This document shows, piece after piece, positions 1 to 64,000 of a DNA stretch of 64,000 nt. The stretch spans positions 1,632,001-1,696,000 of the forward strand of contig CAVWLP010000002.1 of NCBI GenBank assembly GCA_963755915.1. The letters run 5' to 3'. The notes under the pieces were generated by a model that saw nothing but the letters and a program-made list of their open reading frames with translations, made no database searches and was not told the DNA's origin. The DNA comes from an uncultured Phycisphaerales bacterium (GTDB taxonomy: Bacteria > Planctomycetota > Phycisphaerae > Tepidisphaerales > Tepidisphaeraceae). Position numbers and translations under genes: made by a program. How positions within the stretch are numbered: the first letter of the stretch is position 1; the number at the start of each line of letters is the position of its first letter.

Positions 1-1479
1 GGCGGCTCGACGGTGCTCGCCGCAGGCGGCTCGACGGTGCTCGCCGCAGGCGGCTCGGAGAGCGCGCCCACCGGGTTATCCGGCGCGCCCATCGGGTCGG
101 TCAGTACGGCATCGCCCTGGCGTGAGGTCATTGTTCAGAAGTTGGAAGCCGGGCTGACGGCCCAGCGGATTTATCAAGACATCTCCAGCGATCACGGCTA
201 TGCCGGCAGCTATTACAGCGTGCGCCGGTTCATCAAGAAGCTCTCGGCTGCCGCGCCGGCGCCCTTTCGCCGGATGGAATGCGAGCCGGGAGCCGAGGCG
301 CAGGTGGACTTCGGCCGGGGTGCGCCCTGGTCGGTCCTGACGGCAAACGCAAAGCAACCTGGGTCTTCCGCATTGTGCTGAGCCACAGCCGCAAGGGGTA
401 CGCCGAGGCGGTGGAGCGGCAGACGACCGATGATTTTCTGCGTTGTCTGGAAAATGCCTTTACGCACTTCGGCGGGATGCCGTCAGCGCTGGTGATCGAC
501 AATCTTCGCGCGGCGGTGACGCGGGCGGACTGGTTCGAGGCGGAGTTGTGTCCCAAGGTCCGGTCGTTCGCCGAACATTATGGAATCGCCATTCTGCCCA
601 CCAAGCCGTACACGCCGCGGCACAAGGGGAAGATCGAGCGGGGCATCGGCTATGTGAAGAGCAATGCTCTCAAAGGCCGGCAATTCGCCTCGCTCTCGGA
701 TCAGAACGCGCATCTGCTGACGTGGGAGAAGAGCGTGGCCGACACGCGCATCCACGGCACGACGCGGCGGCAGGTGAAGGAAGTCTTCGAGCAGGTAGAG
801 AAGCCGGCACTGTTGGCTCTGCCGCCGGTGCGATTCGATCTTTTCACCGAGGCGTTGCGCAGTGTTCACCGCGACGGGCACGTGGAGATCAAGGGGGCGT
901 ACTATTCGGTCCCGCCGGAGTTTTTGGGCCAGCGGGTCTGGGCGCGGTGGGACGGGCGCACGGTCCGGCTGTTCGATCAGAAGATGCGTGCGATCGCTCT
1001 GCACGCGCAGCGTCCGCCGGGCAGGTTCTCGACGCAAGACGCCCATATCCTGCCGGAGAAGATCAGCGGCATCGAGCGTGGAACGACCTGGCTTCTCCAG
1101 CGGATCGAATGCATCGGGCCGCACGCCACGCAGTGGGCGCAGTCAATGCTTCAGCATCGCGGCATCGAAGGCGTGCGCGTGTTGATGGGGCTGCTGTCGC
1201 TGGCCAATCAGCAGCCGCGACCGGCCGTGGAACGAGCCTGCGAGATTGCTCTGGGGCATGGCGCGTATCACCTGCGCCTCCCTGCGGCAGCTCATCGAAC
1301 ACCAAAACGGCGCGCCGGTTCAACAACACTTCGAGTTTGTTCAGGAACATCCAATCATCCGCGGACTGGCCGATTACGGACAGTTCGTACGCGACGCAAT
1401 CACCCAAGCGGAGGCTTTGCCTGCCGCACAACCTTTACAGGCCTGCCCTGAGCAGAGCCGAAGGGAGTCCACCCCATGA
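1..1479 (+). CDS. istA: IS21 transposase IstA (5' partial; apparent frameshifts near 325 and 1277)
   Basis: Motifs PGAEAQVDFG, LVIDNLRAAV, PRHKGKIER and YYSVPP spread over ORFs 13..381, 279..1451 and 1246..1479. Confidence 0.9.
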
Positions 1480-2366
1480 GACCTTCGTTGATGCAGACGC
1501 TCAAGCAACTTCGGCTTTCAGGTCTGGCGAGCAGCCTTGAAGTTCGCCTGAGCGAGGCGGCCGGCAATCGGCTCGACCACAGTGAGTTTTTGGAACTGAT
1601 CCTTCAGGATGAACTGAACGTCCGATCCAGCCGGCAGATCGGCCGGCACGTCAAGGCGGCGATGTTCCGCGACACCAAAAACCTCGACGAGTTCGACTTC
1701 TCCTTCAACACCTCCATCAAACGCAAACAGATTCACGATCTGGCCGCCGGCCAGTTCATTCGTGACAAACGTGACGTGCTCTTGCTGGGTCCGCCCGGCG
1801 TGGGCAAATCGTTTTTGGCCCAGGCCATCGGACACCAGGCGATCAAGAGCGGCTTGGTGGTCCTGTACCGATCCATCTTCGACCTGGCCCGCGACTTTTT
1901 AGGCGACGAGGATCTGGGAGCCCAGGACAAGACGCTGGCCCGGTATCTCAAGCCTGATCTGCTTATCATCGACGACATGGGAATGAAGCAGCTTCCGCGG
2001 CGCAGCGGCGAATGCCTGCTGGAGATCGTCATGCGCCGGCACGAGAACCGCTCGACGATGATGACCAGCAACCGTCCACTGGAGGACTGGGCCAAGCTGA
2101 TCGGCGACGTGCCGGCGGCCACGGCCATTCTGGATCGGTTCCTGCAGCACGCCACGATCATCAACATCACCGGCAAGAGCTACCGCCTTCGGCATGGGGG
2201 CCATTCGACTTCGCTCACGGCAGGCCAATCCGGGACACCGGAAAAGACAAATCCAAAAGGACGGCGGAGTACCGCCGGCGATGAAGGGTGCTCCCCCCCG
2301 GAAGACACCGTGACAGAGCCGCCGTTGTCTTCTGATGTGGGGGTATCCGCCGGCCAGACGGCGTGA
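1476..2366 (+). CDS. istB: IS21 helper ATPase IstB
   Basis: Walker A GPPGVGKS, Walker B LLIIDDMG, TSNRP, AILDR, GKSYR; ATGA overlap with istA. Confidence 0.95.
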   Translation: MRPSLMQTLKQLRLSGLASSLEVRLSEAAGNRLDHSEFLELILQDELNVRSSRQIGRHVKAAMFRDTKNLDEFDFSFNTSIKRKQIHDLAAGQFIRDKRDVLLLGPPGVGKSFLAQAIGHQAIKSGLVVLYRSIFDLARDFLGDEDLGAQDKTLARYLKPDLLIIDDMGMKQLPRRSGECLLEIVMRRHENRSTMMTSNRPLEDWAKLIGDVPAATAILDRFLQHATIINITGKSYRLRHGGHSTSLTAGQSGTPEKTNPKGRRSTAGDEGCSPPEDTVTEPPLSSDVGVSAGQTA

Positions 2367-2586
2367 ACGGGGACCAATAACTCAAGGAACAGTTGCGTCG
2401 GATAGAACGGATGCGGTATAGAATACGTCAGCACATTGGCCGGTTTTGAAGCGCTCCGCCCTGGCTGGTTTTGGCGCGCCCCGTGACACTGTTGACGAGT
2501 CAATCGCAGTCGCTGCGTCTCGCGCGATGGCCCGCCCTATGGTATTCGGTACTGACTTCCTATGACTCTGAACAAGCGAAATCGTG

Positions 2587-2647
2587 TTCTAATTCTTTAG
2601 AAAAGGCGATTGCAATCTTCTGTGGAGATTGTTCTAATGAATTAGAA
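2587..2647 (+). promoter_or_regulatory. Putative blaI promoter with two palindromic operators
   Basis: TTCTAA-N4-TTAGAA at 2587-2602 and 2632-2647; TTGCAA (2610-2615)-N17-TCTAAT (2633-2638). Confidence 0.7.
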
Positions 2648-2652
2648 TAAAT

Positions 2653-3060
2653 ATGGAGGATCTAATGCCGCGACCCGCTTCAAGTCGCCCGACCGACCTT
2701 GAATTGGAAATCCTCAAGGTTCTTTGGGAATCCGCTCCCGCCACCGTGCGGCAGGTCCAGGCGCGCCTGGCTCCGCGGCGCCCGCTGGCGGTTACAAGCG
2801 TTACCACCGTTCTTAACATTATGACGCGCAAAAGGTATCTGAAGCGCTCCACGGCCGGGGGCGTATACGTCTACCGCCCGCTTGTCAGCGAGACTTCCAC
2901 CGCCAACGGAATGATCCGCGATCTGATCAACCGACTCTTCGGTGGATCGGCAGGTTCGCTCATGCTCAATCTTCTAAGCGAACAGGACCTGGATGAAAAA
3001 ACCCTGAAGGAAATCCGAGCGGTTCTTGATCGTAAGAAAGCAAGCGAGGACCAGTTATGA
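2653..3060 (+). CDS. BlaI/MecI/CopY-family transcriptional repressor
   Basis: PTDLELEILKVLW...ATVRQV...TSVTTVLNIM...YVYRP...LFGGS pattern; coupled to an M56 gene. Confidence 0.93.
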   Translation: MEDLMPRPASSRPTDLELEILKVLWESAPATVRQVQARLAPRRPLAVTSVTTVLNIMTRKRYLKRSTAGGVYVYRPLVSETSTANGMIRDLINRLFGGSAGSLMLNLLSEQDLDEKTLKEIRAVLDRKKASEDQL

Positions 3061-5753
3061 ATAACCTCATCAACTCAGAGTTGGCGATCCGACTGGCATT
3101 GACTCTGATGCACTCGCTTTGGCAGGGCACGGCCATTTCGCTCCTTGCCGTGGCTGTAGCCAGCGAGTTTAGTCGTTCGGCCGCCGCACTGCGATACCAA
3201 ATCTTCTTTTTAGCACTTGTCCTATGCGCTTTGGCCGCCGTTGTGACGTTCGCGTGCCTTTCGACTGGACGGGATGTGCTGCGCGGCGCGATGGCGCCAT
3301 CGATTCCCGGGCGCACCGTGGCGGCAGTGGAAATAAATCAGACAATTTCCGCCGCTTCATCCGCGGGTGTTGTGTCGAACCCTGTTGTCAGCGTCGCACC
3401 GCATTCGATGTACTCTCCGATCGGGCCGGCGACCCCCGGATCTCCTACGGTGAAATCGAGATTCGACTGGACACGCTGTGCGACGCCGGTCGTCCAGGTC
3501 TATGCCGCTGGCGTTACCCTGATGCTCTTTCGTCTGGGAATCGCGATCCGCGGGGACCGCCGGCTTCGCATAGCCGCCTGCCCTCTGGCCGACCAGCGGA
3601 TTCACGCGGCTTTGCATCGACAGGCCGCGCGGCTTGGTCTGCGTTTCGTGCCGGCCGTCTTCCAAAGCGCTCGGGTGCTGGTTCCAACTGTGGTTGGCAT
3701 CCTCCGTCCCGCGATTCTGCTTCCTGTTTCGGTCTCGACGGGTCTTTCCCTGGATGCCATCGAAGCGATTCTCGCCCACGAACTCGGCCACATTCGGCGG
3801 TATGACCATCTGCTTCAGTTTGTCCAGCGCCTTATAGAAGCAGCATTTTTCTTTCATCCCGCGGTCTGGTATCTCTCGCGTCGTATCCATGTCGAGCGCG
3901 AAAACGCCTGCGACGACCTCGCCGTCCGGGTCTTCCACAAACCCGGCGAGTATGCCGATGCACTACTGCGGGCTGCCGAGTTGTTCGCGTTTGCCCGTCG
4001 GCCCGCCATTGCCAGTCTCGCAATTGCCAACCGCTCGCACGGACTGCGGGAGCGCGTCGCCCGTCTGGTGGAACCCGTTGCCGAGTCGCGCTTCCGATTG
4101 CCAGGCGTTTGCAGTGCGATGGTCCTGCTGAGTCTCGCTGTGGTGCTGGCCCTCGGGCTCCATCATCGTGCGGATGCCGCCGACCCGACCGCGCCAACAG
4201 CCCGGCCTGGCAATGCCCCGAGCGGCGCCGTGAGCCCGGAGAGTTACGGTGAGACAATGCATGCGTTACCGACCTACTGCGGCGCAGTCGACAAGGCGGT
4301 TGCCCCCCAGAATCTGGAAGCCCTGGCCTCCAAGACGAGCGATCCCCAAGTCCTGCTTGGTTTGGTGTACCTCGCTCCGACGGGAAGTCCGGTCCGGCGG
4401 GAGATTTCGGAATCCGCGGTGAACGCCCGACCCGAGTACGCCCCAATTGTTGCGGTGCTGACGGTTGCGATGGAAGGTGCAGATGAGCATTCCGTCGACG
4501 AACTTATCAAGAGTGATCCGGACAACGCGCTGGGGTACTACCTGAAGGCAAATCTGTTGTATCAGGCTGACTACGAGAAGGAATCGCTCGCGTTATTCCA
4601 GAAGGCGGCAACCTGCCCCGACCTGCGCCTTTACGGGACCCTGACCGCCAATGCGCTCTTCAAGACGCTTGATGCCTTGAACCTCCGTGGGCGCGATCGG
4701 CTGGCAGCCCTGAGTTGGACGGCAACCCGTATGAGCAACTTTTATACCTCGGACTTGCAAACCGTGCGTACGGACCTGAGCGAAATGAGCTTGAAGTCCG
4801 ACTTCACCACCCGAAAAGAGATCTCCGATCTACTGTTGGTCCTGGGTGGCCACCTCTTCTCGACAAACTTCACGAACCGTCGTTTGGCAGAGTGGACGAT
4901 CCAAGATGCCTTCCAGCTCAAAGCAACCGTCGCGGCCGCCGAGAAATCCCGTGACACAAACGCCTACTGTGCCGTCAGCCAGACGATCCAGCGATTCAGT
5001 TGGCCCGACACCGGCAAAGAAACAGACATACCTATTGAAGCGGAGCAGTATCTTCCCAGTAGAATCTGGGGGGCATTTGCAAGGGTTGATCAATCCCGAA
5101 GGACCGCCACAAGCCCGATGGGAACGAAATTGAACCTTTCGGGTAGTGACAAGGCCGCCTATGAAAAGGCGCAAGACGATTATATTAAGGCCGGCAATGC
5201 GCTCATCGAAGTATCGCTTACCGATGCTGATGGAATAATCGGCGCCTATCTTAAAGATCTTCCTCAACCGGACGGGTCGGGACCATCTCCGTGGATAACG
5301 AGTTACAGCGATGTCGAGAAACTGATAGCGAACCGGCCCGACGTTTTTGAGGCGGCCACCGCGAACGAACGGGCGATGCGTGCATGGGACCAGGCCGTCA
5401 GTAATGATCCTGTTGACCGGAATGTCAGGAGGTTGATGCATGTCGGCTTCGCGATTTGGTCATACGCGTCTGACCACGATCAAACTTTACCGAGCAGTCT
5501 GGAGGTTCTATATAAGGACGGAAGATATCTCAAAGACGCGGGCGAGACGAAGTCGCTTTTAACCGGCAAGTCTTACATTATCGCCGCCGCCGGCACGAAA
5601 TTTCCTGAAAAAGCTGCTCGACGGGACAGTTTCATCGTGGTCTATGATGATGATGTAGTCGATGGTCGCTATCAGTGCGCGCTCGGTAACGGTGGTGGCA
5701 CAAGCCTGCCGGCGAATGAGTTCAGGGAGTGGCTCGGAAAGCAAGGCAAATAG
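3057..5753 (+). CDS. BlaR1/M56-family membrane metallopeptidase with a long extracytoplasmic C-terminal region
   Basis: HSLWQG, PTVVGILRPAILLP, zinc motif HELGH, FFFHPAVW, ERENACDD; transmembrane segments. Confidence 0.92.
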   Translation: MNNLINSELAIRLALTLMHSLWQGTAISLLAVAVASEFSRSAAALRYQIFFLALVLCALAAVVTFACLSTGRDVLRGAMAPSIPGRTVAAVEINQTISAASSAGVVSNPVVSVAPHSMYSPIGPATPGSPTVKSRFDWTRCATPVVQVYAAGVTLMLFRLGIAIRGDRRLRIAACPLADQRIHAALHRQAARLGLRFVPAVFQSARVLVPTVVGILRPAILLPVSVSTGLSLDAIEAILAHELGHIRRYDHLLQFVQRLIEAAFFFHPAVWYLSRRIHVERENACDDLAVRVFHKPGEYADALLRAAELFAFARRPAIASLAIANRSHGLRERVARLVEPVAESRFRLPGVCSAMVLLSLAVVLALGLHHRADAADPTAPTARPGNAPSGAVSPESYGETMHALPTYCGAVDKAVAPQNLEALASKTSDPQVLLGLVYLAPTGSPVRREISESAVNARPEYAPIVAVLTVAMEGADEHSVDELIKSDPDNALGYYLKANLLYQADYEKESLALFQKAATCPDLRLYGTLTANALFKTLDALNLRGRDRLAALSWTATRMSNFYTSDLQTVRTDLSEMSLKSDFTTRKEISDLLLVLGGHLFSTNFTNRRLAEWTIQDAFQLKATVAAAEKSRDTNAYCAVSQTIQRFSWPDTGKETDIPIEAEQYLPSRIWGAFARVDQSRRTATSPMGTKLNLSGSDKAAYEKAQDDYIKAGNALIEVSLTDADGIIGAYLKDLPQPDGSGPSPWITSYSDVEKLIANRPDVFEAATANERAMRAWDQAVSNDPVDRNVRRLMHVGFAIWSYASDHDQTLPSSLEVLYKDGRYLKDAGETKSLLTGKSYIIAAAGTKFPEKAARRDSFIVVYDDDVVDGRYQCALGNGGGTSLPANEFREWLGKQGK

Positions 5754-6396
5754 AAAGTTGGTACGATTTCCACACCGACGTCAACCGTGCCAATAGTATA
5801 CATGTTGCACTCGGCCTGAGATTGGCCGTTTCCGTTTTTTTGAGCGGGCGGAAGGATGTGCGGATGTATTCCACCCAACGGATGATTTGGACTAATGCGC
5901 CTCCGATCATTCTGTGTATTCGGCGATCAAACTAGATCTAGCCGTAGTATGGTGACGTTTGAGGCGTTCCCTGCAAGCTCGAAGTGGGTAACCTCGTTTT
6001 TATTCACTAAATTCGCATTGTAAATGCGTCATAATAAGTGAACTGGAAAATCACCATTGATGGTGACATTTTCGTCGATTGCTGGTTGGTCTGGAACCCG
6101 CCCTGCACTTGGACATATCCTGGTCCAGCCCGAATAACGGACAATCGCAGGTGCCGAACCTGCCGTACAGGCGGACCGAACCACGCGGCACATTCGATAG
6201 ATGAATAAGCCATCCGTTCGATTGATTGGATCTGCTAAATATACCCTGAAAACGTGTCATAATATTTTACCGCGGATATAGCCTTCAGCGGACGCGTCGT
6301 CCGGCCACCTAGTCCCATCTTTTCCTGCTCTCTACCTTGTATCCACGGGTCCATTTCACTTTACACCCGGCCAGATATGGCCGGGAAGGAGATCCT

Positions 6397-6686
6397 ATGC
6401 TGCTTTGTTCTGATTCATGGACCCCGCAACCTGGCGATGATCCTGCCGGAATTGCGGGCTTCGCCTATCGGTTCGAATCTCGACCGCTCAATCGCTTGCT
6501 CGGACGGGGTGGCCGAATGGCCGATACCCCCGACCCGTCGCGTTATGCGGCCTTGTTCCGACGTCTAAGGAGCGAATACGGCGGCCAATTGCGCTATGGC
6601 TTCATGCTGCCGATCAATCTTTTGCTCGACGGGGTGGTCGCTCACCCGATCTATCACGAAAGGCGCGTGCCGCAGATGGCGCCAAT
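6397..6686 (+). pseudogene. 5' part of a hypothetical gene interrupted by IS21 copy 2
   Basis: AAGGAG RBS before ATG 6397; the frame continues across the IS into the 9576..9828 frame. Confidence 0.55.
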
Positions 6687-6808
6687 TGTCACGGGGCGCG
6701 CCAAAACCAGCCAGGGCGGAGCGCTTCAAAACCGGCCAATGTGCTGACGTATTCTATACCGCATCCGTTCTATCCGACGCAACTGTTCCTTGAGTTATTG
6801 GTCCCCGT

Positions 6809-7699
6809 TCACGCCGTCTGGCCGGCGGATACCCCCACATCAGAAGACAACGGCGGCTCTGTCACGGTGTCTTCCGGGGGGGAGCACCCTTCATCGCCGG
6901 CGGTACTCCGCCGTCCTTTTGGATTTGTCTTTTCCGGTGTCCCGGATTGGCCTGCCGTGAGCGAAGTCGAATGGCCCCCATGCCGAAGGCGGTAGCTCTT
7001 GCCGGTGATGTTGATGATCGTGGCGTGCTGCAGGAACCGATCCAGAATGGCCGTGGCCGCCGGCACGTCGCCGATCAGCTTGGCCCAGTCCTCCAGTGGA
7101 CGGTTGCTGGTCATCATCGTCGAGCGGTTCTCGTGCCGGCGCATGACGATCTCCAGCAGGCATTCGCCGCTGCGCCGCGGAAGCTGCTTCATTCCCATGT
7201 CGTCGATGATAAGCAGATCAGGCTTGAGATACCGGGCCAGCGTCTTGTCCTGGGCTCCCAGATCCTCGTCGCCTAAAAAGTCGCGGGCCAGGTCGAAGAT
7301 GGATCGGTACAGGACCACCAAGCCGCTCTTGATCGCCTGGTGTCCGATGGCCTGGGCCAAAAACGATTTGCCCACGCCGGGCGGACCCAGCAAGAGCACG
7401 TCACGTTTGTCACGAATGAACTGGCCGGCGGCCAGATCGTGAATCTGTTTGCGTTTGATGGAGGTGTTGAAGGAGAAGTCGAACTCGTCGAGGTTTTTGG
7501 TGTCGCGGAACATCGCCGCCTTGACGCGCCGGCCGATCTGCCGGCTGGATCGGACGTTCAGTTCATCCTGAAGGATCAGTTCCAAAAACTCACTGTGGTC
7601 GAGCCGATTGCCGGCCGCCTCGCTCAGGCGAACTTCAAGGCTGCTCGCCAGACCTGAAAGCCGAAGTTGCTTGAGCGTCTGCATCAACGAAGGTCTCAT
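6809..7699 (-). CDS. istB: IS21 helper ATPase IstB
   Basis: Same protein as 1476..2366 except GRRV vs GRHV. Confidence 0.95.
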   Translation of the reverse strand: MRPSLMQTLKQLRLSGLASSLEVRLSEAAGNRLDHSEFLELILQDELNVRSSRQIGRRVKAAMFRDTKNLDEFDFSFNTSIKRKQIHDLAAGQFIRDKRDVLLLGPPGVGKSFLAQAIGHQAIKSGLVVLYRSIFDLARDFLGDEDLGAQDKTLARYLKPDLLIIDDMGMKQLPRRSGECLLEIVMRRHENRSTMMTSNRPLEDWAKLIGDVPAATAILDRFLQHATIINITGKSYRLRHGGHSTSLTAGQSGTPEKTNPKGRRSTAGDEGCSPPEDTVTEPPLSSDVGVSAGQTA

Positions 7700-9452
7700 G
7701 GGGTGGACTCCCTTCGGCTCTGCTCAGGGCAGGCCTGTAAAGGTTGTGCGGCAGGCAAAGCCTCCGCTTGGGTGATTGCGTCGCGTACGAACTGTCCGTA
7801 ATCGGCCAGTCCGCGGATGATTGGATGTTCCTGAACAAACTCGAAGTGTTGTTGAACCGGCGCGCCGTTTTGGTGTTCGATGAGCTGCCGCAGGGAGCGC
7901 AGGTGATACGCGCCATGCCCCAGAGCAATCTCGCAGGCTCGTTCCACGGCCGGTCGCGGCTGCTGATTGGCCAGCGACAGCAGCCCCATCAACACGCGCA
8001 CGCCTTCGATGCCGCGATGCTGAAGCATTGACTGCGCCCACTGCGTGGCGTGCGGCCCGATGCATTCGATCCGCTGGAGAAGCCAGGTCGTTCCACGCTC
8101 GATGCCGCTGATCTTCTCCGGCAGGATATGGGCGTCTTGCGTCGAGAACCTGCCCGGCGGACGCTGCGCGTGCAGAGCGATCGCACGCATCTTCTGATCG
8201 AACAGCCGGACCGTGCGCCCGTCCCACCGCGCCCAGACCCGCTGGCCCAAAAACTCCGGCGGGACCGAATAGTACGCCCCCTTGATCTCCACGTGCCCGT
8301 CGCGGTGAACACTGCGCAACGCCTCGGTGAAAAGATCGAATCGCACCGGCGGCAGAGCCAACAGTGCCGGCTTCTCTACCTGCTCGAAGACTTCCTTTCA
8401 CCTGCCGCCGCGTCGTGCCGTGGATGCGCGTGTCGGCCACGCTCTTCTCCCACGTCAGCAGATGCGCGTTCTGATCCGAGAGCGAGGCGAATTGCCGGCC
8501 TTTGAGAGCATTGCTCTTCACATAGCCGATGCCCCGCTCGATCTTCCCCTTGTGCCGCGGCGTGTACGGCTTGGTGGGCAGAATGGCGATTCCATAATGT
8601 TCGGCGAACGACCGGACCTTGGGACACAACTCCGCCTCGAACCAGTCCGCCCGCGTCACCGCCGCGCGAAGATTGTCGATCACCAGCGCTGACGGCATCC
8701 CGCCGAAGTGCGTAAAGGCATTTTCCAGACAACGCAGAAAATCATCGGTCGTCTGCCGCTCCACCGCCTCGGCGTACCCCTTGCGGCTGTGGCTCAGCAC
8801 AATGCGGAAGACCCAGGTTGCTTTGCGTTTGCCGTCAGGACCGACCAGGGCGCACCCCGGCCGAAGTCCACCTGCACCTCGGCTCCCGGCTCGCATTCCA
8901 TCCGGCGAAAGGGCGCCGGCGCGGCAGCCGAGAGCTTCTTGATGAACCGGCGCACGCTGTAATAGCTGCCGGCATAGCCGTGATCGCTGGAGATGTCTTG
9001 ATAAATCCGCTGGGCCGTCAGCCCGGCTTCCAACTTCTGAACAATGACCTCACGCCAGGGCGATGCCGTACTGACCGACCCGATCGGCGCGCCGGATAAC
9101 CCGGTGGGCGCGCTCTCCGAGCCGCCTGCGGCGAGCACCGTCGAGCCGCCTGCGGCGAGCACCGTCGAGCCGCCTGCGGCGAGCACCGTCGAGCCGCCTG
9201 CGGCGAGCACCGTCGAGCCGCCTGCGGCGAGCACCGTCGAGCCGCCTGCGGCGAGCACCGTCGAGCCGAGGGCGCGCGCTGGCCGGTTTTGAATCCGATC
9301 CGGGCGCCGCAGGATCGCCGCCCGACAACCGGATGTGGCGTCCAACGGTCTCCCGGTGAACGCCGAGTTGGCGGGCGATGTTCCGATTGGACCAGCCGCT
9401 GCGCAAGTGCCAAAATTGCTTGTACTTCCGCCATCTTGAGTTGATTGGCCAT
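7696..9452 (-). CDS. istA: IS21 transposase IstA (several apparent frameshifts)
   Basis: Starts MANQLKMAEV; HTH WSNRNIARQLGVHRETV; DDE motifs as in copy 1. Confidence 0.9.
9119..9268 (-). repeat. 24-bp tandem repeat x6 inside istA (encodes STVLAAGG)
   Basis: Unit GAGCCGCCTGCGGCGAGCACCGTC on the + strand; the same array is cut by the window start at 1..57. Confidence 0.95.
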
Positions 9453-9575
9453 CCCACCATTGGCTTGCGGCAACCGCCGAAAGCCAAGGTCGATAACCCA
9501 ATCTCCTGTGCCTCAAAATGGCCGGTTTTGGCGCCGCCTCAATTGGCCGGTTTTGCGCGCCCCATGACAGCCAAT

Positions 9576-9828
9576 GGCGCTGTTTGTCCGTTAAGGCCGT
9601 TTTTGGAGTGTTCGCGCAGTGATTTCGGTGATGTCCGCGGGCGATCCGGCGATGGTGGATAAGCTCGTGCAGCTCTACGCAGATTTCGCGGTGAAGCTGC
9701 TCGTACTTACACCGGATCTGGTCGATTCCGGCTACCTCAATGGAGAGGAATTCGGCCGCCAGGTGAAGGAGGCTCTCTTCCCCGCCTGCGATACCCAGCC
9801 CTTGGCTCCCGCCCAGTCCGTCGCCTGA
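9576..9828 (+). pseudogene. 3' part of the IS21-interrupted hypothetical gene (in-frame TAA at 9592-9594)
   Basis: Rejoined frame reads ...QMAPMALFVR*GRFWSVRAVISVMSAGDPAM...QSVA. Confidence 0.5.
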
Positions 9829-9945
9829 ATCCCGGCAGTCTCTTCAGGCGATTCCCAACTTTATGAAGGAGGTGCAATCCCCCAGGCTCGTCGTACGTGC
9901 TGATTTCGTTCACCTTTCATCCATTCTCTTTAGGAGCAAGCTTTT

Positions 9946-10173
9946 ATGAAGGTCTTTTACATCAACAATGTCGGTTCAGGTTTCGCGGAACAGATCGAAG
10001 TGGACTCAGGCACCACCCTGGCTGCGCTGTTCAGCCAGAAGATGCCGGGATCCGATCCCCGGGATTACTTGATCCGCGTCAATCGCCAGCCGGTTGCCGC
10101 GGATGAGGTACTTACCGAAGGATCCCGAGTCTCCATAACACCCACCAAGATCGAGGGGGCCAAAGTCGCCTGA
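9946..10173 (+). CDS. Ubiquitin-like beta-grasp (ThiS/MoaD-like) protein
   Basis: 75 aa; YLIRVNRQ...[18 protein letters not shown]; first gene of a Ubl-E2-JAB-E1 run. Confidence 0.85.
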
Positions 10174-10200
10174 TCCTGGTCCGATCCAGATGTTTCATAC

Positions 10201-10239
10201 AAGCCCGCCGGGTGCAATAGAGCCCCGGCGGGCTTTTTT
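10201..10239 (+). terminator. Intrinsic terminator-like hairpin after the Ubl gene
   Basis: AAGCCCGCCGGG...CCCGGCGGGCTT followed by TTTT. Confidence 0.75.
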
Positions 10240-10270
10240 GTTTCCCCTATTTCCTGGAGGTGATCCACCC

Positions 10271-11329
10271 ATGACCAGCAAAGATCCGCCTATCCGGACA
10301 GCCGTGCGGCTGCTTCGATCCTCGGAGCAGCGGCAAACCCGATCCAACCGGCAATATGACAATGCCCTGGAGATGGTCCTGTATCACGCCAAGCTGCTGG
10401 CGCAGTACCTGAGCGCCAGCCATAAAGCCCACTGCCGCGGTTGGAATGCGGCCGTGGACCAGATGCAGATCCGCGTCTCTGAGACCCTGCGCCAATTGCA
10501 ATCCGCCGCATCCGAAGCCGCCATCCACTCCCAGCGTCCACCGATTCTTCGCCCCACCCTCCGCGATCTGCATCAGGATTTGCTCCAGCTCCATCAGGAG
10601 TTTGAAGAAGTATCCCTGGACCTGAAGGGTGGGGTAGTGACAGCGGTTACCGATGCCATCCAACTGAAGGAGGTGTATTTGGGCCCATTCAGCCTTGAAC
10701 TGCATCTTGATCGCCTGGCAGAAAGGGCGGAGGTCTCGGTATTCGATGTCGTCGCCCTCGATCCCCATCCACCGGCCAGTTCTGAGGATGTCACTCACCC
10801 GCATGTCCGGGATGACCAAATCTGTGCCGGGGATGCCACAGCCCCGATAGCCCATGCCCTGAAAGAGGGACGGATCTGTGATGCCTTCCTGGCAGTTAAT
10901 TCCGTCCTGCATACCTACAACGGCCACTCCCCCTACGTCAGTTTGAGCGACTGGGAGGGGGTGCCCTGTGCCGATTGCGGCTGTGCGACCAGTGAGGACC
11001 AGCGCTATTACTGCGAGGACTGCGGCCAGGACTTCTGCGAGGAATGCTACTCAACCTGCGATATCTGCCAAACCTCCTGCTGCCGGGGTTGCCTGGAGAA
11101 GGATCAGGAATCGGACCAGCTCTGTTGCAAAGGGTGCCGGCGGTACTGCGGGCGCTGTAATCGCATGGTCGATGCCGACAGTTTTGACGGCGAGACCGAA
11201 CTCTGTCCCGGTTGTCATGAACAGCTCCTCCAAGAGGAGGAGGAAACTAAACCCAATGAGGAGAACCAAAATGAACAACAAGATCCAAATTCGAGCCCAG
11301 AGAAGTCCCTTGTGCCGGACCGGGCATGA
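10271..11329 (+). CDS. Prokaryotic E2-like protein with a C-terminal multi-CxxC zinc-finger array
   Basis: GGAGG RBS; HPHV-x4-ICAGD (E2-like HP..C); eight CxxC pairs; operon context. Confidence 0.7.
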   Translation: MTSKDPPIRTAVRLLRSSEQRQTRSNRQYDNALEMVLYHAKLLAQYLSASHKAHCRGWNAAVDQMQIRVSETLRQLQSAASEAAIHSQRPPILRPTLRDLHQDLLQLHQEFEEVSLDLKGGVVTAVTDAIQLKEVYLGPFSLELHLDRLAERAEVSVFDVVALDPHPPASSEDVTHPHVRDDQICAGDATAPIAHALKEGRICDAFLAVNSVLHTYNGHSPYVSLSDWEGVPCADCGCATSEDQRYYCEDCGQDFCEECYSTCDICQTSCCRGCLEKDQESDQLCCKGCRRYCGRCNRMVDADSFDGETELCPGCHEQLLQEEEETKPNEENQNEQQDPNSSPEKSLVPDRA

Positions 11330-12029
11330 GGAGGAGAAGCAAGTTTTGACGTTCTCACCTATGGCGTGGTTGAAGCTACGCCTGTTCCTTCACGCCGATG
11401 ATGTGGAAGTCGCCGGCTTCGGAATCAGCAGCGATTACAACCTCTTATACATCAAGGATTTTGTAACCGTTAAGCAGCTTGTCAGCTCCGTCACGGTTGA
11501 ATTCGACGATGGCGCTGTTGCCGATCACTTCGACACCTGCGCCGATGCGGATGTCCCGCCAGCGCACTGTGGCCGGATCTGGGTCCATACCCATCCCGGC
11601 ACGTCGCCCATTCCCAGCTACACGGATGAGCAGACTTTTAGGCGGGTCTTCGGAACCTGCGACTGGGCGGTGATGGCCATCGTTGCCCGGGGCGGGGCAT
11701 CCTATGCCCGGCTACGCTTCAGCGCCGGACCCGGTGGGGATGCGGTTATCCCGATTGTGGTCGATTGGGAGAGGTTCCCCCAGGATCTGCTCGACCAGGA
11801 GGGGAAGATAAACGAGGTATTCACCCAATGGTTGGATGAATACGGCCTAAACGTGCATCACAAGCCCCTGTTTGATCCGATCCCAAAGCCGGTGGCCAAG
11901 GCGCTGGCCTACCAGGATCCATTTGATGAGCTGGATGAGCTTTATGACCAGCAGATCCTCATGGACGACTTCCCGCAATTCTTTGAAGCTCCCGTACCAG
12001 AAGCGTTCGCCTGGGAGGATCGCCCATGA
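11271..12029 (+). CDS. JAB/MPN metallo-isopeptidase
   Basis: EVAGFG and WVHTHPG-x5-PSYTD (HxH..S..D). Confidence 0.88.
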   Translation: MNNKIQIRAQRSPLCRTGHEEEKQVLTFSPMAWLKLRLFLHADDVEVAGFGISSDYNLLYIKDFVTVKQLVSSVTVEFDDGAVADHFDTCADADVPPAHCGRIWVHTHPGTSPIPSYTDEQTFRRVFGTCDWAVMAIVARGGASYARLRFSAGPGGDAVIPIVVDWERFPQDLLDQEGKINEVFTQWLDEYGLNVHHKPLFDPIPKPVAKALAYQDPFDELDELYDQQILMDDFPQFFEAPVPEAFAWEDRP

Positions 12030-12721
12030 ACATAGACATCCAGGATCGTGATCTTCGTCAGCGGGATCTGGTGCCACCAGACAAACTCGCCAATTGCCGT
12101 GCCCTGGTGATTGGCGTTGGGGCCATCGGCCGGCAGGTGGCGTTGCAACTGGCCGCCATGGGAGTTCTTGATTTGACGCTGGTGGATTTTGACGTCGTGG
12201 ATGTGGTGAACCTGGCTCCGCAGGGTTATGCCCCAGAAGACCTGGGAAAGACCAAGGTGGAAACGACGGCACAGATGTGTCGGCGGCTGAATCCGGATTT
12301 GGTGGTGCACACCGCCGCCGAGCGATTCCGCCGCTCTTCCCCGAAAGCACTGGCGTGCTTCAGACCGACGCTGTCGGCGCGGCAATTGGTCGTATTCTGC
12401 TGCGTCGATTCGATCACGGCGCGGGGGATTTGCTGGGATGCGGTGAAGGATTTTGCGGGCTTCTTCGCCGATGCCCGAATGTCGGCCGAGGTGATTCGGA
12501 TCTTGGCGTCGGATCGGCCGGCAACCGACGTGCATTATCCAACCACCTTGTTCGCCCAGGATCAGGCGTTTGCCGGTGCCTGCACCGCAAAGAGCACTAT
12601 CTATACTGCCGCCGTCGCCGCAGGATTCATGCTCGCTCAATGCACTCGCTGGCTGCGGGGAATATCTGTTGATCGCGATCTGCTGCTGAATCTCCTAGCG
12701 AGCGAGTTGATCGCGGCATAA
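12026..12721 (+). CDS. ThiF/E1-family adenylyltransferase
   Basis: RQ, GVGAIG, DFDVVDVVNLAPQG, KTK, CVDS; candidate catalytic Cys in GACTAKST. Confidence 0.92.
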   Translation: MNIDIQDRDLRQRDLVPPDKLANCRALVIGVGAIGRQVALQLAAMGVLDLTLVDFDVVDVVNLAPQGYAPEDLGKTKVETTAQMCRRLNPDLVVHTAAERFRRSSPKALACFRPTLSARQLVVFCCVDSITARGICWDAVKDFAGFFADARMSAEVIRILASDRPATDVHYPTTLFAQDQAFAGACTAKSTIYTAAVAAGFMLAQCTRWLRGISVDRDLLLNLLASELIAA

Positions 12722-12750
12722 CCGACTTTATCCTGCCCAACCCAGAACGT

Positions 12751-12788
12751 GACGGGCCGGAGTGCCAACTCCGGCCCGTCTTTCTTTT
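12751..12788 (+). terminator. Intrinsic terminator closing the Ubl-E2-JAB-E1 operon
   Basis: 13-bp stem GACGGGCCGGAGT/ACTCCGGCCCGTC followed by TTTCTTTT. Confidence 0.8.
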
Positions 12789-12820
12789 CCTAAACAACAT
12801 TAATTTTTTGGAGGTATTTG

Positions 12821-13195
12821 ATGTCCCTACAACCGTCTGGCGACCAGCTCGTCGATGCCAAATCAATCTTGGAGGCGATCGCGGAGTTGAAACGACGTGG
12901 CAACAGCGCCATCTTGCAGGAACTGGAATCCATCGAGCGAGAGCTCGCCGGTCACCTCATGGAGGAACTCGGCTTGATCCATCAGGGTCTACTCAAGACT
13001 GGAGCGAGAAACAAGCTCGTTCGCCAGTTGAACGAGCAGATCGAAGCCCTGGCACTGGTGAGCATCCTGTCCCTGCGAAAAGCCTATTGCCGGCTTATGG
13101 AGGAGAGCGCCGATGAAACACCGCCAGCCAGGATAGATGCTCCCGGATCGCAAGGTACTCCGCACCCAAATGGCGGCGAGTCCCCGGCACAGTGA
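12821..13195 (+). CDS. Hypothetical helical protein
   Basis: GGAGG RBS; 124-aa ORF with no recognised motif. Confidence 0.6.
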   Translation: MSLQPSGDQLVDAKSILEAIAELKRRGNSAILQELESIERELAGHLMEELGLIHQGLLKTGARNKLVRQLNEQIEALALVSILSLRKAYCRLMEESADETPPARIDAPGSQGTPHPNGGESPAQ

Positions 13196-13262
13196 TCCAA
13201 AGTGCGCGAGCAGTGTATCCAACTACTAACTTTTCTAAGTTTCGATCGGAGGATCATCATGA

Positions 13263-13583
13263 ATGACAAATTACCCCCAGGCGCCGGGTCCAGCGCCGCT
13301 ACGACGTCCGACTATCAATCTTCCCCTAGGACGGCTGCTTTCCACGCCGGGGGCCATCGAGGCCATGGCCAAGGCCGGCCAGGATCCACTGGAACTAATC
13401 AGCCGTCACCGCACTGGTGACTAGGGAGAGGTGGATGAGGGGGATTCAGTCGCTAACGACCAGGCCGTCATCCATGGCGAGCGTATTCTCTCGGCTTATA
13501 CCGTGAGAGACGGCGTGCGGCTTTGGATCATCACCGAGGCTGATCGCTCGGCAACAACCCTTCTGCTTCCAGATGAGTATTAA
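13263..13583 (+). pseudogene. Conserved plasmid/ICE-associated hypothetical protein with an internal TAG
   Basis: My translation: ...LPLGRLLSTPGA...RHRTGD*GEV...N..A...GERILSAY...WIITEADRSATTLLLPDEY; TAG at 13422-13424 where this family has GDWG. Confidence 0.75.
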
Positions 13584-13757
13584 TTCGCCACTTCTTTTTC
13601 CATCTCCAATCTACGGAGGAACATTTGGATCTTCGCTTCATTATTGTGCTGATTGTCATTGTCTACCTCTTTCTGGCCTTCGGGAGTTGTCTGGATCAAC
13701 AGGCTCACCTCCGATCGTCCATGAAGCCTTTACCCACAACCCAGGAAAATTTATCGC

Positions 13758-14351
13758 ATGCACAGATTCACTCGCACAGTGATCGTTCTATTAATCGGAT
13801 CAGCATTGGGCTGGACCGGAGCTATGGCGCTTCGACCGTCGCTCCCAGCTAATGGAATCCATGACGAGCCTTCCATCGAACGGATGTCGGCGCTGTCGCA
13901 ACTGCTGACCCTCCGGATCGATGTCGCCGACGTGCTGGTCACACGGATCGATGGGGCAACGGGCGGCGTGCAGGTGGCTATGCTGGTCAAGGGGGATGTC
14001 GCGATGGGAATCGATCTCTCCCAGGGGCGGTTCGACCAGGTCGATCACGAGCGCTGCACAGCGGTCCTGATCCTGCCCCCGCCCCAAGCTTCATGTGCAC
14101 GGGTGGACCAGGATCGCTCCAGGCTGTTCGCCCTTACGTCTGACGGACTATGGATGATTACGCCTGGAAGCCGCGATTACATTGCTGTGGTGGACAAGGC
14201 CATGAGCCAGGCGCAGGATCTGGTTGCCTCGGCAGCCCACAACATCGATGCCGACGAGCGCGCCCGCGGCCATGCGGAAATATTGCTGGGTACATTTTTC
14301 CATTCGATTGGATGGGAGGTGCAAATCTGCTGGTCCGATCGATCACGCTAG
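13758..14351 (+). CDS. DUF4230-like membrane-anchored protein
   Basis: N-terminal TM segment; VKGDVAMGIDLS...LILPPP pattern. Confidence 0.65.
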   Translation: MHRFTRTVIVLLIGSALGWTGAMALRPSLPANGIHDEPSIERMSALSQLLTLRIDVADVLVTRIDGATGGVQVAMLVKGDVAMGIDLSQGRFDQVDHERCTAVLILPPPQASCARVDQDRSRLFALTSDGLWMITPGSRDYIAVVDKAMSQAQDLVASAAHNIDADERARGHAEILLGTFFHSIGWEVQICWSDRSR

Positions 14352-14570
14352 GATCGGCGTCCAAATCGCGTTATTTTTTGCGCGGGCTTGTAGCGCTTTT
14401 GTAGCGATGACAAAGGAAATATCTGCAAGATATGCGCCATGGTTTTTCTTGACAGTGCGAAAAGGGGCGGTATTTTGGGGAAATCACAGATCGGCGCTTT
14501 GCGACACGATCATCGGCAGAGAATCTCCCCCTCTCCGTGTAATCCTTCTAACCCTCGCATTGTGCGGGGG

Positions 14571-16429
14571 TTATTTTTGCGCCGGCCGTTGAGGTGGAAA
14601 TTCTTCCGCCGTAGATCCGGAGCCGGGAACCAGCGGTATTTGAAATCGGAAGATCGTTCCGCCGCTGGGGAGGCAGTCGAAATCGATCTGGCCGCTGTGG
14701 GCTTCGATGATATTTTTCGCGATGGAGAGTCCGAGGCCGGCGCCGGAGGGGGCGCTGGGGCTGGGGACGCGGAAGAATTTTTGGAAGATCTGGGTGCGGA
14801 ATTCGGCGGGGATACCGGGGCCGGTGTCTTTGACGTTGAAGGAGATGGTTTGACCGTTTTTTTCAGACCAGACGGTTACCTTGCCGCCGGATGGGGTGAA
14901 TTTCAGGGCGTTGGAGAGGAGGTTGGTCATGACGGATTGGATCGATACCGGATCGGCATTGACCGGCGGCAGGTCATCGACGGGTTCGATGGTCAGTTCG
15001 ATCTCCTTGTCGGCGAAAAGCTGCCGCAGCGGTTCGACGGCGGAGCCGATGATTTGCGCGGGGACATCGCGCGGAAGCGGAACTGGGCGCGGCCGGATTC
15101 CATTCGGCTCAGGCTGAGCAGCTCGTCGATCGTCTGGTAAAGGCGATCGCTGTCGCGCTTGGCGGTTTGGAGCATTTTCATTTTGCTGGGGGGGAGAATT
15201 TGGCCGAGGCTTGTGATCAGCAGACCCAGAAGCAACTGCTGAGATGTGAGGGGGGTGCGCAGTTCGTGCGAAACCGTGGAGACCAGGCTGCTCTTGGCTT
15301 CGTCGACTTTGCGAAGCTGGGTGACGTCGACCAGGATCGCGGTGACGCCGATCTGTCTTTTGTCGGGGCTGCGCATCGGCACGGCGCGCGGCAGCAAAAA
15401 GCGCTCTTGGCCGTCGACGAAAAGCTGGATGGCGGATTTGTATCCCTGCGGCTCGACCGGCTGCTGGCGGCTTTTTACTTCTTCGTAGAGCGGCCCGAGC
15501 CAGTTGAGGCCGAGGCTCTGCACGGTGCGGCCGGGCTCGACGCCGAAGTAGGAGCGGGCCGCTTCATTCGCGATTGCGATTTTGTCATCGGGGCCGATGA
15601 CGAAGACGGCATCGGGCAAACTGTCGATGGCCAGTTGGGTGGTCTGTTCGCTGCGGTGGATTCGGTCGTGGTCGATGCGCTTGAATTCGCGGAGTTGGGA
15701 GATCATGCAGTTGAATGCTTCGGTGAGCTTGCCGATTTCGTCGGTGGAGTTGTTGGAGAGGTAGACGTCGAGATTTCCCTCGCCGATTTCGCGTGCCGAT
15801 CGGGTGAAATCGCGGAGGGGGCGGAGGATGCTCCCGCCGGCGGTCCACACGACGATGGTGGCGAGGAGGGTGCCGGTGATGACGAGGATCAGCAGGCTGT
15901 TGCGGACGGTGACGAGGGTGCGCTTCACCTGCCCGTCGACGGAAATCATGTTGGACATGTTCATGTCGGCGACGTGCTGAGCCACCTGCTTGAGCTCGTC
16001 GTAACGGGGGAGCAGGTCGTTTTCGTAGAGGTCGGTGCGACCGACAGAAGTGGAATTAAATTGGTCGTAGTGGGCGCGATAGTCTACCCAAAGCTGGGCG
16101 ATGTTGCGGGTCGCGTCTAATTCACCGGGCAAGGTGCAGTTGTTGAGTTGCGAGCCGAGGTTGTCATCGAAGCGGGACTCAGGCCCGGTGAAATCGGTCG
16201 CCTGCACCGCCGGGCCTTTCCAGAGCATTCGCTGGGCGCGGGTGTTGAGCTGATCGAGCGACTCCTTCATCGCGTCGCAATAGATGGCGCTGTCGTAATT
16301 CTCGCGGAAGACGCGCTCCAGGGCGCGGCTGTAGCGCGTAAAGACAATCATGCTGAGGGCGCTGACCACCAGGAGGATCAGGAGCAGGCTTCCGAACCCC
16401 AGCCAGAGTCTATTCCTTAAGCTCGTCAT
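14571..16429 (-). CDS. Sensor histidine kinase (KinB-like; HAMP-PAS-HisKA-HATPase; frameshift near 15060)
   Basis: Two TM segments, H-box VSHELRTPLTS, N-box NLLSNALKFT, DTGPGI, GAGLGL. Confidence 0.9.
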
Positions 16430-17801
16430 CCTGTTCCTCGTTCAATTTCCGCTTGAATCGTCTGCAGAGCGTACTGGCATTGACCCCCAGCACGGCCGCG
16501 GCGCGGCGAATTGTCTTTGCCGACGCCATCACCTTCTGGATGTGCGCCTCCTCGATCAATTCCAGCGGCACAAGATCGCCAATCTTATAGCCGTTTAATG
16601 TGGAACCGTCCCTGGAGGCAGAATGAACCAGGTCGGCGGGGAGATGATCGAGCTCGATCCGGTCCGAATTGCATGCCAGCACGGCCCGCTCGACCACGTT
16701 GCGCAGCTCGCGCGAGTTTCCCGGCCAGCGATGGGAATTGAGCAGAAACGTCGCGTCGGATGAAAAGCCGGTGATCGATTTATGGTGATCGCGGCTGAAG
16801 AATGAGAGATATCGCATCGCGAGCATGAGGACATCCTCCGGCCGCTGCCGGAGAGGAGGAATATCGATCTGCGCGACGTTGAGGGCAAGCAGTAGGTCGG
16901 GGCGGAATTTTCCGAGATCGACGGCCTTGCGGAGGTCCGCGCCGGTGGTGGCGATGACGCGAACATTGATTGGACGGGCCGATGCCTCGTCCTGCCGCTC
17001 AAATTCCTTGTTGCGGATGACGTTGAGCAGCTTGTGCTGGAGGCGCATGGGCATATTGCCCACCTCATCGAGGAGGAGGGTGCCGCCGTGGCATTTGGCG
17101 ATGGCGCCGACGGGTCCGGCCGTTCCGGCGCCTGCGCCGAAGAGCTCGGCTTCCAGGGCGTCTACACCGTCGCCGTCGCAGGGGATGGAGATACAGGGGT
17201 TGTCGCGGCGCTGGCTCCAGAGGTGGATCGCGCGTGCCAGGCGGCCGCGTCCGGTTCCCGGTTCGCCCTGGATCAGGACGGCAGGGCTCGCCGTCGCGAC
17301 GCGGCGCGCGAAATCGATTCGTTCGCGGTATATCGCGTTGCCCGTGGGAAAATCCGCCTCGGGGTCGAGCGAGCCAAGAGCCGTCTGCATGGCATCAACG
17401 GTTCGCTCCAGCATCCGCCGCTCGGCGACTTTTTGCGTGCGCAAGAGAAGTTGGGTCGGCTCGAATGGCTTGGAGAGGAAATCGGTTGCGCCGAGCTTCA
17501 TCGCCTCGACGGCGGTTTCGATCGAGCCGTAGGCGGTGATAACGATGATCCGCGCCCAGGGATTTTCTTCGCGAAGCGAGGTGAGGTAATCGAGTCCGTT
17601 TTTCGTGCCCAGGCGGACATCGAGGAAGATCAGGTCGAACGCCTGGCGGGCGGTCTGATCGAAGGCGTCTTCAATCGTGCCGACGGCGACGATCTCATGT
17701 CCCTCGGTTTCGAGGCAGAGGGACATTGCATAGCGGATGTGCTCGTCGTCGTCGATGACGAGGATTCGCAAGGCTCGCGGGTCGATTTTCGATTCTGACA
17801 T
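16410..17801 (-). CDS. Sigma54-dependent response regulator (NtrC/AlgB-like)
   Basis: Receiver ILVIDDD...FLDV; GEPGTGR, ELFG, GGTLLLDEV, WPGNSREL; C-terminal HTH. Confidence 0.9.
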   Translation of the reverse strand: MSESKIDPRALRILVIDDDEHIRYAMSLCLETEGHEIVAVGTIEDAFDQTARQAFDLIFLDVRLGTKNGLDYLTSLREENPWARIIVITAYGSIETAVEAMKLGATDFLSKPFEPTQLLLRTQKVAERRMLERTVDAMQTALGSLDPEADFPTGNAIYRERIDFARRVATASPAVLIQGEPGTGRGRLARAIHLWSQRRDNPCISIPCDGDGVDALEAELFGAGAGTAGPVGAIAKCHGGTLLLDEVGNMPMRLQHKLLNVIRNKEFERQDEASARPINVRVIATTGADLRKAVDLGKFRPDLLLALNVAQIDIPPLRQRPEDVLMLAMRYLSFFSRDHHKSITGFSSDATFLLNSHRWPGNSRELRNVVERAVLACNSDRIELDHLPADLVHSASRDGSTLNGYKIGDLVPLELIEEAHIQKVMASAKTIRRAAAVLGVNASTLCRRFKRKLNEEQDDELKE

Positions 17802-18378
17802 TGTGGGTCCCTGCCTCTTCTCCACCGCCCGAGGAGAAGAATGTTGTATAACGCAGTCTGCAAATCGAATGCCGCTTGAAACGCCTGCGCAACCGCGATC
17901 AAGGGCATTCTTTTCGACAAATGGCAGTAGCCTGCCCAATAATCGCGCGAATGATTCATTTGATCGAAAATTCAGCTCGAAACTGCGCAGGCAGGCTATC
18001 TCATTCAGTCGTTACTCTCGTTCTTGAAGGGTGTTGCGAAACGCCTAATCGGGTGCGGCCGTCATCCTTACAATTAAGCAGCAGTGATTAAACAATAGGC
18101 GGACGGGCTTGGGCACGCGAGATGGCGGAACTTTTTACGGGCGTTTACAGAGCTTTTGATCGCGCACTTTACCCCGAGCCGTTCGCGCCGGAAGTGCTGG
18201 CGAGGAAGAGTTCCCATCGTGATTCACTTGCCTTCAGCGGCGCGGAAGCTGACATCGATATGCCAAAGCACTTCGACGCGCGCAGTGCATGAGCGCGCAA
18301 CGCGCGCTGCGGACTTCAAAGCGCGCACTCTGCGGCAACTCAATCAACCCCGGGTTGCTTCGATTCATCCTCGCGCAC

Positions 18379-18394
18379 TGGCATCGGCTTTGTT
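18379..18394 (+). promoter_or_regulatory. Possible sigma54 -24/-12 promoter upstream of amtB
   Basis: TGGCATCGGCTTTGTT; GG-N10-GT rather than the consensus GC. Confidence 0.3.
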
Positions 18395-18527
18395 GAATAG
18401 CTCGCTTAAGCGATTGCGAGCCGGCCGGCGGCCGGGCTTGTCCACAGTTCGCGAGTTGTGTGCTCCACGCAGCGGGCCGAGAGTTCGGCCCGGGCAATCT
18501 TGGTCTTTTTTGGCAAAGGGTGAATGT

Positions 18528-20326
18528 ATGAAGCATTTCTTCTGGCCGGGACAATGGCGTCTGCGGTTCTTAGCGTGTTCAGCGGCATTTATAATGTTCC
18601 TATTGATCGGAGCGCTCAATGCTCGTGGTCAATCGACGCAGCCTGTTGACGCGCCGCATGCCGACTCCTCAGGCGCAACCGGTGGCGACAATTCGCTGAT
18701 CACTCCCAACGTAGGATTGCCTGGCTGGACCGGGGGCGGGACAGACAGCAAGGGCGTTTGGCACCCGTACAACGACGACAAAGGCAATCCCACCGACACC
18801 CCCAACGCCACCAGCCTCGCTCCCAACGTCTCTAAGGCGCTTTACTCCGTCAACATCGTCTGGACGCTCGTCTGCGGCTACCTAGTCATGTTCATGCAGG
18901 CCGGGTTCGCATTGGTTGAAACCGGCTTGATTCGCGGCAAGAACGCCGCCCATACGATGTCGATGAACTTCATGATCTATGCCATCGGCATGTTCGGCTT
19001 CTTCATTTGCGGATTTGCCTTCATGTGCGGCGGCGCAAACGGCACCGGAGCGCTGGGCGGCCCGGGCCAGTTGGGCGGGATTCCGTCACTGAACCAAATG
19101 TGGGGCTTCACCACTGGTACAGGCGCCAACGCCCACTTCTGGGGTTTGTGCGGGCATACCGGCTTCTGCTTGACTGGGCAAGGTTATGACGCGGCCGCGG
19201 CGGTTTGGTTCCTGTTTGAGATGGTGTTCATGGATACCACCGCTACCATCGTCACAGGCGCTGCGCCGAACGATGGAGTTTCAAGAGCTTCTTTGTCTTC
19301 AGTTTGTTCATCGGCGCAGTCACGTATCCAATCTTCGGCTGCTGGGTCTGGGGCGGCGGGTGGCTGGCGCAGATGGGACAAAACTGGGGCCTGGGCAACG
19401 GCGCGTGCGATTACGCCGGCTCTGGCGTCGTCCACCTCCAGGGTGGGGCCTTGGCGTTCATCACCTCACTCCTGCTTGGGAAGCGCCTTGGTAAGTGGGA
19501 CAAGAATGGAAAGCTCGTTAATCCGATTTCGCCCCACAATATTCCAATGGTGCAGCTTGGAACGTTCATCCTCGCGTTCGGCTGGTTTGGGTTCAATCCT
19601 GGCAGCTCGTTGGCTTCCAGCGACAACCGCATCGGGATCGTCGCTGTCAACACGATGCTCGCAGGCATGAGCGCGACAATGTCGGCCGTTCTGTACATGT
19701 GGTGGTTCGGCCCGACCAAGAAACCCGATCCGGCGATGATGTGCAATGGGCTACTAGCAGGCTTGGTGGCGATTACCGCTCCGTCCGGTTTTGTGACCCC
19801 CTGCGGCGCGTTCTGGATCGGCGCCGTTGCTGGCGTGCTAGTCGTACTGAGCGTCTTCTTCTTCGATAAGATCGGCATTGACGATCCTGTCGGTGCGATC
19901 AGCGTCCACGGAACTTGCGGCGCCTGGGGCGTGTTGTCGGTAGGCCTCTTCGCTGACGGCCACTACGCCGGGTACAACGGCGTCGCCACTGGAGTCTGGG
20001 GTCTGTTCTACGGTGACCATCAGATGAAACAGTTCGCGTCGCAGTTCATTGAAGTGTGCGTGAACATTGGCTGGAACTGCGGTGCCGGCGGGCTCTTTTT
20101 CCTGCTGACCGGCTTGCTGGTCGGCGGCAACCGCGTGCCCGCCAAGACCGAAATCGCCGGACTGGACATGCCGGAGATGGGCCTCATGGGCTATCCGGAG
20201 ACGACGCCGTTGGTCTTGCCCGAAAACATCAGCGACGAGCAGGTCGAGGCGATCAAGGCCGGCAAAATGCTGGAGGTCGAGCCGCTCAGGTTCCCCAAAG
20301 TGCCGGCGGAAGCCGTGATGGTCTAG
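18528..20326 (+). CDS. amtB: Ammonium transporter (frameshift near 19262)
   Basis: FMQAGFALVETG, KNA, DYAGSGVVH, GWFGFNPGS, NGLLAGLVAITA, DDPVGAISVHG (twin His present). Confidence 0.93.
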
Positions 20327-20350
20327 CTCGATTCGTCTCTCAACAACACC

Positions 20351-20385
20351 AGCCCGCCGACCCCTAACCGGGCCGGCGGGCTTTG
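20351..20385 (+). terminator. Hairpin after amtB
   Basis: AGCCCGCCG...CGGCGGGCT followed by a short T run. Confidence 0.5.
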
Positions 20386-20417
20386 CCTCATCAAGAGCAT
20401 AAGTTTAAAGGCTTTTC

Positions 20418-22038
20418 ATGCCCAAGGCGGTGAAATTCTTCGGCCTGCTTGGCGGCACCGTTTTGCTGCTGATGATTCTGCGGTGGACGGGCCTTCTGGT
20501 TTTCAATCCGCGCCAAATCTTGAGCATCGGCATTTTTTCAATGTTTATTTTCGGCACGCTGCTCTACGGCGAATTCCGGCTGGCTTTTGCCTTCGGAGGG
20601 ATCGCTCTGCTTATGGCGTGCAGCCTGCTGACGGTCGATCGCTTTACCCAGGCCGCCAGCCTCGATGTGCTGGTATTTCTCATCGGAACATTCCTCGTTA
20701 TCGGCTTTCTCGAGGAAAGCCGATTTTTCGAGCACGTGGTCGGCGCCATCGTCAGCACCGTTGGCCCGCGCCCGCAATTGCTGCTGATCACCATGATGAT
20801 CTTGGCCTCCCTGGCTTCGGCGCTGGTCGGCGAAGTGACGGCCATTCTGTTCATGGCCGGCGCCATGCTGCACCTGACGAATAAATACAAGCTGACGCCC
20901 GCGCCGTTCGTTATCATGCTGGTCTTCGCCTGCAACAACGGGTCGGCGATGAGCTCGGTGGGTAATCCGATCGGTGTGCTGATCGCGTTAAAGACGGGTT
21001 TGAGCTTCACGGATTTCCTGAAAGACGCGGCGCCGATTGCGCTGGTCGTTGACGTGGTGACGTTCGCGATTTGCCGATGGTGGTTCGCAGATGCCTTCGC
21101 CGAATTCGCCGCGGCGGTTCGGAAGGAATTCGCGCTGGCGACGGCGAGCAGAGAACCGGCGATGGCGATCGCGGGGAACGGCGGGGGAGAATTGGCGGAA
21201 TCGGCCGAAGTTGCCGCTGAATCGTCGGCGCTTCCGCGATCCCGATCCCCTCTTTACGCCGGACAATCCCGGCGATCCCGAGGCCAAACGGGCCTTCATT
21301 CTGTCCTGGGCTATTTTGCTTGGGCTGATATTTCTGCTGGTGACGCACCGCCAAAGCGAATCTTTGCTGGGCGAGATTTTCCGCTCGCCGCTTACCGCGC
21401 CGGACGGCTCCATCGTCCGCGGTCCCAATGGCGAGGTTGTTTACGGGCTTCGCGAAGGAACCATGATGGTTGCCGCCGCTTTGATCATGGGCTCCATCGT
21501 GCTGCTTCTGCGGCGGGAAAAAGCGAGGGAAATGGTCGAGCGCAGGGTCGATTGGTGGACGCTGGCTTTTTTCATGATGCTGTTCGCGTCGGTGGGGACG
21601 CTTCAGGACACGGGCGTCACCGAGGTCATCGCGGCGAGACTCAGTGGCGTGCATGGCGGCCACACCGGGGTGATCCAGGTCATCGGGTGGTCAACGGGTT
21701 GGCTGAGCGCTTTTCTCGATAACGTCCTGGCCGTCGCCACGTTCATGCCCGTCGTGCATGACATCCGCATGAAAGCGGGAGTTCCATACTCATCGGCGAT
21801 CTACTGGTTCATGCTCTTCGGCGGGACGTTCATGGGGAACATGACGATCATCGGCTCGACCGCGAACATCGTGGCGTGCGGGCTGCTGGAGCGGCGCGGG
21901 CACGGAACCATCAGGTTCGGTTATTGGATGAAGATCGGATTTATCGTGAGTATCGCGTCGATGATCGTGGCCACGGTATTGCTGCAGATGCAATCCCATT
22001 GGCTCCCCCTCATGGCGCCGCCGCGGGCTGGATCATAA
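20418..22038 (+). CDS. SLC13/ArsB/NhaD-family ion permease (frameshift near 21230)
   Basis: Multi-TM; NNGSAMSSVGNP, VDWWTLAFF, SAFLDNV, GNMTIIGSTAN. Confidence 0.85.
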
Positions 22039-22050
22039 CCGGAGGTTTCT

Positions 22051-22389
22051 ATGCAGATGATTATGGCCGTTATAAAACCGAACAAGATCGAGGCCGTGAA
22101 GACGGCGCTGATTAAACTCGGCATCCTCGGAATGACGGCGGTTGAAAGCAAGGGTTTTGCGCGGCAGCTCGGACACAACGAACGGTATCGGGGGCCAAAG
22201 CTGGACGCGGGCTTCGTGCCGAAGGTGTGCCTGCTGATTTGCGTAAATGATTCCGACAAGGATAAAGCGGTCGCTGCAATCGTGGAGTCGGCGCGGACAG
22301 GTCAGGTTGGCGATGGTAAGATTTTCGTCTGGCCCCTTCCGGAGGTCATTCGAATTCGAACTGGCGAACGGGACGAATCGGCGATTTAA
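22051..22389 (+). CDS. P-II family nitrogen regulator (GlnB/GlnK-like)
   Basis: 112 aa; KGFARQ.GH...YRG, RTGQVGDGKIFV, IRIRTGE. Confidence 0.95.
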   Translation: MQMIMAVIKPNKIEAVKTALIKLGILGMTAVESKGFARQLGHNERYRGPKLDAGFVPKVCLLICVNDSDKDKAVAAIVESARTGQVGDGKIFVWPLPEVIRIRTGERDESAI

Positions 22390-22414
22390 CGGGCCCCAGC
22401 AACCTCGAGCCAAC

Positions 22415-22651
22415 ATGGCTGAAAAGGAGAAGTCACCGTTCGTGAATCCCGGCGTCGATGTGGTGGAATCCCTGCGCCACATCATGGGCGATACCGGCGA
22501 CCTGCAGGAGTCGATGGGGGGTTTTCGCATCAGGGTGTACCACGTTCGCGCCTTCCCCTGGGGTGAGGTTTGCAAGGCGCTTTTATACCGAGATTTCAAG
22601 GTCTACGTTACCCGGCACAAAGCCGACTTGTTCATAGAGGCCGCGCCCTAA
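22415..22651 (+). CDS. Small hypothetical protein
   Basis: 78-aa ORF packed within the operon. Confidence 0.6.
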   Translation: MAEKEKSPFVNPGVDVVESLRHIMGDTGDLQESMGGFRIRVYHVRAFPWGEVCKALLYRDFKVYVTRHKADLFIEAAP

Positions 22652-22677
22652 GCAGGCGCCTACAATGAGGAGCTTCG

Positions 22678-22908
22678 ATGTCCCTAACTTGGAAACAGCG
22701 CTATCGGAAGAACTTCTGGATCAACCAGACATTGATCCTGGTCTTCTGCGGATATCTTTCCCTTTTCAGACACATGCCCCTCGCGGGCGTCGCACTTTTC
22801 CTGCTGGTCATGGAACTTGGCGCCTTCGTGGGCGCGATGTGGACAACCCGCCTGGTCGGGAAATTCGACCGCGCGAAACGCGACAAATTCGACCTCAAAG
22901 TCATCTAA
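22678..22908 (+). CDS. Small two-TM membrane protein
   Basis: GAGGAG RBS; two hydrophobic stretches. Confidence 0.6.
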   Translation: MSLTWKQRYRKNFWINQTLILVFCGYLSLFRHMPLAGVALFLLVMELGAFVGAMWTTRLVGKFDRAKRDKFDLKVI

Positions 22909-22958
22909 GTGCCTCACATTGTCGTTGACCGGTGGCGGCCTAATGAAAAGGAACTCCC

Positions 22959-25314
22959 GTGCAGATGGATGTCAATCCATCGACCGGCATAGACGTCGCG
23001 CGGCTTCCCGACGCGAGCCATCGGCGCAAAGTAAATGTTCTGGTGGTGAGCAGCGTCGCCCTGGCGTTTATGAGCTTCTGGCGCGCCGCGGCGATCGTCT
23101 TGTGCGATCTCGCTAGCACCGCCTACTACATTGGCGGCATCAGCGAGCAGGCCGTCGGAAAGGCGGCGCCGTGGTTTATCCTTGCGGTGATGCTTTTTGT
23201 GTACCCGGTGACGTCCGTGTACATGGAAAGCTGCACGCTTTTCACGCGCGGCGGGGTTTACAAGGTCGTGAAAGGCGCCGTGGGCGGAGGGCTGGCGAAG
23301 CTCTCCGTCAGCGCGCTGATGTTCGATTACATTCTCACCGGGCCGATCAGCTCCGTGGCCGCGGGGCAGTATCTCGTGGGGCTTTTCGGCGACATGCTGA
23401 AGCTGGCGACTTGGCATACGAATCACCCGATTGTTTTTGACGCGACGACTTATCCCGGCTGGATCAACTTCCTCACGATGCTGATCGCGATCGGGATCAC
23501 GTTCTACTTCTGGCGGACCAACATCATCGGAATTCATGAGTCCAGCGAACGGGCGCTGCGGATCATGCAGGTTACGACGATCATGGGCCTGGTGATTGTC
23601 GCCTGGAGCGCGATGACGATCTGGGCGATGCCGCACGGCACGATCCATCTTCCCCCATTCCATCCGATCTTCACGCAAACGAGCCTCGACCCGGCCAAGC
23701 AGGCATCGTCCGGCTGGCTGGAGCATTTTCCGAGGCTTCTCGGGGCGATCGGGGTATTGATCGCCTTCGGGCATTCGCTGCTGGCGATGAGCGGCGAAGA
23801 ATCGCTCGCGCAGGTGAATCGCGAGATCGAAGCGCCGAAGCTCAAGAACCTGCTTCGGGCTGGAAGAGTGATCGCGCTTTACGCGATTTGCCTGACGGGG
23901 ACCATCAGCTTCCTGGCGGTGCTGATCATTCCCGATGGGAAACGGGTTATCACCCAGATCGTAAACAACGGCACTGCTCACGACTCCGCAGGCACTGGGG
24001 AAATCCTGGTGGGAGGTGGATTATCTGCGCCCCGCGGATCAGCAGCACGCGGCCGACTGGGGATACCTCATGCTGCGAACCGAAGACGCGCACGGGCATG
24101 AAATGCTGGCCCGGACCAACCACCCAATTGTGATCGATCCGCGATGGCAGCACGTCGAACGCGACAACGGCGGATATCGCGACAACCTGATCAACGGGCT
24201 CGTTCACTACCTCGTGGGACCGGCGTGGATCAAGATCGTCATGGAATGCTTCGTGGTGATCGTTGGGTTCCTCATCCTTGCCGGGGCTGTGAACACCAGC
24301 CTGGTGGGGTCCAATGGCGTCCTGAATCGCCTCGCGGAGGATGGCGTCCTCACGCCCTGGTTTCAGCGGCCGCATAAACGATACGGCACGACGAATCGAA
24401 TCATCAACCTTATTGGCGTTGCACAAATTGTCGTCATCATCGCCAGCCTTGGCGATGTCAACACGCTTGGCGAAGCGTATGCGTTTGGAGTCGTCTGGTC
24501 GTTTGTGTTCATGTCGCTGGCGATGGCGGTGCTTCGGTTCCGAATTCGCTCGCCGCGGCAATACAATGTTCCGCTGAACATCAACAAACAAACGCAGCAT
24601 GGGATCGTGCGATTTCCGGTCGGAATTGTCGCGGTTTTCCTGGTGCTTTTCACCACGGCCTGCGTCAATCTGGTCACGAAGAAGACGGCGACGATCTGGG
24701 GGATCAGTTTTACCGCGTTCTTTCTGCTGGCGTTTGTGATTGTGGAGCGGATCACGCATCGCCGGCATGGCGGCAACCATGAACACCTGGAACAATTCAA
24801 CGAAAAGAGCAGCGACGCGGTTTCGGTGGAGGCGCTGGGTCTGACGCACGAGGAGCCGATTCTGGTCGCGGCCCGCGGGCCGCGGAGTCTTCCGATGCTG
24901 GACAAGATTCTTCATGAGGCCGATACCAGCGAGCGCGACGTGGTGGTCGTGACCTGCAAGGTGCTTCCCCCGCGGACGCTTGGGGTCACGGAAAAAGAGA
25001 CGGCCATCGACGATACCGATCGGGAGCTTTTGACGAAGGTCGTGTCGGTGGCGGAGCATGTGGGGAAGCAAGTTTATCCCGTGGTTTTGCCGACCAATAA
25101 TCCGCTGTTTGCGATTGCGACGACGGCGCGGGACCTTGGGGCGACGGAGGTGGTGCTGGGCGTCAGCGAGCAGATGCATGCGGAGATGCAGTTGGAACAA
25201 TTCGCGATTGCCTGGGGAAGCGCGACGGCGGAGCAGCGGTATTCGGAGATTGCCTCGCGGCTTGTAGTGCGGATCATCGGGCCGCAGATGGAGATGAAAT
25301 ATCAGATGGAATGA
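22959..25314 (+). CDS. APC-family permease with a cytoplasmic USP-like C-terminal domain (KimA-like; frameshift near 24015)
   Basis: CDLASTAYY, GGVY, DYILT, MSGEES, YAFGVVWSF; soluble C-terminal domain. Confidence 0.85.
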
Positions 25315-26068
25315 GGCTTGATGCAGGGTTTGGGGGGTGGGTGTTTCCGCGATCGCGACCACATATTGAGCGGGGTGGATTTCAAAGAAAGTTAGTGGCG
25401 GCAAACGCGTTGATTCCGCTGCGGGGCGGGGGGTTTCGTTACCGTTGACACTTTCGATATTTTTAAAATCGGGGGCGGAGGGTGTACGTGTTTTTTCGCG
25501 GAATGCGACAGGGGGGATTTTTCGGGTTGGTCGGGTTGTGAGATACATGTGCTCCGAAAATAAGGGTCAAATTGCCGGTTCGAGGCCACCCGGCAAACGG
25601 GTTTTCATCCGCTTGGGGTGTCTCAAAAATCATGCTCGTCTATATATAGGTCCAAAGGGTGTACGTTTTGGACCTATTTTGGAGCGGGGTGGGAAGATTT
25701 GTTTGGGGGTGAACAGAAATTCGAAACTCGAAAATCGAATGTTATAATGAGAAGAGTTCGCGGAGGCGTGGAGAATTTTGTTGAGGTTGGGGGGAAGAGA
25801 GGTATAAGGGAGGGGCGGGCCGGAATGTGGAAATCTCGGCGGTGAGATTGGGAATGTGAGATCAAATTTGGGGTGGGTTGAGATTGTTTTGGGGGCGTAA
25901 GATTTTTTAGCGGCGGATGTGGGCGGAATCAGGGGATTCAAAAGAAATTAGATGAGATTGAGGCCGTGTTCAAAGCGCACGGTGATCGCGCGTTAGTAAT
26001 ACGCTTCGCGTCTTTTCGGGAGCTTGTGCTTTTTGCGGGTTTTCGATGGGGCGTTTTTAGAGGCGTTT

Positions 26069-26544
26069 ATGGCTGTTTTGTGGAAAAAACTTCGGCCGGG
26101 GGAGTGGGGGGGCGAGTGGGAGGCGGAGGAGCTGAATGGGGCGGCCGCGGAGGTGGGGGATGGGGTGGTAATTACGAAGGCGGGGGGGGAGAGGGTTTTG
26201 ATCGCGGCGGTGGGGGCGGAGGTTTGGGTGAATGGGGAGCGGGTGGGGCTGGGAATTCGGGTTCTGCGGGATCGGGATGCGATTGGCGTGGGGCCGGGGG
26301 GAATTTTTTCTATTCGAGCGAGAGCCTGGCGCGGGTGGAGCGTTTTTCGGAGGCGCGGGGGGTGGTCTGCGCGGTGTAAGGGTGAGATTTGCGGAGGGGA
26401 TGTGGTGCGGTGCCCGAAGTGCGGGGCGATTCATCATCAGACGGGGGAGTTTTCTTGCTGGACGTATGCGGAGAAGTGCGCCTGTGCGACCAGGGGACGG
26501 GGCTGGATGGGGTTTATCAGTGGATCCCGGAGGGGTTGGAATGA
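26069..26544 (+). CDS. FHA-like plus prokaryotic RING-finger protein, putative E3 (frameshifted)
   Basis: VWVNG..V..G...L.D.D.I.VG; reconstructed C-x2-C...CPKCGAIHH...CW...C-x2-C; TGA overlaps the E1 ATG. Confidence 0.72.
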
Positions 26545-27614
26545 GCGGGCAAAATTCCAAATTGAAGGGTGTGGGCGTGATCGGGAACGGGAATGTTGGA
26601 TCGCAGCTGGCGGTGCAAATTGCGCGGAGGGATGACGTTGGGGAGATCGTGCTGTGCGACGATCAGGTTTATACGAACGAGAATGTGCGTTGCCAGGAGA
26701 TTGATCGGGAGGATGTGGGGTTGGCGAAGGCGGAGGCATTGGCGCGGCGGCTGAGGAAGATTCGGGAGAACCTGAAAGTTACGGCGATTGTGGATCGGGT
26801 GGAGAATGTGCCGGCGGGGAGGTTCAAAGAGCATTTGATTGTCGGATGCGTGGACATGAAGCTTTCGAGGGCGGAAATCAATCGGATCAGGTGCCGGCTT
26901 GGATTGGCCTGCCTGGATGTGGCGATTCGGGCGGATGGGTTGCTGGCGCGGGTGGATGTGTATGGAGCGGGGGCTGGGGATGCGTGCATCGAGTGCGCGT
27001 TTACGGAGCGGGATTATCAGCAGATTTCGCGGAGTTATGCGTGCGATGGGGGAGTGAAAGACGCGCCGGCGACGGGGGCGAGCGCGGCGCTGGGGGGACT
27101 GGCGGCGTCGCTGGCGGTGCTGGAGTGCGGGAAAATTCTGGAGCGGGGGATGAGCAGCGATCTGGTGGGGAAGCAGATCGTGATCGAGGCGGAGAGACAT
27201 CACGTTTATGTGAATTCGCTGCGGAGGAATCCTGGGTGCCGGTTTGACCATCGGGTTTGGGAGATTGGGCGGAAGCGGGTGGGAACGCTGGGGGAGATTG
27301 TGGTGGGCGGGCCAAAGAAGGGGATTGCGGTGGAGGGGAAATCGTGGATTACGCGGGTGGTTTGCCGGGGGTGTGGGGATCAGCGGAGGGTGGTGATGTT
27401 GCAGGGGAGGGAGAAGGGAATGGGGAAGTGTGAGAAGTGCGGCGGGGATGTGCAGCCGCTGGGGTTTGGCATGGTGCCGCGGCTGGAAATCTGTGGGGAA
27501 CTGGCGGAGAGGGGGATTGGGGATGTGGGGCTGTTGAGCGGAGATGTTGTGAGCGTGGGGGATGGGGAGGGCGAGGAATTCATCGAACTGGTGGGGGCGG
27601 GGGTGGAAGGGTGA
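26541..27614 (+). CDS. ThiF/E1 ubiquitin-activating-like enzyme with a C-terminal zinc ribbon
   Basis: GNGNVG, DDQVY..ENV..Q, LAK, GCVD, CIEC, candidate catalytic Cys in SYAC, CRFDH, CRGC/CEKC. Confidence 0.88.
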   Translation: MSGQNSKLKGVGVIGNGNVGSQLAVQIARRDDVGEIVLCDDQVYTNENVRCQEIDREDVGLAKAEALARRLRKIRENLKVTAIVDRVENVPAGRFKEHLIVGCVDMKLSRAEINRIRCRLGLACLDVAIRADGLLARVDVYGAGAGDACIECAFTERDYQQISRSYACDGGVKDAPATGASAALGGLAASLAVLECGKILERGMSSDLVGKQIVIEAERHHVYVNSLRRNPGCRFDHRVWEIGRKRVGTLGEIVVGGPKKGIAVEGKSWITRVVCRGCGDQRRVVMLQGREKGMGKCEKCGGDVQPLGFGMVPRLEICGELAERGIGDVGLLSGDVVSVGDGEGEEFIELVGAGVEG

Positions 27615-27621
27615 GGATGCA

Positions 27622-28167
27622 ATGGATCGGATCTTTGCGAAATTTCTGGAGAAGCAGTGGGCAGCGGGAATGGAGCTGGCGGCGAGCAGCGATCTGCTGC
27701 GGCTCAAGGCGCTGCGGACTACGGATGGGCCGGCGCAGCATTTCATTGCGCGGTTTTATTGCAAGGGGTTGGTGAAGAATGCGAACGGGGAGGTGGCGAC
27801 GCGGGAGCGCTGGGATATCGGGATTTTTTTCCCAGACGATTATCTCAGGCGAGCGAATACTTTTGAGATTTTATCGTGGCTGTATCCGCGGAATGTTTTC
27901 CATCCAAATATTCTGGTGCCGGCGATCTGTTTGGGGGAGAAGTTTTTCCGGCCGGGGTTGCCGCTGGTGGAGATTTTGTTCCAGGTGCATGGGTTGATCA
28001 CGTATCGGAGGTGGGCGTCTCAGGTGAGTTTGAACGCGGAAGCCGGGCTCTGGGCGGTGAATAACCAAAATCGGTTTCCGGTGGACGATCGGCCACTGAA
28101 GAGGCGGAAGGTGGAGATTCAGGTGGAGGCTTCGGAGCCGAAAGGGGGAAGCCGTGAGATTGTGTGA
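27622..28167 (+). CDS. UBC-type E2 ubiquitin-conjugating enzyme
   Basis: FPDDY...FHPNI-x4-ICLG...LNAEA; canonical HPN motif with active-site Cys. Confidence 0.9.
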   Translation: MDRIFAKFLEKQWAAGMELAASSDLLRLKALRTTDGPAQHFIARFYCKGLVKNANGEVATRERWDIGIFFPDDYLRRANTFEILSWLYPRNVFHPNILVPAICLGEKFFRPGLPLVEILFQVHGLITYRRWASQVSLNAEAGLWAVNNQNRFPVDDRPLKRRKVEIQVEASEPKGGSREIV

Positions 28168-29134
28168 GCAGAGTGAGATTCGGGCGCGGGTGAACAAGGT
28201 TCTCGAAGAGTGGGTTGGGCGCGGGCGTGAAGCTGCCGACGGCCCCCTCCCCTGCCCTCCCCCGGGATACCGGGGGCGGGGGAAAGAGAGGGGTGTGACG
28301 GCAGTGGTGGGAGAGAAGTGGGTGGAGCTGTGCGCGCAGGTTGCGCGGGGGCGGATTCATGGGCTGGCGATCTCGCGGTGTGCGTGGGAACTAGCGCGGG
28401 TGAATGGGGCGCTGAACGGCGCGGCGAAGATCGGGGTGAGGGGAGGGGATGGGTGTGCGGAGATTTTTCGGGAGATTTGGATTGATTCGGAGGAGGGGCT
28501 GGGGCAACGGGTGCGCGAGGGGATGGGGGATATCGAGGAGGTTCAGGGGCGATTGCGGGGGGGTGGGGAGAATGGTTTGTCCGCGCAGGAAGGCGCGAGC
28601 GAGGGGGAAGATTTGGGTGAGATCATTCGGATGGCGGGTTGGAGGTGTAACCTGAGGAGCGAGGGTCGTGTGGCGGTGGAACTGGAGGTGCCGGGGATTT
28701 TTGTGCAGGCGATGGTGCGGGGGGGCAAAAGGATTTACGCGGCGGTGGAGGTGGGGCGGGGGGATTCCGCCGGTGGGGAGACGGCTCGACTGGGCTCGCC
28801 GAAGTCCGGCGGCACTGTTCTTTTGTCGGGGGCGTCGCGAGAGGCGATTGGGGTGGTGCTGCTGCAGGTGTCGGGGAGGGTGCGGTGGGTGCGCGGGGGA
28901 GTTCGGGAGGGGAAGGTCGTGCTGGAAGGGAGTGCCGGGTCGGCAGAGGCGGGGCATCTGTTGTCGGCGCTTTCGGTGGCGGCGGGGATGTCGGTGCGGG
29001 AAGTGGGGGCGCTGGGGGATGAGGAGACGGCAAAACGATTTCTTGCGATGCGAGGATGGTCTTCGCAATCGGCAGAAAGTGTTTCAAGACCAGAGGAGTA
29101 TGCAGATGAGTCAAGTGCAAACGATTTCGTTTGA
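28154..29134 (+). CDS. Hypothetical protein of the Ub/Pup operon (carries two in-frame short repeats)
   Basis: Overlaps E2 and Ubl; same codon bias as its neighbours. Confidence 0.65.
   Translation: MRLCEQSEIRARVNKVLEEWVGRGREAADGPLPCPPPGYRGRGKERGVTAVVGEKWVELCAQVARGRIHGLAISRCAWELARVNGALNGAAKIGVRGGDGCAEIFREIWIDSEEGLGQRVREGMGDIEEVQGRLRGGGENGLSAQEGASEGEDLGEIIRMAGWRCNLRSEGRVAVELEVPGIFVQAMVRGGKRIYAAVEVGRGDSAGGETARLGSPKSGGTVLLSGASREAIGVVLLQVSGRVRWVRGGVREGKVVLEGSAGSAEAGHLLSALSVAAGMSVREVGALGDEETAKRFLAMRGWSSQSAESVSRPEEYADESSANDFV
28243..28282 (+). repeat. REP-like palindromic repeat, family A (in frame)
   Basis: CCCCCTCCCCTGCCCTCCCCCGGGATACCGGGGGCGGGGG. Confidence 0.75.
28782..28805 (+). repeat. 24-bp repeat, family B (in frame)
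   Basis: CGGCTCGACTGGGCTCGCCGAAGT; 20/24 match to the istA tandem unit. Confidence 0.6.
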
Positions 29135-29384
29135 GGTGCGCGATGTGAGCGGGCAGAAGTCGGCTCGGGTGAAGGCGTGTCCGGTGGATGCATCGGTGGG
29201 GGAGGTGGTGCCTTCGCTGCTGGAGATGATGCAGCTTCCGCCGAACGATCCGGAAGGGAATCCGGTGAGTCATACGCTGCGGCGGAACCGGGATGGGCAG
29301 GTGCTGCTGGAGTCGGATGTGGTGGGGAGGGTGATCGAGCAGGGGGAGGAGTGTGTGTTGCAGCCCTCGATTGATGCGGGGTGA
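29106..29384 (+). CDS. Ubiquitin-like protein (YukD/EsaB-like) ending in Gly
   Basis: AGGAG RBS; 92 aa MSQVQTISFEVRDVSGQK...VLQPSIDAG-stop. Confidence 0.85.
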   Translation: MSQVQTISFEVRDVSGQKSARVKACPVDASVGEVVPSLLEMMQLPPNDPEGNPVSHTLRRNRDGQVLLESDVVGRVIEQGEECVLQPSIDAG

Positions 29385-29393
29385 AAATCCGGG

Positions 29394-29422
29394 GGAACCC
29401 ACGGCGGCGCCGTGGGCGTTCC
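29394..29422 (+). repeat. GC-rich hairpin right after the Ubl stop
   Basis: GGAAC-CCACGGC-GGC-GCCGTGG-GC-GTTCC. Confidence 0.6.
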
Positions 29423-29498
29423 GGGAAGGGGTGTCTGGCGGGCGTGGGTGATCGCGCCCGGCAGGCACTTTTCAGAGGTTTTTGCGCGAGTGATTGGT

Positions 29499-30578
29499 AT
29501 GCAGGATGAGCGACTTGAATTTGGGCTGGAGCTTTCGCGTCGGGCGACGGGGGAACTTGTCGGGCGTGCGGCGGTGAAGGTGGATTGGGCGCCGGTGGAA
29601 GAGCATTTGATACTCAAGCTGGTGCGCGGGGGGAGCTGGAGGATTTTGATGCGGCGGTGGGGGTGACGCTGGAGCCGGTGTGGTCGAAGGAATTGCCGGT
29701 GGTGCGGGGGGTGAAGGCTACGGCAATGGCGCAAGGTGCGGGGTCGGCGTCGATGTTGGTGACGCTGGATTACTTTCGGCCGCTAGCGCAGCGGGCGGCG
29801 AATCGGCTGGTGGAGGTGGGGAAATTGCGGTCGGGGGAATTGTTTGAGTATCGCGTGGTGGCGAAGGAATTTTCGGCGAAAGGGAATGGGAAGCAGGGGC
29901 GGATTGTAATGGAGGCGGGGGCGAAGCCGGTGAATATTCTGCCGGGGCGGATGGATGAAATGATGGGGCGGGCGATTGGGTTTGGGGCGGGGGAGGAGCG
30001 GGATGTGCCGGTGTTTGTGGACTGGGGGGCGCTGGAGGAGGCTTCGGTTTTGACGCGGCAGGCGGGGGAATTGGAGACGGGGGGGATTCTGGTGGGGCAT
30101 GTGCGGAGGGATGTGGAGACGGGGGAGATTTTTCTGGAGGTGACGGCGCAGGTTGCGGCGCGGGCGAAGTCGCAGCTTACGCGGCTAACGTTCAGTCCGC
30201 AGACTTGGACGGAGCTGGAGGAGGGGGTGAAGGCGCGGGGGAAGAATGAGGTTTGGCTGGGGTGGTGGCATTCGCATAGTTTTTTCAAGAATGCGATTGA
30301 GACCGGGGGCGCGGCAGGGGCGGAAGAAGAATATGAATCGCGCGGGTCGCGGGTGGCGCGGGCGTTTTTGAGTGAAGAGGATGTGTTGTTGCACCGGAGC
30401 GTTTTTCCGCGGGCGTACAGCGTGGCGCTGCTATTGACGGATTCGCCGCGGTGGGGGCTTTCGTGGACACTTTTTGGATGGCGGGGGGATGGTGGCGCAG
30501 CGGGGATTTCATGTGGTGAATGTGCCGATGCCGGAGACATTTTTTTCATTGCGAGGTGGGAGTCATGCGAAGGTCTGA
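29499..30578 (+). CDS. JAB/MPN isopeptidase with an N-terminal extension (frameshifts near 29630 and 30487)
   Basis: ETGGILVG, LGWWHSH, FLSEED; reconstructed tail MVAQRGF...AKV-stop overlapping the ATPase start. Confidence 0.85.
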
Positions 30579-32239
30579 ATCGAATCAAATCATGGAGATT
30601 CTTGGGAAGCTGACGGCGACGGGAGAAGGATCGCTGGCGGCAGGGCAGAAGACGCAGCTTTTGCTGGAGCTGCATGCGCGGTCGCCGGAGGTGGGGGTGA
30701 TGGTGATGGGGGAAGTGTTTGGGCGATTGGAGCGGATGGATGCGGGGTTGAAGGAGGCGCGGGGGGCGGTGCAGGAGATGCGGGGGAAGTTTAACGAGCT
30801 GCTGGAGAAGACTTGGTATGTGGCGACGTTCGTCGAGTTGATTGGGAAGCCGGAGGAGAGGAATGCGCTGGTTTTTCAGGGGAGCAATAGCCGGGTGGTG
30901 GGGGTGTGCGGGGAGGTGAAGGTGGAGGAGCTGAGGAAGGGGTGCGAGGTTTTGCTGAACAAGGAGATGACGGCGATCGTGAAGTGCAGCCCGCGGAGGC
31001 GGAGTACCGGGGAGATCGCGACGGTGGTGGAGAAGACTTCGCGGGGGACGGTGATTTTGAAGAGCCGTGAGGAGGATGTGGAGGCGGAGCTTTCGGAGGA
31101 GCTGCGGGAAGTGGAATTGAAGGCGGGGGAGCGGGTGAGGTGGGAGCCGGCGGCGCGGATTGCGCTGGATCGCGTGGAGGAATCGGAGGCGGGGAGATTC
31201 TTGATGGGGGAGGTTCCCAAAACTTCGCTGGCGGCGGTCGGGGGGCAGGATGAGAACGTGATGAAGCTGATGGGGATTCTGACGGCGATGCTGGTGGATG
31301 CGAAGAGAGCGAAGGAGTATGGGTTGAATGGGAGAGCGAGCATTTTGTTGGTGGGGCCGCCGGGGTGCGGGAAGACGCTGATGGTGCGGGCGGCCGCGGG
31401 GGAGATATCGCGGATGACGGGGAAGGCGGTGCGGTTTTTCATCGTGAAGCCGAGCGAGTGGGAGAGCTGCCTGGTGGGGAATACGGAGAAGAATATCCGG
31501 ACGCTGTTCGCGAATTTGCGGGAGGCGACGAAGGATGGGTCGCAGGCGGTTTTGTTTCTGGATGAGGTGGACAGCATCGGGCGGGTTCGGGGGCATACGC
31601 AGGGGTATTACTCGGACAAGGCGCTGAACGCGCTGCTGACGGAGCTGGATGGGTTTGCGGAGAGGGATGGGGTTGCGGTGGTGGCGACGACGAATCGGAA
31701 GGATTTGATCGACAGCGCAGCTGCAGCAGAGGTTGTCGGATCATGAGATTCATGTGGGGCCGCCGGACATGAAGGGGGCGAAGGAGATTTTCGGGATTCA
31801 TCTGCGGGCGACGCTGCCGTTTGACCCCAATGGGCAGATGGCGGAGGCGACGCGGCGGGAGATGATCGAGACGGCGGTATCGCGGATTTATCACCCCAAT
31901 TCGCCGGTTGCGCAGATTTGCCGGTTGAAGTTCAATGACGGGAAGACGCGGATGGTGATGGCGAAAGACCTGGCGTGCGGGAGGTTGATTCAGCAGATCT
32001 GCGGGGCGGCGCAGCTTGCGGCGTATCAGCGGGAAATGCGCGGCGGGGAGGCGGGGATGACGGTGGGGGATATTGAGGAGGCGATTGCGGCGACGATCGA
32101 GCGGCTGGCGACGAATATCACGGTGCATAATGCGCGGAACCAGCTTGCGGATTTGCCTACGGATTTAACGGTGATTTCTGTGGAACCGATTGTGCGGAGG
32201 GTGGGGCGGCGGGGGGAGTATTTGGTGGAGGGGGCGTAG
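30565..32239 (+). CDS. arc: Proteasomal AAA+ ATPase, ARC/Mpa-like (frameshift near 31718)
   Basis: N-terminal coiled coil and OB-like region; GPPGCGKT, FLDEVDS, LLTELDG, TTNRKDLID; near-terminal GEYL. Confidence 0.85.
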
Positions 32240-32301
32240 ATGGGGATGACACGGGAAGCGCTCCCCTTCGGGTCGCGGCTAAACAAGAAGGGGGTGTGCG
32301 A

Positions 32302-34005
32302 ATGGAGATTTTTATGTCGGGAGAATTGGAAAGGGAGATTGCGAGCGATGGGGTGGTGCCGAAGCTTTGCGGGTCGGATGTGGAGCTGGGGAACTTTATC
32401 ATTGAAAGCGGGGGGCGTGGGGGGAATGAAACTGCTCCGGAAGCGGCGGCGGCGCTGCTGGCGCAGGTCAGGGGGCATGCACGGACGGTGGTGCGGAAGG
32501 AGGGTTATTTTGCGGTGGGGAGGGATTGGTATGAGGATGGATATGCGTCAACGTCGCCAGGCGGGGGGTATCGGCAGTATGCGCAGGATTTTGGGAGGAA
32601 GTTTCTGCCGAAAAATGGGGGGTGTGTTTATATCGATTTGAATCACCTGGAGATTTGTACGGCGGAGTGTTTTAGTGCGCTTCAGCATCTGGCGGCGTCG
32701 CGGGGGATGCTGCTGGTGGCGCGGGATGCGATGGTGCGGGCGAATGAATTGATGGGGGATCGGGCCGTCATCAAGGTGCTGGCGAACAATTCGGATGGAC
32801 AGGGGCACAGCTATGGGTCGCACGTGAATTACCTGGTGACGCGGCGGTGCTTCAACAACATTTTGTTTCGGAAAATGCACTACCTTCAGTTTTTGGCGTC
32901 GATGCAGGCTTCGGCGATTGTGCTCACCGGGGCGGGGAAGGTGGGGGCGGAGAATGGGGAGGGGGGGGTGAAGTATCAGATATCGGCGCGGGCGGATTTT
33001 ATCGAGACGACGATTTCGGAGGCGACGACGTATCGGAGGCCGCTGGTGAATGCGCGGGATGAATCGCTTTCCGGGCCGCGGGACGAGCGGGAGGGGGGAT
33101 TGGCGCGGCTGCATGTGATTATGTTTGACAATGTGCTGTGTCATCACGCGGCGCTGATGCGGGACACGATGATGCAGGTGGTGCTGGCGATGATCGAGCA
33201 GGGGCAGGTGCCGACGAAATTTTTACTGGATGAGCCGGTGACGGCGGTGCACGCGTGGAGCCGGGATCCGGGGCTGAAGGCGCGGGCGCGGCTGGTGGGG
33301 GGACGGGAGTTTACGGCGGTGGAATTTCTGGGGGCGATTTATGAGAAGGCGCGGAGGTTTGTGGATGCGGGGAGAGCGGCGGGGCTGGTGGCGGATGTGG
33401 AGCAGAATATGCGGGTGTGGGGAGAGTGCATGGAGAAGCTGCGCACGGGGGATATGGATTATTTGGCGGAGCGGATTGACTGGGTGGCGAAGATGCGGCT
33501 GCTGGAGCGGGCGCCGGCGAAGCATGGGTGGGAGGAGAGGCGGATGAAATATCTGGACAATTTGTGGTCGAGCCTGGATCCGGGGGAGGGGCTTTACTGG
33601 GGGCTGGAGAAGGCGGGGGGGGTGAAGCGAGTTGTGGAGGATGCGGCGGTGGAGCGGCTGGTGAATGAGCCGCCGGAGGAGACGCGGGCGTGGCTGCGGG
33701 CGTGGGTGCTGCGGAATGCGGCGTCAATGGTGGACGACGTGGACTGGGACATGGTGCGGCTGAGGTCGAGCCGGTTTGGGGATCGGGGGTGGCCGACGTA
33801 TCAGACGCTGCGGATGAACAATCCGTTTGGGTTTACGCGGGCGCGGTGCGAGGGGATTTTGCAATCGGCGGCGTCGCCAATGGAGGGGCTGAGGAGGTTG
33901 TTCAAAGAGATTGGGGAAGTGAATTCGGAAGAAAAATTGGATCGAGAAAGCTGGTCGGCCGGGGTGGTCCCGGATCGATCGGGCGAGTCGGAAAATTTTT
34001 CGTAA
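32302..34005 (+). CDS. dop: Pup ligase/deamidase family protein, Dop-like
   Basis: GSDVELG, Dop-loop-sized insert, NGGCVYIDLNHLE, NNSDG.G.SYGSH, YQISARADFIE, RPLVNARDE, RLHVI, PPEETRA. Confidence 0.82.
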   Translation: MEIFMSGELEREIASDGVVPKLCGSDVELGNFIIESGGRGGNETAPEAAAALLAQVRGHARTVVRKEGYFAVGRDWYEDGYASTSPGGGYRQYAQDFGRKFLPKNGGCVYIDLNHLEICTAECFSALQHLAASRGMLLVARDAMVRANELMGDRAVIKVLANNSDGQGHSYGSHVNYLVTRRCFNNILFRKMHYLQFLASMQASAIVLTGAGKVGAENGEGGVKYQISARADFIETTISEATTYRRPLVNARDESLSGPRDEREGGLARLHVIMFDNVLCHHAALMRDTMMQVVLAMIEQGQVPTKFLLDEPVTAVHAWSRDPGLKARARLVGGREFTAVEFLGAIYEKARRFVDAGRAAGLVADVEQNMRVWGECMEKLRTGDMDYLAERIDWVAKMRLLERAPAKHGWEERRMKYLDNLWSSLDPGEGLYWGLEKAGGVKRVVEDAAVERLVNEPPEETRAWLRAWVLRNAASMVDDVDWDMVRLRSSRFGDRGWPTYQTLRMNNPFGFTRARCEGILQSAASPMEGLRRLFKEIGEVNSEEKLDRESWSAGVVPDRSGESENFS

Positions 34006-34017
34006 AGGAGTTGTGTC

Positions 34018-34212
34018 ATGGATACGGAGATGATGGTTCGGGAAATTCATCGTGAGGCGAATGTGGTGCAGGGCGGGCCGGAGGGTGGGGATTCGCAGAC
34101 GGCGGAACAGTGTCAGCGGATGCTGAACGAGGCGGATGCGATGATCGATCAGGCGCTTTCGGGGGATGCGGAGGCGTTTTTGAACGCGAACCGGCAGCAG
34201 GGAGGAGAGTAA
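34018..34212 (+). CDS. pup: Pup/UBact-like small protein modifier ending in GGE
   Basis: AAGGAG RBS; 64 aa; ...MIDQALSGDAEAFLNANRQQGGE; lies between the two Pup-ligase-fold genes. Confidence 0.85.
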   Translation: MDTEMMVREIHREANVVQGGPEGGDSQTAEQCQRMLNEADAMIDQALSGDAEAFLNANRQQGGE

Positions 34213-34214
34213 CC

Positions 34215-35842
34215 ATGCGGCGCCTGATGGGAAATGAGAATGAGTATGCGTTTAATGCGACGGGCCCGAGGGGAGGCGCGGCAGACCGCACGCGCGCACT
34301 GCATGAGCTGAATGCGATTGCGGCGAAAGAGCATGCGTGTCTGCCTAGCCTGGGGGGGAGCGGGATTTTTATGGGGAATGGGAGCCGGTCTTACGTGGAT
34401 GCGGGGGAGCACCAGGAGATGTGTACGCCGGAGGTGGATAATCCGTGGGACCTGGTGCGGTATCTGCTGGCGGGGGAGAAGATTCTGTTTGACCTGGCGA
34501 AGAAGCTGGTGGATCGCCGGAAGGTGGGGAGCGCGAAGTTTTATAAGGTGAACGTGGATTATTCGGGGATGGGGACGACGTGGGGGGCGCATGAGAATTA
34601 CATGCACCGGGCGGATGTTTCGAAGCTGCCGAAGGATATGATTCCGTTTTTGATTTCGCGGGTGATTATCACGGGGGCGGGGGGATTCGATCCGACGTCG
34701 GCTGGGAGCTGCCGGTTTACGCTTTCGCCGCGGTCGTTTCACATCAACGCGAGCGTATCGAGCTGTTCGACGGGGGGGCGGGGGATTTATCACACCAAGA
34801 GCGAGTCGCTGTGCAACGGGGGATATCAGCGGTTGCACGTGCTGGTGGGGGAGAGCAACTGCTCGCAGCGGGTGACCTGGCTGAAGGGGGCGACGACGTC
34901 GATGGTGGTGGCGATGGCGGAGGCGGGGTTGAATCCGGGGGAGGGGATGGGGCTGCGATCGCCGGTGGATGCGTACCGGATTTTCGCGTCGGATCCGACA
35001 TGTAAAGAGACGGCGGCGACGGCGGGGGGCGGGCGGGTGAGCGCACTGCAGATTCAGCGGCATTATTGTGAGATGGCGCGGCGGGTGGCGGGGGAACCGT
35101 TTATGCCGGCGTGGGCGCCGGTGGCGGTGGCGGAGTGGGAGGCGATGCTGACGCGATTGGAGAATGCGCCGCAGAGCGTGGCGACTTGCCTGGACTGGGC
35201 CATTAAGCACAGCATCTTCGAGTCGCGGATTCAGCGGCGGGGATTTTCGTGGTGGCTGGTGAAGCAGTGGAACAATTTGATGGGGCTGCTGCGGGTGTGC
35301 GGCGATCTTACGGCGCAGACGGAGCCGAGGCCGCAACTGAACGCGAAATTTGTGCTCGATCCGCAGGGTCCGCTGAAGAACGTGGTGAAGGAGATGACGC
35401 CGATTCTGGCGGCGCGGGGGATGAGCTGGGAGCAGATGGAGGCATTTTTGCAATTGAGGCTGGAGCTTTTTGAGCTGGACATGCGGTTTGGGGAGCTGGG
35501 GCCGGGGGGGATTTTCAATGGGCTGGATGCGGCGGGGGTTTTGAACCATCGGGTGGCGGGGGTGGAGGAGATCGAGCGGGCGACGAGGGAGCCACCGGCG
35601 ACGGGGCGGGCGAAAGTGCGCGGGGAGGCGATCCGGCGGCTGCATGGCGAAGCGCGGCGGTATGGGTGCGACTGGGCGTATATCGTGGATACGCAGACGC
35701 GGGCGGCGCTGGATATGCGCAATCCGTTCACCGACAGCGAAAAGTGGGTGGCGCACCTCAGCGCACGGCGGAGTTCGCGGCGCTGGGGCTGGGCTGGCTG
35801 CATGATTTGCGGACGAATATTGCTGAGAGGTGCTCGACATGA
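34215..35842 (+). CDS. pafA: Pup-protein ligase, PafA-like (probable frameshift near 35750)
   Basis: MRRLMGNENEY, NGSRSYVDAGEHQE, AGE, GAHENY, RLHVLVGESN, LDWAIK, PPATGRA. Confidence 0.83.
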
Positions 35843-36992
35843 TCGTGTTACCAAAATCACTTTTGAAGGAATTGCAGCAGCGGAAGGTGGGGGTGAGGGT
35901 TCTGGATGCCGACACGCTGATGCTGCGGCAGGTGCCGATCAGGGAGGATATGTTCAGCAAGGGGACGACGAATCTGCTGGTGAAGCGTCCGTCGCCGGGG
36001 AAGCCGTATTTGGCGCTGGTGGATGAGGGGCTGAACTATATCGGGGCGGACCGGGATAAGCGGACGGTGCTGCCGGGCGATTGCGTGCGGCAGGGGTGGC
36101 GGGCGCTTTCGCTGGATACGGCGGCGGATCGGGATATGGCTAGCGTGGTGCAGAATGCGCTCAAGATTCTGGGGTTTGATGGGGGGGAATTTTCGGGATT
36201 ACTGGAGAGGTTTGGGAAGAGGATTGAGGGGGAGGTTCGAGAGGTGGTGGGGAGGGAAGAGCAGATCAATGAGGTGATGGCGTGTTTGTGCCGACGCGAG
36301 GCGTGTATGGGGCTGATTGGGGGGGGAGCGGGGGCGGGGAAGAGTTGTTTGTTACGGGGGGTGGCGAAGAAGGTAAATGAGAGTCCGAATTTGGTGAGGA
36401 TTTTTTCGAGGCCCTCACCCCTGCCCTCTCCCGGAGTACCGGGAGAGGGGGTAAGAGCGGGGATGATCGAAGTGAATCTTCTGGAGCTGCTTTCATCCAC
36501 CAGCGATGAGGCGGCGATCCGGTGTTTGATGGAATTGATGGAGGAGGCGGTCCAGAGGCGCCGGTTTTGGCGATTGAGCAGATTGAAATTCTGCTGAACC
36601 AGGTTGCCAATGGGCACCTGGTTTTGAAGCAGGGGATCGACCGGGGGGCGAAGATCGTGGGGACGGCGATGCCGGAGGGGGTGAAGCTGGTGGGGATCGG
36701 GGATCTTTTGCGGCGGGTGCAGGTGGTTTCGCTTCCCGAGCTTGGGCGCGGCGCGGTGATGCAGATTCTCGCTAAGGCGCAGGAGGGATATGGGGTGGAG
36801 ATTCATGAAACGGTTGCGGCGGCGTGCATCAAGGCGGCGAGGGAATTGCCGGGGTGTTTTCCGGGGAAGGCGCTAAGCTTGCTCGATGCGGCGGTAAGTT
36901 TGGCGGTCGTCGGCGGGGCGAAGGTCGTGGCTGCGGATGATATCTATGCGGCGGCGGCGCGGTTCTGGCCGGCGCAACGGGAGAAAGAATGA
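35839..36992 (+). CDS. Single-NBD ClpA/ClpB-like AAA+ protein with an uncharacterised N-terminal domain (frameshift near 36555)
   Basis: VVGREEQI...L.RR...GGAGAGKS; LLRRVQ.V.LPE; FPGKALSLLDAA (compare ClpB LPDKAIDL.DEA). Confidence 0.75.
36412..36451 (+). repeat. REP-like repeat, family A (in frame, PSPLPSPGVPGEG)
   Basis: CCCTCACCCCTGCCCTCTCCCGGAGTACCGGGAGAGGGGG. Confidence 0.8.
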
Positions 36993-37870
36993 CGGATTCG
37001 AAATGCGGCGGCAGACCAGAGTGTATCCTGGATGTGTGGGATCAATCGGCGCACGATGATGAAATTTGCGCGAACGCGATCGGGACGCTGATCGTGTCGC
37101 GGACGGAATTGCTGAAGGAATTTGATTCGCTGGCGGCGGTGGAGGTGTGTTTGCTGGAGAAGATTCAGGTGATGCCGGATTGCGTGGAAGCGCTGCCGTG
37201 GCTGCTGGCGCTGTCGCAGATCATGGTGAAGACGGGGCGGGCGGAGGCGGGCGAAATGTTTCGCAATCAGGCCATCGAAGTGATTGCGAAAAGCGGGTGG
37301 AACTCGGAACAGATCTCGGAGCACGCGGAGAACCTGCGGGAAATGATCCAGAGCGCGGGGTCGGAGGCGGCCGCGAACAGCGTCCGCCGGCGATTGCGGA
37401 CTCGGGCGCTGATGGGGGACGAGGATGAGGTGGCGTATTTTGAGCTTCGCGAGCTGGCGTTTGAGGCATATAGCGATGGGGCGTTTGCAGATGCGGAGGA
37501 GATCTATCGGCATCTGCTTTCAAAGGATTACGAGAAGCCGGCGACGTTGTGCCACCTGGCGCGGGTGCTGGTGGGATTGGGAAGGGATGGCGAGGCGATA
37601 GAGGCTGTGGAGCGGGCATATTCACTGCGCTCGGAGGCGGAGGGGTATGTGATTGCGAGGATTTATTATCTGCGGGCGCTGCTGGCAACGCTGGGTGGGA
37701 GAGAGGCCCAGGGGCATGTGTCGGATTTGAAGCTGGCGCTGCGGATTGCGGAGAATCGGACGGAGTGGCTGCTGGGGCCGATGCTGGATGCGGTGCGGGG
37801 GAGGATGGAGGGGGGCGCATATGCGCGGTTTGTGGAGTTGGGGGAGATGTTTCGGGATGCGGAGGAGTGA
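36989..37870 (+). CDS. TPR-like helical repeat protein, last gene of the Ub/Pup operon
   Basis: AY..G.F.DAE..Y..LL...HLARVL..LGR..EA...ERA; ATGA overlap. Confidence 0.7.
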   Translation: MTDSKCGGRPECILDVWDQSAHDDEICANAIGTLIVSRTELLKEFDSLAAVEVCLLEKIQVMPDCVEALPWLLALSQIMVKTGRAEAGEMFRNQAIEVIAKSGWNSEQISEHAENLREMIQSAGSEAAANSVRRRLRTRALMGDEDEVAYFELRELAFEAYSDGAFADAEEIYRHLLSKDYEKPATLCHLARVLVGLGRDGEAIEAVERAYSLRSEAEGYVIARIYYLRALLATLGGREAQGHVSDLKLALRIAENRTEWLLGPMLDAVRGRMEGGAYARFVELGEMFRDAEE

Positions 37871-37990
37871 GTGTGAGCCCCCAGCTTTTCGCTCATCCGG
37901 ATTACCTGACGGCCCGATTTGTTTGCAATGACTCGACGCTTCAAATCCTAAACGATACAAATCTCCATGAGCTGAAATCGGGTGCAGGCT

Positions 37991-39979
37991 ATGGATGTCA
38001 GACAGGCGATGCTGGTGGCAGCAGCGATGGAGCGAGCGGGAAATTTTGCCGAAGCCGAGAGATTTTACCGCCAAGTGCTGAGTCACCAACCTGCTCATCC
38101 ACAGGCGCTTCACCGGCTCGGAGTATTGGCCTCGTGTGCCGGGCGGCTGGATGCGGGAATCGATTACCTTCAACAGGCGATTGCGATTGAACCAGAAAAC
38201 GCCTATTTCCACAGTGATCTCGGGAATGCGCTCTGCGACAAGGATCGAATGGATGACGCGATTTCCGAATTCCGTTGCGCACTCAGGCTTAATCCGAATT
38301 ATGCCGAGGCGCACAACAATCTTGGAGTGGCCTTAAGGGCGAAAGGATTGCTGAGCGAAGCTATCGGCGAAATTCGTCAGGCGATTGGCCTTAACGAAAA
38401 ATACCCAGACGCGCTAAATAACCTGGGAATCGCTCTTCGTGACGCAGGTCGCGTCGATGAAGCCATAGCCGCGTATCGCAACGCACTGCAAATCCGACCT
38501 GCCTTTCCCGAGGCACACAACAATCTTGGTGTCGCGCTTCGCGATCGAGGCATAATCAATGAGTCGATCGCGGCCTTTCGAACGGCTATTCGCCTGCAGC
38601 CACGTTTCGCCGAGCCGTACGCAAATTTAGGCAACGCGTTGTGCGACTTGCGATCATTCGATGAGGCGATTGATGCCTATAACAAGTTTCTTCGACTTCA
38701 ACCTCAAAACGCCGCCGGCTACAGCAATTTGGGAAACGCCCTGCGCGGCAAAGGTGTGCCTGACGAAGCGATAGCCGCCTACCTGCAAGCGTTGAAATTA
38801 AATCCGCGTTTTGCGGAGGCGCATAGCAATCTTGGCAACGCGCTGCGTCAAAACGGATCGCTCCAGGAAGCTGTCGCCGCTCACCGTCGCGCGATCGAAT
38901 TGAAGCCGGCCTATGCGGATGGCTACTCGAATCTGGCTGACGCTTTGCACGATCTGGGTCAAATTGACGAAGCCGTTTCGGCTTACCGCCAGGCAATTCA
39001 ACTCAATTCGAACCTGGTCGAGGCCCACTATGGGCTGGCGAATTGCCTGTTGCTCCGCGGAGAATTCAACGAGGGGTGGATCGAGTACGAATGGCGCTGG
39101 CGATGGAAGGACTTTCCGTCACAGGCTCGTCAGTTTGCACGGCCGCGTTGGGACGGATCACCTTTAAACGGACGGAAGATTCTGCTGCACAGTGAACAGG
39201 GATTGGGCGATACGATCCAATTCGTGCGATATGCGCTGCTGATTGTTCAGCGAGGAGGGAAAATCGTCATTGAGTGCCAGCCGGAACTCCACCGGCTTCT
39301 TGAATCTCTACCGCTGCCATGCGAGATCGCCACCTTCGGTCAAACCCTCCCGTCATTCGACGTTTATTGTCCGTTACTCAGCCTACCCGCAATCATGGGA
39401 ACCAGCTTGTCCACAATTCCCGCAGTGGTGCCGTACCTGAGCTGCAATCCGCGATTGGTTGAGTTTTGGAAATCCACCATCGAATGTGCGGATGCCAGTA
39501 TCAAAGTTGGTTTGGCGTGGGCAGGTAATCCTCGGTTCAAGGGGGACCGATCGCGGTCGATGAAATTGGCCTCATTGGCTCCGCTGGCGAATGTAAGGGG
39601 TGTGAAGTTTTATAGCCTTCAGAAGGGAGAGGCCGGTAAACAAGCCAACGACCCGCCCGCCGGCCTGCACCTCGTGGACCTGGGCGCTCGACTAACTGAC
39701 TTTGCTGATACTGCGGCAGCAATCTCCTTGATGGATTTGGTGATCACCACGGATACCTCGGTCGCTCATTTGGCCGGGGCAATGGGCAAGCCGGTGTGGG
39801 TGATGCTCGAACTTGTGCCGAATTTTCGATGGCTCCTTGAGCGGACGGATAGCCCGTGGTATCCGACAATGCGATTGTTTCGGCAAAATATCGCGGGCGG
39901 TTGGAATGAGGTTATCGATCGTGTTAGCTCTGAATTAAGTATTTTCCGATCCGTGATTGGCGACGCTTCTGGACGTTGA
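37991..39979 (+). CDS. TPR-repeat protein with a C-terminal GT9-like glycosyltransferase domain
   Basis: About 10 TPRs (AEAHNNLG); EYEWRW, EQGLGDTIQF.RY, GLAWAGNP, DTSVAHLAGA, SPWYP. Confidence 0.9.
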   Translation: MDVRQAMLVAAAMERAGNFAEAERFYRQVLSHQPAHPQALHRLGVLASCAGRLDAGIDYLQQAIAIEPENAYFHSDLGNALCDKDRMDDAISEFRCALRLNPNYAEAHNNLGVALRAKGLLSEAIGEIRQAIGLNEKYPDALNNLGIALRDAGRVDEAIAAYRNALQIRPAFPEAHNNLGVALRDRGIINESIAAFRTAIRLQPRFAEPYANLGNALCDLRSFDEAIDAYNKFLRLQPQNAAGYSNLGNALRGKGVPDEAIAAYLQALKLNPRFAEAHSNLGNALRQNGSLQEAVAAHRRAIELKPAYADGYSNLADALHDLGQIDEAVSAYRQAIQLNSNLVEAHYGLANCLLLRGEFNEGWIEYEWRWRWKDFPSQARQFARPRWDGSPLNGRKILLHSEQGLGDTIQFVRYALLIVQRGGKIVIECQPELHRLLESLPLPCEIATFGQTLPSFDVYCPLLSLPAIMGTSLSTIPAVVPYLSCNPRLVEFWKSTIECADASIKVGLAWAGNPRFKGDRSRSMKLASLAPLANVRGVKFYSLQKGEAGKQANDPPAGLHLVDLGARLTDFADTAAAISLMDLVITTDTSVAHLAGAMGKPVWVMLELVPNFRWLLERTDSPWYPTMRLFRQNIAGGWNEVIDRVSSELSIFRSVIGDASGR

Positions 39980-40047
39980 AAGGCCATTGGACGTGGTCTG
40001 CCGATGCTGCACTCGCCTAAGAACAGGAGAGAAAGACCTCGCCCTTG

Positions 40048-40101
40048 CCCTCACCCCAACCCTCTGCCTGAGGGCTGCGCCCCGCGTACTGGGAGAGGGG
40101 G
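40048..40101 (+). repeat. REP-like repeat, family A (between convergent genes)
   Basis: CCCTCACCCCAACCCTCT...GTACTGGGAGAGGGGG. Confidence 0.65.
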
Positions 40102-40122
40102 TAAGAGGCGAATAGCTGGGAG

Positions 40123-41625
40123 CTACATCGCGACAGTGACGGTTTTTACTTCGGTGTAATTTCGCAGGGCGTATTCGCCCAGTTCGCGGCCGATGCCGCT
40201 CATTTTGAAACCGCCGAAGGGGGCGGCGGCGTCGAAGACGTCGTAGCAGTTGATCCAGACGGTGCCGGCGCGGAGTTCGGCGGCCATGCGATGGGCTTTG
40301 GAGATGTCGCGGGTCCAGACGGCGGCGGCCAGGCCGTAGAAGGATTTGTTGCCACGCTGGATGACTTCGTCGATGTCTTTGAAGGGGATGATGGACATCA
40401 CCGGGCCGAAGATTTCCTCCTGGGCGATGGGCATTTCGTCTTTGACTTTGGTGAAGATGGTGGGCTCGATGAAATAGCCGAGTTTGCCGTGGCGCTGGCC
40501 ACCGGTGACGCACTGGGCGCCGCCGGAGCGGCCGGAGTCGATATAGCCCATGACCTTGTCGAATTGTTCCTGGCTGACCTGGGGGCCCTGCTCGGTGTGG
40601 GGGTCGAAGGGGTCGCCGACTTTTACCTGCTTGACCTTTTTGAGCATGCGCTGGACGAATTCGTCGTGGATTTTGGATTCGACGAAGAGTCGGCTGCCGG
40701 CGCAGCAGCACTGGCCTTGGTTGAAGAAGAGTGCCAAGTGGGAGCCTTCGACGGCGGCGTCGAGATCAGAATCGGCGAAGACGACGTTGGGGCTCTTGCC
40801 GCCGAGTTCGAGGGTGACGCGTTTGAGGTTGGAGCGAGCGGCGGCTTGCATGATGAGCTTGCCGACTTCGGTGCTGCCAGTGAAGGCGACTTTGTCGACG
40901 TCGGGATGTTCGGCGATGGCGGCGCCGGCAGTTTCACCGAAACCGGGGACGACGTTGATGACGCCGTTGGGAAAGCCGGCTTCCATGGCCAGGTCGGCGA
41001 CGCGAAGTGCGGAGAGGGGCGTTTGCTCGGCGGGCTTGAGGATGATGGTGCAGCCGGTGGCGAGGGCGGGGCCCCATTTCCAGGCTTGCATGAGGAGGGG
41101 GAAATTCCAGGGGATGATCTGGCCGACGACGCCGACGGGCTCGTGGCGGGTGTAGCAGAAATAGGGACCGTTGATGGGGATGGTTTTGCCTTCGATTTTG
41201 TCGGCCCAGCCGGCGTAGTAGCGGTAGCAGTCGATGACCAGCGGGAGGTCGGCGGCGCGGCTGTCGCGGATGGGCTTGCCGTTGTCGAGGGTTTCGAGGA
41301 GGGCGAGCTCTTCGAGATTGTCTTCGATGAGGTCGGCGAGCTTGTTGATGAGGCGTCCGCGCTGGCGGGCGTTCATCTTGCGCCAGGGGCCGGAGTCGAA
41401 AGCCTTGCGGGCGGCGCGGACGGCGAGATCGATATCGGCTTTTTCGCCCTCGGCGACGTTGGCGATGACTTTGCCGGTGGCGGGGTTGATGGTTTCGAAG
41501 GTTCGCCCGCTGACGGAGCCGACCCATTTGCCGTCGATCAGCATTTTGGTCTGGCGGATTTTGACGGGGGAGCCGTTCTTCTTGGAATCGTGGGCGTGGG
41601 ACGATTTGAGCGTGGCTGTGGACAT
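40123..41625 (-). CDS. Aldehyde dehydrogenase
   Basis: [43 protein letters not shown]. Confidence 0.96.
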
Positions 41626-41972
41626 GGAGACCTCCGCGAAAAGGTTGGATGAGACGGGGATGGTGTCGCGGGGAGCGACATTGTTATCTCTATTGTATGC
41701 GCGGGAGGGGAGGGGGAGAAAGGCGGAGATGCGATTTCCCGACAAAAATCGGAAGCGACCTCGGGTACGGCAAGCGCCGTTTGCCAGCCCTATTCGCGAC
41801 CGAGCTTCAGGGCAACGGGAAGACCCGGGGCCAGACATGAGCGACATGCTTAGAACTCGCAACTGCATTTTTGAATGCCCTTCGTGGATTGCCGTTCAAA
41901 ATGGCCGAAGGCTTGGTATTGTTATGCTGTGAGGGCTGCCAGATTCCAGGCGATAATGCAGATGGCGGAAGC

Positions 41973-43589
41973 ATGACCACGACACGTCTCGGTTGGGTTT
42001 TTATCGCCGGGTTTCTGACATGCATCGCGCTCGGTTTACCCGCAGCATCACAGGGTGCGCCCGAAAATACGTCCAACGGTAACTTCACCGTCGGCCAATG
42101 GGGCATGTACGAAATCGCCCTCCACGGCCCCGCCGGCGGCAACCCGTTCGACGATGTCTCCCTCTTCGCTTCATTCACCTCCGGCTCCAAGACGATCGAC
42201 GCAAACGGCTTTTACGACGGCGACGGCACCTACCGCATCCGCTTCATGCCGATGACACAGGGATCATGGTCGTACGAAACTCACAGCAACATCCCCGCCC
42301 TGGCCGGAAAAACCGGCCATTTCTCCTGCGGCCCGCCCGATCCGGCAAACCATGGCCCCGTTGGCGTCACCAACCATTTTCATTTTGTCTATGCCGACGG
42401 CACCCCCTATTTCGAATGCGGCACTACCGCCTACGAGTGGACCAGCCAGCCCACCACGCGCGAATCCCAAACGCTGCAAACCCTGCGGAACTCTCCCTTC
42501 AACAAAGTGCGCATGTGCGTCTTCCCGTCGGAATTTAAGCCGGACAATATTCCGGCCCGCTGGCCCTTTGAGCCGGCCGATCCAAAATCGGATTACACAA
42601 AATTCAGCACCGACAAGAAGCAGTGGAATTTTGCGCATATCAATCCCGCCTATTTTCGGAACTTTGAGCGGCAGGTTCAGAGCCTTGCCGACGAAGGAAT
42701 TGAAGCCGATGTGATTCTTTTTCACCCCTATGCCAAGACGCTCGGCTTCGCGACGATGCCCGCCGATGCCGACGACCGATACCTACATTATGTCATCGCG
42801 AGACTGGCCGCATATCACAATGTCTGGTGGTCGGCGGCTAACGAATATGACCATCTCCACGCGAAGACAACGGCGGATTGGGATCGTTTCTTTCAGATCA
42901 TCGTCAAAGATGATCCCTACGGACACCTGCGCAGCATTCAACAGGACCGCATCGTTTACAACAAACCCTGGATGACGCACGCCTCCATTCAGGGAACCCC
43001 GCAGCAAAGCGCGGCGAAGAATCGCCGACTATACAACATGCCGATCGTGTTCGATGAGATCAAGTACGAAGGGGACATTCCCCCAGCCTGGGGCCACCTG
43101 CCGGCGGAAGACATGGTGGATCGATTCTGGACCGCCACGGTCCTCGGCGTCTATGCCGGCCACGGCGAGACATTCATGAAAAATGGGTGGACCGGCGTCG
43201 GGGGCGTGCTCATCGGGAAAAGCCCGGCACGACTCGCGTTCTATCGCCAGATCATGCAGAGCAGCCCGCCGGAGGGAATCGAACCGATCGATGAGAGCGA
43301 CGAAGCCACCGTCGGCGGTAAAATCGGCGCGTTTTATTTCGTCTACTTCGGGCGCCATCAACCCCCGAAAAATTGGGTCCTCAAGTTACCCGCCAGGGGC
43401 CTGACGCCCGGCACACAATTGCACGTCGATGTCATCGATACCTGGAACATGACGATAGCGCCGGTGAATCAGGTCTTCACCATGAGCAGCTTAATGGGCA
43501 ATGATCTCACGGCAGAAAATAACACGATCGTTTCGATGCCGAATCAACCTGCGATTTTGCTCCGCGTAACAAAAGTTTCATCGAAGTAA
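41973..43589 (+). CDS. Secreted DUF5060/DUF4038/DUF5605-type putative glycoside hydrolase
   Basis: Signal peptide; GFYDGDGTY.IRFMP, GTTAY, PFNKVRM, WWSAANEYD, DEIKYEG, IDTWNMT. Confidence 0.8.
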   Translation: MTTTRLGWVFIAGFLTCIALGLPAASQGAPENTSNGNFTVGQWGMYEIALHGPAGGNPFDDVSLFASFTSGSKTIDANGFYDGDGTYRIRFMPMTQGSWSYETHSNIPALAGKTGHFSCGPPDPANHGPVGVTNHFHFVYADGTPYFECGTTAYEWTSQPTTRESQTLQTLRNSPFNKVRMCVFPSEFKPDNIPARWPFEPADPKSDYTKFSTDKKQWNFAHINPAYFRNFERQVQSLADEGIEADVILFHPYAKTLGFATMPADADDRYLHYVIARLAAYHNVWWSAANEYDHLHAKTTADWDRFFQIIVKDDPYGHLRSIQQDRIVYNKPWMTHASIQGTPQQSAAKNRRLYNMPIVFDEIKYEGDIPPAWGHLPAEDMVDRFWTATVLGVYAGHGETFMKNGWTGVGGVLIGKSPARLAFYRQIMQSSPPEGIEPIDESDEATVGGKIGAFYFVYFGRHQPPKNWVLKLPARGLTPGTQLHVDVIDTWNMTIAPVNQVFTMSSLMGNDLTAENNTIVSMPNQPAILLRVTKVSSK

Positions 43590-43629
43590 TGGTTTAGTAT
43601 GCCTAGAGTTTTCTGAAAGAATTGCTTAT

Positions 43630-44022
43630 TTATCGTCCGTGGGTCAATGCGGCGGTCAAAACGGCTACGGCAATATCTCGGCCAGTCTTTCCTAGCTCTT
43701 TGAGCGATGCGACGGTTATCTTTCGAGCAATCCCAGGTTGAGCTTCAAGCTCCCGCATAAAATTCTCTCCCTTGCCGGTCAGCCAGACGCCAATGATTCG
43801 ATGCTTTTGTCCCGTCTGCATCGTCGAAACATCTATCGTCTTAATCCCAGCTAGATCGTGTTCAACGAGATAGCTGATGTGCTTTACGAAATTTGGATCG
43901 TCCAATTTAAGGGCTTGCATAATCTCCTTTGGCTCAAATCGGCCGTGTTCGCCAAATGCTTTCGCGCACTCGTGGAGATAAGCGAGGATACTCAATTCAT
44001 CGTCATTGATGTTGGCGTTCAT
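43630..44022 (-). CDS. Hypothetical protein, possible winged helix
   Basis: ILAYL...HISYLVEHDL...LTGKGE pattern; low GC. Confidence 0.55.
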   Translation of the reverse strand: MNANINDDELSILAYLHECAKAFGEHGRFEPKEIMQALKLDDPNFVKHISYLVEHDLAGIKTIDVSTMQTGQKHRIIGVWLTGKGENFMRELEAQPGIARKITVASLKELGKTGRDIAVAVLTAALTHGR

Positions 44023-44448
44023 TTGAAACCGTAAAACAATTTGATGCTCTTTAAGACGATTGCGATCGGGGCGCGAAACATGCTGGAGACCATGTTCAGC
44101 CAAAATTCATGGCCATCAAATCTCGTCGGATTCGTCAAATGCAGGCTTGCCGCCTCAAGGGCTATAAAAATTATTGAGCCGTGTTCTCGTTTACGAGCTA
44201 GATTTGAAAGAGCAATCTCAGCCAAATCTGCGTTCTCAAAACAAAGTTCGATCAAGGCTCCGCGAGTATTACGAGCGGCAATTTGAAGCTTACCCTTGTC
44301 CCTTAGCCCGCGCGAATAATCTCGGTATTTGTTCCCCGTCTTGTCTCTTGGAAAAAGTAAATGTTTGAGTTCACGGACACGTTCGCCGCATTCCGTTGCG
44401 GTATACACCGAAGTGACCTTCCCCACGTTCGGTGGCGCGGCCAAATCG

Positions 44449-45309
44449 TCAGTTCAGGCTGGCCTCGAACGCTTCGGGGCTTTGGTAGCCTATCGCCGAG
44501 TGACGTCTCTGGCGATTGTAAAACACTTCAATGTACTCAAAGATCGAACGCCGAGCCTCCGCTTGCGTTGCGTAGTGCTCGTGATAAATGAGCTCCGTCT
44601 TCAGCGTGCTGAAAAAGCTCTCCATCACCGCGTTGTCGTAGCAATTGCCGGTGCGGCTCATGCTCCGCTCCATCCCATGCTCCGCCAGCATCTGTCGATA
44701 AGTCTCGCAGGCGTATTGGACACCGCGATCGGAGTGGTGCAGCAAACCTCGCTCCGGTCGGCGATGTGTCAGCGCCATCGATATCGCTTCCAGACACAGC
44801 TCACTTCGCAGATGATCGGCCATCGACCAGCCGACTATTTTCCGACTGCACAGGTCGATCACGGCCGCCAGGTATAGGAATCCTTCATCCGTCGGAACGT
44901 AGGTGATGTCGCAGCACCACTTGCGGTTGGGCGCCTCAGTTGCGAACTGGCGGTCCAGCACATTGGCCGCGACCGGCTCATCGTGATTCGAATCGGTGGT
45001 ATGGACGACGAATCGCCGGCGAATCCGCGATTGCAATCCGGCCTGTTTCATCAGACGCGCCACCGTGTTCACGCAGACGCTCACCTGCCGATCCGCCAGC
45101 TCCGCGTGCACCCGCGGGCTGCCGTAGGTATAGCGACTCTCCTCATGAACCTCGCGGATCTTCTCAGTCAGCTCTTCCCGGCGCTTGTGCCGCGGGCTGG
45201 CTGGACGTTTCAGCCAGGCGTAATACCCGCTGCGGCTGACTTCCAGCGCATCGCACAATGCGGCCAGATCGAACGGGTCCCAATGTTCTTTGATCCAGGC
45301 GAATCTCAT
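44449..45309 (-). CDS. IS3 transposase OrfB (DDE)
   Basis: YGSPRV, WCCDITY, HHSDRGVQY, GNCYDNA.MESFF. Confidence 0.95.
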   Translation of the reverse strand: MRFAWIKEHWDPFDLAALCDALEVSRSGYYAWLKRPASPRHKRREELTEKIREVHEESRYTYGSPRVHAELADRQVSVCVNTVARLMKQAGLQSRIRRRFVVHTTDSNHDEPVAANVLDRQFATEAPNRKWCCDITYVPTDEGFLYLAAVIDLCSRKIVGWSMADHLRSELCLEAISMALTHRRPERGLLHHSDRGVQYACETYRQMLAEHGMERSMSRTGNCYDNAVMESFFSTLKTELIYHEHYATQAEARRSIFEYIEVFYNRQRRHSAIGYQSPEAFEASLN

Positions 45310-45608
45310 GGGTTCTGGCTGGCGAAGTAGGCCGTCGCTTTTTTTAAAATCTCCTTCTCGGTTTCGACCCGCCGCAATTGCTTTTGCAACTCGCGGATGC
45401 GGGCCTTGAGCAGCGTCGGATCGTTGGTGTCTGGAAACGCGGGCTCCTCAGCCGCGGGCTTGATCAGTCCACGTTTTTTCATCCAGTGATGCACGATGTG
45501 CACCGGAAGGCCCAGTTCCTGGGCCGCTTTCCTTTGTGTGTAGCCTTGATCGGTGACGAGTTTGCAGGCTTCGTCCTGAAACTCCCTGGAATAATGTTTG
45601 CGTCCCAT
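45306..45608 (-). CDS. IS3 transposase OrfA (HTH)
   Basis: YSREF...A..L.....EKEILKKA..YFA. Confidence 0.92.
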   Translation of the reverse strand: MGRKHYSREFQDEACKLVTDQGYTQRKAAQELGLPVHIVHHWMKKRGLIKPAAEEPAFPDTNDPTLLKARIRELQKQLRRVETEKEILKKATAYFASQNP

Positions 45609-45812
45609 GGCAATTCGCTCCTTCAGCCGGATTATCCGGCTTCAGGCCGCGCCCACCAAACGTGGGGAAGGTCAAAGCAATGGCTGACATTGAACCTCCC
45701 TATTCTATGGGATGTTACCAGAATAGCTGGTACGAAAAAAAATGTACGGGATTTTCTCCGAGGCGCGTTCCGTTTGAGGGATATCCAGGCTAGAAAAGGA
45801 ACTAAGCGCTGA

Positions 45813-46511
45813 CTAACGCGCCGATTTTGAACAGGGCGTTACGAGACAACCGGTTAATTTCCCAAATTCTTTAATAAAGCTATCGGTAAACTGGCTCATC
45901 ACGGGAACCCAAACGAGTTGTGGTACTCTATTCGAGGTCGGAGCTGCGAGCCGTTGAAGCTGGGTAATTACTCCGATCAGATATCCATTGGAAGTAAATA
46001 CCGGGCTGCCGCTAAAACCTTCCTCGGCGAATCCTGCCGAGAGCGCCCAGTGATATTTCTTCGTTGTAAATGAGATACTCGCGTTGGCAAAGAATGACCG
46101 ACTGCTGTTCTGTTCGAGAAATATAGTACCAAAGTAACCAATGTTTAGACCCCAACTAACTCTTGAACCTCCAAGGTTCGGGAACTGTATCGCCGCTTCC
46201 GCGTTCGCAACATCATCAATTTGTTCGCTGAATTTCAGTACCGAAATATCGAGCTCATTGGAGCTGTAAATCTCCTCGCAAATCCAGCGCCCTCGATCAT
46301 TGACAACCGCTGGTATAGCAACGCTGGCAACATGCTTCGCGGTAATCACTAGATCATGCCCAATCTGACATCCGATTCCCGCGGTAAGGATTTTGTCGTT
46401 CGCTCGTTTGTCGCCTATCACACAAATATAAGGGTGAATTGCATCACAGGCGTCTTGAAACATGCATTGATTATCGGCATACCGGCAAAACTGGCATAAG
46501 CCGATATCCAT
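45813..46511 (-). CDS. Trypsin-like serine protease
   Basis: ITAKHV, LDISVL, GFSGSPV catalytic triad; start uncertain. Confidence 0.8.
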   Translation of the reverse strand: MDIGLCQFCRYADNQCMFQDACDAIHPYICVIGDKRANDKILTAGIGCQIGHDLVITAKHVASVAIPAVVNDRGRWICEEIYSSNELDISVLKFSEQIDDVANAEAAIQFPNLGGSRVSWGLNIGYFGTIFLEQNSSRSFFANASISFTTKKYHWALSAGFAEEGFSGSPVFTSNGYLIGVITQLQRLAAPTSNRVPQLVWVPVMSQFTDSFIKEFGKLTGCLVTPCSKSAR

Positions 46512-46857
46512 CTAAAAGCCCAGGTTAAGCTGCATCAAACCATCAACCGGATTGTCTTGCCGATCTAAACTTTCCAGAAGTCAGCCCATCTTTTTTGACG
46601 TAGTCTTATGAATTCCAAAACTCCAGGTGGTTCAGATATTAAGCATGGAAATGCCTTGCGATTGATATCTGGAGTCGAATCGAGCCAGCGGGATTTCAAG
46701 GTCAATCCCCCGGCTCAGCGAGAATCCCTGATCGCCCGCGCCACGGATCGGCGTTTTCTGCAAGGCTACAATCGCATACACGATATGTCAATCGCCCCCA
46801 AAAAGAGCGATTTTGGCTTACCTGGATCACCCAAACCATCCAGTTTGTTGCGGAGTG

Positions 46858-49608
46858 TCAAGTTTTGTATTGGAGTCCCCGCCGGCGAATCATCAGCAAA
46901 CTCCCGGCGCATGCGAGCGCTGCCAGAGAAGTCGGCTCCGGCACATCCGCCATCAAACCGTTCACCGCCGCAAATGCGTCCAGGGCGACAAAATCGGCGG
47001 GGGTGACGTCAACCGCGGCGCCGCTGTCGCCCTGGCCGAAGTTCGCGGCGAGGGCGCTGAAATCAGAGCCATTGACGGAGGAGCCAAAGAGGAAATTTCC
47101 CTGGTCCCAGTTGGTGGCGCCGGTGCCGAAGTTGGCGGCGAGGATGCTGAAGTCACTGCCGTTGACAGTGCCGTCGAGATTGGCGTCACCAAGCAATGTG
47201 TATTTCAGTTCGATTTGGCCGGAGGAGAGATTGCTGACAACGCCGTCGTTTCCGTCGGCGAAGCCGACGCCGTAATTGAGGCCGTTGGTGGGAGACTGCG
47301 CCGTGGAGGAGATGATGCCGGGGCCATTCCATGAGCCGTTGTTGAAGCCAGATTTTAAATAACCGTAGATCGTGCTCATCGGATCGCTGGCGGCGTAGGT
47401 GATGAAGATGTGGTTGTTTGTGATGTCGAAGACGCCGTTGCCGGTGATGGAGAGGGGGCCTTCCGCGAAAGCGGTGGGGGATTTGATTTGGAGCAGGCCG
47501 GCAGTGACGGTGGTTCCACCAGTGTAGGAATTTGCGCCGCCGAGGATGAGGGTTCCGGGTCCGGATTTTGTGAGGGATCCGCCCAGGCCGCCGGCGATGC
47601 CGCCATCGACGAGATCGCCGTTGAATGTGGTGGCGCCGGAGATGTTTACGGTGAGGGTGTTTGCGCCGAGGTGGACGGTGCCGGTCGTATCGCCGCTGAG
47701 GGAGGCAATGGTTTGGTTGCCGGATTGGGAGATGTCGAGATTGGGGGAGCCGACGGTGACGAAGTTGGTGTTGGAGGAGCTGTATGGGGCGGCGACCAGC
47801 GCGGAGCGGGCGGAACTCGTGAGGGTTTGAAGGGTGACGCCGGAGGAAGAGGCGAGGGATGCGCCCGAGGCGAGGGCGAGGGTTCCACCGTCGATCGTGG
47901 TTGCGCCTGTGTAGGAGATATTGGGGCCGAGGGTGGTGGTGTCGGCGCCGGTTTGGATGAGTTGTCCTGAGCCGCTGAGATTGGAGAGGAGCGTGGGTTT
48001 GACGTTGTCGACGATGATGGTGCCGTTGTTGACGGTCTGGCAGGCGGTGGTGCCGGTGGAAGTGGAGGAGTGGCCCAATTCACCGGTGGTGTCGGTGACG
48101 GAGACGGTTTGGCCGGACTGCATGATGTCGCCATCGCCGGCGGAGGTTTGGTAGGAGATTTCACCGGAGGTGGTTTGGGTGTCGCCGGTGGTTCCGTCGC
48201 CAAGCTGGAGGGTTGCGGCGGAGTCGATCTGGGTGACGCCGTCGTAATACTGCTGCTGGGTGACGACGATGTGTCCCTGGTGAAATAGGACCGTGCCCGT
48301 TCCGGCAGAGGCGAGCGATTCCTGCGTATCGGAGTTCCCACTCGGTCCGCCGGCGATGATGGTGTTGACGTAGGTGGGGCCGGAGTTGCTGTAGTCGAGT
48401 GAGAGGATGCTGTCTTGTTCGAGGGAGATGTAGGTGGTGAGGGGGTTGCCGGGGAGGAAGAAGTTGGTGGAGGTTCCGTTGCCGAGCTGGAGGACTGCGC
48501 CGGCGGGATTGGAGCTGCCGGTTCCGGCGCTGATGCCGATGTTGAGCCCGCGGCGGTTGTCGATGACGCCGAGCTCGTTGGTAAAATTGTCCTGGGGATT
48601 GGAGAGGGTGGGGTCCATCTGGGCGGCGGGGTCGTTGCCGTTGTTAGAGTTGTCGGTGTAGGTGTTGACGCCGGCGAGGACGACGAGGCCTCCGAAGCCG
48701 TCGATGTTGATGTCGTTGCCGAAATGGTTTTCGTAGATGTTCTGGGTGATGGTCATCGTTTCGTTGGCGGGCGTGTTGTAAGGCGTGTCGAGGATGAAGG
48801 TGCCGTTGTTGAAGATGGTGCTGGCGTCGGGGACGGAGCCGATGATGTGATCGGAGCCGAGGATGCCGGTCATGTTGTTTTCGATGAGGAGGGGTCCGGA
48901 GAAGGTGTTGGCGTTGTAGAGCTGGAGGATGCCGGCCTGGATGACGACAGCACCGCTGCCGGAGATTTGCCCATCGACCTGGGTGGTGGCGAAGGAGTTG
49001 CTGCCCTGGTAGGTGAGGGTTCCGTTGTCCTCGATGTTGTCGAGGTTCATGCCGGAGGAGTTGGGGTTGGTGACGTTTCCGAGGGTGACGGTTCCGCTGC
49101 CGGTGTGGAGGTTGGTGTTGGTTCCGAGCTGGACGTCGACGCCGGAGTCGATGATGAGGGCGGGCGCGTCGGGCTGTCCGGAGGTGCCGTCGTTGAGGGT
49201 GTAGATCGGGCCGTTGAATCCGCCGGTGTCGGTACCGTCGGGCGGGGAGATTAGCGTGGTGTATCCCTCGTAACTGTAGAATTGCTTGTTATTACTATTG
49301 ACGAAAAATTCGCTGACGGTTTCGGTGACGGTGGGGAGGGTATAGGTGTTGATGTTGTTGAGGGTGAGGGTGCCGTTGCCTTCGGCTTCGAGGGTTCCGT
49401 CGCCGGACATGACGCCGGTATAGGTGATGGGGGAGCTGGAGGCGGTGGTGACGGTGTAGCTGCCGCCGGTCATGGAGTAGTTGGAGTTGGCCTGGAGGGT
49501 GGCGGTGATGTTTTGGGCGAAGGCAGCGGCGGGGCAGGCGGCAAGCAGGAGAATCGACCTGGGGACTCGGCGATTACGGATGGTGCCGATTCGACGTCGC
49601 GATTTCAT
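46858..49608 (-). CDS. PEP-CTERM surface protein with autotransporter-associated beta-strand repeats and a dockerin-like domain
   Basis: Signal peptide; LTKSGPGTLILGGANSYTGGT; GDANLDGTVN; VPEP-TM-RRR. Confidence 0.9.
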   Translation of the reverse strand: MKSRRRIGTIRNRRVPRSILLLAACPAAAFAQNITATLQANSNYSMTGGSYTVTTASSSPITYTGVMSGDGTLEAEGNGTLTLNNINTYTLPTVTETVSEFFVNSNNKQFYSYEGYTTLISPPDGTDTGGFNGPIYTLNDGTSGQPDAPALIIDSGVDVQLGTNTNLHTGSGTVTLGNVTNPNSSGMNLDNIEDNGTLTYQGSNSFATTQVDGQISGSGAVVIQAGILQLYNANTFSGPLLIENNMTGILGSDHIIGSVPDASTIFNNGTFILDTPYNTPANETMTITQNIYENHFGNDINIDGFGGLVVLAGVNTYTDNSNNGNDPAAQMDPTLSNPQDNFTNELGVIDNRRGLNIGISAGTGSSNPAGAVLQLGNGTSTNFFLPGNPLTTYISLEQDSILSLDYSNSGPTYVNTIIAGGPSGNSDTQESLASAGTGTVLFHQGHIVVTQQQYYDGVTQIDSAATLQLGDGTTGDTQTTSGEISYQTSAGDGDIMQSGQTVSVTDTTGELGHSSTSTGTTACQTVNNGTIIVDNVKPTLLSNLSGSGQLIQTGADTTTLGPNISYTGATTIDGGTLALASGASLASSSGVTLQTLTSSARSALVAAPYSSSNTNFVTVGSPNLDISQSGNQTIASLSGDTTGTVHLGANTLTVNISGATTFNGDLVDGGIAGGLGGSLTKSGPGTLILGGANSYTGGTTVTAGLLQIKSPTAFAEGPLSITGNGVFDITNNHIFITYAASDPMSTIYGYLKSGFNNGSWNGPGIISSTAQSPTNGLNYGVGFADGNDGVVSNLSSGQIELKYTLLGDANLDGTVNGSDFSILAANFGTGATNWDQGNFLFGSSVNGSDFSALAANFGQGDSGAAVDVTPADFVALDAFAAVNGLMADVPEPTSLAALACAGSLLMIRRRGLQYKT

Positions 49609-49644
49609 CCCGTCCTCCTCAGTCTCCGCCGACTGAAACAAATA

Positions 49645-50709
49645 TTACGTCGCAGCAATGACCCGCCTCGCCTGCTTCGCCGCCGGCCCGGTGGTAACTG
49701 TGATCGGCCGGTGGCAGGAGTATTGAGCCAATTCAGGGGTTACCGCCCAGCGTAGCGGTTCATTTCGCACAAATCGCTCGAGCTCTTCGACCATAAACCG
49801 CCCCATGCGGCGGCATTCGTCGCCCACGGACCCGGCAATGTGCGGCGTTAGTACGACGTTGGGAAGCTCGAAGAGCGGCGAGCGCGGATCGATCGGCTCG
49901 GCTTCGGTGACGTCCAGAACCGCCTGGAGATCGGGCCGCGCTTCGAGCGCTTCGTACATCTCCTTCTCACGAACGACGGCGCCGCGCGCCGTGTTGATGA
50001 AGGTCGCGCCGCCCTTCAAGCGGCTAAAGTGGGGCGCTCCGATCATCCCGATGGTTTCGGAAAGCTGTGGTGTGTGGAGGGAGACGACGTCGGCGCGGTC
50101 GAAGATTTCGTCGAGGGAAACAAGTTTCACACCCAGCATTCGCGCCGTTTCGGGCGAGACGTAAGGGTCATACGCCAGAATGTTCAGGTCGAATGATCGA
50201 AGCAATTCCGCCAGGGTTCGGGCGATGACGCCCAGCGAGATCAGTCCGACGGTGCTTCGATAGCACCCGAAGGCGGTGTTTCGGTCTGGGGCGTGGGGGA
50301 AATTGCGCAGCTCGCGCATCATCCGCCAGCCGTGCTTGAGGGAGAAGAGGATCATGGCAAGCGTGTACTCGGCGACGGGGATGGCGTTGGCCGCGTAGGC
50401 GCTGGTGACGATCACGCCGCGGTTCCACGCCGCGTCGGTCACAAAATTTCCGGTAGAGCCGGCCGCATAGAAGACGACCCGAAGCTGCGGCGCCGCGGCG
50501 AGGAACCGCTCGTCCAGCACCGGGGCCTTCCAGCCGGAGAAGATGACCTGAACGCTGGAAAGCAGGTCCATCCGCTGCGCGATGGAGTGAACGGTCTGTG
50601 GCGGGGCGACGAAGTCGACGTAGCGGGCGATTGTGTGCCGCTCGTCGGGTCCGTACGCCATCTCATAGGCCTCTTCGTCGAGGATGAAGAGGCCGCGCAG
50701 CTTTTCCAT
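49645..50709 (-). CDS. D-2-hydroxyacid dehydrogenase family protein
   Basis: SLGVIA, AYDP, FINTARG, LDVT, TPHIAG. Confidence 0.92.
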   Translation of the reverse strand: MEKLRGLFILDEEAYEMAYGPDERHTIARYVDFVAPPQTVHSIAQRMDLLSSVQVIFSGWKAPVLDERFLAAAPQLRVVFYAAGSTGNFVTDAAWNRGVIVTSAYAANAIPVAEYTLAMILFSLKHGWRMMRELRNFPHAPDRNTAFGCYRSTVGLISLGVIARTLAELLRSFDLNILAYDPYVSPETARMLGVKLVSLDEIFDRADVVSLHTPQLSETIGMIGAPHFSRLKGGATFINTARGAVVREKEMYEALEARPDLQAVLDVTEAEPIDPRSPLFELPNVVLTPHIAGSVGDECRRMGRFMVEELERFVRNEPLRWAVTPELAQYSCHRPITVTTGPAAKQARRVIAAT

Positions 50710-50770
50710 AACTACCTCAGTCGGGCCAGGCGGCGGACGGGGTGTACGACGCCTGTCCTTGAACAGCAGT

Positions 50771-52012
50771 ATGTTTCCAAATCCTTCTGGAAGTTACCCC
50801 CTTTTGCGTTATATTCTTGTCGCTTTGCGAAGTGATGGAATTCCCGCAATAACGCTGAATCGGCCAAGGGTCGGGCTGCTGATCGACGGGTTCAGCGCCT
50901 ATGGGCGGACGATCCTGCGGGGGATCTCCCGATACGCCAATTTGCAGCGCCGGTGGCTGCTTTTTAAGGAATTGCAGCGGTTCATGAACGACCGCAGCGC
51001 CTGGCCGCAATTTGACGGCATTATCGTCGCCGGCGCCCCGCCGGATGTCTTTCTATTTGCCCGGGAACATTGTAGTAACGTGGTAATGTGTTCGGGGGGC
51101 GGGGATCCAAAAGTGACTCCAGTCGTCGCGTTGGATGAAGACGCCGGGGCGGAAATGGCCGCAAAACACCTCATTGAGTGCCGCCTGGAGCGGTTTGCTT
51201 TCTATGGCAACAAGAGCCACGTGGTTTATCCGGTGCGCTTCGGCGGGTTTCAGAAGGCCCTGGAGGCCGCCGGATATACCTGCCTCGAATGCCCCGTCAG
51301 TGCCCCCGGCCCCGACGACTGGATGATGCACGCCGGCCGCCCGGCCCTTATGCGCTGGCTCCTGGAGATCCCCAAACCCATCGGCATTATGGCCCTGGAT
51401 GATTCTTGCTCCCACGATTTGGCCGAAGCTTGCCTCGAGGCCGACATCGCCGTGCCCGAGCAGGTGGCGATCATCGGGTTGAACAATGACGAACTCATGT
51501 GCGAATGCGCATGGCCGCCGCTTTCAAGCGTTGACCCGGATTATTCGCGGATCGGATATGCCGCCGCCAAGATTCTCGATCGCCTTCTGGCCGGCGAGAA
51601 GCTGGGAGAAGACGAACGGATGACCCGTTTCCCCCCCATCGGCGTGGTGGCGCGGCAGAGCACGAATGTGCTGGCGATCAGCAATCCAAACCTGGCGCTG
51701 GCGATGCGTTTCATCCGCGAACACGCCTGTCAGCGCTGCACGGTCAGGGATATTTTGCAGGTGGTTCCGGTGGGTCGGCGGTGGCTGGAGCAGCAGTTTA
51801 CCCGGCACCTGGGGCGTTCGCCGCATGATGAAATTACCCGCATGCGGATTGAGACGGCCGAGCGGCTGCTCATGGAGCCCGATCTGACGGTTGACGAGGT
51901 GGCCGGCCGGTGCGGTTACGCGGAGATCAAAAGCTTCTACACCGCCTTTCGCAAAGTCACCAAAACGACGCCCGCCGCCTATCGCCGGGCCAGGATTACA
52001 CAGGCGAAATAA
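50771..52012 (+). CDS. XylR-type regulator (LacI-like sensor plus AraC HTH)
   Basis: PKPIGI, VPEQVAIIG.NND, PPLSSV, IGYAAA; C-terminal AraC HTH; start uncertain. Confidence 0.9.
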   Translation: MFPNPSGSYPLLRYILVALRSDGIPAITLNRPRVGLLIDGFSAYGRTILRGISRYANLQRRWLLFKELQRFMNDRSAWPQFDGIIVAGAPPDVFLFAREHCSNVVMCSGGGDPKVTPVVALDEDAGAEMAAKHLIECRLERFAFYGNKSHVVYPVRFGGFQKALEAAGYTCLECPVSAPGPDDWMMHAGRPALMRWLLEIPKPIGIMALDDSCSHDLAEACLEADIAVPEQVAIIGLNNDELMCECAWPPLSSVDPDYSRIGYAAAKILDRLLAGEKLGEDERMTRFPPIGVVARQSTNVLAISNPNLALAMRFIREHACQRCTVRDILQVVPVGRRWLEQQFTRHLGRSPHDEITRMRIETAERLLMEPDLTVDEVAGRCGYAEIKSFYTAFRKVTKTTPAAYRRARITQAK

Positions 52013-52380
52013 ACGCCGGCCTGGGGATGGAGCGATTCATCCGGCCCACCGGATCTGGGGCGTTATCGGACCTCAAACACCTGATTTTTGGTGACGATGG
52101 GTCTGGTAACTCAAGGAATTGCCGCCAAAGGGGATGCCGGAAAAATAGGGTATAAAGTAATACAGGCGGGTACGCGCAGGCCGTGCGCATTTGCACCAAG
52201 AAAGCGGCGCTATATGACGTGGAAATTGCCGGGCTGGACACGCATACTCTGAGACTGGCGAGACGGCGTGTTGGAGGCTGAGACGCTCAATGGGCGGGCC
52301 AAATCACACCGCTGGAAACGAGCCCCAGCTCTTTCAACCCGCCAGACATTTCGCAGCGGAGAAACAAATTGGAGGAGAGT

Positions 52381-55300
52381 ATGGCGATGTCACCTGCCCG
52401 GACGGAAAAGATGCGACGAGGTTCCCGGAAAAATCGCGGTCGGCTTGCAGTGGCGGGCACGCTGGCGGTGGCAGCACTGACCTCGGCCGGCATCAGAAAC
52501 GCCTCTGCCCAGGAAGCCCCGGCCGATGTTCCCAACGGAACCACCGACCTCACGACCGTCGGCAATTCGACCAGCGATGCGACGTTTACCAACATCACCT
52601 ACTCCCCCACCGCCTTCACGATCGACACCCCCATCACCTGGGACACGCTGAACGATCTCGACTCCACGCAGTCGCTGTCGATCACCAACCAGAACGCATC
52701 GGCGACCAGCACGCTGACCCTCAGCGGCGGCAGCAACACGGTTGCACCGAATCCCGCCGATCTGATTTACGTCGCCGCCGGCGGGAGCCTGGCCATCGAC
52801 GGAGCGCCGGTCGCCGGCCAGAGCACCATGCAGTTGGTCCTCAACCTCGCGAATACCAGCACCGACAATTTCGACGTGGCCGGGTCGCTGACCATCAGTT
52901 CCCAGATCGTCGGCTCCGGCTCCATTGAGATTAAAAGCGGCGGGACCGTGACATTTGCTCCCTCCCCCGCGGCGGATAACAACGCTTCCTACACCGGGAC
53001 CGTGACCATCGAAAACGGAACCGTCGATCTCACCGGCGCCACCAATGCCGCCAACGCCGACCTCGGCGCCACCGGGGGCACAGTGTTCTTTGGCGTGGAT
53101 TCGAACAATGTCAATCTGAATGTCACGGCCACCAGCAGTGGAATATCCCCGAACTTTGTGGTCGGCGGCACCGGCGTCGACACCATCACCAGCAGCGCCG
53201 CGCCCTCGGGCGTGAATGCGGCGATTTTTCAGTCGACCAACACGTTTACGCTTTCCAACAACCTGGTGGTGTCGAATCTTTATCCGGAGGCTTCGGCTGG
53301 CGCGGACGTGCTGGGATTCCGCGGTGCGATCGGCGCTACCAATTCGAGTTACGGCATCACGGTGGCCGCTAATAACGCCGGAGATGTCGATCTGCGCGGC
53401 GCCAATACGTTTGGCGGGGGCGTGACCATCGACGGCGGTATCCTTTCCTTCAACGCCAGCTCCTCCCCCTCATCGGCCGGATCGTCGGTGACCTCCGGCC
53501 CATTCGGCACCGGCACGGTGACGCTCGGCGGAATCGCCGCCGACTCGGCGACGCTGGCCGGCGGGGGCGCGTTCAGCGTCGCCAATCCCATTGTGGTCGC
53601 GGCCGAAACCGGGTCCGGCACCCGCACCATCGAGGAAATCGGAACCGGCACCGCCAGCTCGATCAACGGCCCCGTGACCCTCGACGCGCCGCTGATCCTC
53701 ACCGCGCTTAACAACATCAACAGCGGCGCCGGCAACGGCGGCGACCGCCTGCGCATCGGCGCCGGCGGAATCACCGGCAGCTTCAACATTATCATCAACA
53801 ACCCCTACACCTCCACCGTACTTGCCTCGCGCGATGTGATCCTCCTCACCGGAAGCGGAACCGCTACCGGCTGGACGGGAAATCTGATCATCGAGGCCGG
53901 CGACGGTGCGCTTGGGCTGTCCACCGGAAATACGGCCACCGGCGCCGGCAACATCGTGGAGATCGGGTCGGGGGCATCCTTCGATTTCTCCAGCAACGTT
54001 TCCGGGATTGCCGGATTTTCACCGACGGTCGCGGGGCTGGAGGATTACTCGACCATCAGCTCGCCCAGCACCGTCTATGAATCGGTGACCAACAACGAAA
54101 CGCTGACCCTCGCCGGCAGCGGCGCCTACTCCTTCTCGGGCTCGATCCAGAATTCCAGCAATACCAGCGGCAACGTCGCCCTGACGGTGGCGCTGACCGC
54201 CGGCGGAACGCAGACCCTCACCGGCTCAAGCACCTATACAGGTCCAACGACCCTCACCTCTGGCACGCTGGTTGTCGGCGGCTCGGGCTCCGCCACCGGG
54301 ACCAGCACCGTCACCCTCAACGGCGGCACGTTTGCCAGCCTTGCCGGCGCAAATGTGACCCTGACCAGCACCCTCCTTGCCGGTTCGGGCGCTCACACCA
54401 TCGTCCCCGGTGGAGTCGATGGCGTCGGAACCCTTGGCGTCGCGGGCATCTCCACCAGCAGCCTCACCACCCTCGAATTCCAGCTCGGAACCGGCTCGGG
54501 AACCATCACCAACGGCAGCCAGTTGATCCTCACGGGATCGCCCGGCAGTGCGACCATCGGGTTCGGCACAAACCTCGCCTTCACCGGCACAACCGCCGCC
54601 GGCAACGATTACGAATTGATCGGCGACACCAGCAGCGGCAGCGTGGTCTCCGGAATCACCCTGGCCGATTTCTCCCTCCCCGCGGTGCCGGCTGGGCAGA
54701 CCTATTCGCTGGGCCTCGTCGGCGGTTTCATCGACCTGGTCGTCGGTTCGACCGGACCAGCTTCGCTTTACTGGGATAATGGCGCTAATACCGGGCTTTG
54801 GAATACGACCGACAGCAATTGGAACAGCGGATCCGGCAATACAAAGTATTCCGATGGCTCGAACGTGACATTCAATGACTCGAACGGTGGAAATTATGCC
54901 GTTACTCTGAACACCACCGTCAGCCCCGGATCCGTGACCGTCAATAGTTCGGGGAATTATTCGATCACAGGCGGCGGAACGATCGTCGACACTGGCGCGT
55001 TCACCAAGACCGGCACGAGCACACTCACCCTGGGCGTCGGCCTGACGGCCAGCAGCCTGGCGATCAGCGGTGGGAATGTTGTGCTCGCGAGCAGCACCAC
55101 CGCCGGCACCGGCTCCGCCGGTCATCCCGCCAGCAACATCAACGTCACCTCGCTGACGATCGCCACCAACAGCGTCCTGGATATCACCAACAATCACATC
55201 ATCATTGACTACACCTCCAGCGACCCGATCTCCACGATCTACGGCTATCTCAAGACCGGCTTCAACAACGGCGCCTGGAACGGAACCTCCGGCATCATCT

Positions 55301-55797
55301 CCAGCACTGCGCAAAGCGCCACCAACGGCTTGCACTATGGCGTCGGCTGGGCCGATGGGGCGGATGGCACGAAGAATGTCTCGGGACTCAGCAGCGGGCA
55401 GATCCTGCTCAAGTACACCCTGCTGGGGGATGCGAATCTCGACGGCACCGTCAATGGCTCCGACTTCTCGATCCTGGCCGCCAACTTCGGCCTCGGCGTC
55501 ACCAACTGGGACCAGGGGAACTTCCTCTTTGGAAGTTCCGTAAATGGTTCAGACTTCAGCGCCTTGGCCGCCAACTTCGGTCAGGGCGACAGCGGGGCTG
55601 CGACGGTAACCCCGGCGGATATCGCCGCACTGGATGCTTTCGCGGCAGCGAATGGCCTGCCGCAGCCGACGATCGATGCGGTGCCCGAGCCGGCGGCAAT
55701 TGGGCTGGCAGTGTGCGCGGGGATGGGGGTTTTGGGTCGGCGACGGCGAAAGGCCCTTGCGCTTCTCCCCGCCCCCGGTACCCCGGGGGAGGGATAG
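52381..55797 (+). CDS. PEP-CTERM surface protein with beta-strand repeats and a dockerin-like domain
   Basis: Signal peptide; QTLTGSSTYTGPT; GDANLDGTVN; VPEP-TM-RRRR. Confidence 0.9.
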   Translation: MAMSPARTEKMRRGSRKNRGRLAVAGTLAVAALTSAGIRNASAQEAPADVPNGTTDLTTVGNSTSDATFTNITYSPTAFTIDTPITWDTLNDLDSTQSLSITNQNASATSTLTLSGGSNTVAPNPADLIYVAAGGSLAIDGAPVAGQSTMQLVLNLANTSTDNFDVAGSLTISSQIVGSGSIEIKSGGTVTFAPSPAADNNASYTGTVTIENGTVDLTGATNAANADLGATGGTVFFGVDSNNVNLNVTATSSGISPNFVVGGTGVDTITSSAAPSGVNAAIFQSTNTFTLSNNLVVSNLYPEASAGADVLGFRGAIGATNSSYGITVAANNAGDVDLRGANTFGGGVTIDGGILSFNASSSPSSAGSSVTSGPFGTGTVTLGGIAADSATLAGGGAFSVANPIVVAAETGSGTRTIEEIGTGTASSINGPVTLDAPLILTALNNINSGAGNGGDRLRIGAGGITGSFNIIINNPYTSTVLASRDVILLTGSGTATGWTGNLIIEAGDGALGLSTGNTATGAGNIVEIGSGASFDFSSNVSGIAGFSPTVAGLEDYSTISSPSTVYESVTNNETLTLAGSGAYSFSGSIQNSSNTSGNVALTVALTAGGTQTLTGSSTYTGPTTLTSGTLVVGGSGSATGTSTVTLNGGTFASLAGANVTLTSTLLAGSGAHTIVPGGVDGVGTLGVAGISTSSLTTLEFQLGTGSGTITNGSQLILTGSPGSATIGFGTNLAFTGTTAAGNDYELIGDTSSGSVVSGITLADFSLPAVPAGQTYSLGLVGGFIDLVVGSTGPASLYWDNGANTGLWNTTDSNWNSGSGNTKYSDGSNVTFNDSNGGNYAVTLNTTVSPGSVTVNSSGNYSITGGGTIVDTGAFTKTGTSTLTLGVGLTASSLAISGGNVVLASSTTAGTGSAGHPASNINVTSLTIATNSVLDITNNHIIIDYTSSDPISTIYGYLKTGFNNGAWNGTSGIISSTAQSATNGLHYGVGWADGADGTKNVSGLSSGQILLKYTLLGDANLDGTVNGSDFSILAANFGLGVTNWDQGNFLFGSSVNGSDFSALAANFGQGDSGAATVTPADIAALDAFAAANGLPQPTIDAVPEPAAIGLAVCAGMGVLGRRRRKALALLPAPGTPGEG

Positions 55798-55805
55798 GGA
55801 GGGGG
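55767..55805 (-). repeat. REP-like repeat, family A (supplies the CDS tail and stop codon)
   Basis: Reverse complement CCCCCTCCCTATCCCTCCCCCGGGGTACCGGGGGCGGGG. Confidence 0.75.
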
Positions 55806-55849
55806 CCGATCTCTCCAGTGGACGGGAAAATGCGCTGCGAGGATGCAAT

Positions 55850-56941
55850 ATGAATTGCAAACCACTTAATTACTCTAAAGTCTCTTTTCCGCCCTCACCC
55901 CTGCCCTCTCCCAGAGTACTGGGAGAGGGGGAAAAGGCGTTTACCCTGGTCGAGTTGCTGGTGGTGATTGGGATTATCGCTCTACTGATCTCAATACTCC
56001 TCCCCGCCCTCAACAAAGCGCGCGAGCAGGCGAAGCTGACGCAATGTGCTTCGAATATGCGTCAGCTTGCGGCGGCCGTTTTCATTTACGAGGCGGAGAA
56101 CAATGGGTCTTTCCCACCAGCGTGGTCCGCGTGCCCGGCGACGTCGCCGACCGCGACAAACCTGAGCCAGGTAGTACCGCCGTGCCTCTACACTTTGCTC
56201 CTGGGGCTGCCGCAAAGCGCTCCACAGTTCAATAATGTGCGGGTGTGTCCGGCCGTGCTGGATGTCTTCGGCGGGATTCCCTCAGGCTTTGTGAATAACA
56301 ACCCAGCGGCCGGTCAGGCGGTTTACTCTTACAAATACAATTTCATTCTTGCCGGGTGTGACACGACCAGTCTTAGCAGCACGTCCGGGCCAGCGTCGAA
56401 TGTTGGACATCCGGTTTACAATCCCGCTAACACCACGTTTTACCCCAGGCCATTGCGCCGGGTTCCCAGTTCCACGGACACCGCAATGTTCATCGATTAC
56501 CCGCAACTTCAGGTCTGCGCACTTTCGACGGAGACAACGGGCTCTGGGCCCGACAACCGCGGGTTCAAAGAGGGTACCGGGGTGTTCCGTATCTTCCCGG
56601 GCACGCCGGCTCCCGGATTCCTGGAGAAGATCCCCGGGGATCCGGACTATCACCAGACCATCGGCGACATCAACCCAGTGCATTTCGTCAGGAACGCGAC
56701 CAACGTTCTGAGCCCGCAGATAGGTTCATTCCCGGCGCTCACCGGTGTTATTAATGTTGCCTATTGCGATGGGTCGGTTCGACCCGCGACGGTTACCCAG
56801 GGACAAACACCCGTCAGCAATTCAAACAATATAAAAAATGCGTTCGTTGAAGACCCGAGCAGCGGCGGAAATGGATTCGTTCTTCAGGGAGTCGATGGAA
56901 TTATTCCTGCGACGAGGTTTGATCCTACGCAACCTCCTTGA
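55850..56941 (+). CDS. Prepilin-type N-terminal cleavage / DUF1559-like protein
   Basis: AFTLVELLVVIGIIALLISILLPAL..ARE, C.SNMRQL, NVAYCDGSV. Confidence 0.92.
   Translation: MNCKPLNYSKVSFPPSPLPSPRVLGEGEKAFTLVELLVVIGIIALLISILLPALNKAREQAKLTQCASNMRQLAAAVFIYEAENNGSFPPAWSACPATSPTATNLSQVVPPCLYTLLLGLPQSAPQFNNVRVCPAVLDVFGGIPSGFVNNNPAAGQAVYSYKYNFILAGCDTTSLSSTSGPASNVGHPVYNPANTTFYPRPLRRVPSSTDTAMFIDYPQLQVCALSTETTGSGPDNRGFKEGTGVFRIFPGTPAPGFLEKIPGDPDYHQTIGDINPVHFVRNATNVLSPQIGSFPALTGVINVAYCDGSVRPATVTQGQTPVSNSNNIKNAFVEDPSSGGNGFVLQGVDGIIPATRFDPTQPP
55892..55931 (+). repeat. REP-like repeat, family A (in the prepilin leader)
   Basis: CCCTCACCCCTGCCCTCTCCCAGAGTACTGGGAGAGGGGG. Confidence 0.8.
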
Positions 56942-56987
56942 CGATTGAGGCCTTGGTCACGACAAACATCAATCAAGGCAGGTACTC

Positions 56988-57476
56988 ATGGGTCTTCGTG
57001 AAACCTTGGAAAAGCGCAGGGGCGTGGCGTCGGCCTTTGGATTCGCGGCGATCGCACTGGCCGTCTTCCTCATCGTCATCGAAAGCCGCTCGAGCCGTCT
57101 GACCAAAATAGACCGGGCTTTTTATAGCGATGATGATGGACAAACGTATTTCGTTGATTCCGTGGACAAGCTTTTTCCGTTTGACCATAACGGAAGACAG
57201 GCATATCGGGCCTATGTATTTAGATGCAGCGATGGGACCGAATTCGTGGGATACCTCGCTCGGTACACTGATAGCACTAAAGCAAGACTCGCCGAGCTGA
57301 TGGCACAACCTTACAATCAGGTGGCGCAGCAAATCGCGGATGCGGAATCTGCCGGAACCGAGATAAAGAAACCCGGTGATTCGCGGTGGTATCCCCAGGC
57401 TTCACCTCAAGCGGCCGCCATGCTCATGCCGACATGCCCCAACGGCGGTACATTGGTGGGCGGCGTCATGCCCTAA
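56988..57476 (+). CDS. Membrane-anchored hypothetical protein
   Basis: N-terminal TM segment; FYSDDDG.T.F...PF...G..A.RAYVF.C...FVGYL.RY. Confidence 0.75.
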   Translation: MGLRETLEKRRGVASAFGFAAIALAVFLIVIESRSSRLTKIDRAFYSDDDGQTYFVDSVDKLFPFDHNGRQAYRAYVFRCSDGTEFVGYLARYTDSTKARLAELMAQPYNQVAQQIADAESAGTEIKKPGDSRWYPQASPQAAAMLMPTCPNGGTLVGGVMP

Positions 57477-57602
57477 ATCCCCCAGACTACCCATTTTGTT
57501 GCGGAGTGTTACCTTTTGTACCGCGTGCCCCAAGCCAAAAAATTCATCACCCCACGGAGGATAATAATCTCCCGCAGCGAATGAGCTGAGGCGAAGTCGA
57601 AG

Positions 57603-59408
57603 ATGGTCACTCGCTACGACAAATTCATCATCGCCTTCTACGTCGTCTTCATGTTGGCCATCGGCCTGCTCCTGCGCCGGCTGAGCCGAAATACTTCGGA
57701 TTATTTCCGCTGCGGCGGGGCGATGCCGTGGTGGATCACCGGCACCTCGGCGTGGCTCGCCACCTTCAGCGCCTGGACCTTTACCGGCGCCGCCGGCGCG
57801 ATCTATAGCTCCGGCTCCCTGGTCCTCTGCCTGTACTACAGCAACGCCCTGGGCGCGGTGGTGCTGATCCTCTACACCGGCCTGCGCTTCCGCCGGATGC
57901 GGACCGTGACCTGGATGGAAGCCGTCCGCGGCAGGTATGGCCCGTTTACCGAGCAGTTCTATACCTGGCTGAAGATTCCAATCCTCCTCTTCATCGCCGG
58001 CGTGGCGCTGAACTCCATCGGCGTCTTCATGGCGGCGGTGTTTCACACCAACGTCACCGTCGTCATGGTGATCCTCGGAACGCTGGTAACCATCGTCTCC
58101 TTCGCCGGCGGCGCCTGGGCGGTTCTGGCGAGCGATTTCGTGCAGTTGTGCCTGATCATGACGATCAGCGTGGTGACGGCTTTCCTCGCGGTGCATCAAC
58201 CCGCGATCGGCGGGCTGGCCCAACTCTGGCAGCGGATTCCGGCGAGCTATTTCCACTGGTCGGATCATGCCCATTTGGCGGTCGTCTTTCCGTGGATTGC
58301 GGTGATGCTCTGGTTCGGCTTCTCCGCCGCGAACAACATGGAAAACTCAACGATGTTCCTGATGGCCCGCAGCGACCGCGATGCGCGGGGGATGGCGATC
58401 ATTCCGCTGCTCGGCTGCCTGATCGGGCCGCTGATTTTCTTCATCCCGCCCACGGTGGCGATCCTCACCCACCCGCATCTTGGCTCAGAATTTCCGCAGC
58501 TCAAGAACCCGCAGGAGGCGGCGTTCGTGGCCGTCGCCGGCGACGTGATGCCGCAGGGATTGATGGGGCTGCTGCTGTGCGCGATGCTTGGGGCAACGCT
58601 GACGAATATGGACGCGGCGGTGAATAAGGGGGTGGGCATCTTCGTGCGCAGTTTCTGGAAGCCGATGATCTCGCCGCAGGCATCTGAAAAATATCTTCTG
58701 CTGCTGGGCAAGGCGTGTACGCTGATCTTCGGGGCGATCATCGTGGCGCTGGGCGTGATCATCGGAATGTATCGCAAGGTGGAGCTGTTCGACCTGACCA
58801 ACCAGGTAGCGGCGAGCTTGCTGGGTCCGATGCTGGTGCCGCTGGTGTGGGGGATGTTCGTGAAGAAGACACCGAGGTGGACGGCATGGAGCACGGCGGT
58901 GCTGGGGTTTGCGATTGCGCTGGGAATTCAGTTTGGATTTCGGCCCCAGTATTTCCAGCATTGGATGGGGTGGAAGGGGCCGCTGAACAGTTTGGAGACG
59001 GCGGACATCAACCTCGCGGCATCCGGGCTGGGGATCGTGGTGATCTGCAGCGCGTGGTACTTCGCGTCGATGCTGTTTTACGATGAGAGGAAAGACCCGG
59101 AAAACGCGCGGCGGAACGAGGAATTTTTCCGCAGCCTGCGGACGCCGATCGACGCGAAACGGGATGGGGTGGCGGATTACGGGCAGCTCGTTTACCGCCT
59201 GATCGGAGGGCTGTGCCTGTTTTATGGCGGGTTCATTCTGCTGCTGATGATGATACCGAATACGGGGACGGGGCGATTGTGTTTCCTATTCTGCGGCGGG
59301 GTGATCTTTGCACTTGGGGCGTCGCTGTTCTTGAAGGCGGTGGTTTCTTCGCACCGCGGCAAGGCGCTGGAGATTGAAGCGGTGGCGGTAGTAGCTTCGG
59401 AGAAGTGA
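57603..59408 (+). CDS. Sodium:solute symporter family transporter
   Basis: SDYFRCGG.MPWW..G.S, FSAWTFTG, GGAWAV..SD; multi-TM. Confidence 0.9.
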   Translation: MVTRYDKFIIAFYVVFMLAIGLLLRRLSRNTSDYFRCGGAMPWWITGTSAWLATFSAWTFTGAAGAIYSSGSLVLCLYYSNALGAVVLILYTGLRFRRMRTVTWMEAVRGRYGPFTEQFYTWLKIPILLFIAGVALNSIGVFMAAVFHTNVTVVMVILGTLVTIVSFAGGAWAVLASDFVQLCLIMTISVVTAFLAVHQPAIGGLAQLWQRIPASYFHWSDHAHLAVVFPWIAVMLWFGFSAANNMENSTMFLMARSDRDARGMAIIPLLGCLIGPLIFFIPPTVAILTHPHLGSEFPQLKNPQEAAFVAVAGDVMPQGLMGLLLCAMLGATLTNMDAAVNKGVGIFVRSFWKPMISPQASEKYLLLLGKACTLIFGAIIVALGVIIGMYRKVELFDLTNQVAASLLGPMLVPLVWGMFVKKTPRWTAWSTAVLGFAIALGIQFGFRPQYFQHWMGWKGPLNSLETADINLAASGLGIVVICSAWYFASMLFYDERKDPENARRNEEFFRSLRTPIDAKRDGVADYGQLVYRLIGGLCLFYGGFILLLMMIPNTGTGRLCFLFCGGVIFALGASLFLKAVVSSHRGKALEIEAVAVVASEK

Positions 59409-59415
59409 GCGATCG

Positions 59416-62400
59416 ATGCGGATGAGATTTTGCTTTGTGGTTTGCGTGGTGATTTTTGGCGTTTGTGCGCGAGGATGGGCTGACGCGGCATGGATGGAGC
59501 TCGGGGGCGATGCGACGCTGGCGATTCCTGGAAGAACGGAGTTTCGATATCCGGATGGGCCACGGGGATTTTTTAATCATGGGTTTCGGCTCGAGAACGA
59601 TGGGACGGTGGATTGGAGCGAATTTTATGGGGTGCAGTTTCAGGCTGGGTTGGCGGACGATCGGGATGTGGAGCTGACGGTAACGCTGATGGCGGCGCGG
59701 CCGGGGGGCGGGGATACGCGGGTGGGCGCGACGGTGGGGGTGAGCGGGAAGGGGTGGCATTTGGTGACGCTGCCGTGGTCGGCGTTTGGATTTGATCAGG
59801 CGGGGAATTCTTTTTTGCGGTTTGGGAAGGGGGTTACGATTGATGTGCAGGGAAAGGGGGCGGGGGCGATTCAGTTGCGCAAGCGCGGATCGTGCGCGGG
59901 GCGGCGGTGGCGCTGCAGTGCGAGGTGCGGGGGAAATCGGCTCCGCGCGGCGGGGAAGTGGAATATGACGTTCGGGTGAGCAATTGCACGGATGAGCCGG
60001 AGGCGGTGTCGCTTTCGTTTGTGCGGTATGGGTGGGAAGTGATGGAGGCGAAAGTTGAGCCGGCGGAGGTGTTGCTGGCAGGGGGTGCGTCAGCGGATGT
60101 GATCGTGCGAGTGAACGTGAGCGATCGGGTGCCGCCGGGTGGGCACGAGGGGCAGGTGCTGCTGGCGATTGCGAATGGGAATGCGGCGGCGGGGGAGCAG
60201 ATTTCGTTTATCACGACCAGCAAGCTGGCGCATCCGTATATCCTTCATACCGCGGCTAGATGGGACGAGGTGCGGCAGAAGGTGAAGAACTATGCGTGGG
60301 CGAAGTCGGCGGCAGAAGTTTATATCGATAGGGCAGATCGGTGGCGGGTGCCGGAAGTCGCGCAGGCGCCGGGGAATGATCCGAACGATAATTACGGGCC
60401 GTTTGTTTTCCGTACGACGGAAGAAACCAACGTGCTCGCGAGCGCGTTTTCCTGGGAACTGACGGGGCAGAAGCGGTATGCGCAGAAAGTGGCGACGTTT
60501 CTGCTGCGATTGTCCGATCCGCGGATTGGGTATCCCCAGACGTTGCGGGCGTGCAACCAGAGCCTGGTGCAGGAAGGGCATTTTTTCCAGCAGATGGCGA
60601 TGGCGTATGACATTGTTCTCGACTCGGGAGTATTGAGCGATTCGGATCGGCAGCAGATTGAGACGACGTTTCGGATGCTGCTGGGGACGATCGAGCGGTC
60701 GAGCGAAGGGGGATCGATCAACAACTGGAATCTGGCCGAGGACTGTGGGGCGTTTTACTGCGCGCTGTCGATGCAGGACCTGGTCTGGGCGGAGCGGTTT
60801 TTCGCGGGGCCGTCGGGAATTGAGGACCAGCTTGCCAAGGGGACGATGGATGACGGGTGGTGGTACGAATGCTCGATCAGTTACAACATGTGGTGCGCGA
60901 GCGAATTCACGCAGGCGGCGATTGCGTATGAGCCGTTTGGGTTTAATTTTCGGACGGCGTGGGTGCCGGCGAGTTATTCTTCGAACGCGCTGCTCAGTGC
61001 GCAGTTGAACGGGGGGAATGGGGTGGAGAGTGCGCAGCCGTGGATGAAGGGGAAACCGTTTGGGATGGATCCGACGTTGTATGGCCCGATCCGGCGGCCG
61101 TATCGGACGATCACGAATTTGTGGAACAGCATGCTGCCGTTTGTGGATTATCGGGGGGTGATGTTTGGGCTGAATGATTCGACGGAATCGCGAGTGGCGG
61201 GGAGTCGCATTGAGGTGAGCGCGGCGCCGTTTGAGATTGCGTATTGGGCTTATCGCGATCCGCGGTATGCGGAGATGATCAAATTGGGGGGCGGGCAGAG
61301 GGATTTGCTGTATGGGGTTGTGGATTTGCCGGCGAAGACGCCGGAGGAATTTCGCGGCAGTGCATATGCGGACAACGTGGGGCTGGCGATGCTGCGTTCG
61401 CAGACACTGGGGCGGCCGATGCGCGAGCAGATTCAGGCGGCGCTGCACTATGGCACGCATGGGTGGGCGCATGGGCATTTTGATCGGACGGATTTAGTTT
61501 CCCTGATGCGGTATGGGAGGAGTTTCTGGAATCCGGAATCGGTTTTTTACGTGTATGAGCCGTTCATGTACAAGTTTTTCACGCAGACGAGCGTTAACCA
61601 CAACATGGTGGTGGTTGACCAGAAGATGCAGCAGGCGACGCCCGGGGAGCGGCTGCTGTTTTATACGGGCTCGCTGATGCAGGCGACGGCGGTGCAGACG
61701 GTGGCGCGGTGGTCGAATCCGCCGTATGGGGGGATGGTTTATGACTATGTGCCGGTAAAGACGTTTGAAGAGAAGACGTGGCGGGAGGGGAGGTATGTGC
61801 CGATTCCGAAGAATCCGCCGGCGTATGGGACGCTGACGGATTTCACGGAGCCGATTTTGCAACGGCGGCTGATGATCGTGACGGACGATTACGTGCTGCT
61901 GGCAGATTATCTGAAAGCCGATCGGGCGCATACGTTCGACAACCTGCTTCAACTGCGCGGGTTTCTGGGGCTGAGCGGAGGGGACCAGAAATTTCTCCGG
62001 CACGATGCGCAGTGGAATCCCGATCCGCTGGGGAGCGGCCAGTTTGTTACGGATTGCAACTGGTATAGCGTGAGTGCGCCGGCACTGGCCCAGTTTTCCG
62101 AGCGGTTTGGGGCGAATCCGGATAAGGAGGAGGGGTCGCGATCAATTGGGAATGAGCCGGGGATGCTGAATCTGAATGTATTTTCACTTTGGCCCCCGAG
62201 ACAGGAGATCATGATCGCGACGGCGCCGGAGCAGCATGATGTGGAGAAGCGTTTGTTTTATACGGTGAGCGGGGATGGAAAGGTTCTGGCGCAGGGGAAA
62301 TTCGGAGCGTGGATTCTGGGCGAGGGGGATGTTGATGTGCCGGTGGAGGGCGTGAAAGAGTTGCGGCTGGAGACGCGGACGGAGCTTTCCAAGCGGCCTA

Positions 62401-62951
62401 CGCTTTTCTGGGCGGGGGCGCGGATTACGACAGCCGGCGGGAAGCAGATTCCGCTTGCGGATTTGCCGATGAAGTTCAGCAATGTGACGCCGGCGCCGGG
62501 GAAGGATACGGATTATCTGGGTGGGCCGGTGAAGATCGCGGGGAATGCGTACACGGATGACGTGGCGGCGGAGCCTGCGGATTCGGCGGAAGCGGGGGTG
62601 GTGACGGTGGATTTGACGGGGGTGGACGCGAAGCGGTTTACGGCCGTGGTGGGGAGCGATTATCCGCTGGGGGACGAGTTTCAGCGGCGCAAGACGTATG
62701 CGGTGCGCAGCGAAGGGACGGAAGCGAATTTTCTGACGGTGATTGAGCCGTTTGAAAAATCGCCGATGGTGAAATCGGCATCGGCGACGGGGCCGGGGGA
62801 ATTTGAAGCGGACCTGGCGGATGGGAGGGTGCAGAGGATCGAGATTCAGAATTTCCAGGGAGACGGTAAGAATATCGGGATAACGCTGACGCAGAGCGAA
62901 GGGGGAAAAACGGTGACCGAGAGTTGTAATTCGGCGACTTCGAATCCGTGA
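59416..62951 (+). CDS. Secreted polysaccharide-lyase-like protein (alginate lyase/heparinase II-III-like; frameshift near 59880)
   Basis: Signal peptide; NNWN, DDGWWYE.S..Y, HGWAHGHFD, HNMVVVD. Confidence 0.7.
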
Positions 62952-62965
62952 ATTGGAGTATTGAG

Positions 62966-64000
62966 ATGAAGCTGGTCATTTTTCTGATTCCGGTGCTGAT
63001 GGCGGGTTGTGCGGCGGCGGCAGAACATCCGGAGGTGCTGGTGAACCCGGGGGATCGCGAGGCGATCGTCGCGAAGATTCAGGATGACGACTGGGCGAAG
63101 CAGAAGTATGAGAAGATCAAGGCAAACGTGGATGAGCTGATGCGCGAAAGCGGGGGCGATCAGCAGTGGCTAACGTCGCGGCTGGCGATGAACTGGCAGA
63201 CGCATTTTACCACGGCGGATTGCGTGATGGCGCGGTTTGCGGGGGGCGAAGGGCATGCACCGATTCCCACGCCGCGGTTTGCGGGAGCGAGGGATTGGGC
63301 GACAATTTACACGGCGCCGGTAAGAATCGGGGATTTTCGGCCTTGGAATGATGATGCGAAGGGTCAGATTTTTCTGCACGATCGGGAATCGAACCGGGAT
63401 GTGTGGGTGCAGCCGGGTTTGACGGGGCGGACGATTGAATCGATCAACCAGCGGGTGATGGAGGCTGCGGAAGATTCGGCGTTTGTTTACTGGATTACCG
63501 GCGACAAGAGGTATGCGCATTTCGCGGCGGGGGCGTTGATGACGTATATGCAGGGGTTTGCTTACGTGACCCCGCCGAAGGTGCCGGCGGGGGATCGGAC
63601 GATTCCGCCGATCATCGGGATGACGTCGTTTGAGGTGATTCACGAGGATATCGTGACGCCGCTGGCGCTGACGTATGACTTTCTTTACGAATATCTGAAG
63701 GGCGACGGGCAGGATGTGACGGTGGTGCAGAGCGGGTTGAAGCGGATGATTCAGCGGGTGATCGACGGGGGAATGCGCGAGGGGAACTGGAATCTGAACA
63801 AGGCGCGGATCATTGCCTATGGGGCGCTGGCGCTGGAGGACGATAGGGCGTATGCGGATCGGCGCGGGCGGGAGTATTTCGTGAACATCGTGCTGAATGC
63901 GCAGTTGCCGCATCAGTATGGGATCACCCATGTGATTCATCATGCGTTCGACGAGGCGACAGCGATGTGGCCGGAGGCGTGCGGGTATGGGTTTGGCGCG
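62966..64000 (+). CDS. Secreted/lipoprotein lyase-like protein, 3' truncated by the window end
   Basis: MKLVIFLIPVLMAGC (possible lipobox); HPEVL, YDFLY, GNWN, WPEACGY; open to the window edge. Confidence 0.65.
   Translation, partial: MKLVIFLIPVLMAGCAAAAEHPEVLVNPGDREAIVAKIQDDDWAKQKYEKIKANVDELMRESGGDQQWLTSRLAMNWQTHFTTADCVMARFAGGEGHAPIPTPRFAGARDWATIYTAPVRIGDFRPWNDDAKGQIFLHDRESNRDVWVQPGLTGRTIESINQRVMEAAEDSAFVYWITGDKRYAHFAAGALMTYMQGFAYVTPPKVPAGDRTIPPIIGMTSFEVIHEDIVTPLALTYDFLYEYLKGDGQDVTVVQSGLKRMIQRVIDGGMREGNWNLNKARIIAYGALALEDDRAYADRRGREYFVNIVLNAQLPHQYGITHVIHHAFDEATAMWPEACGYGFGA

Follow-up and report, generated by a model that had tools for sequence, protein, structure and literature searches.

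Pupylation has, to our knowledge, been studied almost only in Actinobacteria. Corynebacterial Pup ends in Glu, and UBact, a small modifier resembling Pup that occurs in diderm bacteria, is encoded beside Dop and PafA homologs and typically has the C-terminus R-(S/T)-G-(E/Q). The planctomycete phylum is often discussed for its eukaryote-like traits.

In Corynebacterium glutamicum, ARC, Pup, PafA and Dop occur without a proteasome core, and ARC disassembles pupylated bacterioferritin, as sections of PMC12288473 describe. For Rhodopirellula and Plesiocystis, the main text of Iyer, Burroughs and Aravind (2008, PMC2588565) reports a single membrane-inserted Pup ligase plus Pup, and only a single copy is mentioned for Planctomycetes in the main text of Hecht et al. 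(2020, PMC7947786). Bil operons carry separate Ubl, E2, JAB and E1 genes according to the main text of a recent preprint (bioRxiv 10.1101/2024.11.21.623966), in which Pup, AAA and Planctomyc have 0 occurrences. In the main texts of the literature searched, we found no combined Ubl-plus-Pup operon.

A Pup-type module linked to an E1-E2-Ubl-JAB operon

The DNA analyzed here, referred to as the window, is a 64,000-nucleotide stretch from the genome of an uncultured soil planctomycete. It contains a cluster of eleven genes in which a Pup-type module is linked to an E1-E2-Ubl-JAB operon, an arrangement that appears to be new. The genes are as follows.

26538..27614, + strand: E1-like ThiF-family enzyme with a C-terminal CxxC...CxxC (start inferred; the ORF opens at 26232)
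27622..28167, + strand: E2-like protein with an HPN...C motif (HPNILVPAICL; motif recognized by eye, no Pfam match)
28154..29134, + strand: conserved 326-aa protein between the E2 and Ubl genes
29100..29384, + strand: beta-grasp Ubl candidate, ~94 aa, ending SIDAG (YukD, E=0.0014)
29585..30613, + strand: JAB/JAMM peptidase
30565..32239, + strand: ARC/Mpa-like AAA+ ATPase with a coiled coil, two OB domains and AAA (domain models)
32296..34005, + strand: Dop ortholog, 569 aa, Pup_ligase family (from PF03136, tree and motifs)
34018..34212, + strand: Pup-like modifier gene, 64 aa, without lysine, C-terminus QQGGE (from ORF, conservation and profile searches)
34215..35842, + strand: PafA-type ligase (from PF03136 and motifs; assembly 1 base short after 35765)
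35830..36992, + strand: single-AAA protein like the ClpA/ClpB D1 domain (assembly 1 base short after 36561)
36989..37870, + strand: TPR protein, 293 aa, co-conserved downstream

The Pup-type module is joined to the E1-E2-Ubl-JAB operon in 10 of the 17 other loci examined. The candidate Ubl ends in Ala-Gly and would often be made with a removable tail.

Three genes are frameshifted in the window. An extra base at ~31719 splits the ATPase into two ORFs, and the base missing after 35765 makes the assembled ligase ORF overrun to 36026, while the restored frame stops at 35840–35842. The extra base at 31719 is absent from contigs of four public runs, and the bases missing at 35765 and 36561 are each supplied by two runs. 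Since none of the three frameshifts is present in independent contigs, they are assembly errors and the genes are intact in nature. In locus L024 the ATPase ortholog is an intact 561-aa ORF.

The tag gene is real and conserved

The tag ORF extends from an ATG at 34018 to a TAA at 34210–34212 and encodes MDTEMMVREIHREANVVQGGPEGGDSQTAEQCQRMLNEADAMIDQALSGDAEAFLNANRQQGGE, exactly the 64-aa product ending GGE that an initial annotation, made from the window's letters, had quoted. A Shine-Dalgarno sequence, AAGGAG, lies 7–8 nt 5' of the ATG. The preceding gene ends at 34005 and the following one begins at 34215, and the three genes are thus tightly packed. The same annotation had proposed that the modifier carries a free Glu at its C-terminus and that the genes run dop-pup-pafA, and this arrangement holds: both flanking genes belong to the Pup_ligase family (PF03136, E=4.5e-92 and 2.1e-83) and they are the only PF03136 genes in the whole genome. 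Contigs from a short-read metagenome (run X3, possibly the same sample as the window's assembly) showed 0 differences over 33931–34081 and 34100–34250, the GGE codon included. On the opposite strand, a 91-aa ORF overlaps the tag ORF.

A word-based homolog search returned only 3 close relatives, a misleading rarity that an exhaustive profile search corrected; with the tag profile, 555 cluster representatives were recovered at E<=1e-3, nearly all of them 60–70 aa long. In public records, relatives of the tag are labeled "hypothetical protein". The initial annotation had staked its reading on a GG(E/Q)-ending ORF in homologous loci, and such an ORF was found directly 5' of the ligase gene in all seven relatives with a ligase. 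Among 31 scanned loci the tag was detected in 7 (E 2e-24 to 2e-8), all of them loci with both enzymes; five of these tags end in GGQ and two in GGE. The tag also lies between the two enzymes in locus L024. The nearest named loci are in MAGs of Planctomycetaceae and Phycisphaerales, and the tag of one relative is from a Tepidisphaeraceae MAG, in agreement with the planctomycete host that had been suspected.

The family consensus reads ...AIdRALSGDSEaFLrAnRQxGG[QE], and tag positions Q60, G62, G63, I43, L47, S48, F54 and L55 show either invariance or a conservation of 90% or more. The C-terminus is GGQ in 120 and GGE in 20 of 151 family members (140 together), and 93 of 150 members lack lysine. 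The spread is patchy: within the genus, 6 of 12 genomes have the cluster, and at phylum level 6 of 400 genomes gave a strong tag match.

Profile comparisons place the tag in the Pup superfamily

In searches of the PDB with two tag profiles, A1 and A2, the six best matches were solved Pup chains, aligned through the last residue, with E values of 1.3e-4 to 1.5e-3 (A1) and 5.5e-5 to 8.8e-3 (A2). The actinobacterial Pup ending quoted in the initial annotation, IDDVLEENAEDFVRAYVQKGGQ, is that of chain 7px9_G. In addition, the main text of Iyer et al. (2008, PMC2588565) recognizes Pup by a length of 50–90 aa and a conserved C-terminal motif ending G[EQ]; the tag has 64 aa and ends GGE. Adjacency to a PafA/Dop-family gene, likewise a mark of Pup, is found twice over, with a PF03136 gene on each side. 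Judged by its sequence, the tag is homologous to Pup and a member of the Pup superfamily.

The curated Pup models recognize it poorly. PF05639 gave 14.2 bits (cut-off 27) and the C-terminal model TIGR03687 gave 16.5 bits (E=0.0065, cut-off 41.45), both below threshold. At E<=1, PF05639 matched 1 of 11 close members and TIGR03687 matched 22 of 150 family members, and no member reached a curated Pup cut-off (11 close members tested with PF05639, 150 with TIGR03687). The tag therefore represents a divergent branch rather than a typical Pup. A six-frame genome search with PF05639 left out the window's own tag ORF, which marks this route as insensitive for a short, divergent gene.

The upstream gene encodes a probable Dop ortholog with an altered nucleotide site

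A tree built from 69 sequences over 475 columns (quick search, SH-aLRT support only) joined the 12 upstream genes and 13 actinobacterial Dop proteins in one group with an SH-aLRT of 97. The Dop spacing Y-I-D-x-x-H after the catalytic Asp is found in all 12 upstream genes, and the window's protein has a long insertion at the Dop-loop site. The GhExE-to-Asp distance is 68–124 in the upstream genes, compared to 79–117 in Dop and 49–50 in PafA. These sequence features identify the upstream gene as a Dop ortholog, which TIGR03688 scored at 254 bits, far under its equivalog cut-off of 492.

Residues D94, R227 and H241 belong to the Dop active site and R90 is a nucleotide contact in the account given in PMC8599861, section 8 of which assigns the R90 contact to the alpha-phosphate. 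Equivalents of D94, R205, R227 and H241 are kept in all 12 members of the planctomycete Dop-ortholog clade, whereas R90, K142, the HENY Glu, R180 and the first Glu of GhExE are replaced in all 12; the lost residues include ones invariant in actinobacterial Dop and PafA, R90 among them. The cofactor use and activity of the Dop ortholog are thus uncertain from its sequence, and with several nucleotide/Mg-site residues such as R90 lost, even depupylase activity may not be assumed. By the initial annotation's account the enzyme would serve only as a depupylase. This is unproven, as GGE and GGQ are mixed among the closest relatives: the six closest sequences (at least 83% identity) comprise four GGE and two GGQ forms, and P0155 (GGE) and P0003 (GGQ) share a 90%-identity cluster. 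Such alternation suggests that the lineage flips between the forms and presumably keeps a deamidase.

The downstream gene has the hallmarks of a PafA-type ligase

Table 1 of PMC7947786 characterizes PafA by one inserted residue, with a Gly, following the catalytic Asp, by its alpha-loop residues and by the absence of a Dop-loop. The window's ligase reads YVD-AGE-H, which corresponds to the PafA-type insertion, and its H..VSS aligns to PafA His188, Ser194 and Ser195. The D-x-G-x-H pattern is present in 9 of 12 downstream genes and unmatched in L007_B, L008_B and L010_B; L007_B reads D-C-Q-K-Y in the alignment instead. A second check left L011_B unmatched too, although the alignment shows D-V-G-G-H there. 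Downstream genes have a GhExE-to-Asp distance of 55–56, and the window's gene retains both GhExE Glu residues, HENY, the catalytic Asp and the TRQ-strand Arg. The equivalent of Dop R227 is Lys in the window's ligase and Arg in only 4 of 12 downstream genes.

TIGR03686 scored the protein at 219.5 bits, far under the equivalog cut-off of 551, phmmer scored it higher against solved Dop chains (164 bits) than against solved PafA chains (127 bits), and in the quick tree (SH-aLRT only) it is one arm of a trichotomy whose other arms are actinobacterial PafA and the Dop group. The PafA-type insertion assigns the downstream gene, at the level of sequence motifs, to the PafA-type ligases. Frames of 861 and 917 aa in two relatives had raised the prospect of a ligase fusion with the Clp-D1-like or TPR protein; this was rejected, as in these two relatives there was no BLAST match to the Clp-D1-like protein and only weak matches to the TPR protein (E at least 0.011).

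Two AAA+ ATPases and no 20S proteasome

The ARC/Mpa-like protein contains Prot_ATP_ID_OB_N, Prot_ATP_ID_OB_C and AAA domains and matches pup_AAA (TIGR03689) at 1.1e-51 and 176 bits, short of the cut-off of 505. Its C-terminus has extra residues beyond the conserved R-[YF]-L. Within the gene for the second ATPase, the Clp-D1-like protein, there is a highly repeated short element at ~36410–36451.

No 20S alpha or beta gene scored over cut-off in the genome (6.63 Mb in 3 contigs, completeness estimate 81%), in which TIGR03691 had no match and TIGR03690 only an 18-bit match to HslV. The only PF00227 matches in the genome are HslV and a 305-aa beta-like protein, and 20S genes over cut-off were found in 0 of 5 relatives tested.

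The initial annotation had proposed modeling the tag with the ARC coiled coil. A complex prediction with two ARC N-terminal copies and the tag, using custom alignments, scored 0.35 against 0.01 for the best of 3 controls, and so passed a mark that 58 of 80 solved complexes also pass, as do 2 of 110 mismatched pairs; with a score of 0.60 or under, only 7 of the 80 solved complexes do so, and both mismatches. Agreement between runs was at least 63% of contacts, with a partner pLDDT of at least 51. As the Mpa-Pup complex is already solved (3m9d), this pass may reflect likeness only. The modeled pair stands above its controls, but the model only weakly suggests that the ARC-like coiled coil binds the tag.

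Proposed mechanism

Taken together, the ORF probably encodes a member of a Pup-family branch that is divergent and for the most part unannotated, with the roles of ligase, Dop and ARC assigned by homology. We infer every biochemical step from sequence. The tag, disordered and lysine-free, would place its C-terminal helices in the groove of the downstream PafA-type ligase, by homology, and because the window's tag ends in Glu, prior deamidation would not be needed. The upstream Dop ortholog may take the tag off and, in the relatives that carry GGQ, may convert Gln to Glu. Coiled coils of an ARC/Mpa-like hexamer would then grip the tag's middle helix and tagged proteins would be unfolded. Given that the genome has no 20S proteasome, these proteins could be remodeled or disassembled, as happens in Corynebacterium glutamicum, or be passed on to a different protease.

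A more tentative possibility, which we regard as appreciably short of an even chance, is that the eleven-gene operon is a two-tag machine joining ubiquitin-type and Pup-type systems with two AAA+ unfoldases and no proteasome. Both tags, although chemically different, would act on common substrates or on each other's enzymes and would share an unfoldase.

Alternative explanations

A short ORF in GC-rich DNA could arise by chance, or be a pseudogene remnant of a decaying locus, and the three frameshifted neighbors and the overlapping antisense ORF would fit this. It is refuted by the intact independent contigs, in which none of the frameshifts recurs, and by the length and C-terminus kept across 555 cluster representatives, which leave it a negligible chance. 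That the tag is UBact, the Pup-like tag of Gram-negative phyla, rather than Pup also appears very improbable, although the host is a diderm planctomycete and the R-Q ahead of the terminal G-[EQ] resembles UBact endings. NF033388, the UBact model of 54 positions with a cut-off of 35 bits, did not match the tag at E<=1, any of 11 close members at E<=10 or any of 150 family members at E<=1, and the tag locus was absent from the matches of a six-frame genome search at E<=10. A search of 401 phylum genomes with NF033388, which gave 0 matches at E<=0.001, had no positive control and is no evidence of absence. Moreover, the tag ends R-Q-Q-G-G-E, with QGGE in place of R-(S/T)-G-E, and has no linked proteasome genes. 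The view of the initial annotation that the tag is closer to Pup than to UBact is therefore upheld (TIGR03687 at E=0.0065 and in 22 of 150 members; NF033388 in 0 of 150). The scoring against both models that it had suggested favored Pup, with the curated Pup cut-offs missed.

The remaining alternatives concern function. If the tag acted non-covalently on the ARC-like ATPase or the neighboring Ubl system, in the role of adaptor or regulator, the Dop ortholog would bind it as a pseudoenzyme, which would suit the loss of R90, K142, R180 and the HENY Glu from all 12 clade members. We consider this improbable: GG[QE] ends 140 of 151 tags and Q60, G62 and G63 are near-invariant, a pattern that conjugation through the C-terminus would predict, the PafA-type partner retains ligase motifs, equivalents of D94, R205, R227 and H241 persist in 12 of 12 Dop orthologs, and freedom from lysine in 93 of 150 tags is sensible for a tag attached to lysines. 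Somewhat less improbable, yet still unlikely, is that the cluster is a Bil-type anti-phage defence island whose tag is conjugated to phage proteins and which has no part in host proteostasis. Its upstream genes are the Bil set of Ubl, E2, JAB and E1 described in the main text of PMC11601603 (bioRxiv 10.1101/2024.11.21.623966), the E1 and JAB proteins fit the PADLOC E1-E2 and JAB models (1.3e-14 and 1.7e-7), and the patchy distribution in genus and phylum would accord with defence. Against this, no PADLOC model matched the Dop ortholog, E2, Ubl or 326-aa protein. At least six family codes (f1, f33, f48, f49, f58 and f65) share the cluster's gene order and content, a stability unlike that of a fast-shuffling island, and the immediate neighbors of the cluster include no phage or mobile genes, the nearest transposase being ~6.5 kb downstream.

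Relation to known systems

The reading that we favor, a divergent Pup-family branch, would add to Pup a large sister branch with 555 representatives missed by the curated Pup and UBact models. As residues that separate Dop from PafA vary naturally within it, this branch offers an independent test of how hydrolase and ligase diverged. The linkage to a Ubl operon raises the question of whether bacteria may combine two tagging chemistries in one pathway, which is testable with recombinant proteins; if true, the two-tag operon would be the first prokaryotic pathway uniting both kinds of protein tagging.

The tag resembles actinobacterial Pup (M. tuberculosis and C. glutamicum; 3m9d, 7px9, 7oxy and 4bjr) in its length of ~64 aa, its acidic, Gly-rich N-terminal half, its helical C-terminal half aligned to the last residue with a GG(Q/E) end, and the position of its gene, flanked by dop and by the ligase side of the locus. 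The consensus sequences differ, ALSGDSEaFLrAnRQxGGQ in the tag family compared to IDDVLEENAEeFVRaYVQKGGQ in actinobacterial Pup, with Arg for Lys before GG, and no prcB/prcA follows the window's tag. UBact is likewise a small tag of a diderm host, from which the window's tag differs in the NF033388 result, the ending and proteasome linkage.

The arc-dop-pup-pafA genes of C. glutamicum, as described in sections of PMC12288473, are the same four genes without 20S. The window differs in its planctomycete host, its altered Dop nucleotide site and its ARC C-terminal extension, and its module adds the E1-E2-Ubl-JAB operon, the Clp-D1-like ATPase and the TPR protein. With the Rhodopirellula and Plesiocystis type, as far as the main text of PMC2588565 describes it, the window shares a planctomycete host, a tag ending in G[EQ] and the absence of a linked proteasome; there, however, a single ligase takes the place of the two soluble paralogs and ARC ATPase of the window. 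The 20 single-copy planctomycete ligases formed a separate group in our tree (SH-aLRT 99), and the tag profile found nothing at E<0.1 in the single-copy ligase loci (best L055, E=0.3). Finally, the gene set of Bil operons, as given in the preprint's main text, is common to the window, which has the order E1-E2-X-Ubl-JAB with the extra 326-aa protein as X and, in contrast to Bil, an operon that runs straight into ARC-Dop-Pup-PafA.

A conserved tag gene between two ligase-family genes

34018–34212, + strand: tag ORF, ATG at 34018, stop codon at 34210–34212, 64 residues ending IDQALSGDAEAFLNANRQQGGE

The coordinates, length and ending of the tag ORF all match those given in the initial annotation. 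AAGGAG lies 7–8 nt 5' of its ATG, and the gene is tightly packed between its neighbors, with the preceding gene ending in a stop at 34005 and the next starting at 34215. A word-based search recovered just three relatives, each of 64 aa and 83–94% identity. The downstream enzyme was present in 7 of 40 related genomes searched (six among 12 same-genus genomes and one in another genus of the family) and in 0 of 16 genomes from other families of the class. In all seven, the enzyme gene is immediately preceded by a small frame whose ending is R/D-GGQ, so that the conserved GG(E/Q)-ending ORF anticipated at this position in homologous loci is present in 7/7. An equivalent frame, ending AGGQ, is found in L024, a Phycisphaerales MAG locus whose enzyme is 64% identical.

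A profile of 11 tag sequences (A1), searched against 1.84 billion cluster representatives, matched 555 of them at E ≤ 1e-3, of which 25 reach E ≤ 1e-10; among the 150 matches listed, nearly all are 60–70 aa and the match extends to the last residue. The alignment of 150 rows (A2) has the consensus M..RER...L...R..A.RLL.A.D.AI.RALSGDSE.FL.A.RQ.GGQ, in which Q60 is invariant and conservation is 90% or higher at I43, L47, S48, F54, L55, G62 and G63. Judged from these sequences, the tag ORF is a member of a genuine protein family under selection. The three named records of relatives that were examined, one from a Tepidisphaeraceae MAG, are all labeled "hypothetical protein". Among 400 evenly drawn genomes of the phylum, strong tag-profile matches (E ≤ 3e-16) occurred in six, exactly those carrying the gene cluster, and five more matches were weak (E from 2e-5 to 8e-4); Pup_ligase genes of any type were present in 42 of the 400.

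The tag family lies closer to Pup than to UBact

As a single sequence, the tag scores below the cut-offs of both curated Pup models (PF05639, E = 0.085, 14.2 bits, cut-off 27; TIGR03687, E = 0.0065, 16.5 bits, cut-off 41.45). The family profiles reach further: solved Pup chains are the six best PDB matches for A1 and for A2, all aligned through the terminal GGQ/GGE, with E-values for A1 from 1.3e-4 (7oxy_B) down to 1.5e-3 (3m9d_G) and, for A2, a nearly full-length match to 7px9_G at 5.5e-5. UBact typically ends in R-(S/T)-G-(E/Q). The NCBIfam UBact model, NF033388, matched neither the tag ORF (E ≤ 1) nor any of the 11 close members (E ≤ 10) or the 150 family members (E ≤ 1). Used in a six-frame genome search, it did not recover the tag locus, and a scan of 401 genomes of the phylum, run without a positive control, found nothing.

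The initial annotation had placed the tag nearer to Pup than to UBact, and the counts bear this out, with TIGR03687 matching 22 of 150 family members versus 0 of 150 for NF033388 and the best PDB matches of the family profiles being Pup chains. By these comparisons the tag family is a separate branch, captured by neither the curated Pup nor the UBact model. It is a variant within the known Pup kind, a novel variant rather than a novel kind.

GGE and GGQ endings

The C-termini of 151 family sequences comprise 120 GGQ, 20 GGE and 11 others (three SGQ, two GAQ, and one each of GGK, SAQ, VGQ, HGE, TGE and VGE). Among the closest sequences, P0001, P0002, P0154 and P0155 end in GGE and P0003 and P0004 in GGQ; P0155 and P0003 fall within one 90%-identity cluster. 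Since CAG and GAG differ by one base, the population toggles between the two forms. As had been proposed, this allele would require no deamidation because it ends in GGE. The toggling nevertheless argues that a deamidase is still available and presumably retained in the lineage. The main reading of the initial annotation was largely right; the GGE ending is ordinary.

A Dop ortholog and a PafA-type ligase flank the tag

Both neighbors belong to the Pup_ligase family (PF03136, E = 4.5e-92 and 2.1e-83) and are the sole PF03136 genes in the 6.63-Mb, three-contig genome. The upstream gene (32296–34005) resembles Dop more than PafA by NCBIfam models (254 versus 229 bits) and by solved chains (170 versus 129 bits). 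For the downstream gene the two measures disagree, with NCBIfam slightly favoring PafA (219.5 versus 207.6) and solved chains favoring Dop (164 versus 127). At its N-terminus, residue 2 aligns with PafA residue 10, and the protein is without the Dop-loop.

Positions that discriminate Dop from PafA were taken from Table 1 of Hecht et al. 2020 (PMC7947786). Y-I-D-x-x-H-x-E, with Dop spacing, occurs in 12/12 planctomycete upstream genes, and the distance from GhExE to the catalytic Asp is 68–124 residues in these 12 and 79–117 in 13 actinobacterial Dop proteins. D-x-G-x-H, with the PafA-specific inserted residue and Gly, occurs in 9/12 downstream genes; the pattern was not matched in L007_B, L008_B and L010_B, and the alignment of L007_B reads D-C-Q-K-Y. 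The GhExE-to-Asp spacing is 55–56 in the downstream genes versus 49–50 in 12 actinobacterial PafA proteins, and the downstream alpha-loop reads H..VSS, as in PafA (His188, Ser194, Ser195).

In a tree of 69 proteins and 475 columns (IQ-TREE quick search, LG+C20 PMSF, SH-aLRT support alone; loci of two unpublished genomes left out), the 12 upstream genes group with the 13 actinobacterial Dop proteins (support 97), so the upstream gene is a Dop ortholog. No branching order is recovered among that Dop group, PafA (87) and the downstream genes (100), which split three ways; the indel and motif make the downstream gene PafA-type, but the tree does not settle its orthology. Twenty single-copy planctomycete ligases (L036–L058 loci) stand apart as their own clade (support 99) without the Y-x-D...H-P-E catalytic-Asp motif pattern of the others. 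At one such single-ligase locus (L055, 1146–1397), a small frame ending ..LEVQGGGE matches the tag family profile at only E = 0.3, and this system's tags seem to form yet another divergent group. The open frames that hold the PafA-type gene in L011 and L012 are 861 and 917 aa long and extend it by ~350 aa at the C-terminus; by BLAST the extension gave no match to the window's Clp-D1-like protein and only weak ones to its TPR protein (E ≥ 0.011).

Of 82 alignment columns that do not vary across 24 or more of the 25 actinobacterial Dop and PafA sequences, the window's upstream protein keeps 53 and its downstream protein 57. All 12 members of the upstream clade retain equivalents of Acidothermus Dop D94, which activates water, R227 and H241, which hold phosphate (PMC8599861), and R205. 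Other positions have changed in all 12: Asp stands in place of the first GhExE Glu and a hydrophobic residue in place of the HENY Glu, and R90, K142 and R180 are replaced as well. Most of these residues are retained in the downstream and single-copy clades. The nucleotide/Mg site of the planctomycete Dop orthologs would thus be remodeled, and their deamidase/depupylase activity is putative.

An Mpa-like ATPase and apparent gene breaks

The gene that precedes dop gives a pup_AAA match (1.1e-51) and encodes an AAA domain together with both OB domains of proteasomal ATPases. In the assembly it is split into two ORFs, and the ligase tail and the next gene also appear frameshifted. We aligned contigs of four public runs on 31400–36700; three soil runs are identical to the window apart from gaps, and one peat run is ~93% alike. 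The base at 31719 is missing from all four runs, an extra C follows 35765 in two, and an extra G follows 36561 in two. Because these contigs are without the breaks and the L024 counterparts are intact (561-aa ATPase, 542-aa ligase), the breaks in the ARC-like, PafA-type and Clp-D1-like genes are assembly indels, three single-base differences from independent short-read contigs within 5.3 kb (31719, 35765, 36561). This fits the low completeness estimates of few-contig genomes in the genus and suggests that indel errors remain in a long-read assembly; other "pseudogenes" of this genome therefore merit equal suspicion.

Summed contig depth in four metagenomes was 11–383 in bin 36356–36532 (~36410–36451) and 0.5–97 in bin 32108–32284, versus ~3–8 elsewhere. 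Many contigs break at ~36410–36451, a stretch inside the Clp-D1-like gene that encodes ..SRPSPLPSPGVPGEG.. and in which 123 letters are replaced by 60 different ones in a 93%-alike relative. This pattern suggests short, highly repeated elements.

No 20S genes were found in the genome, where the bacterial alpha model had no match and the beta model just an 18-bit match to HslV; none of five relatives carrying the cluster had a beta match over the cut-off. The remaining protein of the proteasome fold is beta-like and 305 aa long (C2:4949455-4950009, L002 1471-2388, start MTYCLGIV...); it reaches 28 bits with the archaeal beta model, corresponds neither to HslV nor to a 20S subunit of the bacterial kind, and may be of Anbu/BPH type. 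At their C-termini the ATPases have [HY]-R-[YF]-L in common, with 2–9 more residues after it; Mpa ends exactly in GQYL.

The complex of two ATPase N-terminal copies (residues 1–215) with the tag, predicted from alignments that we built, scored 0.35 versus 0.01 for the best of three controls, with at least 63% of contacts agreeing between runs and a partner pLDDT of at least 51. Among 80 solved complexes, 58 reached the mark applied to such predictions, as did 2 of 110 mismatches; of these, just 7 of the 80 solved complexes but both mismatches did so with scores of 0.60 or under. The prediction weakly suggests binding of the tag by the ATPase coiled coil, and may reflect likeness only since the Mpa-Pup complex is already solved.

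The tag module is part of a larger cluster

26232–30613, + strand, an operon directly upstream of the Pup module and on its strand, comprising:
E1-like ThiF protein (PF00899 1.2e-15; PADLOC E1-E2 1.3e-14)
E2-like protein (HPNILVPAICL by eye; no Pfam match)
326-aa protein of unknown family, between E2 and Ubl
beta-grasp Ubl candidate, ~94 aa, ending SIDAG (YukD E = 0.0014)
JAB peptidase (PADLOC JAB 1.7e-7)
Downstream of the Pup module:
35830–36992, single-AAA protein resembling the ClpA/ClpB D1 domain
36989–37870, TPR protein

Among 17 other regions annotated by BLAST and HMM (L024, L093–L108), the order E1, E2, Ubl, JAB, ARC, Dop, Pup, PafA on one strand is complete in ten (L024, L093, L094, L095, L096, L098, L100, L101, L102, L104), spanning at least five family codes (f1, f33, f48, f49, f65). 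Of the remaining seven, L097 (f58) is on a contig that ends within JAB, L103 is a 9.4-kb contig with Dop-Pup-PafA only, and L105–L108 are divergent or short. L099 (G111:C63, 496–789) has a different, actinobacterial-like order, tag-PafA-Dop, and the ending of its tag, ..VFLEYVMQKGGE, is nearer to actinobacterial Pup than to the local family, which suggests a separate acquisition. The Ubl ends in [NS]-[IV]-[DE]-A-G followed by a stop or by 3–9 extra residues, a variable tail as expected for a peptidase-matured tag. A 286-aa ORF (44449–45309, − strand), IS3-family transposase-like by eye (integrase core), lies ~6.5 kb downstream of the cluster.

Comparison with known Pup systems

Every catalytic step of the tag pathway is putative and assigned by homology. 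The pathway would be one of pupylation without a proteasome, for which Corynebacterium glutamicum is a precedent (PMC12288473). The window tag has no lysine, nor do 93 of 150 family members (family average 1.0% K versus 12% R); being lysine-free, it could not be chained or self-tagged. Beyond the tag itself, the main interest lies in how large this unannotated family is, in the changes to the Dop active site and in the conservation of the two-tag operon.

Iyer, Burroughs and Aravind (2008; PMC2588565) describe planctomycete (Rhodopirellula) Pup orthologs that terminate in G[EQ], have no linkage to proteasome genes and occur together with a membrane-inserted ligase, and Hecht et al. 2020 (PMC7947786) describe a single PafA/Dop-related copy in some Planctomycetes. 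Our literature search, which covered main texts, returned no description of the combined type seen here; supplementary files may list such loci. The combined type differs from those published planctomycete types in having a Dop ortholog, a PafA-type ligase and an ARC, joined to a Bil-like Ubl operon.
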